37,184 nucleotides of DNA from a virus (lineage: Duplodnaviria > Caudoviricetes), in IMG/VR virus record IMGVR_UViG_3300037483_001167, positions 1-37,184 of that record. The stretch is one strand, 5' to 3'. Position numbers and translations under genes: made by a program. The notes below the pieces were generated by a model, which saw only the letters and a list, made by a program, of their open reading frames with translations, searched no databases and was not told where the DNA came from. Each line of letters opens with the position of its first letter. The stretch's first letter is position 1. Shown one piece after another: positions 1 to 37,184 of this stretch.

Positions 1-221
1 CCTGACAAAGGACGGCGCCCGGCTCTTTGGGCCCGGGACTGAGACTTTACCGCGAATCCGGCAGCAGCACCAGTGAGGACCCGTATATTGTTCCCGGAGA
101 CCCTCGGCCCCGACCGGGGAAGAAGCAAAATTTGACCGACTGAAACGATTGACGGCACCATTTGGTTTGTGATCGACCTCCCCTGATCATCAGATCATCA
201 CGCCGGGGGCGCACAAAACAA

Positions 222-250
222 AAGGGGTTACGCCGACGGCGTAACCCCTT
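222..250 (-). terminator. Intrinsic terminator downstream of the tRNA 3' end (host side)
   Basis: Perfect 13-bp stem AAGGGGTTACGCC/GGCGTAACCCCTT with 3-nt loop; A-rich run at 214-223 gives a U-tract on the minus strand; lies 10 nt past the tRNA CCA end. Confidence 0.85.
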
Positions 251-260
251 GTTTCTGTCA

Positions 261-307
261 TGGTGCGCGATGCAAGATTCGAACTTGCGACCTTTGGCTT
301 CGGAGGC
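261..307 (-). tRNA. Partial tRNA-Arg(CCG), 3' half only; prophage attachment-site core
   Basis: Minus strand reads GC-CTCCGAA-GCCAA-AGGTC-GCAAG-TTCGAAT-CTTGC-ATCGCGC-ACCA (anticodon loop CCG, T-arm, acceptor 3' strand, CCA). No D-arm or complete 5' anticodon stem upstream; integrase adjacent. Confidence 0.85.
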
Positions 308-373
308 GACATTCGGGCAAACTCTTATACTGCCCGCCGTTGCCGCATGTTGCCTGAAACAAGCCGTTATCCC

Positions 374-403
374 TTGACTTTACACACCCTTGCGCTGTAT
401 TGT
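374..403 (+). promoter_or_regulatory. Possible sigma70-type promoter for the integrase
   Basis: TTGACT-18 nt-TATTGT about 70 nt upstream of ATG 473. Confidence 0.4.
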
Positions 404-448
404 CCTGCCTTATGCTGACGATTGCCGAACGTCGAAGCCGAGGCGTTC

Positions 449-468
449 GGCACACACCAGGGCACACA
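449..468 (+). repeat. Direct repeat GGCACACA-N4-GGCACACA, likely integrase arm-type binding sites
   Basis: Two identical 8-mers between att core and int start; paired arm sites are typical for integrases with an N-terminal arm-binding domain. Confidence 0.55.
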
Positions 469-472
469 TTTT

Positions 473-1624
473 ATGAAGTTCACAGACCGCTACATCGACA
501 AGCTCAAGCCGAGGGAAAAGCGCTTTGAGATTCTGGAGGCAAGCGGCTTCACCCTCACCGTCTACCCCTCCGGGGTCAAGACCTTCTTTTACGTCTACAA
601 ATCCGGCGGGAAGAACAAGCGGCTCAAGCTGGGGCGCTATCCCCACTGTTCCCTCTCCGAGGCCCGCAAGCGGCATCGGGAGGCGCTGGATCAGCGGCAC
701 GAGGGGGAGGACCCCGCCGAGGAGAAGAGGCGACGCCGGCAGGAAACCCTCTGCGCCCCCACTGTGGAGGAGTTAGCCGACGCCTACGTCGAGCGGCACG
801 CCCGCCCGAACAAGAAAAGCTGGGAAAAGGATCGCTATATCCTGGACAAGGACGTGATCCCAGCTTGGGGGACGAGAAAGGCTTCCGAGATCCGCAAGCG
901 CGACGTGATCCTGCTGCTGGAGAAGATTGTCGAGCGGGGCTCCCCCAATCAGAGCGGCCAGGTTCTCAAGATCGTGCGGAGGATGTTCAACTTCGCCGTG
1001 GAGCGCGACATACTGGAGTCGTCCCCCTGTTTCATGGTCAGGCCCATAGCTCCCAGTATTACCAAGGATCGGGCGCTGTCGAAAGAGGAGATCGCGGCGT
1101 TCTGGAGCGTCCTCGATGTCACCAGGATGGCCGAGGAGATGAAGCGGGGGCTGCGGCTCATCCTGGTCACCGGGCAGCGCCCGGGAGAGGTCTTCGGGAT
1201 GCACCGCCGCGAGATCAGAGGGAACTGGTGGACGATCCCCGCCGAGAGGGCCAAGAACAAGCGGGAGCACAGTGTCTGGCTCTCACCCTTGGCGCTGGAT
1301 CTGATCGGCGCCAAGAAAGGTTATATTTTGGGGGAGATGCAGAAGGATGCCCCGGCCCGGGCCGTGCGGCGTTTGGTGACCCCCCAGGGGAGGGAAAAGG
1401 CGATCCGACTCAAGATCCCGCCCTTCACGCCGCACGACCTGCGAAGGACCTGCGCCACCCACCTGGGAGGGCTGGGGTATTCTAACGAACAGATCGGACG
1501 GCTCCTGAACCATGTGGAAGGAACGGTGACGGCCGTCTATAACCGTCACCGCTACGAGGATCTGATAAAAGAGATGGCGCTGGCCTGGGAGGAGAGACTG
1601 AGCGAAATCCTCCGGAAGGGATAG
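473..1624 (+). CDS. int: Tyrosine recombinase / phage integrase with N-terminal arm-DNA-binding domain
   Basis: N-terminus MKFTDRYIDKLKP...LTVYPSGVKTF...LKLGRYP..SLSEAR; catalytic motifs TGQRPGE, AKNK, HDLRR, LNH, VYN; ATG 473 preferred over TTG 422. Confidence 0.95.
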   Translation: MKFTDRYIDKLKPREKRFEILEASGFTLTVYPSGVKTFFYVYKSGGKNKRLKLGRYPHCSLSEARKRHREALDQRHEGEDPAEEKRRRRQETLCAPTVEELADAYVERHARPNKKSWEKDRYILDKDVIPAWGTRKASEIRKRDVILLLEKIVERGSPNQSGQVLKIVRRMFNFAVERDILESSPCFMVRPIAPSITKDRALSKEEIAAFWSVLDVTRMAEEMKRGLRLILVTGQRPGEVFGMHRREIRGNWWTIPAERAKNKREHSVWLSPLALDLIGAKKGYILGEMQKDAPARAVRRLVTPQGREKAIRLKIPPFTPHDLRRTCATHLGGLGYSNEQIGRLLNHVEGTVTAVYNRHRYEDLIKEMALAWEERLSEILRKG

Positions 1625-1625
1625 G

Positions 1626-2162
1626 TTAAGCCCCCTTCTTCTTGCTCATCCTCCGGATTCCGTACCACCACAGCAGCGTCGTCTCGGCCATGCCGACGAT
1701 GGAGAACACCACTTCCCTGTAAAGAGTGGCGACTTCATTCAAACTGAATATCTCCACCGAGGCGTTGGTCAATTTCCAGGCGCTCCAGGAGAAGATCACT
1801 GCCACGAGAACCTGATACCAGACGGTGGACAGGGGGCGGATCGCCTTGGAAACGACCTCGACGGCCACGATCCAGTTGAGCTGTTTCGGTGTCAACTCGG
1901 CGTCGCCCGGCAGGAGCTTGTCGTTGTTGAACCGGTAGGACTCGTCGAACGTTTTCTGCTCGGCCTCTCCCTGCCGTATCCGGCCCTCGACCGTGGTCTT
2001 CTGGATGGCCAGAGACGCTTCTTTTTCCATGACCGCCAGGTCGTGGACCCGCTCCTTTTGCCGCTCCTCGGCCTTGAGCTTATCCTGCTTGTGCTCGGCA
2101 AACTTCTCCATCCCGCTGCCGATCAGCCCGAACAGTGGCCCCGCGATCAACTGCCAAACCAT
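1626..2162 (-). CDS. Membrane protein of the lysis module, putative holin
   Basis: GAGGAGG RBS; N-terminal hydrophobic helix, coiled segment, IRP motif then two hydrophobic segments ending WWYGIRRMSKKK; follows the putative lysin. Confidence 0.6.
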   Translation of the reverse strand: MVWQLIAGPLFGLIGSGMEKFAEHKQDKLKAEERQKERVHDLAVMEKEASLAIQKTTVEGRIRQGEAEQKTFDESYRFNNDKLLPGDAELTPKQLNWIVAVEVVSKAIRPLSTVWYQVLVAVIFSWSAWKLTNASVEIFSLNEVATLYREVVFSIVGMAETTLLWWYGIRRMSKKKGA

Positions 2163-2593
2163 AACGCCTCCTCTGTCTCATCTTCGACCAACAGCCGGAA
2201 AGGGCGCCCGGCCAGGCGGTCCATAAGCTGGCGGACGACGGGCCTGCTGACCATCACGGCCTGTTGCCCCTCGATCTCGCCGAAATACTTGCCCAGAAGG
2301 ATGCACCCCTCCACGTGGGTGCGGTATCCCAGGCTCACATCCCCTGCGAAGTTTCCCGCATGAAAAAGGATGTAGGAGCGACCGGGAACATTCCTGACTT
2401 CGTAGATCTTCCCGAACCGGGGACTTTCCCTTACGGCCACATCGTATTCGCCGCAAGGAATGCAAGAGACGTTCGGGCGGTTGCCCCGCCAGGGCAGCTC
2501 CATCGTGTTGCAGAAAACTCCGTCGGGCAGAATCAGCACGCCCTTCGTCCCCTGGTCCCCGTGCCGCAGCCGTCTCAGACCGACTCTCACCAT
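2147..2593 (-). CDS. DUF5675-like protein, putative endolysin
   Basis: Motifs GTKGVL, CNTMELPW..N.PNVSCIP.GEY, VPGRSYILFHAGN, EGCILLG; position in lysis module. Confidence 0.8.
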   Translation of the reverse strand: MVRVGLRRLRHGDQGTKGVLILPDGVFCNTMELPWRGNRPNVSCIPCGEYDVAVRESPRFGKIYEVRNVPGRSYILFHAGNFAGDVSLGYRTHVEGCILLGKYFGEIEGQQAVMVSRPVVRQLMDRLAGRPFRLLVEDETEEALWFGS

Positions 2594-2595
2594 TG

Positions 2596-2952
2596 CTACG
2601 CTCCAATGGCTTTCAGTGAATGCCCGGGGTCGATCCGATCGAGGAGCGCGTCGACGGCCGCCGCCAGGGGGTACCGCAGAAAGGGAATGCGCACGTCAAT
2701 GAGCCGGGCGCGGACCTCCCAGTGTAGATATTTGTATGGCAGGGGGATCTTGGTCAAAGGGGTCGTCACTTCGGCCTCCGTCACCACACCGCGGCGCAGC
2801 GCGATCTTGATCCGCATCATCCCCAGACGGTGGGAGATGGTCCTGTCCACGTCCGCGCCCGGGACGAGCACCCCGACGAACTGGTCCAGACCGATCAGCA
2901 GCCCCAGCCAGTAAGGGATGCGCTTTCCGTTGTGCAGAGCATAGAATTTCAC
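2596..2952 (-). CDS. Phage hypothetical protein (lysis region)
   Basis: GTG start with GAGGGAGG RBS; motif LLIGLDQ...D.TISHRLG...DPGH recalls small proteins often seen near phage lysis genes; the longer 3276 start overlaps another gene. Confidence 0.7.
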   Translation of the reverse strand: MKFYALHNGKRIPYWLGLLIGLDQFVGVLVPGADVDRTISHRLGMMRIKIALRRGVVTEAEVTTPLTKIPLPYKYLHWEVRARLIDVRIPFLRYPLAAAVDALLDRIDPGHSLKAIGA

Positions 2953-2980
2953 GCCGTCGCCTCCCTCTTGACGTAGGGGA

Positions 2981-3313
2981 TCACCCGCGGCTCCAGGACA
3001 GCGCCGCCAATACCAGCGAGGCCAGAGCGGCGAAAACCGGAATCGACTTGAACCAGGGTACGGTGTCGGCCTTGCCGGCGATTTTTGTATCCAGATCCCG
3101 GTCGTGACTGAAGAGCATTTCGAGGAGCCGCCGGTCCTCTTCCTGATCGCGCCGCAGGGAAACCAGCTGTTCGCCCTGCCGGGCCAGCGTTTCCATGACC
3201 GTCGTCTGTCGGTCCAGGTGCCGCTCGATCTTCTCGAACGTCTTCTCGTAACGCTCGTTGACCACCCTTTGCGCATTCCAGGCGTCCGTCTTCACACAGG
3301 CCCCCTGCGTCAT
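2981..3313 (-). CDS. Coiled-coil protein with C-terminal transmembrane helix (holin/XhlA-like layout)
   Basis: AAGGGAGG RBS; helical body and hydrophobic C-terminus IPVFAALASLVLAALSW; first gene of lysis block. Confidence 0.7.
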   Translation of the reverse strand: MTQGACVKTDAWNAQRVVNERYEKTFEKIERHLDRQTTVMETLARQGEQLVSLRRDQEEDRRLLEMLFSHDRDLDTKIAGKADTVPWFKSIPVFAALASLVLAALSWSRG

Positions 3314-3332
3314 GCAACCTCCCTTTTATAAA

Positions 3333-3349
3333 TTCACTATGATCATGAA
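3333..3349. promoter_or_regulatory. Operator-like palindrome, copy 1 (TTCACTA-TGA-TCATGAA)
   Basis: 2 mismatches to TTCACTA-N3-TAGTGAA; in the leader of the lysis block. Confidence 0.6.
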
Positions 3350-3381
3350 CAGATCTACCGCAACATTCAGCGGAATTACAA

Positions 3382-3676
3382 TAAAAAATGCCGGGTCCCG
3401 CAGCTTCCGATCCGCCCGGCGCGAATCCTTATGACGCATCGGCGGGGTTGCTATCGCCGTTTAGCCGCTGTCGCTGTCCCCTTTTGGCCCCGCGGTCAAG
3501 GAACATCCCGCCCGTATCGCACGGTTTTGTTTAACGTCGCACAGGCGTCGCGACGGTTTCCGCTGCCCTCCCCTCACCCGGATTCTACGGGAGGCCCTTC
3601 GCCGTGGTGCGTTCCGGTTCCTAGCCCACGATCTACTCCAATTCACCGGGGGGATTTCTCCCGCAGCAGAAAACGT
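3382..3676 (-). ncRNA. Candidate structured non-coding RNA / long 3' UTR ending in a terminator-like hairpin
   Basis: About 290 nt with no credible ORF, many short stems, ending GCCGGG...CCCGGC-ATTTTTT; family not recognised. Confidence 0.3.
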
Positions 3677-6600
3677 TTATTCTTGCCGCCGTAGCTGTTG
3701 CCGGTACAGCAGTTCACGGCGGTCCGGCTTCCACCTCAGCGCCCGGATCAGGGTGCCGCCGTTCAGGTCGGGCACCAGCACGCCGCCCGGCGCTTCCCGG
3801 AGGTCGCGCTTGAATTCGCGGATCGCCTCCATCGCCTCCTGGCGCTCCTCCTGCGTGTCCGCGATCCGCCAGCGGGCCAGCACGTCCGCCTTGCGGTTGG
3901 TCCAGTGCTGCCGAGCCCGGACGGTGTCCCACCGCGCCTCCGATTCCTTCGACGGCCGAAGAGGCATGAAGCCGAAGGCCCGGATGACCCCTTCGCCGGC
4001 GGTATATCTCTCTTGTTTTCCGTCGCCGCCGAAGACCGGCCCCCCGCTCATGGTCGTCGCCCCGTCGGTGGCGTTGCGCACGCCGCGCAGAGCGTTGGCG
4101 ATGAACTGGGGCGATACGTATTCCGCCGCCCGCCAGAAATCCCCCTTGCCGGCCGCATCCATCCCGTAGACTACCTTCTGCGCCATCCCGCCCCAGACCC
4201 CCGTCACCCGCTCGGCCATGCTCTCGTCCTCGGCCGAGAACCAGGGGACATTCACCGCAAGCGCCCGGCTGAAGTTCACCCCGCCGAGCGCCGGAGCCCC
4301 GTGCAGCACGAAGTCCGCGATCTGGTCGCCGAAGTCGGTGTAGTTTCCGGCGGTTTCCCTTAACCACTTCTCCAGCATCCGCAAGGGGCGCTCGCCGAAG
4401 ATCCGGCGATACCACTTGTCCAGGTCGTCGCCGAAGGGGACGGCCGCCAACCCGCCGAAGAGCACCAGGGCGGTGAGCGAGCGCGCCACCACGGCGAACT
4501 CCTTATTTTGGAGACTGGTGAACATCCCCAGTAGATAGTTGTGAGGGTAGCTCTGGAAGGTGTACAGGGTGCGCCCAATCGGCCCCAGCTTGCGCAGCAG
4601 AGCAGGGATGTTTTCCTTGCCGATAACGAAATGCACGTCGTCGGAAAACTTCATCGCCTTCTCCAGCGCCGCCTCTTTACTCAACCCCTCGGCCCGGGCC
4701 ACGCGAAACATGGCCAGCAGGGCCGGTTCGCGGTTCCAGTAGGTCTCCACCATCTGGAAGGGCATCATCGACTTCTCCGTCAGCCAGCGCACGGCCGACT
4801 GCCCCTTCCCCATCACCCCGCCGGTGTCGTCCAGCCCACTCATGGACCGCACGTAGTTGGCGCTGGTGCGACCTTTGCGCGATCCCTCTTCCAGAGCCCA
4901 TCTCTCCTCCTCGGTGAGAATGCTTTCCTTGCCGGCCTTGATGAGCAGGTGGTCCTTGACCACATCGTGCTGCGCCTTGAGCAGCTTGCGGGTGGCTCCC
5001 TTGGTGTGTTTCGAAAGTACCGCCTGCCCCCAGATGTAGTTCTGAGTCCCGTTGAGCGCCGCCGAACTTATCTTAAACCCCAAAAACATCAGGGCCGCGA
5101 AGGAGCGCAGGGTCCCCAGCACCTGGTCGACGTAGGTGGCATTTTTCAGCGCGTCGTCCACGTAGTGTTTCACCCAGATCTTATCCTCGCCCTGATCGGC
5201 AGGAATCTCCCCCATCACCTTGTTTGCCCGCATGGCGAACTCGGCCTTAGAGAGGTATCCCGCCATGCCGCCAACAAACTGGGAGATGATCGCCGGGGTG
5301 TTCTCCGTCTCGTACCCCTCGATCAGATCTTTAGACCGGTGCATCTTGTGTTTGCCAAATCCTCGGACGCTGATCTCCTCGTGCAGGATTTCCAGCATCT
5401 GGTTCTGCAGCCCCAGCGGGTTATCGATACGCCCTGCGGCGTTCAGCTCCTCCACGATTTTGGAGAACAGGGCCTCGATTGAGCGGTGGCTTCCGAGCCC
5501 CATGAAGATCTCTTCCGGAGTGGCCCTGTTCTTCTCCACTCTCACCTCGTAGGCGGCCCCCTCCCTGTAACGCCGCGGGATGAACTCCCTGAGGCGGTTT
5601 TTCCCTAATGCGTCGTCGATATCCGCCTTCAGCCAGTTGGCCCCGCCCTTCGTTTTGGCAGGCCGCATAAAGACCTCGGCGAGCTCTCCGGTCTCGGTGT
5701 CGACCTCGTAGACCTTGACGTGCCACCGCCCGTCCTTGCGCAGGCGCGGCAGATAACCTTTCAGTTTCCCCCAGTCGGCTTTCAGCTCGGCAAGACGGCT
5801 GTCGTACTCCTGTACGCCCTTGTAGGCGTTGAACAGCTCCAGCTTTTGCATCATGGGGTGGTCTTCTCTTTTTTCCAGAAGCTCCACGAGCGTCTTGTAC
5901 CACTGGGCCTTCAGGTGCTTCTCGGCGGTGGTGATCTTCTTGTCGCCAAGCTGCTTTCTCACTTCTCTGAATGCCTCGACGAGGTCCCAGCTCTTATAGT
6001 AGTCGTTTTCCACCTGGGCGGCGGACACACCCCTCTCGATCAGCTGCCGCAGAAGCGTACTCCATGCCTGCGTGTTGTAGGGTTTAATCAGAACGTCGAG
6101 CCTCTTTCTGCTCGACTGGATACCCAGGTAGGCGGCGATGGCCTCCTGGTTAATGCCGAGTCGGCGCTTCACTTCGTCGGCCGAGAGCCCCTCGTCCAGC
6201 AGATCGATCAGCTCCTGGTAGTACTCCTGCCCTTCATGGGGGAGCAGACGCAGCCGCCCCAGGCGGTCGAAGAGCACCTCCGTCGCTTTGGCGATGGTTT
6301 GCCTGGCAGCGAAATACGCCTTCTTCACCACCTCCGCCACAGTCCGACCCAGTGGGTTGTCCGTGCCGTCCAGCTGCTCCTCGGTGTACTCGACGCTCTT
6401 CTCGTCGCCCACCACCAGGATCTTGTCGATATCCCCCTTCTCGTCCTTCTTCGCCCTGCCGTGGTGGTCGCGAAAGCCCTCCAGCCCCTCGTAATCGCCA
6501 TCCGTCGACATAATGTCGACCTTCATCTCGTTGGCGTTGTCACTGCGCTTCAGGGACAGGTCGTAAACGTCCGTGCGGGGCTTCGACTTCTTGCTGTCGT

Positions 6601-9600
6601 AATGGGGGTTGGAGAGCACGCTGGCGAAGCCGGTCTTTAACTCCGGCGGCAGCCAGTCGGAGAAGGATTCAAAGACCATCTTCATTCGCTTCGCAGTGAG
6701 CTTGCCGGCAAAAACCTTTGTCGCCTCGGTTCTATCCCGGACGCTCTGGACTATTGAGAACTTGAAGTCCTCCCCGTCCGTCTCGGCCCGCGTCCCCCCC
6801 ACCGCCTTCATGATCAGCTCGTCCGAAATCCCCGCCGCCCGCAGCTCCCGCAGGATCGCGGCCCCGTCGATGCGCTGCCCCAGATACCCCGCGTCGCGCT
6901 CCTGGGCGTACTTCTCGTACATCCCCTTCCGGGCCTTCTCCCCGTACCGCAAAAGCGCTTTGGCCACGACCGCCCGGGTCTGGGTCAGATCCGAAACATA
7001 GCGCTCCACGCCCTTGCGGGTCGAGAGGAGCTGCAGCGCTCTGGAGAGGAGCGCCACCGCCTTGCGGGCGATGCGCCGGAAGACGGTCGGAGCCGCCTCG
7101 GCCATCTCCTGCCAGAAGAGCTCGTTCATGAAGTTGTGGCCGACCACGTCGCCCACCAGCTCCTCGAACTGCTCGTCCTCGGTGAGGGACGCATAGCGCT
7201 TGTCCGAGAGGGTCGCGCGGTACTCGGCCCAGTTGCGGATCAGCGGCCGCAGTCCGTCCGTCAACTCCTTCCACAGCGCCGGGTCCTCCTTGCGCAGCGA
7301 ATGGGCCAGCTCGTGCCCCGTCAGGCGCAGCAGGTGCTCCGGAGCCGCCACGTTCAGATAGATCAGATCGGGGCGTCCGGGGTGGACGAATCCGCCGACG
7401 ATCCCCGACGGGCGGCCAGCTTCTCCCTGATCGCCTCGTCCGGCCATCCCAGCCCGCGCAGAATCGCCGGCAGGCTGCTTGTCTTGTAATGCCGCAGTAT
7501 CCCCGGCCCCGACAGATCCAGGTCTTCCGGTACCCGGTCCCCGCTGGCGGAAGAAGACGATGGTTTTTCCAAAACTCTTGGCGACTTCCCGCAGGGCATC
7601 GACGTTCCCTCCTTTTACGAAAACTTGCTCCAGGTTCTCCGTCTCCAGCACCTTGCGGATAAACGGCAACGGCCGCGACGGCGTGACGGCCACCTCGCCC
7701 AGGCCCGAGTCGCCGGTCAGGATCGTCTGGCGGACGGAATACAGCGCTACTCCCTTTTCCGTCTCTTTTGTCTCCACCGTCTCGAAGAAACGGTCGAACG
7801 CCGCCCGGATCCCCGGCATCTCCTCCTCGGTCGGATAGGGATAACTCGCCTCCTTCTCCAGCCCCAGCGCCGCCGTCGCCTCCCAGTACTGCTCGGAGAC
7901 GATATTGGCCAGATAGTCGTTCGAGGCGCCCTGGTCCTGCAGCCGGGCGATAACATAGGCCTCGAAGGAACGCGCGGCCTGCTCCAGGTTCGTGGACCAG
8001 TAATCCTTGCTCCGGGTTGCATCGAGCTTTCGGGAGCGCCCTTTCATCCCCGTGGCGGCAATGGCGTCCATGATCCCCTTGAACGCCTGGACCATCTCCG
8101 GACGCACCCCGTCGCCCCTCGGGCTCTCCGTCATGTATCCGTCCCGACGGCCGGTCATGCGGGCGAAATAATTATCGATGCCATGAAAGAGCTCGTGGGC
8201 CAGCGAGCCCGCCCCGTCGCCCTTGGTCAGGTTGATCACGACCGTATCCGGCTCGTAGTGGGCCTTGGCCGCATGCGTCCCCCCCTTGCCCCTGGCGCCG
8301 AACGCCAGACCCAGCTCCCCGTTCAAAAAAAGAGCCTTCGGAGGCAGGTCCAGCACCCCGGCCAGATCCATCAGGGCGTCGTAAGCCTCGTTCAGATCCC
8401 GCTGCCGGCGATCGTTCTCCACGTAGTTACCGAACTGAACTCCGCGCGGAGCAAAGGTCTCGGCAAACGATTCCGGCGTCACGTCGCCGCCGCTGCGGTG
8501 GTCGATCCCCACCCGGGGCGTGTTGCCCTCCCGGCGTTCGGCGGGGATCTCCTTGAACGTCTTCAGTAGACTCTCTAGCTCCGACTGGTTTTGTGCCAGG
8601 TAGGCCCTCGCCTCCTGAACCGTGGCGAAATCCTTGAGACGCACCACATCCCGCCCGAGTTTCTTGCCGATGAAGACTTTTTGGGTGGTCGTGTCCGAGT
8701 AGAGATTAAAGCGCACCTGCTTTTCGGCCTTCTCGTTCAGGTCGGTCTCGCCGAATTTCTTTTTGAAGTCGGCAATCGCCGCCTCCTTCGTGTCCCCCTG
8801 TCCCAGCACGCGCGGCCAGTTGGAGAACGCCGTCGTCTTGGCCTTCTTCTCCACTGCCCAGATGACCTTCGGGGGGTTGTATTGTTTGCCCTCGAAGACC
8901 CCGTAGCTCCCTGCCGAGACATGGATTCCCTTCAGGCTCTTCTCGTGCCCCACCGCCTGGTACAGCTCCGCCCTGCCGGTCAGGGACGGCCTGAGGCGGG
9001 CGACGATCCCTTCCTTGCCGAGAATCTTCTCCGTTTGTTCCCGTGAGAGACTTCCGTCGAGCAGGGCCTGCGCGTTTTCCCTCAGCTCCCCGGTCCGTTC
9101 CGCCCACCCCTTGAGCTTCCACCCCTTCTGGGGCTTGCTGGGGACCTCGTCCCGCAGGGAGCGGACGAAGGCCACCGTCCACGGATCGGCGCCTTCATTG
9201 AGGAGCTTGGCGTAATCGGGCTCGGGCCACGACTTCGAAAGGGGCTCGGCGGCGATATCCGCCTCCATGGCACTCTCCATCTTGTCCCGGTAGGCCTCGG
9301 CGTACATTTTCCGTGCGCCCTCCAGCACCTCCCCAAAATCCCCGATAGCCTCTTTCTTTGTTTCCGCCTTGACCCGCCCCTGTTGCGGCTTTACGGACTC
9401 GGCCACCGGCTGCGCCTGCTCCACCTCGATGTTCGGGTCGAAGACCGCGACGGTCCCTGAGACCTCCATCCAGATATTGTTCGGCCCCAGATCGCTGACG
9501 ACGTGACCGGTTTCCTTGTGGCGCCACTTGAGATACTTGAAGGCGCGGATGCCGAGCTTGGCGAACTTGGGGTCTTCGAAGGACTCGAAGCCCTTGCCTT

Positions 9601-12600
9601 CGAAGTAGGCGCGGATCTCGGCCTCGGTGGCGTCGCGCTGCCGCTCGGAAAAGGGCTGCGAGACGCGCGCCATGAAGGCGCTCCCCTGGGAATAAGGGGC
9701 GTCGCTGAAGCCGAGCAGGGTATAGGCGGTTTCGGGGAAGTGGCGGGCGTGCGCTTCGAGGCGGTCGAGATAGTCCGACCAGGTTTCGTCGGGCCACAGG
9801 ACCTTGCGCTTATGGACGAGGCCGGAGTCAGCCTCAAGTATAACCTGTTGTTCGGTCCCCTGAATAGGTCGCCCTTCACGCTCGGTCTGAGCGTTCCAGG
9901 CGTCAGTGAACCCCTTGTGGTCGGCTAGGAGGTCGTTTTGCTCGGCCCATCGGCGGAGGGCGTCGGACTGACGCTTTTGGAGAGTTTCGACGGTTCCTGA
10001 ATCCTGTTCGATGCCCTGAATTGCTCTCCGAACTTCCGCAATTCTTCGTCCGCCGGTGCCTTGAAGGTTTCCTTCACCAGTGTCATTGTCTTTCTCCTTT
10101 TCCGCCTTACCGGCGGCGGGGCTTACTTCCCGGCGCTCTGCTGCGCCTCCCGTCGTTTCAGCACTTCCTGCTGTTCTTTCTCGCTCTCCACCCCTCGCCG
10201 GGCCAGTTCCGCGTACAGCTCCTCCGGCTTGTCCTCCAGGTGCGACAGTCCCAGCCGCTTCAGGCGCTCGTGCGTCGACATCGGTTGCCTCCTTCTTGAG
10301 TTCTTCTACTTTTCGATCTACTTCGCTGCGCAGCTTCTCCGGGGTCTTGAACCCCCGGAACTCTCCCGCCGCCCCAACGATCCCGACCCCCGGAGCCCGT
10401 CCCTGCTTGCTGTGGGCGATGCGGTCCAGGCCGTGTTTCCTGGCATAAAGTGTAGCACGGTTTTGCGCTGCTGCCAGCGCCTTTTTCACCTCTACGTCCG
10501 AGGCGTCCGGCACCACCGCGCCGAACTCGTCGCCGCCCTTGCGGAAAACCTGCGCCTGCGGCGAAATCTTCTCCATCTCCTCCCTGACGATCCCGGCAAG
10601 CGCCTTCAGGTGCGGATCGGCACCGGAGGTACCCAGGGCGGAGTTCATCCCTCCCAGGTTGCGCACGTCGATCTCGGCGTAGGAGAAGTTGCGCCCCTTC
10701 GTCTCGAATTCGCTCCAGGCGCGGGCCAGGGTCGGTTCGAAGTGCTTGACCGGGATCAGTCCCGTCACCGGGTCGGCGGAGCGTTCCGCCTGGCGGCGCT
10801 CCTCGACGATAGCCCGGTGGGCCGGATGGTCCGCGTCCAGTCCATGTTTGACGAGTATCTGTGATTCGCTTTGCGCCTGAACGTCCGCCTGGTGGAGAAA
10901 TAGCCCCCGCTGCTCCTCTGTCAGCTCGTCTTCCAAGTCGACCTTGGCCGCGGTCTCGGTCTTGCCTGCGGCGACCACCTTACCGGCGCCGGCAAGATGA
11001 TCATGGACCTCCGCCAGATCCGCAGCCCTGAAGACCTCTGCCCCCGCTTTGTCCGTGATTGAAAACGAGCCGTCTTTCTGTTTGATCGAAAGATTCAGTC
11101 CCCGGGCGAGCGCCTGCCGCTTCAGGATCGGATGGGTGAGCTGCGACGGCGGCACTGCCGGAATCGAAGCGGCCCGTTCCGGAGACTGCCCGAATTGTTC
11201 CACCAGTTGCCGGTATCCTTCGTCAATCGGCAGCTCGGCCACGCGTCGCACCGCCTCGGCAAAATCCTTCCGAGACTGTCCCACCTGCGGCCTCAGCGTC
11301 ACATCCCGCCCGTCCACCGCAAAGGTGATCGAAGAAGCCGAAGCGGCCTTGATCGAGATCCCGGAGGTTTCTTCCGCCGGTTCCCTGGCGACGCCCCCCA
11401 GCGGCGCGGAGGTATCTCCGTCTCTGAGCCAGCCCTTGAACTGCTCGGCATTCATCTCCGTCAGCGCCCCCAGGCGCTGATCCCCCTTGCCGTCCGAAAA
11501 ACCCGACCGATACAGCTCGGCGGCGGCGTCCCGGTCGGCGGTACCGAGAATCACTTTGTGTTCGTCGAAAGCGCCGGTCTGGTGGTCCAGCTGATCCACC
11601 ACGAACACCTTCTCGCTCTCCGGTTGCGGACCGACATAGACATCCACGAACTCGCCGTCGGCGCCCTCGGTCTTGCGGATATAGCCGTAGTGCGCCGGCA
11701 TCGTCACCGACCAGTCCTTGCCATCCGGATCGGTGCCGCTGCGTTCGGACCCCTGCGGGTTCTCGATGGAGATATCCAGCCCGAGAAGCCGCAGCTTCCC
11801 TTTCTTGTAATTCCCCGCCTCGATCTGCGCCGGTGTCGGTTCCGGTGTATCGTTGGTCGGCGACGTGGCCGCCTCGTGGGCCTTGGCGTCGACCTCCGGG
11901 GAGACCGTTTTCGTGATTCGGGACTCGGGACCTGTCCCTAAATCCCCCCCCCGCACTGCGGGCATTTCTTCCTGCGCCCCGCCGACTTCTTGCCGCATTC
12001 CGGACAGATCATTGTTGACTCCTTCTCGATAGAGGGGCGCACCCCCGCCAGCCAGCTTCCTGCGGCTCTCGGCGATCTGCCCGTCGCTCATTCCCTTTGT
12101 AGCCAGCCGCTCGTTGACCATCTCGTCGATCTGCTGCGAGAGGATCGCCGTCCCCTCCGGAGTGACGGCGATAGCCGGAGCCGGCAGAGCGAGGGTCGGC
12201 GTCGCAGGCAGCGCCTTATCCTTTGCCCTTTCCAGAGCTCCCGCCGGTTTCGGAGCCATGCCCGCAGCGGGCGCCGGAGGCGTAACTGCGGCCGGTGCGC
12301 CCGTCGCGCGTCCGTCCGCCGCTTCCTGGATCAGATCGATTCCCACCGGGCCCTTCTGTGCCTGGGGAGCCGCCATCGACTGCCACAGGTCGGCCAGCTC
12401 GCCGTCGCGCTCCCGCAGTTCGGCCTCGACCAGACCCACCGCCTTCAGGCGCGTCTCCAGCGGGACCCCTTCGAGGGTCAGTGCGTCGTGAACCGCTCTT
12501 CTCTTTGCATTGGATTGAATCCCCGCACCGGTCCCCAGAAGCCCCGCCATGATGATGGTCGGGCCGATCACGGGGGCCACGTCAGCAAAGCCCGGCATCT

Positions 12601-13477
12601 CCGGCCGCTGCCCGTAAGCGTAGTCGGCCGAGCCGCCCGCGTATTCCTGACTCATCTCCATCGGCACTTCGGCGGCGATCGTCTTGAGGATGTCCTTGCC
12701 GATATCCAGGGGGGCCTTGCGGTTGGCACCGGCTATCCGCGCAATCAGTTTGCCCTGCAGCCCCTTCGGCAGCATCTTGGAAATTTTGAAAGGGACGAAG
12801 GATTGCAGCGCCTCGACGCCCCCTTCGGCCGCTCCCTTCAGATTGGCGTAGTCCACCCGGTCGGATTCAGGGAGCCCCTCGGCCTCGTCGTACGCCTGCT
12901 GCGCCGTATCCCCCCAGAACTGCCCGCCCGTCACCGCCGCCCCGACGATCGGGTTACCCGTCGCCACCGTCGCCGCCAGGCCCGGCGCCATCATGCCCAG
13001 GCTCTCCATCCCCGGATAGACCCAGCCGCGAACGTTCCACGGGCTCTCCTCGCGCTCCGCCACGCTGGTCTTCGACTCGGCGAACGTCCCGGCGTTGCGG
13101 GCCAGGCGCTCGTCTACCCACTCGGCCGCGCCGCGTCCCGCCTCCTCGACGGCCGACCCTTCCGGTGCGAACCACTGCGCCGCCCGGGCCACCCCGGCCG
13201 CGCCGCGCATGAAGCCCGAGGTCCCCGCACGCACCACATCGCCGCCCAGTCCCGAGGCGCCATCCCCATTAGGCCGCGAGTTCTCGTAGGCCTCCTGTTC
13301 GATCTCCTGCGCGCGGGCCTCGAGGTAAGGCTTGTCTTCGGCCGGCGAGGGTTGATCTTTCGGCAGATACTTGTCCAGGCGCGGCGTCGCCGTTTTTTGT
13401 TCCGCACGCGGAGACGGTGCAGGGGGAGCCTCTTCGGCGGGTTCGTCTTTCGGCAGGTATTTTTCGAGAAAGGACAT
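3677..13477 (-). CDS. Giant (3266 aa) polyvalent internal virion / DNA-ejection protein: InPase-like, GGDEF, kinase-like, LPD5, HExxH peptidase + LPD1, second HExxH peptidase, PLxRFG-like C-terminus
   Basis: Single 9.8-kb ORF after the small ejection genes. Motifs: AGNYKKG..ISIENP.GS.R...HYGYI..TEGADG..VDVYVG...FDEHKV; DPVTG...RKGGDEF; GTEQQV...DLGPNN...FDP; IGDFGEVLEGARK...SKSWPEPDY; RGVQFGNYV...LAHELFH...YWS...ARSFEAYV; GHELAH; YLPRLRKDG. Confidence 0.9.
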   Translation of the reverse strand: MSFLEKYLPKDEPAEEAPPAPSPRAEQKTATPRLDKYLPKDQPSPAEDKPYLEARAQEIEQEAYENSRPNGDGASGLGGDVVRAGTSGFMRGAAGVARAAQWFAPEGSAVEEAGRGAAEWVDERLARNAGTFAESKTSVAEREESPWNVRGWVYPGMESLGMMAPGLAATVATGNPIVGAAVTGGQFWGDTAQQAYDEAEGLPESDRVDYANLKGAAEGGVEALQSFVPFKISKMLPKGLQGKLIARIAGANRKAPLDIGKDILKTIAAEVPMEMSQEYAGGSADYAYGQRPEMPGFADVAPVIGPTIIMAGLLGTGAGIQSNAKRRAVHDALTLEGVPLETRLKAVGLVEAELRERDGELADLWQSMAAPQAQKGPVGIDLIQEAADGRATGAPAAVTPPAPAAGMAPKPAGALERAKDKALPATPTLALPAPAIAVTPEGTAILSQQIDEMVNERLATKGMSDGQIAESRRKLAGGGAPLYREGVNNDLSGMRQEVGGAQEEMPAVRGGDLGTGPESRITKTVSPEVDAKAHEAATSPTNDTPEPTPAQIEAGNYKKGKLRLLGLDISIENPQGSERSGTDPDGKDWSVTMPAHYGYIRKTEGADGEFVDVYVGPQPESEKVFVVDQLDHQTGAFDEHKVILGTADRDAAAELYRSGFSDGKGDQRLGALTEMNAEQFKGWLRDGDTSAPLGGVAREPAEETSGISIKAASASSITFAVDGRDVTLRPQVGQSRKDFAEAVRRVAELPIDEGYRQLVEQFGQSPERAASIPAVPPSQLTHPILKRQALARGLNLSIKQKDGSFSITDKAGAEVFRAADLAEVHDHLAGAGKVVAAGKTETAAKVDLEDELTEEQRGLFLHQADVQAQSESQILVKHGLDADHPAHRAIVEERRQAERSADPVTGLIPVKHFEPTLARAWSEFETKGRNFSYAEIDVRNLGGMNSALGTSGADPHLKALAGIVREEMEKISPQAQVFRKGGDEFGAVVPDASDVEVKKALAAAQNRATLYARKHGLDRIAHSKQGRAPGVGIVGAAGEFRGFKTPEKLRSEVDRKVEELKKEATDVDARAPEAAGTVAPGGQAGGAVRGTGPARGGERERTAGSAETTGGAAERREVSPAAGKAEKEKDNDTGEGNLQGTGGRRIAEVRRAIQGIEQDSGTVETLQKRQSDALRRWAEQNDLLADHKGFTDAWNAQTEREGRPIQGTEQQVILEADSGLVHKRKVLWPDETWSDYLDRLEAHARHFPETAYTLLGFSDAPYSQGSAFMARVSQPFSERQRDATEAEIRAYFEGKGFESFEDPKFAKLGIRAFKYLKWRHKETGHVVSDLGPNNIWMEVSGTVAVFDPNIEVEQAQPVAESVKPQQGRVKAETKKEAIGDFGEVLEGARKMYAEAYRDKMESAMEADIAAEPLSKSWPEPDYAKLLNEGADPWTVAFVRSLRDEVPSKPQKGWKLKGWAERTGELRENAQALLDGSLSREQTEKILGKEGIVARLRPSLTGRAELYQAVGHEKSLKGIHVSAGSYGVFEGKQYNPPKVIWAVEKKAKTTAFSNWPRVLGQGDTKEAAIADFKKKFGETDLNEKAEKQVRFNLYSDTTTQKVFIGKKLGRDVVRLKDFATVQEARAYLAQNQSELESLLKTFKEIPAERREGNTPRVGIDHRSGGDVTPESFAETFAPRGVQFGNYVENDRRQRDLNEAYDALMDLAGVLDLPPKALFLNGELGLAFGARGKGGTHAAKAHYEPDTVVINLTKGDGAGSLAHELFHGIDNYFARMTGRRDGYMTESPRGDGVRPEMVQAFKGIMDAIAATGMKGRSRKLDATRSKDYWSTNLEQAARSFEAYVIARLQDQGASNDYLANIVSEQYWEATAALGLEKEASYPYPTEEEMPGIRAAFDRFFETVETKETEKGVALYSVRQTILTGDSGLGEVAVTPSRPLPFIRKVLETENLEQVFVKGGNVDALREVAKSFGKTIVFFRQRGPGTGRPGSVGAGDTAALQDKQPAGDSARAGMAGRGDQGEAGRPSGIVGGFVHPGRPDLIYLNVAAPEHLLRLTGHELAHSLRKEDPALWKELTDGLRPLIRNWAEYRATLSDKRYASLTEDEQFEELVGDVVGHNFMNELFWQEMAEAAPTVFRRIARKAVALLSRALQLLSTRKGVERYVSDLTQTRAVVAKALLRYGEKARKGMYEKYAQERDAGYLGQRIDGAAILRELRAAGISDELIMKAVGGTRAETDGEDFKFSIVQSVRDRTEATKVFAGKLTAKRMKMVFESFSDWLPPELKTGFASVLSNPHYDSKKSKPRTDVYDLSLKRSDNANEMKVDIMSTDGDYEGLEGFRDHHGRAKKDEKGDIDKILVVGDEKSVEYTEEQLDGTDNPLGRTVAEVVKKAYFAARQTIAKATEVLFDRLGRLRLLPHEGQEYYQELIDLLDEGLSADEVKRRLGINQEAIAAYLGIQSSRKRLDVLIKPYNTQAWSTLLRQLIERGVSAAQVENDYYKSWDLVEAFREVRKQLGDKKITTAEKHLKAQWYKTLVELLEKREDHPMMQKLELFNAYKGVQEYDSRLAELKADWGKLKGYLPRLRKDGRWHVKVYEVDTETGELAEVFMRPAKTKGGANWLKADIDDALGKNRLREFIPRRYREGAAYEVRVEKNRATPEEIFMGLGSHRSIEALFSKIVEELNAAGRIDNPLGLQNQMLEILHEEISVRGFGKHKMHRSKDLIEGYETENTPAIISQFVGGMAGYLSKAEFAMRANKVMGEIPADQGEDKIWVKHYVDDALKNATYVDQVLGTLRSFAALMFLGFKISSAALNGTQNYIWGQAVLSKHTKGATRKLLKAQHDVVKDHLLIKAGKESILTEEERWALEEGSRKGRTSANYVRSMSGLDDTGGVMGKGQSAVRWLTEKSMMPFQMVETYWNREPALLAMFRVARAEGLSKEAALEKAMKFSDDVHFVIGKENIPALLRKLGPIGRTLYTFQSYPHNYLLGMFTSLQNKEFAVVARSLTALVLFGGLAAVPFGDDLDKWYRRIFGERPLRMLEKWLRETAGNYTDFGDQIADFVLHGAPALGGVNFSRALAVNVPWFSAEDESMAERVTGVWGGMAQKVVYGMDAAGKGDFWRAAEYVSPQFIANALRGVRNATDGATTMSGGPVFGGDGKQERYTAGEGVIRAFGFMPLRPSKESEARWDTVRARQHWTNRKADVLARWRIADTQEERQEAMEAIREFKRDLREAPGGVLVPDLNGGTLIRALRWKPDRRELLYRQQLRRQE
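7363..7599 (-). CDS. Nested +1-frame ORF D (78 aa) inside the giant gene
   Basis: AAGGAGG at 7608-7614, 8 nt before ATG; overlaps a G/R/A-rich insertion in the second peptidase region; core LRHYKTSSLPAILRGLGWPDEAIREKLAARR looks protein-like. Confidence 0.55.
   Translation of the reverse strand: MPCGKSPRVLEKPSSSSASGDRVPEDLDLSGPGILRHYKTSSLPAILRGLGWPDEAIREKLAARRGSSADSSTPDAPI
9925..10086 (-). CDS. Nested +1-frame ORF C (53 aa) MTLVKETFKAPADEELRKFGEQFRASNRIQEPSKLSKSVSPTPSADGPSKTTS
   Basis: AAGGAG at 10094-10099, 7 nt before ATG; directly in front of the kinase-like domain. Confidence 0.55.
   Translation of the reverse strand: MTLVKETFKAPADEELRKFGEQFRASNRIQEPSKLSKSVSPTPSADGPSKTTS
10123..10281 (-). 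CDS. Nested +1-frame ORF B (52 aa) MSTHERLKRLGLSHLEDKPEELYAELARRGVESEKEQQEVLKRREAQQSAGK
   Basis: AAGGAGG at 10288-10294, 6 nt before ATG; 43 of 51 non-start codons end in G/C by hand count, while the host frame becomes A/T-ending and low-complexity; starts right after the GGDEF domain. Confidence 0.7.
   Translation of the reverse strand: MSTHERLKRLGLSHLEDKPEELYAELARRGVESEKEQQEVLKRREAQQSAGK
11938..12012 (-). CDS. Nested +1-frame ORF A (24 aa) zinc-ribbon peptide MICPECGKKSAGRRKKCPQCGGGI
   Basis: AAGGAG at 12019-12024, 6 nt before ATG; two CPxCG knuckles; just before the InPase-like domain. Confidence 0.65.
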   Translation of the reverse strand: MICPECGKKSAGRRKKCPQCGGGI

Positions 13478-13529
13478 TCGGGGCTCCGATCGAATTGCTG
13501 CTATTTTACAAAGGGGACCATCAGGAAGA

Positions 13530-15137
13530 TCATCGCCACCCGGGGAAGCGAGGATCTTCCTGGGCCTTTTTGACGTGGGAGGTCATTCCTTGGACCGCCA
13601 GGGGAATGAGCCCCTTTTCCTGTACCTCGTCGGACTTGAGATATTCCACCATCCCGCGCCGCTGCGGCTTCGGGGCAGGGTCCGTCTTCCGTGCATTCTC
13701 GCCGAGGGTCCGTGCCAGCACCGCATACTCAATCGGGCTGGTCCGGCTCAACTCCTCCAGGTAGCCTATCGCCTCTTCCTTCCCGGCCGCTTCTGCGTTC
13801 TTCAGCCCCTGCTGCAGGGCGCTCAGTCGCTGCGGCGGAACCTGGTCGATGGCGTCCTGCGTCACCCCCTGGTCCGGATCGGCGGGTCCTTGCTGCTCGA
13901 CGCCATTTTTCCGGCTGGTATACCCGTATGCCTTGTTTGCCGCCAGGATCGGCGTCAGAGAGCCGTCGGCCATGAAGTTCTCCCCCGCCTGTCGAGCGGC
14001 GTTGTAGCGATCGCGCATCTCCTTCGGCATTTTGGAGACCACGCGCTGCATGTCCACCCGCTGGTTGCCGAGGGCATCGGTCACCATCGTGTCCGCCATC
14101 TCCTTCTGCTCGGCAGGGAGAGACGCCTGGAACTCGGACAGAAACTGCTTGTTGAGCTGATCGTCGAAGAGCTTGTAGGCGTCGTTGTCCACCGCCAGTC
14201 CGCCCTTGCCGTTTTTGCCCCCCTTGCCGTCCGCGTCGGCAATCGGCCCGTGAATCTTCCGGACCAGCTCGCCGGTGTCCTTGTAGACCAGCTCCCTTCC
14301 GCCGTCGTCCGAGCCGACCTGCATTACCTCGCGGTCCTTGTCTTTGATCTTCCCCCTGGATTTCAGATAACCCTTTGCGCCCTCGTAGGTCAGGACCTGC
14401 CCCACCAGATACGGCGTAACGTCCTCCATCTTGAAGATCTTGACCGCGTTGTCCCCGTCCTCGGCCGTGCCGCCGTTCTCCGTGGCCGGAGCGCGGTATC
14501 GGGTGCCGTCCGGTTTGGTGATCTCCAGCTCGGCCATGAAGCCGTCCCCCTGGGGAGAGGGAAGCAACCGCGAAAACTCCACCTTCTTGGCGCCGTATTT
14601 CTGTCCCCGGGCTTCGAGCTCGGGCGCAAAAGCGATGTTGGCGTCCTTGAGCGTGTCGTCGTGGGCGAGATCGCCGTTGCGCAGTCGCCCCAGAATGTTC
14701 TTCGTCGCGGCGCTGCGCTCCTCCACCTTCGCCGGGTCGTACAGGTCGGCGAGTTTCTTCCTCAGTTCTCCCTTGACCGGCTCCAGCCTGCCCATCAGAC
14801 CTTCAACCTCCCCCGGCCCCCAGTCCTTGACCCCGTTCGCCTCCATTTGAGAGGTGAACTCATACAAAATATCGTCGGCCCTCGTGCGGGCCTTCTCGAC
14901 GGCCCCTTCCCGCCACTCGCCCAGCTTATGCGTCCTCTCCTTCTCCTGCCAGGCTGAGTTCGTCGCATTCGCCGCCTTATTCATGTTGAACGTCTCGTCC
15001 GCCCGCGCCTCCTGGCGGCTCATCATGTCGCGACTGAACAGACGGTCCTCCCGGGCCTGGTCCAGCTGCTCCTGCCGCTGGTCCATCCCCTTGAGTGCCG
15101 CAAACGTATTGATCGCCCGTGCAATCGGATCAGCCAT
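13530..15137 (-). CDS. Putative internal virion / DNA-ejection protein (535 aa)
   Basis: Helical, charged, Cys-free; GGGAGG RBS; syntenic between the small ejection genes and the giant gene. Confidence 0.7.
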   Translation of the reverse strand: MADPIARAINTFAALKGMDQRQEQLDQAREDRLFSRDMMSRQEARADETFNMNKAANATNSAWQEKERTHKLGEWREGAVEKARTRADDILYEFTSQMEANGVKDWGPGEVEGLMGRLEPVKGELRKKLADLYDPAKVEERSAATKNILGRLRNGDLAHDDTLKDANIAFAPELEARGQKYGAKKVEFSRLLPSPQGDGFMAELEITKPDGTRYRAPATENGGTAEDGDNAVKIFKMEDVTPYLVGQVLTYEGAKGYLKSRGKIKDKDREVMQVGSDDGGRELVYKDTGELVRKIHGPIADADGKGGKNGKGGLAVDNDAYKLFDDQLNKQFLSEFQASLPAEQKEMADTMVTDALGNQRVDMQRVVSKMPKEMRDRYNAARQAGENFMADGSLTPILAANKAYGYTSRKNGVEQQGPADPDQGVTQDAIDQVPPQRLSALQQGLKNAEAAGKEEAIGYLEELSRTSPIEYAVLARTLGENARKTDPAPKPQRRGMVEYLKSDEVQEKGLIPLAVQGMTSHVKKAQEDPRFPGWR

Positions 15138-15158
15138 ATCCCCGTCCTCCCGAAAAAA

Positions 15159-15419
15159 TCAAAAAAGGTCCGCGCCGAAATAACCCGCCACGCCGCCGAC
15201 CACGCCGCCGATGAGAGTCCCCCAGGGTCCGGCGGCGCTGCCGACCATCGCCCCGGTCGCCATGCCGCTGCCGGCCATGCTCATCTTGGTCTGCTTCTCC
15301 TGCGCTTCCAGCTGCTCCCCGGCCGCCTCCCGCTCCAGCCCCATCCGCGCGGCCTTGCGCATCCCGTCCATGGCCTGGGATTTCGTCGAGGCTCCGGTGT
15401 TCAGAATATTCATTCCCAT
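15159..15419 (-). CDS. Small glycine-zipper protein, putative ejection protein
   Basis: C-terminal GSGMATGAMVGSAAGPWGTLIGGVVGGVAG glycine zipper; coupled to upstream stop. Confidence 0.75.
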   Translation of the reverse strand: MGMNILNTGASTKSQAMDGMRKAARMGLEREAAGEQLEAQEKQTKMSMAGSGMATGAMVGSAAGPWGTLIGGVVGGVAGYFGADLF

Positions 15420-15926
15420 CTATTCGCCCTCCTTCTTCAATCCACCGGTGCTCACCCCGCCGGCGAGCATCCCGGCGTCGCGCTCGATGAGCCCCTGCCG
15501 GGTGCGGTTTCGGGTGTCGACCAGCGACAGGGTGCGGTTCAGGCCGAAGGCCCGGTCCGTTTCCTGCTGCATCTGCGTATCCGGGTTCATGCCGTATTTC
15601 GCCATAGTGCGCCCGTACGAGCCCCGGGCCACGTCGAACCCGGCCTCCGCCTTTGCCATCGCCTCCCCCAGGATGCGCTTGTGCACCTCGGGATTGTTGT
15701 AGGTCGCAACCAGCTCGTCCTCGAGCGGGAAGAAGCGGGTGACGTAGTCGTTCCACTGGTCACGATAGATCCCGGCCATGACGTCGTCGGGATTGGCAGC
15801 GGCGGCAGCTGCGCTGTTCGCCTTCATGTCCTGCCATCGATTTGTCCGGGGCGGAGGCGTGGAAGCGGCTTCCTCCCCGCCATCCAGGCCTGTACGCGGT
15901 ACGAACGGCTCCGTCTCTGTGCTCAC
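15420..15926 (-). CDS. Putative internal virion protein (168 aa)
   Basis: GTG start with TAAGGAG RBS; motif A.IYRDQWNDYVTRFFPLEDEL resembles the neighbouring gene's LAEISRNQLARYEATFAPFEDEW. Confidence 0.7.
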   Translation of the reverse strand: MSTETEPFVPRTGLDGGEEAASTPPPRTNRWQDMKANSAAAAAANPDDVMAGIYRDQWNDYVTRFFPLEDELVATYNNPEVHKRILGEAMAKAEAGFDVARGSYGRTMAKYGMNPDTQMQQETDRAFGLNRTLSLVDTRNRTRQGLIERDAGMLAGGVSTGGLKKEGE

Positions 15927-16010
15927 GTCTGTCTCCTTAATAGATCGACTTGACCCGCACGCCCGAGGCGTTCGTCAGGTACTCGCCTCCCTGCGAATCG
16001 GTCATCGACG

Positions 16011-16553
16011 TCATTCCGTTTCCGTCCTCGTCGCCCCGTAGGCTACGGCCCCCACCCCGCTCCCCACCATGCCGGCGGTGGCGTCGCGGTTGGACTGGTC
16101 GGTGAATGCCTTGTTGATCGCCTTCGACGTGGCCAGGGACGCCATCTCTTCCATCCCCGCCTGCGCATCGACCGCCTCGCCGCGCCCCATCTTTATCCCG
16201 TCCATCAGGGCGGCCACGTCCGCGTTTTCCGCCTGCAGGTTCCCCTCGGCCATCGCCCGCGCCCCCGCCTTCCCCTTTCCCACGGCCAGGTCCCGCGCCG
16301 AGGCACTAAAGTTCCCCGAGGCCGGGTTCATCCCCGTCAGCTTCTTTTCGGCGGAAGAGAAGGTCTGCGCCACGTCCCCGGCGATATGCCCGGAGAGGCG
16401 CTCCTTTTCTCCTGCGGTGACGCGGCTCTCCTTGAGCCACTCGTCCTCGAAGGGCGCAAACGTCGCCTCGTAGCGCGCCAACTGATTTCGCGAAATTTCG
16501 GCCAGCGTATTTTCCTGCGCCGTCGGCTCCGGCTTATCGGCACCCTTTCCCAT
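16011..16553 (-). CDS. Putative internal virion protein (180 aa; C-terminus possibly frameshifted)
   Basis: ATG 16553 with AAGGAGG RBS and TAATG overlap; Ala/Gly-rich, begins MGKG; ends in GMVGSGVGAVAYG. Confidence 0.75.
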   Translation of the reverse strand: MGKGADKPEPTAQENTLAEISRNQLARYEATFAPFEDEWLKESRVTAGEKERLSGHIAGDVAQTFSSAEKKLTGMNPASGNFSASARDLAVGKGKAGARAMAEGNLQAENADVAALMDGIKMGRGEAVDAQAGMEEMASLATSKAINKAFTDQSNRDATAGMVGSGVGAVAYGATRTETE

Positions 16554-16936
16554 TACAACCTCCTTCGGTAACAGACGTGCTCCAGGCTCCAGCCGGTGCG
16601 CTCGAATCCCCGCCGGGGAGAGAGACACTCCACATACGCACACCCCTCGGCCCGGGCGAGCGCCTCGATGCGCGGCCAGTGCTTCTGTCGCGCAAATCCC
16701 TCTCCCCAAGCTGCCGCAATGTAGAGGTAGTGGACCTGGAGTGTGGCGTTGAAGAGTCTCTGCAAAATAACGAACCCTTCGCCCTGTTCGGCGAAGAGCG
16801 CGGCATGCTCGTTCACGCACAGGGCGTACAGGTCCTCCGGACGCCAGTCCGTGCGCATCTCCTCGCGGATGGTCTCCAGCTTCGGCCGGATTTCCTCCCA
16901 CACTTTGCGGATGTCGATTTTCTTCAGCTTGTCCAT
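16553..16936 (-). CDS. GNAT-like small protein preceding the ejection genes
   Basis: GFVILQ...LYIAAAWG...IEALARAEGCAYVECLSPRRGFER pattern resembles a GNAT fold; typical position in podovirus late operons. Confidence 0.6.
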   Translation of the reverse strand: MDKLKKIDIRKVWEEIRPKLETIREEMRTDWRPEDLYALCVNEHAALFAEQGEGFVILQRLFNATLQVHYLYIAAAWGEGFARQKHWPRIEALARAEGCAYVECLSPRRGFERTGWSLEHVCYRRRL

Positions 16937-16949
16937 AGTTTCCCCGTCG

Positions 16950-16966
16950 CTCATTATGATAGTGAA
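16950..16966. promoter_or_regulatory. Operator-like palindrome, copy 2 (CTCATTA-TGA-TAGTGAA)
   Basis: 2 mismatches to consensus; in the leader of the ejection-protein block. Confidence 0.65.
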
Positions 16967-17014
16967 CGCTTACCGCAACATAAGAGGAGACTCAAGTAAA
17001 ATCACACCAGGGGC

Positions 17015-17116
17015 TTCACCACAGAGGCACAGAGGTCACAGAGAGGTTCGATTAAAGCAGCCCGGTTCTCTCTGTGTTCTCTGTGCCTCCAGTGAGCGAA
17101 GCAAACGGGTGGTGAA
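17015..17116. repeat. REP/MITE-like palindromic interspersed repeat
   Basis: Nested inverted repeats TTCACCAC/GTGGTGAA, GAGGCACAGAG/CTCTGTGCCTC, CACAGAGAG/CTCTCTGTG. Confidence 0.75.
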
Positions 17117-17131
17117 AAAGATGTTCGTTGC

Positions 17132-17422
17132 TCACAGAAACCAGAGTTGTCCCTGTTTCTGCAGCGCCAGATCGAGGGCCTCTTCCATTTCCTCCGGCGT
17201 CACCTCGGATACCGTGTTGTCCGCCATTACCCAGGGGAGTGCGGCGTATCCGTTAATCTTCGCCCGCCGGGCGAAGAGGTCCAGCCGCTGCTGGCTCAAT
17301 TCGTCGCCGTCGAAGCGCAGCACCGTCCCGTCCGGGCGCATCACCTCCACTACAATCCCCGCCACCTTCGCGGCACGCACCGTCTTTTTCTGCTCGCGGG
17401 AAACGCGTCCGTCAAATCGCAT
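17132..17422 (-). CDS. DUF4376-like tail-fibre-associated protein
   Basis: FDGDELSQQRL...WVMADNTVSEVT.EEM.EAL motif; ATG 17422 overlaps upstream gene end, GAGGAG RBS. Confidence 0.7.
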   Translation of the reverse strand: MRFDGRVSREQKKTVRAAKVAGIVVEVMRPDGTVLRFDGDELSQQRLDLFARRAKINGYAALPWVMADNTVSEVTPEEMEEALDLALQKQGQLWFL

Positions 17423-17831
17423 CGAGAGTCTCCTCGTAGTCGAGATAGGGGAAGGCCTTGACCGTGACCCGGTGCTCTCCGGCAACGTCGGTCGTGAACT
17501 CTGCAATCCCGCCGATCACTTCTCCTTCGAGGTAAAGGCCGGGGCCGGAGAAGGTGACGGTGCAGGGGTCAGGCAGATCGAGAAGCAGCGTCACGTCGAT
17601 CCCATCGGCCTTGAGAGGGGTGTTGTTCCAGCGCGGGGTCATGGCGGGGCGGGGCAAGACTTCCGAGCCGGTTGCCGTTTCTTTCACGTACTGGTTTTTA
17701 TACTCATACTTTCCCGGGATAAGAATATTCCCGGGAGGAAGAATCTGGAATTCAACCTCGTCTTCGCGGATTGAAAAAATCGCACCGATTTTCCCCGTCG
17801 ACGGGTCGTATTCCGTGAAATATCCGGTCAT
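17412..17831 (-). CDS. Tail-associated hypothetical protein (Ig-like C-terminus)
   Basis: ATGA overlap with tail gene; YDPSTGKI N-terminus and ADG.D...LPDPCTVT...FPYLD. Confidence 0.7.
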   Translation of the reverse strand: MTGYFTEYDPSTGKIGAIFSIREDEVEFQILPPGNILIPGKYEYKNQYVKETATGSEVLPRPAMTPRWNNTPLKADGIDVTLLLDLPDPCTVTFSGPGLYLEGEVIGGIAEFTTDVAGEHRVTVKAFPYLDYEETLDAI

Positions 17832-20800
17832 CGCTTGACCCCCAAAACGTTTAAATACCGATAGGAAACGGTGCCGCCGAAGGTGGACGACGGCGTATAG
17901 AACTCGATGGAAACGGCATTATTGCCGACGCTGGATAATATTTTTGCCTGGATGATGGCCGGGGCAATGTACTTTGTCGGCGACCCGCTCCCGTCGCCGA
18001 GCCCCGCGACAGGGCGGATATATTTTTGCACGCCATTCACGACGATCCGAAAGTACGCATACCGCAGGCTCGTACCGAGAATGGTAAAGAAATCGCAGAA
18101 GCAGGAAAAATCGACGAGGATCGGTTGCCCCTCGGGGTCCAGCGTCAGGGTTGCGATCTGCTGCCAGCCCATCGAGATCGTCACAGAGGCATCGTTCTGG
18201 TAGGATCTCGGGAGGGTAACGGCTTCGCCTTTTATTTTCAGCGTCGAAACCGCGGCATTGCCGATATACGCCTCGCCGATCGCGGCGGCGGCGATATAGG
18301 TGCTGATATTGGCAGCCAGGATCTGATCGAGGAAGGCAAAATCTCCGAGACCGTTTACGGCCGCAGGATTGACGCCCCCGGAGTCGAGGACGACCTGCCC
18401 GGCGGCATTATAAATTTCGATTCCGTAATAGCCGGGACTGAGCTTCCCGATAATGACGCGCGTCGAACTTCCGTCATCGACAAGAATCCGGTCGTTTTGC
18501 CCGTCGAAATGAACCCGGCCTTCGTCGCCGAGAAAGATGTTGCTGGCGGAGATAATCCCGGCCAGCAGCTTATTAACGGAGAGATCTGCGATCTTTGCAT
18601 TGTCGACCGCCAGATCGGCAATCTTGGCCGTGGTGATCGTCGCATCCTTGATCAGCGCGGTATCCATGTAAACCGTGCCGTCCTGGACGATGAACGGGAT
18701 CTTCGCCGCGCCGAACTTGATGGCCGAGAACCCGGGATGCACCGTGGCCGGAGTTGCCGGGGTTCCCGTCACCGGATAGGTGAAGGTGTCCGCGTCCGTC
18801 ACCGTGACCGGCTTGGTACCGTTGTACTCCACCTGTGCCGCCCCCGTCACCACCACGTAGTCACCGGTGGAAAGACCGTGGGCCGTACTGGTGGCGCTGG
18901 CCGTCCCTCCGGAGGAGGTCAAATCGGAGATCGTTTTCGGGGAGACGTTGGGGTTGATGATGGCGAAGCGGTCGGCCAAAAACTGGAACTCGGAGAAGGG
19001 TGTGGCGTCCCGCGCCTCGGAGGCGAAACCGAACCCGGAGAGAAAGCCGTTCACGTCGCTCTTCAAGGTGAACTGCGTCTCCAGCCCGTCGATGCTTTCC
19101 GTCTGGACCTGGATCGCTGCGGCGTTTTCCCCCACCTCCGTCTGCAAGGTGGTGATGGACGAAGCCAGCGCGTCGTCTCCATCAGCTCGAGCCGTCTGCT
19201 CCGTTTGGATCGCTGCGTAATTGTCCTGAATGTCGGCGCTCAGGACCTCCACCTTCACCAGGTCCACTTCGGTCGTTCCGGCCGCGCCCTGATTGACCAG
19301 GACGAGCGGACGCACATACCGAACGTCCGTATGCAGCTTGGCCGGATCGGCAAGCGTCTTGGCAGAGGACCAGGCGCCGAAACCTTTGGCGTAGCCGACA
19401 TATTCCGTCCAGCCTGTACCGGGGCTGACGCCGTAGGCCACGAAAAAAAACTGGGAGGAATAACTGTCATACCCGGTTACATCCACGAAAGTCAGCCCGT
19501 CCGCAGCCACTCCGGCGAATCCGGCATAAAATGTACCGATTCCGAGCGGGCGGCGGACCCGGAGAGTCATCCGGTAGATGGCCTCGGGATCGAAAGGAAT
19601 GTTATCCTCATGGATGAGCCAGGCCTGATCGTTCCCCGCGTTGTTTCCGACGCGCAACACCTTTCCGCCGGACTGCGAGTCAGCAACCGTCTCGACGGAC
19701 ATCTCGCCAGACCCGTCATAGTTCTGCCACCGCAAGAGGGGGGCTGTGCCGTCGAATGTTTCCAAGAACGCCTTCTGGCTCGTCTCCGCCTTCGCCTCGA
19801 GAAGAGTAACTTCGGAAGCCAGGGCCGCATCTCCGTCGGCCCGAGCCTGCTGCTCCGTGACGATCGTCGAGGCGTTGTCTCCGACATCGGCGGTCAGGAT
19901 GGTGATCTGTGATGCCTGGGCGACAAGGGTATCTCCTTGGTTCGACACCGTCGCATCCAGAACCGAGATGGCCGAGGCGTTGGCCGCGATTCCCATTTCT
20001 GCGTCATTGACCGTGACCTCCAGTGCGTCAATGGCGGCGGCGTTCTGCCCGATGCGAGGGTCTCTCAGGTCGTGCCAGGAGTGTCCGCTGCCGCTGTCGT
20101 ACCAGATGTAGGGATGGTTGTCGTCGTTGGAGTCATACCAGCGGGAGTTATCGGGGATAGGATCGGGGATTCCCGCAACCCCCGGCACCGGCTCGTCGTC
20201 CTGCACGAAGACGGTCCCGACGATCTCCCCGGCCAGGGAGTAGATCTGACTCTCCAGTATCTCGATCTTGTCGATGCGGGTATTGAGGTCCAGGTGCAGC
20301 TGGCTTTCCGTGATCTCGTTGGCCAGCAGCTCCAGCATGTACTCCGGATCGTCGGCGGTGCTGCCGGGCGTTCCGGCCACGGCGTTGAACGCCCCCCGGT
20401 CGCTGTTTGCGTTGACGTGCCGAATCCAGTAGTAGTGAGTCTCCGAGGTCGCGGTGTTCGGAAGATTCTCGTCCACCCACAGCAGAAACGTCGCCTTGTC
20501 GACCCGCACCGCCTGTCCCAGGTCGTCTACTTGCGCCCGGTGGATCTCCGTGTAGGCGTGCCCCTCGTAGCCCGGAGCGTCCCACTCCAGCATGATCTTG
20601 GCAAAAAGCCCGGTAACGATGAACCCCCTCGGCGTCTTCGGAGCCTCCACTGTCCCCACGACGCTTGAAACGGCGGCGGAGACGGCGCGCACGGTCTGAT
20701 CGAGGGTCGACACCTCCTCCCGAACCGTCTGCAGCACCGAGAGCGCCGCGCGCACGGACAGGGAGAATTCCGCCAGTTCCCTCGGGGTGGGGTTCTTGGA

Positions 20801-20839
20801 CAGGAGCTTGATCTGGGGAAAAAGCGCTTTGGTGGTCAT
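17828..20839 (-). CDS. Tail tip / fibre protein (FN3-like, coiled coil, carbohydrate-binding-like and DUF1983-like regions)
   Basis: IMLEWDAP...YYWIRHVN (FN3-like); EQxARADGD repeats; SGFGFAS...FQFLADRFAI...PFIVQDGTVYM..A.IKDATITTAKI. Confidence 0.85.
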   Translation of the reverse strand: MTTKALFPQIKLLSKNPTPRELAEFSLSVRAALSVLQTVREEVSTLDQTVRAVSAAVSSVVGTVEAPKTPRGFIVTGLFAKIMLEWDAPGYEGHAYTEIHRAQVDDLGQAVRVDKATFLLWVDENLPNTATSETHYYWIRHVNANSDRGAFNAVAGTPGSTADDPEYMLELLANEITESQLHLDLNTRIDKIEILESQIYSLAGEIVGTVFVQDDEPVPGVAGIPDPIPDNSRWYDSNDDNHPYIWYDSGSGHSWHDLRDPRIGQNAAAIDALEVTVNDAEMGIAANASAISVLDATVSNQGDTLVAQASQITILTADVGDNASTIVTEQQARADGDAALASEVTLLEAKAETSQKAFLETFDGTAPLLRWQNYDGSGEMSVETVADSQSGGKVLRVGNNAGNDQAWLIHEDNIPFDPEAIYRMTLRVRRPLGIGTFYAGFAGVAADGLTFVDVTGYDSYSSQFFFVAYGVSPGTGWTEYVGYAKGFGAWSSAKTLADPAKLHTDVRYVRPLVLVNQGAAGTTEVDLVKVEVLSADIQDNYAAIQTEQTARADGDDALASSITTLQTEVGENAAAIQVQTESIDGLETQFTLKSDVNGFLSGFGFASEARDATPFSEFQFLADRFAIINPNVSPKTISDLTSSGGTASATSTAHGLSTGDYVVVTGAAQVEYNGTKPVTVTDADTFTYPVTGTPATPATVHPGFSAIKFGAAKIPFIVQDGTVYMDTALIKDATITTAKIADLAVDNAKIADLSVNKLLAGIISASNIFLGDEGRVHFDGQNDRILVDDGSSTRVIIGKLSPGYYGIEIYNAAGQVVLDSGGVNPAAVNGLGDFAFLDQILAANISTYIAAAAIGEAYIGNAAVSTLKIKGEAVTLPRSYQNDASVTISMGWQQIATLTLDPEGQPILVDFSCFCDFFTILGTSLRYAYFRIVVNGVQKYIRPVAGLGDGSGSPTKYIAPAIIQAKILSSVGNNAVSIEFYTPSSTFGGTVSYRYLNVLGVKR

Positions 20840-22680
20840 ATCTGCCTCAGTTCGCTCATCGTTTCGGCCGCGGCGATCTCCTCGATCTCAACGTTACCTT
20901 CGACCTCCAGCTCGGCATACTCGGTCCGATACCCCCCCGGCAGACGGAAGGGCTTGGCGCTGGCCACCGTCGCGGTGGATATAACCGTATCTCCGGAAGC
21001 CGCAAGCGCTCCCCCCGAGGCCGCCGCGACCGCCGTCGCCTCGGCGGCGCTTCCCAATTTGGCGTGCAGCTTGAAGGTGAGCGGGTAGCCCAGCGCCTTC
21101 ACCTTCGCCACCGTCAGACAGCCGGGACGGGGCAGGGAGTGCCGCTTCCCCTTGCGGTTCAGAGTCAGGGCGGACCCCGCGTCCCACTTCACGATATCGT
21201 CGCCGCGCTGGACGTACAGGGAATCCGTCAGCAGGTCCACGTGCACGGCCGTGGCTGCGATATCGCAGAAATCCGCCGAGCCTTCCGTGAGGTCCAGGAT
21301 CAGACACCCCGTCGCCGCCCCCGTATCATAAAAGGCGTAATACTTGCCGTTGTGCGCCGCGGCGACGAAGGAGGCGGGCGCCAGAGCAAGCCACTGGTCC
21401 CGGGTGAAGAGCGCCCGGGTGGCGTTCTCGGCCACGCCGCTGCCCATGATCATCAGCCCGTCCGGCGAGGGGTAGGCCACGAACGAGCCCAGATCCGCCA
21501 TCCCCCGGCGCGCCACGCAGGCCTGGGTGATCTCCGTGCGGTCCATGGTCATATATCCCGGCAGCGCCCCCGTGGCCACGTACGGCACCCCTTCGGTCGC
21601 CACCAGCACCGAAGAGCCGAAGACCTCCACGCCGACGATCTTAAAGTCCGAAGGGAGCCGGTACCGCGTCGGCCAGGCGTGCGCCTGGTGCGGCTCGCAG
21701 AAGCAGACGTTCTTTCCCGAAAAACCCACCAGCACCCCGTTGGGCATGGCCCGGATGCCTGCCAGGTCGGCAGGGGGCTCGCTGTACTCCTCTGTCGCAA
21801 GGGTCTCCCCCAGGGCCGAGGAGAGGATGGTGTCCGCATAGGTCGTCGTGGCGATAGGCAGTTCTGCCACGAACTGGTAGGCGCTCTCGGAGGCCGTGTT
21901 CACCCGATAGATCCGCCGGTGCGTGATGTTGTATCCGCCTTCCGGGGCCGCGTTCAGCGCCGAGAGATCGACCCCCTGTCCGTTGACGAATTGCACGTCG
22001 AGGAGGTTGGAGGACGGCGACGGCGGGCCCTCTTCGTCGATGCCGCTCCACCGCCGCAAAAACGTCTCCAGGTAGGCCGTGGTCTCCGTGTCCCCCGAAG
22101 AAGTCGCCGACTCGCACGTCCACACCACGGTGCCGTCCGCCACGGTCTCCCCGACGGTCGTCGGCCAGGTCGGCTCCGTGCCCCCCGAGGTCCCCTCCGT
22201 CGTCGCGCCGTAGCGGTAATCCCCCGTGACGATCTTTTGGCCCAGCGCGTAGGCCGCACTCGCCGACCAGTCGAGGGAGAGGACTGCCGCAGCCGGTGCG
22301 TTCACCGGGGCCGGCAGTCCCAGCAGGTAACTGTTGTTCGGATAGAGCACCCCTCCGCCGGAGGTAGCGATGGAGGCGTCCGTCACCTTCGGCGCCCCGT
22401 CGCCGGTAAAGATGGTCCGCTCCTGGGTGTCGTTGGGGATCGGGGCCCGCACCGCGTCCACCGCGGTAAGCCAGTGAAACCAGGTGTCGCCGGCAAAGAG
22501 GTGAATGGCCTGCTTCGTCCCGACCTTGGCCGGGGTGGCAACGAACAGAGTGTCCTTCAGGGGGCGGATATTCCCCTTCTCCCGCACCGCGTTCTTCGAG
22601 ATCTGCGCCGCCTCCGTCGGCAGGTGCTGCACTGCCGCCGCCGGGATCTGCCCGCGGAAAAGATGTTCCCGGATCAGCAT
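20836..22680 (-). CDS. Tail tubular / nozzle-type protein
   Basis: F.GQIP...LP.EAAQ...N N-terminus; beta-propeller-like LVGFSGKNVCFCEP..HAWP..Y, YPSPDGL; follows the adaptor gene. Confidence 0.75.
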   Translation of the reverse strand: MLIREHLFRGQIPAAAVQHLPTEAAQISKNAVREKGNIRPLKDTLFVATPAKVGTKQAIHLFAGDTWFHWLTAVDAVRAPIPNDTQERTIFTGDGAPKVTDASIATSGGGVLYPNNSYLLGLPAPVNAPAAAVLSLDWSASAAYALGQKIVTGDYRYGATTEGTSGGTEPTWPTTVGETVADGTVVWTCESATSSGDTETTAYLETFLRRWSGIDEEGPPSPSSNLLDVQFVNGQGVDLSALNAAPEGGYNITHRRIYRVNTASESAYQFVAELPIATTTYADTILSSALGETLATEEYSEPPADLAGIRAMPNGVLVGFSGKNVCFCEPHQAHAWPTRYRLPSDFKIVGVEVFGSSVLVATEGVPYVATGALPGYMTMDRTEITQACVARRGMADLGSFVAYPSPDGLMIMGSGVAENATRALFTRDQWLALAPASFVAAAHNGKYYAFYDTGAATGCLILDLTEGSADFCDIAATAVHVDLLTDSLYVQRGDDIVKWDAGSALTLNRKGKRHSLPRPGCLTVAKVKALGYPLTFKLHAKLGSAAEATAVAAASGGALAASGDTVISTATVASAKPFRLPGGYRTEYAELEVEGNVEIEEIAAAETMSELRQI

Positions 22681-23406
22681 CTATGCCTCCCCTTCGTCGC
22701 GCCGCCTGGGCGCGTAGATCTTCTCCGTCTGCACCTTCACGCCGAGGGCCGCCGCGAACTGCCGGTAGTGCCACTGCGCCCGCTGCGGGTCCGCCGTCTC
22801 GCTGTCCCCGGAAAAAGCCCGGTGCAGCACGCCGTCCACCAGGGCACTCTCGTAGGTGTCGTCCAGCCCCGCGTCGATGTCGTCGTCGGCAAGCACTGTT
22901 GCGGAGTCGGAAAGCGTGTTCACCGGCGCCCGGGCCACCAACACCTCGGCGTACACCGCCGGAGCCGACGTGGCGGGCGGATAGACGAAGAAGCCCTGCG
23001 GGTCCTTCGGTTTGGGAATGAGGTGGCGGATCTCGCTTGCAGCCGTCGACGCATGCCACCCCGGCAGCATCGTATCCAAAACGCTGCGCTCGGCGGTCGT
23101 AATCGCCCGCCCGGGGGTCTGGCCGTCGACCCCCATGTTGCGCACCGGCTCCAGCAGCTGCAGCGCCGTCAGCGCCGCCGCTGTCCCGTCCGCCGTGTTT
23201 TTAAAGGCCGCCCCGATCAGGCTCTGCTTCGTCCCGGAGGCCAGCAGTATCGCCACGCTCGCCGTCAGCGCCGTCGGCTTGAGCAGCACCAGGTCCAGAC
23301 AGGCCAGGTTGATCCATTTGGCGAGTTGGGGAACCGTCCAGGTGACGTGTCCCGTATCCGTGAGAATGAGCGCGGCCTTCTGGCCTATTTTTGAGCTGGA
23401 TAGCAT
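22681..23406 (-). CDS. Head-tail adaptor (DUF6682-like)
   Basis: A.LILTD...VTWT..QL..WIN, L..GTKQSL, RNMG, FFVYPP, ALVDGVLHRAFS.D...RAQWHY..F motifs. Confidence 0.75.
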   Translation of the reverse strand: MLSSSKIGQKAALILTDTGHVTWTVPQLAKWINLACLDLVLLKPTALTASVAILLASGTKQSLIGAAFKNTADGTAAALTALQLLEPVRNMGVDGQTPGRAITTAERSVLDTMLPGWHASTAASEIRHLIPKPKDPQGFFVYPPATSAPAVYAEVLVARAPVNTLSDSATVLADDDIDAGLDDTYESALVDGVLHRAFSGDSETADPQRAQWHYRQFAAALGVKVQTEKIYAPRRRDEGEA

Positions 23407-23433
23407 GGTGCCTCCTCGGGGGTCGGGCCCCGG

Positions 23434-23716
23434 CTATGCGAAGAGTCGGAGAGTCAAGACGGTCAGGAGCGTCAGCAGCCCGCCGCCGAAGGTCGCCAGG
23501 GCGTCCTTCACGTCGGGGTCGCCCTTGCGCCACATCCATTCGGGCGCCGAAGGCCATACGGCGACGATCCATGCGGCCCCGGTTTTATCCTTGATCTCCT
23601 TGGCACCGCCGGCGATCAGGACCAGGATAAGGGCCAAGGGAACGGGAAGACCCGTAGACGCCCATTCGGTGGCAACGTCGGCGCGGGTGGAGGTGTTGGT
23701 CTGCATAGATGTTCAT
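23434..23716 (-). pseudogene. Small membrane protein apparently split by a 1-nt frameshift near 23685
   Basis: ATG 23716 has a GGAG RBS and abuts the upstream stop (MNIYADQHLH), but the hydrophobic body (LILVLIAGGAKEIKD...D.KDALAT.GG) is in another frame. Confidence 0.5.
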
Positions 23717-23717
23717 T

Positions 23718-25754
23718 TTAGGCTCCAATGGGTGCTTTGTACCACGCAGCATTCGGCCCGGCGTAGCCGCCAACATTCGGGAAATATCCGGCAAAATGGT
23801 CGCCATCGGCAGCGTTTCGTCCGAGATTCACGCTTGCTGGTGTCCATGCAATCACGCTGCCGGTTACGTCGGTGTCGATGTCTGCCGTGTCAAGCGAAAG
23901 CGCCCAATCTCCCGCCAAACCCTTGACACCTATGGCGTGGGTTGTGCCTGCGGTGAGGGTTGCCACCCCCGAGAGGGTCGTTACGCCGTCGGTGAAGATC
24001 AGGTTGGTGCCGTTGTAGCTCAGTTTGTTGGTGCCGTCGTCAAGCAGCGTCCCGGCCGTGGACGTCGCTGCGGGGATAACCACCAGCTGCAGCTGGGTTC
24101 CGAGGGCGAGCATTGGTGCTGTCAGGTTCGTTGCTGACCTGGGGACCATGGCTCCGGCTGTATCAATCCACGGGCTGGCAAACGCCCCCGCTTCAACTTG
24201 GACCCGTGAGAGCGTCCCTGTGACGGTGCAGGTCAGCGTCCCTGCCGTGGCTGTGACGGTCAGCGGTGAGCCTTCCGTAGCTGTTCCTGTCGCTGTTCCT
24301 GAGACGGTCACGTCCCCGGTGCCGAGAACGTTGATGGTGTACGCCTGCGCCGTCGTCGTGATGTTTTGCGTGACCGGAACAGTAGAATTGAGAAAGAGGT
24401 TCGTCCGCGATGGCCAGTTGGAATACCCGAACGCCGACGCGAACGGCTCTTGATACCACTTCTTTGTGCCGGACCGCGTGGGGATGCTGATTGAGGGTTG
24501 GATGCTATTCGAGGAACGTCTGGCGGCAGCAATCACACCTCCCGCAATGGCCTCTATCTCGTCTCCCAGTAAATCATACCCGGTGTCGTTAGGATGCAGA
24601 CCGTCACCAGAGTCATAGGTAGCAGCTAGTGCCGTACCATCCGCCAGTAGTGAGTACATATCAACAATTGGAATATTTGAAGAAGCTGCGTAGGTGGAAA
24701 GACCACTATTATACGCCAAAGTCTCGACTTGACGGGCTGCGCCCCAGCTTATGAAATTACTCCACGGCCCAATATTGATAAGAACCACAGGCAACGATGC
24801 TGATTGCGCCATCTCTACCATATATATGGTATTTGCAAGCATATCAGTGGCTAGTTGACTCGCCGTTATGTCATTTACGCCCCCCTGTATGATTGCGACA
24901 TTTCGACCAGATACATTAATTACATCTGCCATAAACCGAGCAACCATATCCGACAACTTGTTACCCTGAATCCCGGCATTAACTAACATGGAGTATGGGT
25001 TAATCGTATCGAGCCGTGTTAGGTACCGTCCAGTCGCCGTAAAAGAATCACCCACTGCAACAACATAGGTCACTGGATTTTTCCTGTCGACATAATCCAA
25101 CCACGTCGGGACGACCCGTTTAATGCTTACATCGCCCGTTGATAAGTCGACGGTATCCCCGGTATTTACATTAACCTGAAAATACGCCGTGGTGTCGGCG
25201 GCTGTAATTGTGTAATCAAGTTCATAAGTCCCACTTTCTGAAATAACCACTAAATTTGCTCTGTTCCCTCCCGCCCCGCTTGGGTCGCCGGCAAAGGTAA
25301 CCCTAACAGGCCCACCAGCGTTTATGGTTATGGGAAGTGTCACTCTAAATTTGTCGCCAACGGACACGTCAAAAATGTCAGTAGAAGCACACCCGCCGAT
25401 ATTGGCAGATGTTTCAATTGCCGAAGCGATAGCCCTTCCAACAGATGTTAACGTGTCAAATTTAAACGCCTCGTTTGTGCCGTTATTCCACCCGCTCAAG
25501 GCTTCCGGCCCCAGCGTCGCCCCTTCAGCAACCGTCGTAGCCAGCCGTCCCCCCTCAAGCGCAGGAACCCCCGCAGGAGACGTGACGAGGTTGCCGAGGT
25601 AGTCGGTGGCCGTGAGAGGACCACCGGCGTACGTCGGGGAGTTTTGCAGGAGGTTGAAGAGGTCGGTGACATCCCTGCCCGGCCCCAGCCCTCCCCCCGT
25701 CCCGTTAAGCCGCTGCATCCCCAGACTGTTCAATCTCTGAAACGCTCCCAGCAT
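23718..25754 (-). CDS. Tail spike/fibre-like protein with SGNH/GDSL esterase domain
   Basis: VAVGDSFT, NAGIQG, IIQGGVND, DGLHPN blocks; Thr/Gly-rich beta regions; ATG 25754 has AAGGAG 8 nt upstream. Confidence 0.8.
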   Translation of the reverse strand: MLGAFQRLNSLGMQRLNGTGGGLGPGRDVTDLFNLLQNSPTYAGGPLTATDYLGNLVTSPAGVPALEGGRLATTVAEGATLGPEALSGWNNGTNEAFKFDTLTSVGRAIASAIETSANIGGCASTDIFDVSVGDKFRVTLPITINAGGPVRVTFAGDPSGAGGNRANLVVISESGTYELDYTITAADTTAYFQVNVNTGDTVDLSTGDVSIKRVVPTWLDYVDRKNPVTYVVAVGDSFTATGRYLTRLDTINPYSMLVNAGIQGNKLSDMVARFMADVINVSGRNVAIIQGGVNDITASQLATDMLANTIYMVEMAQSASLPVVLINIGPWSNFISWGAARQVETLAYNSGLSTYAASSNIPIVDMYSLLADGTALAATYDSGDGLHPNDTGYDLLGDEIEAIAGGVIAAARRSSNSIQPSISIPTRSGTKKWYQEPFASAFGYSNWPSRTNLFLNSTVPVTQNITTTAQAYTINVLGTGDVTVSGTATGTATEGSPLTVTATAGTLTCTVTGTLSRVQVEAGAFASPWIDTAGAMVPRSATNLTAPMLALGTQLQLVVIPAATSTAGTLLDDGTNKLSYNGTNLIFTDGVTTLSGVATLTAGTTHAIGVKGLAGDWALSLDTADIDTDVTGSVIAWTPASVNLGRNAADGDHFAGYFPNVGGYAGPNAAWYKAPIGA

Positions 25755-25766
25755 GGACTGCACTCC

Positions 25767-26060
25767 TTACCCGAAGGGGATGATTTCCACCGTGCCGGCG
25801 GCTCCGAAAAACGACAGCCCGCCGCCCGGCGGAATGAAGTCGAAGAATCTCTCGCCCGCCTTCAGGCTCTTCGACGGTGCCGCGCCCGTCGCCGCCGTTC
25901 CGTCGTTGCGGTAACGAATTCCGGATATATCCGTATAGAGACAGACGAACCGATCCGCATAGTCGCCGACGGTCGGCACGGCCGCTCCCGTCATGACGAC
26001 CTCTTCCTGATCCCCGGCCGTGGCGACCGGAACGACCGCATATCCTGTAGGTGGCTGCAT
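25767..26060 (-). CDS. Small virion-associated hypothetical protein (97 aa)
   Basis: ATG 26060 with AAAGGA RBS; IRYRNDGTAAT motif, beta-rich. Confidence 0.65.
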   Translation of the reverse strand: MQPPTGYAVVPVATAGDQEEVVMTGAAVPTVGDYADRFVCLYTDISGIRYRNDGTAATGAAPSKSLKAGERFFDFIPPGGGLSFFGAAGTVEIIPFG

Positions 26061-26121
26061 CGCGTTGATCCTTTCGATTTTTTGGTTAATGGCGGTCCGG
26101 CGCAAAAGCGCTTTTGCACCG

Positions 26122-26715
26122 TTAAAAGTGATGAGAAGCCGCCCGGCGGGGCCGGGCCGAGCGCGACGGCAGCAGGCGGTCCAGCTCCTGGTCCACGTAG
26201 GCCTGAAACGCCGGGTCCACCGCATGGCCCGGGCCGACGGCGGCAGTGCGGACGGTCGCCTCCGTCAGCAACTCGTCCAGCAGATCCGCCCAGGGCAACA
26301 CATCGTCCAGGGCAGTGACCCGATCGGGCAGCCGGTAACCCATCCCCTTGACGGTGATCTCCGTTGCCGGATAGGGGAACAGATAGAGGGTCGAGCCGAC
26401 CCGCTCATAGCGTTGCGGCGTTCCCTCCTTGTCCAGATCGGCGCGTTCCGCCGGGCGCAGGGGCAAGAGAAAAATTCGGGTCGTCCCCGAGACGGCATAG
26501 GGGTCCTCGGCAAAACCCACCACTTCGGCATCGAGGGCCAGAGACACCCCCGCCGGAAATGTCAGCGACAGCGGCGCTTTCACCAGGTCGCTGCGCCGCG
26601 CGGCCAACCGTTTGCCGATACTGCGCACCGCGGCATTGGCGGACTGAAAGATATCCACCCCGGAAGTCTCCTTCAGGCGGGGGAGCACGGCAAACAGCAG
26701 GTCCTGGACGGTCAT
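26122..26715 (-). CDS. Head-completion / adaptor-like protein
   Basis: MTVQDL start, GTPQRY...LYLFPYP motif typical of adaptor proteins; ATGA overlap. Confidence 0.65.
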   Translation of the reverse strand: MTVQDLLFAVLPRLKETSGVDIFQSANAAVRSIGKRLAARRSDLVKAPLSLTFPAGVSLALDAEVVGFAEDPYAVSGTTRIFLLPLRPAERADLDKEGTPQRYERVGSTLYLFPYPATEITVKGMGYRLPDRVTALDDVLPWADLLDELLTEATVRTAAVGPGHAVDPAFQAYVDQELDRLLPSRSARPRRAASHHF

Positions 26716-27335
26716 TTTTTCGACACCTCGTCAACGATCCGTTTCGCTTCGGCAGCCGGCAGGTCGAACTGCTTCTGCAGCTCTTTCGCAGCGCCCCCCT
26801 TCCCGCCTTCCTTCAACAGGCGGGCGGCGACGGCGCGCACCAGGGGATCTTCTCCCGGCTCCGCAAACGCCTCCTCGTCTTCTCCCGGCTCCGCAAACGC
26901 CTCCTCGTCTTCTCCCGTCTCCGGCAACGCCTCGCTTTCGCCTCCTTCGGGAAAGAGGCCCTGCTCGGCCGCTTCTTCGGCGCTCTCCATTATCGGAAAC
27001 GCCTCCTCAACGGAAGCCGCCGCCGCGGGAACGGCGCTCTCGGCCTCGCGCCCCTCGGCGATCCCGACGCTCTCCTCGAAAATCTCCCCGTCCTCCTCGT
27101 CCTCTTCGACGGCGGTCTGCTTCGGAATCATCTTCAGGGCCCTGGCGTGCATTTCGGCCGTCTCTCCGTAGGGGCGGTAGGTCTTCGATCCCATACGCAG
27201 GAAAATGCGGGCATGGTCGTCGTTCTGCACCTCGCAGATGGCGTGCCCCTTCTTGTTCTGGCGGAAAACGTAGTTCACTCCGCCGCGAGTAACCGTGGTG
27301 TCGCCGTCGCGCTCGATCAGGCAATGAATCAGCAT
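26712..27335 (-). CDS. Phage hypothetical protein with acidic repeat tail
   Basis: ATG 27335 with AGGAGG RBS; MLIHCLIERDGDT.V..GGVNYVF...GHAICEV...HA..FL. Confidence 0.75.
   Translation of the reverse strand: MLIHCLIERDGDTTVTRGGVNYVFRQNKKGHAICEVQNDDHARIFLRMGSKTYRPYGETAEMHARALKMIPKQTAVEEDEEDGEIFEESVGIAEGREAESAVPAAAASVEEAFPIMESAEEAAEQGLFPEGGESEALPETGEDEEAFAEPGEDEEAFAEPGEDPLVRAVAARLLKEGGKGGAAKELQKQFDLPAAEAKRIVDEVSKK
26848..26937. repeat. 30-bp in-frame tandem repeat (2 exact copies + 1 degenerate)
   Basis: TCTTCTCCCGGCTCCGCAAACGCCTCCTCG x2, encoding EEAFAEPGED. Confidence 0.9.
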
Positions 27336-27360
27336 GTGTGTCCTCCTGGACTGAGATAGG

Positions 27361-27385
27361 AAAAGAGGGGGGCGCAAGGCCCCCC
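27361..27385 (-). terminator. Intrinsic terminator after the capsid-associated gene
   Basis: GGGGGGC-5 nt-GCCCCCC stem followed by TCTTTT on the minus strand. Confidence 0.65.
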
Positions 27386-27391
27386 GTGCGG

Positions 27392-27841
27392 TCAGGCAGG
27401 TTTATGGAGGAGGCGGACGGTGACATCCGCATCCGTCGTGCCGGTGGTTGCCGGGGTGGTGATCTTCATGGCGATGATCCGGTCGCTGTCGCTGACGGCG
27501 AGCTGCAGTCCGGCGGCCTCCGCCGCGCGGGCCACGCCGCCGGCCTGGGCGACGGTGGTGCCGGTGATCAGGTTCTGTCCCGACTCCAGGTCGTCCCCGG
27601 CGGCGTTGAGGACGCCCACGTCGAAGACGATGTCGGCTCCGGTCGAGCCGTCCTCGGCGATGACGATCAGATCCACCGGCACGTGGCCGGCAGGGAGAAT
27701 GACGAGCTCCCCGAGCTGGTTGTCGGTCTCCAGCTCCGCCTTGAGCAGATTGACAGTTCCGTCATCCGTCACCACGCCGCCGGCGCGGCTGCCACTGATC
27801 CCGACGCCGTTGTTGACGCGGGTGCTTTTCTTGTTGGCCAT
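27392..27841 (-). CDS. Capsid decoration/cement-like protein
   Basis: Directly after the MCP; beta-rich, LPAGHVPVDL...FDVG pattern; AAGGAG RBS. Confidence 0.7.
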   Translation of the reverse strand: MANKKSTRVNNGVGISGSRAGGVVTDDGTVNLLKAELETDNQLGELVILPAGHVPVDLIVIAEDGSTGADIVFDVGVLNAAGDDLESGQNLITGTTVAQAGGVARAAEAAGLQLAVSDSDRIIAMKITTPATTGTTDADVTVRLLHKPA

Positions 27842-27873
27842 GACTGGCTCCTTTCAAAATGAAAATGAGGTAA

Positions 27874-27894
27874 AGGGGGCGAGATCCGCCCCCT
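27874..27894 (-). terminator. Hairpin after the major capsid gene
   Basis: AGGGGGCG/CGCCCCCT stem followed by a T-rich tract on the minus strand. Confidence 0.6.
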
Positions 27895-27910
27895 GCCGTT
27901 ATGTGATCGC

Positions 27911-29008
27911 TCAGGCCTTGGCTGCGGTATCGACGGCCATGATGCCGAAGTCGATGCCGTTGAAGGTGGTCTTCTTGCAGCCCCAGATGCACGACGTGGA
28001 GATGACCGCCTGATTGCCGTTGTCCCGGCTCTCCTCGTACCAGTCGAACCGGAAGCCCGTCCCCGGACTGCCGAACGCCACGCCGCCGGCCTGTTCGCCG
28101 AGGAAGAGCGCCCGGGCTGCGGCCACGTTGCCGCCGCTGCCGTAGTCGGAGAAGCGGATGCCCCCTTTGTGCTGCTGCAGCACCACGCCGTTGTGCATCC
28201 CCAGCCCGCCCTTGACGATGGGGGATTTTTCCCCGACGGCTGCGGCCAGGGACTTCTGGATCTCCAGCCACCCCGTCCCGCCGGTGTCGGCGCGCAGGTC
28301 GCGGGCCTGCCAGGGGTTCATGACCATGACGTAGCGGTCCTCGCCGTTGATCTTGATCGGCTGGATGGACGGAATCTCCGTCGTCTCCCCGCCCATCATG
28401 TCCGCCACCGCCAGGGCCTTGTCGATGACCGTGGTGGACATCGTGTCCGTGGCCGCCAGGGTCGCCTTCACCGTCGCTCCCGGCATCACCAGGTGATCGG
28501 CATCCGGAGCCGAGAGGGCGTTGTTCGCCCGTCCCGTCCAGGAGGTCGGGAGGAGGTAGCCCGCGTTCACTCCGCGGGCGCCCGAGAGGTAGATGAAGAG
28601 GATCTCGTCGAACACCCGTCCCCACCACTCGGCCTGCCGCTTGCGCCCGATCTTGCGCAGGTCGTGCAGGGTGCGCTTGCGCGTCATCTTGCCGCCCGTG
28701 TTCACGCCGGCGCGCATCTGGTCGATCCACACCTGGTCCGTGTAGAAGGTCAGGTCCTCTTCGGTCCCCTCCTGCACGTTGTCCCCCTCGATCGGCTGCT
28801 GTTTGAGCTGCATCGAGAGGTCGTAGGTGATTGTGTCGCCTGCGTCGCTCTCCAACTCGGTCAGCCGGGTGATGGGCATTCCGCTGTCCACGCCTTCGCC
28901 CATGAGCTTGGACGTGAAGAAAGAGTGTTTGGGACTGTCGACGGCCAGGAAGGCGCTGTACTTCTTTACCGCTTTGGGGTCGTTAAGACCGATGATCGTG
29001 CGTGCCAT
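27911..29008 (-). CDS. Major capsid protein, N4-gp56 family (DUF4043-like)
   Basis: MARTIIGLNDPKAVKKYS, ELESDAGDTITYDLSMQL, IDQMRAGV..GGKMTRKRTLHDLR, YLSGARG, ARALFLG.QA, KKTTFNG.DFG. Confidence 0.92.
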   Translation of the reverse strand: MARTIIGLNDPKAVKKYSAFLAVDSPKHSFFTSKLMGEGVDSGMPITRLTELESDAGDTITYDLSMQLKQQPIEGDNVQEGTEEDLTFYTDQVWIDQMRAGVNTGGKMTRKRTLHDLRKIGRKRQAEWWGRVFDEILFIYLSGARGVNAGYLLPTSWTGRANNALSAPDADHLVMPGATVKATLAATDTMSTTVIDKALAVADMMGGETTEIPSIQPIKINGEDRYVMVMNPWQARDLRADTGGTGWLEIQKSLAAAVGEKSPIVKGGLGMHNGVVLQQHKGGIRFSDYGSGGNVAAARALFLGEQAGGVAFGSPGTGFRFDWYEESRDNGNQAVISTSCIWGCKKTTFNGIDFGIMAVDTAAKA

Positions 29009-29050
29009 GGTGATCCTCCTATGGCTTTGGGCGGCCCTCCTGAGCCTGGT

Positions 29051-29314
29051 TTATTTTCGTTTGCCTGGTTCGCTATCGCGTTGAATGGGGATGGATCGGT
29101 CGGCCTCAAGCCGCAGCTGCACGCGGCGCCCTTCCTCCTGGATGCCGCAGACGATGGATTCGCCGATCCGGATCTCGACCTGTTCCCGGGCTCCCACCGT
29201 CAGGCCGAGACGGATCGTCCGCCTGTCCTTGCGGTCGGCCCTGATCGTCACCTGGTCGGGACCTTCCCCGATAGTGACCTGTTCGCCCTGGGCGATGTCG
29301 AGGTAAAGGGCCAA
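29051..29314 (-). CDS. CsrA/RsmA-like small beta protein
   Basis: LYLDIAQGEQVTIGE..VTI...RTIRLGL and IRIGESI...GRRVQLRLEADRSIPIQR parallel CsrA LILTRRVGETLMIGDEVTV...NQVRIGVNAPKEVSVHR; TTG start, GGGAG RBS. Confidence 0.6.
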   Translation of the reverse strand: MALYLDIAQGEQVTIGEGPDQVTIRADRKDRRTIRLGLTVGAREQVEIRIGESIVCGIQEEGRRVQLRLEADRSIPIQRDSEPGKRK

Positions 29315-29315
29315 C

Positions 29316-30182
29316 TCAGGACTCCCGCGTCCAGCGGTCGCGCTGATCGGCCGTCATCCCCGCCACGGCCGCTTCCAGATCCAACCCCTGCAGGTTGTCC
29401 AGGTGGGTGAATTCCCCGCCACCGACATCCGCCGGAGCCGCCGCCGGAGCGGCGCCCAGGGCATGAGTCGCCGGTGCCGGGCGGGGAGAGGCCGGGCGCG
29501 GCGCTCCGGCGGGCAGCTCCGCCTTCGAAGCCGCCTTGTCCGGGCGCACCGAAGCGATCGCCTTGCTGACCCGCTCCTTGGCGGCGTAGATGATCTCGAT
29601 CCCGGTGAGTCCCGCCGACTTCTCGCTCGCCGCCAGGCGCATCACCTCGCCGTTGAGCATATCGCCTAAGGGCGTGCCGCTGCGCCAATCCTTGTTATGG
29701 CGCCAGAACGTCTCGCACTCCGCCGTCCAGAGCTGGGCGTCGGCCTTCTCGTTGGCCATCTGCGCCCTCAGGGCGTCGCGCTGCTCGTTGTACTGGCTCA
29801 GGGGAAGTTCCCCCGCATCGTACTTGGCGTCCAGCTCCTGGAACGATCCCTGAAACGCCGGCAAGATCTTCCCATCGTCCCGAAACTGGAACGATACGGC
29901 CGGGATGCCGGCGGGGACCACGATCTCGTCCAGTTCCGGCAGCACGAAGGCCGATTCGCCCGTCGGGGTTTCGCCCCCGGCCTCGACTCCGGGCTCCTTC
30001 TGTGCGGCAGGCGTTTCGGCCGCGGCCGCTGCGGGCTTGCCGTCCGTTTCGGTTTCCTTTTCGCCCGGTTCCGCTTCTTCCTCTTCGCCGACCACCGCCG
30101 AAAGCAACGCGTCGTCGTTGGTCTCGTCCTCGCCTTCCATGGCCGCCAGTTCGTTCGGGCTCAGCCCTTCGTTCCCTTCCAT
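29316..30182 (-). CDS. Capsid scaffolding protein
   Basis: Acidic, low-complexity N-terminus (GLSPNELAAM), C-terminal GGGEFTHLDNL.G.DLEAAVA.M...QRDRW; between portal and MCP. Confidence 0.8.
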   Translation of the reverse strand: MEGNEGLSPNELAAMEGEDETNDDALLSAVVGEEEEAEPGEKETETDGKPAAAAAETPAAQKEPGVEAGGETPTGESAFVLPELDEIVVPAGIPAVSFQFRDDGKILPAFQGSFQELDAKYDAGELPLSQYNEQRDALRAQMANEKADAQLWTAECETFWRHNKDWRSGTPLGDMLNGEVMRLAASEKSAGLTGIEIIYAAKERVSKAIASVRPDKAASKAELPAGAPRPASPRPAPATHALGAAPAAAPADVGGGEFTHLDNLQGLDLEAAVAGMTADQRDRWTRES

Positions 30183-30210
30183 GCCTCTTCTCCTCCCGGC
30201 TCAGCCGGTA

Positions 30211-30432
30211 TCAGGGGTTCTTGCCTTCGCCCATGTCGACCATCTTCTGATGCTGGTCGCGGCGGGCCTTGTTCTCCTCCAGCCTGCTCTTAGCCATCTT
30301 GCGGCAGGCCTCCATGCGCTTGGGGTCCTTCTTGACCGCCTCGGCCCGGCACAGCGCGTCCAGGTCCCGCTCGATCTCGTACTCCTTTTCGTAATCCACC
30401 CGGGGGTGACTCAATCCGTTCCCTTTGGCCAT
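30211..30432 (-). CDS. Hypothetical protein (73 aa)
   Basis: AAGGAG RBS; E.DLDAL.RAE.VKKDPKRM helix; fills the portal-scaffold gap. Confidence 0.75.
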   Translation of the reverse strand: MAKGNGLSHPRVDYEKEYEIERDLDALCRAEAVKKDPKRMEACRKMAKSRLEENKARRDQHQKMVDMGEGKNP

Positions 30433-30447
30433 GGTGCTACTCCTTCA

Positions 30448-30464
30448 TTCATTAGGATAGTGAA
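30448..30464. promoter_or_regulatory. Operator-like palindrome, copy 3 (TTCATTA-GGA-TAGTGAA)
   Basis: 1 mismatch to consensus; occupies the 36-nt gap after the portal gene. Confidence 0.7.
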
Positions 30465-30468
30465 CAAG

Positions 30469-32736
30469 CTAGACGAAGGTGTCCCCGGTCTCGATCCCTT
30501 CCAGCGCTCCCCGCTGCGGGCTTGCCGGAACGTTGGGCGACGTGTTCGCCTCGATCTGTGCCGCGTCGGGAACGCTCTGCGCCGTAACCCCTTCCGGGTA
30601 GATCTCTCCGGCGTCCTGGTCTTCGAACCCGGCGCTTCGGGCGATGGCGTCGGCCACCGGCGTCACTCCCGGCACCTGCACCGCCGTCTGTGCCGTATTC
30701 ATTGCCGCAAAGAGCGCCTCCACCCGCTTGGCCGTCGCCTGCACTTGCCGCAGGGCCGCATCCGCGTGCTCCTTCAGGGCCCGGCCTTCCAGTAGGGTGA
30801 TCTGAGCGGCCTCCATGCGCTCCTTCTTGGCCGCCGCGATCTTCGCCTGCTCCTGCTCGGCTGCCAGCTCCTCCTCTGAAGTCTCCTTGTCCGGATCGCT
30901 CTGGCCGTTGATCTTGCGGATGCGCGACACCAGCTCATCGCGCTGCGGCACGTCGGAGAGATCGACCACCAGGTCCAGCAAATTGACGGCGATCTTCGGG
31001 TCGAGCCGCGAGAGGAGCTCCATCATCGCCTCGAACATCGCCTGACGGGCGCTCGCCCGGAAAGCCTGCTCATCGATGATGAAGTCCGCCTTGTTTCCCC
31101 AGACGTTCTGCGCCTGCACATCCACGAAAGAGGCGCCCCCCTTGGCTCCCAGAATCCGCACCGCCGTATCGTCCGTGGTGAACTGCTCCAGGTTGCGCAG
31201 CCGCTTCTCGCCGCTGATCTGCAGAGCCAGGCGCAGGTTGTCGAACATGTCCATCGTGGTGGCCTGCCCCTGGTCCTGCTTGGCCAGCACCGCCTTGCCC
31301 GACTGGCTCGAACCGCCCTCCCCGCGCAGCTCCGGCGTCACCCCCGAGATGGAATTGATCAGCCGCACGTCCTCCGCCGCCAGGTTCGTCAACTGCCCGG
31401 CCAACTGGTGGTCCGTCTCGATCTTCAGGGTCTTGCCCTGGACGACCTCGATGATTGCATCCGGGCGGGCCACCTCCTCGGCGTAGGCGTCGATATCGTC
31501 CACCGCCCCCTTTTCCATGATTGTGCGCTTGGTGGCGAGGATGTGCGCCGTCTTGCTGCGCTTCTTGTTGAAATCGTCCTGCGGGTCGCGCAGCTTGCGC
31601 ACCATCCCGTAACACCCGCCGTCACGTTTGCGCCGGTAGCCCCACACCGGGGTAAAGGGATACTGATTGTGCCAGTAGGGGTTCTGGATGCCGTCCTGCA
31701 GTATCGTCCCCGGAACGAAAATCGCCTGTTTCACCACCGTGCGCACCGCGTCATGGGTCGAGACGTGGCCGTTGTCGACCAGCCACTGCTGCAGCGGATC
31801 GTCCGGATTCAACACCGTGCCGTCCCAGGCCCCGTCCCCCCGGATGACCTGCACCGTCGCCGGTTCCCGGTACCAGAACTCCACCAGACACACCCGCTCG
31901 CGTCGGCCGTGCACGTTCCAGCTCTCCTCCGGAGCCGTGCGGATCTTCCCGCGCGGGCTTCCGCTCGGATCGTAGAGATAGGGGTTGTCGTAAAACTCGT
32001 CCGGGTCCTGCTGCGTCAGCGACAACGTGTTTGCCCGGGCGCGCAAAGCGCTTTCGAATTTCGGGAACATCGCCAGGGCAAAGTCCAGATCGACGAACTT
32101 CTCACGAAAAAGATAACGGCAGTCCGACAGGTCGAAGGCCCGCGAAAGAGGGTCGTACCAGATATTGCGCCACGACTCGCCCCGCAGAAAGAGCGGCTCC
32201 TCGTCCGTATCCGAGCGCACGCCCTCCTCCAGCCACCCTAGCCCGGCCACCACCGCATCCCGGAAGGAGGCGCTGATGTGGAACGGGGCGCGGTTCACAT
32301 CCGAGTCCGCCTTGAGCATCGCCGTCTTCTGCTCCGCCGCCGCTCCGAACTCCTTGCGCCGCGGCAGCACCTTGTAATCCACCCGGGAGCGCTTCTCCGT
32401 CCCCGTCACCCAGGCGATGGTCGGAGTGATCAGGTCGAACGTCAACGCCGGCTGTCCGCGCACCACCTCCAGCTCGTAGCGCTCCTCCGGCGTCCACTGG
32501 ATGCCGTCGGCGTAATCCTCATCCAGCGCCATTTCCGCCCGGTTCTCGCTCTGGGCGCTCTTGGCCTGGGCGCGCCACTCCTCCAGACGGTTCAGCAGGC
32601 GCTGTCCCGTCGGCGGACCGGAAGTGGAGCCGTACCCGCCGTCGTGCGTGCCCGCCTTGCCGACGAAGTAGGGCTCGGAAGTCTCCGAATCCCCCGGCAC
32701 GTGCCCCTTCTTGCTCTGGACGTTCTCGAAACTCAT
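30469..32736 (-). CDS. Portal protein (P22-like podovirus family)
   Basis: R.EMALDEDY.DGIQW...RGQPALTFDLI.PTIAWVTGTE, V.AGLGWLE, YPFTPVWGYRR, YGMVR.LRDPQ..FNK.RSK, SGKAV.AKQ.QG. Confidence 0.92.
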   Translation of the reverse strand: MSFENVQSKKGHVPGDSETSEPYFVGKAGTHDGGYGSTSGPPTGQRLLNRLEEWRAQAKSAQSENRAEMALDEDYADGIQWTPEERYELEVVRGQPALTFDLITPTIAWVTGTEKRSRVDYKVLPRRKEFGAAAEQKTAMLKADSDVNRAPFHISASFRDAVVAGLGWLEEGVRSDTDEEPLFLRGESWRNIWYDPLSRAFDLSDCRYLFREKFVDLDFALAMFPKFESALRARANTLSLTQQDPDEFYDNPYLYDPSGSPRGKIRTAPEESWNVHGRRERVCLVEFWYREPATVQVIRGDGAWDGTVLNPDDPLQQWLVDNGHVSTHDAVRTVVKQAIFVPGTILQDGIQNPYWHNQYPFTPVWGYRRKRDGGCYGMVRKLRDPQDDFNKKRSKTAHILATKRTIMEKGAVDDIDAYAEEVARPDAIIEVVQGKTLKIETDHQLAGQLTNLAAEDVRLINSISGVTPELRGEGGSSQSGKAVLAKQDQGQATTMDMFDNLRLALQISGEKRLRNLEQFTTDDTAVRILGAKGGASFVDVQAQNVWGNKADFIIDEQAFRASARQAMFEAMMELLSRLDPKIAVNLLDLVVDLSDVPQRDELVSRIRKINGQSDPDKETSEEELAAEQEQAKIAAAKKERMEAAQITLLEGRALKEHADAALRQVQATAKRVEALFAAMNTAQTAVQVPGVTPVADAIARSAGFEDQDAGEIYPEGVTAQSVPDAAQIEANTSPNVPASPQRGALEGIETGDTFV

Positions 32737-32743
32737 AGGTCCC

Positions 32744-33208
32744 TCAGTTCAGCTTGATGAAGCCCTCGTTCGCGCGGGCGTCCGGCCCCTCGGTCGTCAC
32801 CGTCGCCACTTTGGTGCCGTCGATGAATACATCCGCCTCCGTATTGGGACGAAACTCCGGTATCCGCGGCGGCATGTCGAAGACCGACCCGATCTTCGAC
32901 TGGATGATCGACAACAGGCGGTTCACCGTATCCCAGTCCTGGGTCATCCCCAGAAACTCCGCCACGTCTCGCGCCTTCACCAGGGCGGTGAACTGCGCCG
33001 CCGTCACCTGCTTGCCCATGTCCTCGATCCAGACCACGTCCTCGTTGTTGTCCTTCGACGAATCCGGCCAGTACTCGTGCAGGGTGTTCATGGGCAGGAT
33101 GGCGCTGCGACCCAGCAGCCCCTTGCGGTAGAGAAACAGCGCCTGCTCGTCGTCGGCTCCGACGTAGCCCAGCTTGAAGCGAAGATCCGAATACAACCAG
33201 ATACCCAT
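32744..33208 (-). CDS. Hypothetical protein upstream of portal (154 aa)
   Basis: AGGGAG RBS, high GC3, tight spacing to portal. Confidence 0.75.
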   Translation of the reverse strand: MGIWLYSDLRFKLGYVGADDEQALFLYRKGLLGRSAILPMNTLHEYWPDSSKDNNEDVVWIEDMGKQVTAAQFTALVKARDVAEFLGMTQDWDTVNRLLSIIQSKIGSVFDMPPRIPEFRPNTEADVFIDGTKVATVTTEGPDARANEGFIKLN

Positions 33209-33221
33209 GAAGTGCTCCCTG

Positions 33222-33268
33222 AAAAAAGAAAAAGCGCCTACCGATCGATGTTGCCGTCAGTAGGCGCT
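33222..33268 (-). terminator. Intrinsic terminator in the leader of the head operon
   Basis: Minus strand AGCGCCTACTGA...TCGGTAGGCGCT stem followed by TTTTCTTTTTT. Confidence 0.8.
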
Positions 33269-33279
33269 CTGTGGCGCTC
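33263..33279 (-). promoter_or_regulatory. Putative Com-binding RNA site GAGCGCC-ACA-GAGCGCC
   Basis: Direct 7-mer repeat about 60 nt downstream of a Com-like gene; second copy forms the 5' base of the terminator stem. Confidence 0.6.
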
Positions 33280-33335
33280 GCAGAATTGTTGTTTTCGGGA
33301 ATCTTGCACAACATAATCCGCCATGCAAGAAAAAA

Positions 33336-33542
33336 TTACGCAGGATTTCTCACTAGCGAAAAGATCTTCTCCCCGATCATGATCCGCGCCTGGTCGATCG
33401 GCATCGTCCGGTCCACCAGGATCACGTACGAGCCGACCACCGAACCCTCCACCCGGGCCTTGCAGCGCGGACAGACGATCTCGAACCCGCCTGACGCCTT
33501 CCCGATCAGCCGTTGACACTTGGGGCAGCGGATATCATTCAT
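33336..33542 (-). CDS. Mu Com-like zinc-finger regulator (68 aa)
   Basis: MNDIRCPKCQRLIGKASGGFEIVCPRCK fits IRC..C.+LL.+...EIKCPRC; ATGA overlap with upstream gene. Confidence 0.75.
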   Translation of the reverse strand: MNDIRCPKCQRLIGKASGGFEIVCPRCKARVEGSVVGSYVILVDRTMPIDQARIMIGEKIFSLVRNPA

Positions 33543-33853
33543 TGTTTCACCTTGTCGAAAACCAGCCTGCGCATATCCTCCAGGTGGAAGGAGGTCGCCT
33601 TGAGTGCTCCTGCCGAATCGACGGCGTCCGTGGGCCTCAGGCCGATGGCGTACAGTTCGTCCATCAGTGCTTGTGCTGTCTCCCCGGTGAGAACAATCGT
33701 AGGCTCGACGTAGATATCCGGTGCCACCTCCGTAAAGACCAGATTTCCGGCCACGGACTTGATGTCCCCATCGCAATCCAGCTGGGCAATCAATAAATCG
33801 ACGCCAGCGTGGAAGGATGGACGGCGGGCCAAAACTCTTAACCTTCTTTTCAT
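33539..33853 (-). CDS. Phage hypothetical protein (104 aa)
   Basis: ATG 33853 with AGGAGG RBS; AQALMDELY.IGLRP...HLEDMRRLVF. Confidence 0.75.
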   Translation of the reverse strand: MKRRLRVLARRPSFHAGVDLLIAQLDCDGDIKSVAGNLVFTEVAPDIYVEPTIVLTGETAQALMDELYAIGLRPTDAVDSAGALKATSFHLEDMRRLVFDKVKQ

Positions 33854-33990
33854 CGCGTGCCTCCTGACCTCGATTGAAAAACTTCCCGGCGTGCCGGCCT
33901 TGTCATCGGCGTGGCGCCGGGTCCACATCTATCCGCGGAAATTTCCCCTTCACGGGGCCCCCTCTTGCAGGCCGGCAGGCGCGGGGGTTG

Positions 33991-35520
33991 CTATGCTGTC
34001 TTCCATGATCTCTGTCCCCGCCCGCCGCTGCGCGCGCGCTGTTCGCTGCGCTGCTGCGAGAGTCCCGGAGCCATTCCGATTCCCCGGGCCAGGGTCTCTT
34101 TCGAGTCGTACCCGTGGCTGGCCCAATTGTGCACCGGCTTTTCCTTGAAACAGCCCATCGTCTCGTCCCACTCCCGCTTGTAGTTGTCCAGGCAGCGGAT
34201 CAGCGGCGCACACTTCTCCTCATCGATGTAGCACGACGGCAGAAACGATCTCGTCTCGTTGATCGCCGCCATTTTATCCGGAGTGCGCGGCACAGTGAAC
34301 ACGTTAGGAATGAATTCCGAAATCTGCTCCACCAGGGTGCGGCCGTCCTTCGGTTGCTTGTGTCCCGCATCGTGGGGAAAATAGTTCAGTCCCACCATGT
34401 AGCCGCGCTTCTGGATCTCGGCCCAGTAGTACTCGATCCCCTCGCCGGTGCCGTACATGCAGTCGAAAACCCGGTTCACCAGCCCCTGGCGCTGATGGAA
34501 GACGATCCACATCTCGTCATTCACCCCGATGTCCCAGGCCGTATTCACCGGCAGCGTCGGCAGATAGGGGACGCGGGCGATCTGCCCGTTCTTGCGCAGG
34601 TGCGCCATCTGCTTGGCCAGGTACGCCCCTTCAACCGCCGCCTTGAACGCCTCCTCCGGCGTCGAGGGATGCTCCCGGAAGATCATGTCCTTGAGCGTCC
34701 GCGACTTCGCCGAGTACCAGCACTGCTGCCCCTCGTCCAGGGCAATACCGTGCTTCGTTTTCAACTCGAAAAAATACTGCGCCAGCTCCTTGGTAATGAT
34801 CTCGCTCCCCGCCGGCAGCCGGTTGCGCTTCTCCTCGTGCCAGGCGTAGAAGTGAAACTTGTAGGCCATCTGATGCAGGGCCCGCCCTTCCTCCGCCCAC
34901 TTGCGGGCCGACTCGCTCATCTCGAAGAACGGTCCCTCCGATCCTTCCGCCGTGCTCTCGATAAAGACGAACGATCCCGCATGGACCGTCTCCAGCGAGC
35001 CCGAGACGATCTCCTGCGCCCGGTTCGGGAAGCGGGCGCAGATCTTGCCGAACTCCGAGATATGCAAAAACTGGCAGGTCCCCGAGCGCAGCGAATACGC
35101 CACCTCGACGGACGATCCGTTGGGAAAGGAGAGCATGCGGCTGTTCGACTTGTCCGCCGGTCGCGCCGTCTTCAGTCCTTCCGGCAGCTTCTTGTAAGGG
35201 AAGAGCACCTTCCGGTCGAAAATCTTGCCCACGTCCGGCATCGTCTGGGCGATGATTCCCACCGTCTGGTTGTCACAGAACAGCGCCTGGTCAAGGCCCA
35301 GGATGTCGATGAACGTGGTGAATCCGTGCTGCCTGGATTTCAATATCAGGTTCAGGTACCACAGCTCCTCGTAGAAGCGCTCCTGAGCCGAGTTCATGCA
35401 GAACGGCACCGCCTTCCCCTCGTCCGTGACGATGGTGTAGAGATTGTTCAGGCGCCAGAGACGGTCGCCGAACTTCTCCCTCACTTCGATGCGGGTATAT
35501 TCGCTCGCGGCCATCGTCAT
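33991..35520 (-). CDS. terL: Terminase large subunit
   Basis: WRLNNLY.I, Walker A ILKSRQHGFTT, Walker B LHISEFGK, FIESTAEG, nuclease AWDIG...FPHD...HGYDS. Confidence 0.95.
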   Translation of the reverse strand: MTMAASEYTRIEVREKFGDRLWRLNNLYTIVTDEGKAVPFCMNSAQERFYEELWYLNLILKSRQHGFTTFIDILGLDQALFCDNQTVGIIAQTMPDVGKIFDRKVLFPYKKLPEGLKTARPADKSNSRMLSFPNGSSVEVAYSLRSGTCQFLHISEFGKICARFPNRAQEIVSGSLETVHAGSFVFIESTAEGSEGPFFEMSESARKWAEEGRALHQMAYKFHFYAWHEEKRNRLPAGSEIITKELAQYFFELKTKHGIALDEGQQCWYSAKSRTLKDMIFREHPSTPEEAFKAAVEGAYLAKQMAHLRKNGQIARVPYLPTLPVNTAWDIGVNDEMWIVFHQRQGLVNRVFDCMYGTGEGIEYYWAEIQKRGYMVGLNYFPHDAGHKQPKDGRTLVEQISEFIPNVFTVPRTPDKMAAINETRSFLPSCYIDEEKCAPLIRCLDNYKREWDETMGCFKEKPVHNWASHGYDSKETLARGIGMAPGLSQQRSEQRARSGGRGQRSWKTA

Positions 35521-36161
35521 CAGAACTGCCCGCAGCCCTTCTCTTTCACGATGTCCCGGTGCTCGTGCCGGCCGGAAATTTCGTTGAGCAGATCCGCCAG
35601 TCCCGCAGCACCTTCCTTCGCCGCGTTCACGCCGTCCTTGTGCAGCCCCATGATCCGCGCCATCTCCACGGCGCTGTCATGCCGACGCGGTATTTTAAAC
35701 AGCACCACCGGCGATCCGGCCTTGTCCCTCTGACACTCGAACTCCAGGATCGAAAGCGCCTCCGGATCGATCTCCCGGATCTCCCCGATCGACTTCGGGC
35801 GGTTTTTCGCCTCGTCCAGATAGGTCGTGCGGTCGACCTTCAGCACCCGGCCGTGATACTCGACCAGATCGTCCGCCTGCACCTGAAATCGCCGCCGCTG
35901 CTCCGCCTTGATTTGAGCGATACGCCCGATAACATCAGGATTTGTTAGGAGTTTTGACGCCTCCACTCGCGTTGTTGAATCCTTGACGGTCGGCTTCACA
36001 GCCTTGTAGGCCCGCGCCCCGTTGTCTCCGCGAAAGACGTACTCCCAGCAGAAACGCTCAAGCCACGGCTTCAGCACGATCACCTCGTAGCCCAGCTCCT
36101 CAGCCATCCCCGGCAGCACCTTCTGTCCCGGAACAATGTTTTCTTGCCCAATTTCACCCAT
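35520..36161 (-). CDS. terS: Terminase small subunit
   Basis: ERFCWEYV...NGARAYKAV...ASKLLTNPDV..RI HTH pattern; A.EMARIMG; TGATG overlap with terL. Confidence 0.85.
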   Translation of the reverse strand: MGEIGQENIVPGQKVLPGMAEELGYEVIVLKPWLERFCWEYVFRGDNGARAYKAVKPTVKDSTTRVEASKLLTNPDVIGRIAQIKAEQRRRFQVQADDLVEYHGRVLKVDRTTYLDEAKNRPKSIGEIREIDPEALSILEFECQRDKAGSPVVLFKIPRRHDSAVEMARIMGLHKDGVNAAKEGAAGLADLLNEISGRHEHRDIVKEKGCGQF

Positions 36162-36206
36162 GCTCTCGACCCTTGCGCAACATTCACCACAAAATCAAGA
36201 AAAAAA

Positions 36207-36223
36207 TTCACTAGGATAGTGAA
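36207..36223. promoter_or_regulatory. Operator-like palindrome, copy 4 (perfect TTCACTA-GGA-TAGTGAA)
   Basis: Perfect 7-3-7 inverted repeat upstream of terS. Confidence 0.75.
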
Positions 36224-36227
36224 CAAA

Positions 36228-36256
36228 GAAAGGGCCACTGAAATAGTGGCCCTTTC
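36228..36256 (-). terminator. Intrinsic terminator separating the cassette region from terS
   Basis: GAAAGGGCCACT/AGTGGCCCTTTC 12-bp stem, T-rich tail on minus strand. Confidence 0.75.
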
Positions 36257-36289
36257 GGTTATACCGCCAACTGGCTGTAGAATCAGATG

Positions 36290-36505
36290 TTATATTTCTT
36301 CGCCGTCCGCATCGATCTGTACAAATTCGATACGATGCAGACACTGAACAAAAAATGTTTCACCACAATCACAATTTGGGCATTTCAGTACGCTGTAATC
36401 GCCGTCATCGGTATTGACTTTGCCAACCGTATACTCTCCATGCCACGTTTCGTCGTCGTCAAACTCATAGCTGCAATGGCTGCATGTTGGGCTTTTCGTT
36501 TTCAT
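36290..36505 (-). CDS. Small Cys-rich (zinc-binding) hypothetical protein, cassette-like
   Basis: GGAGGT RBS; CSHC...CPNCDC; low GC; bounded by GTTATAT / ATATAAC. Confidence 0.7.
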   Translation of the reverse strand: MKTKSPTCSHCSYEFDDDETWHGEYTVGKVNTDDGDYSVLKCPNCDCGETFFVQCLHRIEFVQIDADGEEI

Positions 36506-36518
36506 ATCACCTCCAGAA

Positions 36519-36623
36519 ATATAACCATCCAATTCAGCGAACGGAATGGGCTTGACTGCTCCTCGTTAAAATCTCGTTGATCCTCGCCCGGCCCGTCGCC
36601 GTGCGCTGATCGGGGCGTTATGT
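36519..36623 (-). other. attC-like recombination site (105 bp)
   Basis: Minus strand ACATAAC-GCCCCGAT-CAGCGCACGG...CCGTTCGCTG-AATTGGATG-GTTATAT: R''/L''/L'/R' layout forming a long imperfect hairpin right after a stop codon. Confidence 0.7.
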
Positions 36624-36627
36624 GTAT

Positions 36628-36933
36628 CTATCGACGGCGGCGGGTTGCACTTGACGTGCTGCTCGATAGTCCGCCTATCCCCAACATAAAGCCAAAATCG
36701 TACCACCCGCCATTATTGTATATGGCATATATGGCAGTTGAATCGCTAAACAAAGACACGATCCACCCAAAAGGGGCAATCATTCCATGCCAAACCCCAT
36801 ACCAGAAACCAACAGGTTGTGCCTTTGATGCCTGAGTAAATGTCATGGTATCCGCACATCCGGTGAGAGATACACATAACAAAAAAATAAACGCGGACAG
36901 AATGACCATCTGTGCTACTCGATAATTTCCCAT
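36628..36933 (-). CDS. Small membrane lipoprotein-like protein, cassette-like
   Basis: Lipobox LTGC; GFWYGVWHGMIAPF.WIVSLF...IYAIYNNGGWYDFGFMLG; GAGGAG RBS; low GC. Confidence 0.75.
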   Translation of the reverse strand: MGNYRVAQMVILSAFIFLLCVSLTGCADTMTFTQASKAQPVGFWYGVWHGMIAPFGWIVSLFSDSTAIYAIYNNGGWYDFGFMLGIGGLSSSTSSATRRRR

Positions 36934-36970
36934 GTTCTCAATCTCCTCGTTGCTGCCGGTTATTTTGGCG

Positions 36971-37150
36971 TTAGGCGCTTCGATTACCACCAGTTTTGTC
37001 AATAACGATTGGGTCGTTGTGCTGCATGAGTAGCCTCCTGAAATGTTCTTGGTTGGTATATTCCGCGTCCGGGTCTATCCCGTTGCGGAGGAAAAACAGG
37101 TCTTCAAGTTGTATCCCGGCTGCTTCTTCGTGGGCTTCTCTGTTGGTCAT
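36971..37150 (-). CDS. Hypothetical protein (59 aa) MTNREAHEEAAGIQLEDLFFLRNGIDPDAEYTNQEHFRRLLMQHNDPIVIDKTGGNRSA, cassette-like
   Basis: Not in the ORF track; AAGGAGGAG RBS; stop lies inside CGCCTAAC and the unit starts with the complementary GTTAGGCG. Confidence 0.7.
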   Translation of the reverse strand: MTNREAHEEAAGIQLEDLFFLRNGIDPDAEYTNQEHFRRLLMQHNDPIVIDKTGGNRSA

Positions 37151-37184
37151 ATTCTCCTCCTTGGTAAAATCGCCTAACCATAAA

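Follow-up and report, generated by a model that had tools for sequence, protein, structure and literature searches.

The window, by which we mean the whole 37,184-nucleotide stretch of viral DNA analyzed here, contains a giant gene with the marks of a polyvalent protein: several unrelated conflict domains and LPD domains are joined in one large polypeptide, and the gene sits among the late/virion genes of a terminase-portal phage. Within it lie four small ORFs (A to D), each led by a Shine-Dalgarno (SD) sequence. The features are:

3677..13477, (-): giant polyvalent-protein gene, 3,266 aa, the final gene of the virion/ejection block in a temperate, podovirus-like phage
12019..12024, (-): SD AAGGAG of A (sequence)
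11938..12012, (-): nested ORF A, 24 aa, frame +1, basic, two CxxC, zinc-ribbon-like (weak zinc-ribbon matches below cut-off)
11426..11830, (-): InPase domain, aa 550-684 (Pfam PF18823, E 2.5e-52)
10289..10777, (-): GGDEF domain, aa 901-1063, GGDEF motif intact (Pfam PF00990, E 9.7e-11)
10288..10294, (-): SD AAGGAGG of B, which the giant frame translates as Lys-Glu closing the GGDEF domain (sequence)
10123..10281, (-): nested ORF B, 52 aa, frame +1, a conserved family right behind polyvalent GGDEF domains and the likely GGDEF partner
10094..10099, (-): SD AAGGAG of C (sequence)
9925..10086, (-): nested ORF C, 53 aa, frame +1, ending within the first kinase helix; likely kinase partner
9422..9976, (-): Kinase-PolyVal domain, aa 1168-1352 (Pfam PF18762, E 4e-16)
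8456..8896, (-): LPD5 domain, without nested neighbour (domain search and pairing survey)
7766..8026, (-): LPD1 domain, without nested ORF upstream (domain search and pairing survey)
7608..7614, (-): SD AAGGAGG of D, within a 5-codon insertion seen only in peptidases with the loop
7363..7599, (-): nested ORF D, 78 aa, frame +1, spanning the peptidase loop; position kept, core sequence not
6908..7729, (-): predicted zincin-like metallopeptidase region, H2055-E-L-A-H2059 and E2106, with a loop at aa 1981-2025 that is of low confidence in the model (motif and predicted topology)

All four ORFs lie where the initial annotation had placed them, on the (-) strand and in one shared frame, +1 to the giant, with AAGGAG(G) 6, 6, 7 and 8 nt ahead of the ATG. 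Each has its own ribosome-binding site (RBS), start and stop and lies wholly inside the giant ORF in another frame, as embedded genes do. Three had been reported missing from the ORF track, and the 60-aa ORF list indeed shows D alone. The neighbouring domains are also positioned as described, the peptidase being predicted from its HExxH motif and modelled topology, which in zincin-like metallopeptidases comprises three strands, the HExxH helix and a distal Glu; fold and sequence searches of it returned no significant match. Pfam/PHROGs searches gave nothing credible for B, C and D, and no HNH domain of the ShiLan homing-endonuclease type in A, B, C or D; an E 0.006 match of B to a terminase small subunit was disregarded. 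Further off-frame starts with an SD in the giant (at 8274, 12 aa; at 4901 in +2, 74 aa; GTG/TTG starts) were set aside, being without codon support. Frameshift or sequencing error was rejected as the source of the nested ORFs: the giant has an open frame, there are 0-1 differences over the pieces covered by contigs of run X4, and homologues are open too. A promoter/terminator scan found no promoter-like site on the coding strand within the giant gene.

To gauge chance we counted a defined pattern (AAGGAG, 4-11 nt, an off-frame ATG and an ORF of >=20 aa). The 9.8-kb giant has 4 such matches and the 19,974 nt of the 19 other window genes have one, a 20-aa ORF in the portal gene; the equal rate elsewhere that would have spoken against the initial annotation was not seen. 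Across 2,000 synonymous-codon shuffles of the giant, the mean was 0.44 SD-led ORFs and none reached 4.

Codon usage separates the frames. Giant-frame GC3 is 0.80 overall and falls to 0.60, 0.36, 0.50 and 0.61 over A, B, C and D, where nested-frame GC3 is 0.83, 0.85, 0.72 and 0.76 (in this window gene, 0.72-0.85 nested vs 0.36-0.61 giant). The initial annotation had described the giant frame over the ORFs as a G/R/A-rich linker with odd codons and the nested frame as sensible protein. This description holds for B, where the codon flip to the nested frame is strong (island score 43) and giant-frame G+R+A reaches 0.57 vs 0.29 overall. It holds in part for C (score 15, first 20 codons) and D (score 22, core only, with G+R+A of 0.53 over the core). 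A shows no flip, and G+R+A is only 0.38 over A and 0.37 over the initial part of C. Conserved enzyme sequence runs across the final third of C and the two ends of D, which there translate to a Ser/Pro-rich off-frame peptide.

In a gene overprinted de novo, the new frame fits the codon usage less well and is less conserved than the host frame. The small frames instead fit better and are more conserved than the giant frame over them. The direction of overprinting therefore looks reversed from that first proposed, which had the nested ORFs laid onto the giant: with gene-like codons and higher protein identity in the small frame, the giant-frame linker appears to be the overprint and the small ORF the gene.

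One shared frame is expected under this reversed reading, since an ordinary gene read in the giant's relative frame yields a hydrophilic, G/R/A-rich, stop-poor chain (ordinary window genes in frame +2: 47% G/R/A, 11% D/E, 1% stops). Short stop/start overlaps, common in operons, also put the upstream gene in +1. Among giants of low GC, stops are frequent in the read-through frame (11.8 vs 5.4 per 100 codons), which rules out a stop-poor frame as sole cause of +1 there and limits stop-poverty as an explanation to high GC. Random matches would share a frame as well, because ATG occurs 90 times in +1 vs 9 in +2 and AAGGAG lies mostly in frame 0.

The pattern extends to related giants. A set of 78 non-redundant giants gathered through InPase (745 kb) yielded 33 nested ORFs with codon support. 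They are spread over 21 of the giants and all lie in +1; 256 control genes (432 kb) yielded a single one (p 4e-6). Pairing with domains was counted as codon island plus SD, with a random background of 6-10%. A nested neighbour accompanies the kinase in 5/7 cases, GGDEF in 3/6, the peptidase in 3/5, ResIII helicase in 4/5 (one family), SBNO in 3-4/5, and MTase followed by SNF2 in 11/14 vs 1/14 for other MTases. Modules are inherited as blocks, so these counts are not independent. Upstream of ART, LPD1, LPD5 and LPD38 there is a nested neighbour in 1/55, and ART, whose members are plausible toxins, has one on either side in only 1/16; the pairing rule is thus not general. One MTase-SNF2 partner matches TnpV in Pfam (E 9e-6, just under the cut-off), and two nested ORFs, in giants L091 and L105, are of the HNH family; judged by sequence, the TnpV-like and HNH ORFs are members of known free-standing families. 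The cultured phages Atu_ph08, VvAW1 and SopranoGao each hide one or more unannotated nested genes; that of Atu_ph08 (NC_070876.1) is a +1 ORF at 19549. The proposed pairing of each domain with a nested antidote survives in reduced form: nested ORFs go with kinase, GGDEF, helicase/MTase and peptidase (D by position, not by sequence), and a one-per-domain rule fails for A with InPase and for ART/LPD. Consistent adjacency of small gene and enzyme is found for C with the kinase and B with GGDEF.

B conserves its protein. In 3/3 pairs the nested frame gives more identity than the giant frame (e.g. 16 vs 6 of 28); called homologues of B number two. In a ~97% identical strain, none of the 3 listed changes in B alters B and each alters the giant, and 23 of 29 listed flank changes fall at giant third positions. 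Scoring above the 99th percentile of shuffles, 34 of 83 GGDEF tails can encode the B core in +1, a count inflated by a search query that contained the B-overlapping tail; the register is nearly fixed, and an ATG-compatible dipeptide lies just ahead of the core in 32 of those 34. This test superseded a 7-residue compatibility test (42/115 vs 97/575 shuffled), which was too loose. The GGDEF domain of L003 is without a partner ORF. Viral contigs scanned with the B alignment gave 133 pattern matches, none confirmed; scanned with the giant's C-terminal part, they gave none.

For C the comparison is with ORFs beside other kinases. The kinase genes found in bacterial genomes are mostly stand-alone and lie among housekeeping genes; in 20 of 24, a +1 ATG ORF of 40-100 codons ends at the domain start (0/24 in +2), and the genes flanking these pairs are unrelated. 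Giant L072 carries a nested ORF homologous to the partner of one stand-alone kinase, L161 (z 24); in another, L141, a strong start for the kinase frame itself lies ahead of the small ORF. Partners of kinases belong to several unrelated families and stop where the domain begins; C matches none of the 23 other partners, nor does a profile built from them recognise it. Giant-borne kinases are 25-29% identical to the window kinase (four measured), and that of L125 is without a partner ORF. Going by their protein sequences, P0001 and P0005 would allow a compatible +1 reading of C; A and C in P0001, P0004 and P0005 were judged from protein. A search of the phage collection for the kinase gave no match, and a kinase family search of 401 genomes of the phylum of G003 recovered the starting genome only.

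A and D behave differently. A is also conserved as protein (6/6 pairs show higher identity in the nested frame, one example being 16 vs 9 of 23), and a strong RBS and start are retained in all 7 other loci with its motif. Its suggested pairing with InPase did not stand: the motif occurs without InPase in L083 and behind it in L118, and in 7 loci in all vs 75 InPase domains seen, so that adjacency is not consistent. Small basic ORFs of several families lie near InPase in 10/75 cases, and A probably represents a small basic passenger, placed behind the N-terminal region at a site open to swapping. D keeps its RBS, start region and stop position; its core is not kept, with cores unrelated among peptidases 44-59% identical and only 3 of 9 listed D changes silent in D in the ~97% identical strain. 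The RBS-coding insertion and the loop occur together in 3/5 peptidase homologues and are both missing in 2/5. D is linked with the peptidase through its position alone, and its mode of action may differ from that of B and C. A diverged strain keeps the strong RBS and start of B and D. Conservation of start signals in relatives, a check proposed at the outset, thus holds for A, B and D, while the D core sequence is not conserved.

Taken together, the comparisons support the view that the nested ORFs behave as real genes. We lean toward a reading in which all four are translated small genes, the giant consists of enzyme-plus-partner cassettes read through as linkers, and B and C are cognate regulators; the recurrence of nested frames beside the same enzyme domains in distant relatives makes B and C likely partner genes. 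A rather unlikely competitor takes the ORFs as real small genes with unrelated jobs of their own, as core proteins, homing endonucleases or regulators; they would have lodged in linkers able to tolerate them and be tied to domains through hitch-hiking in recombination blocks. Any nested gene must sit in a linker and hence beside some domain, and A, the assorted small basic ORFs near InPase and the nested HNH genes suit this reading. It accounts poorly for kinases outside giants that keep the +1 ORF at the same place amid unrelated flanks, for a partner family spanning giant and stand-alone settings, and for the near-empty ART/LPD linkers.

It is improbable that the act of translating the nested ORF (ribosome traffic, co-translational folding, internal-start coupling) matters rather than its product: the nested frames of A and B are conserved as protein, and in the window the stops of B, C and D are not followed by an in-frame ATG, even though D retains its signals and not its core, and kinase partners differ in sequence yet stop at the domain start. 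Gene-like codons could linger after capture and A lacks a codon flip, as if the ORFs were engulfed genes no longer translated and surviving as linker sequence, but the strong RBS and start kept for A in 7 other loci and for B and D in the diverged strain, and the silence of recent changes in B, make such fossils very improbable. A chance by-product of Lys-Glu codons (AAG GAG) and frequent +1 ATG draws on the tenfold ATG excess and the frame of AAGGAG noted above; it is scarcely credible given the shuffles, the 33 vs 1 of the survey and the protein-level conservation, and is ruled out for A, B and C, leaving D as the weakest case.

In the favoured reading, the giant would have been assembled from enzyme-plus-partner cassettes, each partner gene being read through as a flexible linker. 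The nested ORFs would be translated from the same late mRNA as the giant, and each partner would act on its neighbouring domain, B and C as inhibitors or chaperones holding GGDEF and kinase quiet in the producing cell. The giant would then be packaged, as its gene position and PMC5512222 suggest, and injected with the partner left behind, in which case its enzymes would be active only in the newly infected cell. Extended to polyvalent proteins at large, this makes them enzyme-antidote cassettes whose antidote genes double as linkers, with hidden domain-specific inhibitors or chaperones silencing the payload in assembly and staying behind at injection; we put this forward tentatively, at slightly under even chances.

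Nested genes as such are already known (Rz1, comS, ShiLan). mobB is embedded in mobA of RSF1010, and Rz1 is the partner of its host gene's product. Embedding of Rz1 in Rz and of comS in srfA is described in passages of PMC9144972 and PMC12350097. All three resemble our ORFs in being same-strand, out-of-frame genes wholly inside another with their own start, and differ in being single fixed pairs, vs a repeated domain-wise device in a shuffling polyprotein. The ShiLan domain, as portrayed in sections of PMC11855218, is an out-of-frame HNH within a phage methylase gene whose host frame stays open and forms a predicted loop. The likeness is a whole gene in another frame of an open phage gene; the difference is that ShiLan is a single selfish homing endonuclease without RBS, and here several RBS-led small genes per host gene are paired with domains. 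Nested HNH genes of the ShiLan kind are those of L091 and L105.

Type II toxin-antitoxin and effector-immunity pairs include the kinase toxins HipA/HipT and Doc with small antitoxins. They share with the stand-alone kinases a small gene just upstream of and overlapping the kinase gene, in a two-gene unit among housekeeping genes. They differ in that here the partner is buried in the effector's own ORF and toxicity and neutralisation are putative; Pfam/PHROGs gave no sequence link of the nested ORFs to known antitoxins. Ulx of phage P1 is a separate gene. The phage's giant injected MTase-helicase DarB needs small accessory proteins, a likeness to what is proposed for our giant, and Ulx enters the virion according to portions of PMC12810830, a difference, as is the window giant's lack of an MTase-helicase.

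For polyvalent proteins of phages and conjugative elements, sections of Iyer et al. 2017 (PMC5512222) propose assembly from solo modules and note stand-alone kinases; the proteins treated there resemble ours in lying among virion genes and in InPase, GGDEF, Kinase-PolyVal, LPD1, LPD5 and HExxH peptidase. Its main text has 0 occurrences of 'overlap', 'linker', 'TnpV' and 'small gene', the sections consulted describe no nested genes or partners, and paired nested partners in polyvalent genes were not found in print in the literature searched.

The arrangement could answer how a phage makes and packages a host-targeting enzyme polyprotein without harming the producing cell, and could explain where polyvalent proteins got their unusual G/R/A-rich linkers. 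Should B and C prove to be inhibitors, they would be new small modulators of a GGDEF cyclase and a minimal protein kinase; Kinase-PolyVal with its +1 partner would then be an undescribed toxin-antitoxin-like module, and B a 50-residue GGDEF inhibitor. Since at least 21 of the 78 sampled giants and the three cultured phages hide unannotated genes, annotations, knock-outs and recoding in these regions miss a layer.

The giant gene encodes InPase, GGDEF, Kinase-PolyVal, LPD5 and LPD1 domains, a zincin topology is predicted for its HExxH region, and its product is a polyvalent protein as defined by Iyer et al., 2017 (PMC5512222). Other genes of this 37-kb virus record include integrase, terminase, a P22-like portal, capsid, adaptor and internal virion genes. 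The region's words are at least half present in nine runs, all of them sediment metagenomes and one possibly the source. A GDSL esterase-domain gene of lower GC lies amid the virion genes (window 23721-25763); its real start is probably at 25754, led by AAGGAG. The giant and its nested ORFs are:

3677-13477, minus strand: giant gene, 3,266 aa, last of the virion block
11938-12012: ORF A, before InPase
10123-10281: ORF B, after GGDEF
9925-10086: ORF C, before the kinase
7363-7599: ORF D, across a loop of the predicted peptidase

The four ORFs, their common +1 frame and their AAGGAG(G) elements are just as the initial annotation described them, and the giant holds no other off-frame AAGGAG-ATG ORF of at least 20 aa. 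In 2,000 synonymous shuffles of the gene the mean was 0.44 such ORFs and four were never reached. Nor do other genes of the window carry SD+ATG ORFs at a similar rate, as chance occurrence would imply: 19 genes (19,974 nt) contain just one. This sole control match, in the portal gene (window 30761), is an AAGGAG-led 20-codon +1 ORF in which codon support was not seen. The common frame of A-D is by itself weak evidence, because ATG is tenfold commoner in +1 than in +2. GC3 of the giant frame drops from 0.80 to 0.36-0.61 across the nested ORFs; a codon flip to the nested frame had been claimed for all four, and B shows it strongly, C and D partially, and A not at all. A-D are very probably translated genes; for B we have hardly any doubt, for A we are highly confident, C is a strong candidate slightly behind it, and D is probably translated as well.

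Conservation in homologs differs among the four: A and B are kept in other loci, C has putative +1 readings seen from protein, and D keeps its RBS and open frame while its core is not conserved. A, a peptide with two CxxC motifs, recurs in +1 at seven further distinct loci (L001, L035, L062, L083, L084, L085, and L118), with an ATG behind a purine-rich leader, and its nested frame is conserved better than the giant frame in 6/6 pairs compared; it is best read as a small, basic passenger peptide whose site is swappable. In L035, tandem zinc-ribbon-like +1 ORFs (n=2, the second belonging to the A family) lie at giant aa 689-802, and a further nested ORF lies immediately behind an HD-like domain (aa 1121-1168). 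B is found in +1 directly behind the GGDEF domains of L001 and L002, is better conserved in the nested than in the giant frame (3/3 pairs), and has two homologues called as proteins in databases. Of the 150 GGDEF matches listed, 83 have a full domain end; read from protein, with a query that included the tail, 34 of these 83 tails could encode B in +1, with the register almost constant. The L001 homologue (10491-10718) is longer by a segment that by eye resembles nested ORFs standing alone in L083 and L085, so fusion between nested genes may occur. For C, putative +1-compatible readings of two protein-only relatives score 123 (P0001) and 90 (P0005), where shuffled sequences reach at most 61 and 67, respectively. 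L083 (with a TTG start) and L113 have the RBS motif of D and an open +1 frame across the loop, and the five-codon insertion that spells the RBS is missing in both peptidases without the loop (n=2). The D cores of the window, L083 and L113 are nevertheless three unrelated sequences, and D may act in cis or encode a variable peptide.

From 135 loci we dropped duplicates (L004, L086, and L136) and those lacking an ORF of at least 1,200 aa; the resulting 121 such ORFs, the window's included, were thinned to 78 sharing less than 60% identity. The filter for nested ORFs required an ATG start, at least 20 aa, an SD energy no higher than −7 and a codon log-ratio exceeding 3. In the 78 giants (745 kb; collected mostly through InPase, 75/78) it passed 33 nested ORFs, always in +1 and spread over 21 giants, compared to 1 among the 256 control genes (432 kb). 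The filter is conservative and misses A itself. The nested-gene architecture of giants is real and widespread. It is also apparently undescribed: in a full-text search, mainly of open-access main texts, no paper reported genes nested within polyvalent or DarB-like ones. Nested genes per se are known from Rz1 (PMC9144972), comS (PMC12350097) and the ShiLan HNH (PMC11855218). Immediately upstream of InPase, L091 (9480-10238, 252 aa) and L105 (9420-10004, 194 aa) carry complete SD-led HNH-family +1 ORFs that are ShiLan-like, the giant frame remaining open. Small, often basic +1 families, grouped by eye, recur near the InPase region (L044, L078, L131; L052, L061; L047, L077/L113, L167), and low-GC giants (L017-L038) share an AAGGAG-led +1 family of 60-85 codons at aa 520-700. 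L085/L086 is one 4,451-aa giant in two copies on a single contig, possibly an assembly duplication.

Co-occurrence of nested ORFs with neighbouring domains, as the initial annotation proposed, holds for some domain types and fails for others. Counts come from local domain profiles and a codon-island scan (SD of −5 or lower), are phylogenetically non-independent, and compare with 6-10% in random windows; a stricter recount was also made. A nested ORF lies upstream of the kinase in 5/7 cases, or 6/7 with that of L087 (SD −10.8, low GC); the scan found none upstream of the L125 kinase. GGDEF has one downstream in 3/6, with none in L003; in L066 and L078 other SD-led +1 ORFs begin in the domain end and fail the island filter. 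ResIII helicases have one in 4/5, and in the fifth (L085) the same family lies further upstream, ahead of a LAGLIDADG insert in the helicase. SBNO (4/5; 3 in the stricter recount), peptidase (3/5) and MTase followed by SNF2 (11/14, vs 1/14 for other MTases) are likewise paired. Upstream ORFs are virtually missing from ART (0/16), LPD1 (0/15), LPD5 (1/7) and LPD38 (0/17), and InPase has assorted families in 10/75. One MTase-SNF2 partner matches TnpV, and, of 10 records matched, the three cultured phages examined all carry a member of its family as an unannotated, nested +1 ORF:

L166:4001-4309: TnpV-like +1 ORF in the DarB-like gene of Atu_ph08
L167:4001-4330: TnpV-like +1 ORF in the DarB-like gene of VvAW1
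L168:4001-4327: TnpV-like +1 ORF in the DarB-like gene of SopranoGao

At 3239 and 3500, VvAW1 has two additional nested ORF candidates. An L115 nested ORF, from the family of MTase partners, matches the phrog_938 profile (2,185 positions) at its C-terminal end, which suggests that some phages have an in-frame fusion or a split annotation.

Kinase-PolyVal also occurs outside giants. Searches of 401 genomes around genome G409 and of 301 around G406 located 27 places, and another search one more; leaving out four partial matches from these 28 loci, a 40-100-codon ATG ORF that stops where the kinase begins is present in +1 in 20/24 and in +2 in 0/24. Stand-alone kinase genes are the majority (open frame of 213-301 codons in 14/20), and several of those with a small overlapping +1 ORF (L140-L162) sit amid housekeeping genes (HisRS, AlaRS, RelA/SpoT, OmpA), making the pair a candidate two-gene toxin-antitoxin-like module. 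The partners form several families, and C matches none of them; one family (z 8-24) joins stand-alone L140, L141 and L161 to a nested ORF of giant L072. The frequency of the +1 ORF and this shared family indicate that the kinase and its small gene form a module inside and outside giants. In L141 a strong start of the kinase frame lies upstream of the small gene, so that nesting is possible already in the stand-alone state.

The ORFs have RBSs and starts of their own, and the data further show nested-frame selection for A and B, pairing by domain type, and two-gene kinase modules. The initial annotation took the small genes for overprinted antidotes; the reverse fits better, and the linker is better said to overprint the small gene. 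Domains would enter the giant as cassettes, and the giant would read through the partner gene, whose sequence in that frame would serve as a benign linker. In the giant's relative frame, ordinary genes give 47% G/R/A, 11% D/E and 1% stops; in the other frame they give 2% D/E, 8.5% C/W and 2.7% stops. The D core is modelled as a low-confidence loop. Partners would be translated from the same late mRNA as the giant, and, by analogy with toxin-antitoxin and effector-immunity pairs, B and C would restrain or fold their own domain in the producer cell and stay undelivered. Against this model we count ART domains without a partner, kinase partners unrelated to each other, the unconserved D, the exceptions L003 and L125, and the use of +1 also in low-GC giants, whose read-through frame is stop-rich. 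We give the model as a whole slightly better than even chances; its best-supported reading is that B and C are putative domain-specific regulators.

Among 40 of 252 differences listed for the strain in X10, all three in B are silent in B, and the nine in D are mixed (three silent in D, six in the giant) and leave its RBS and ATG intact. A contig in runs X10, X13 and X15 matches the start of C (window 10068) and then diverges, and X10 has a joint that skips the end of A (window 11905-11950); allelic variants of nested genes may coexist.
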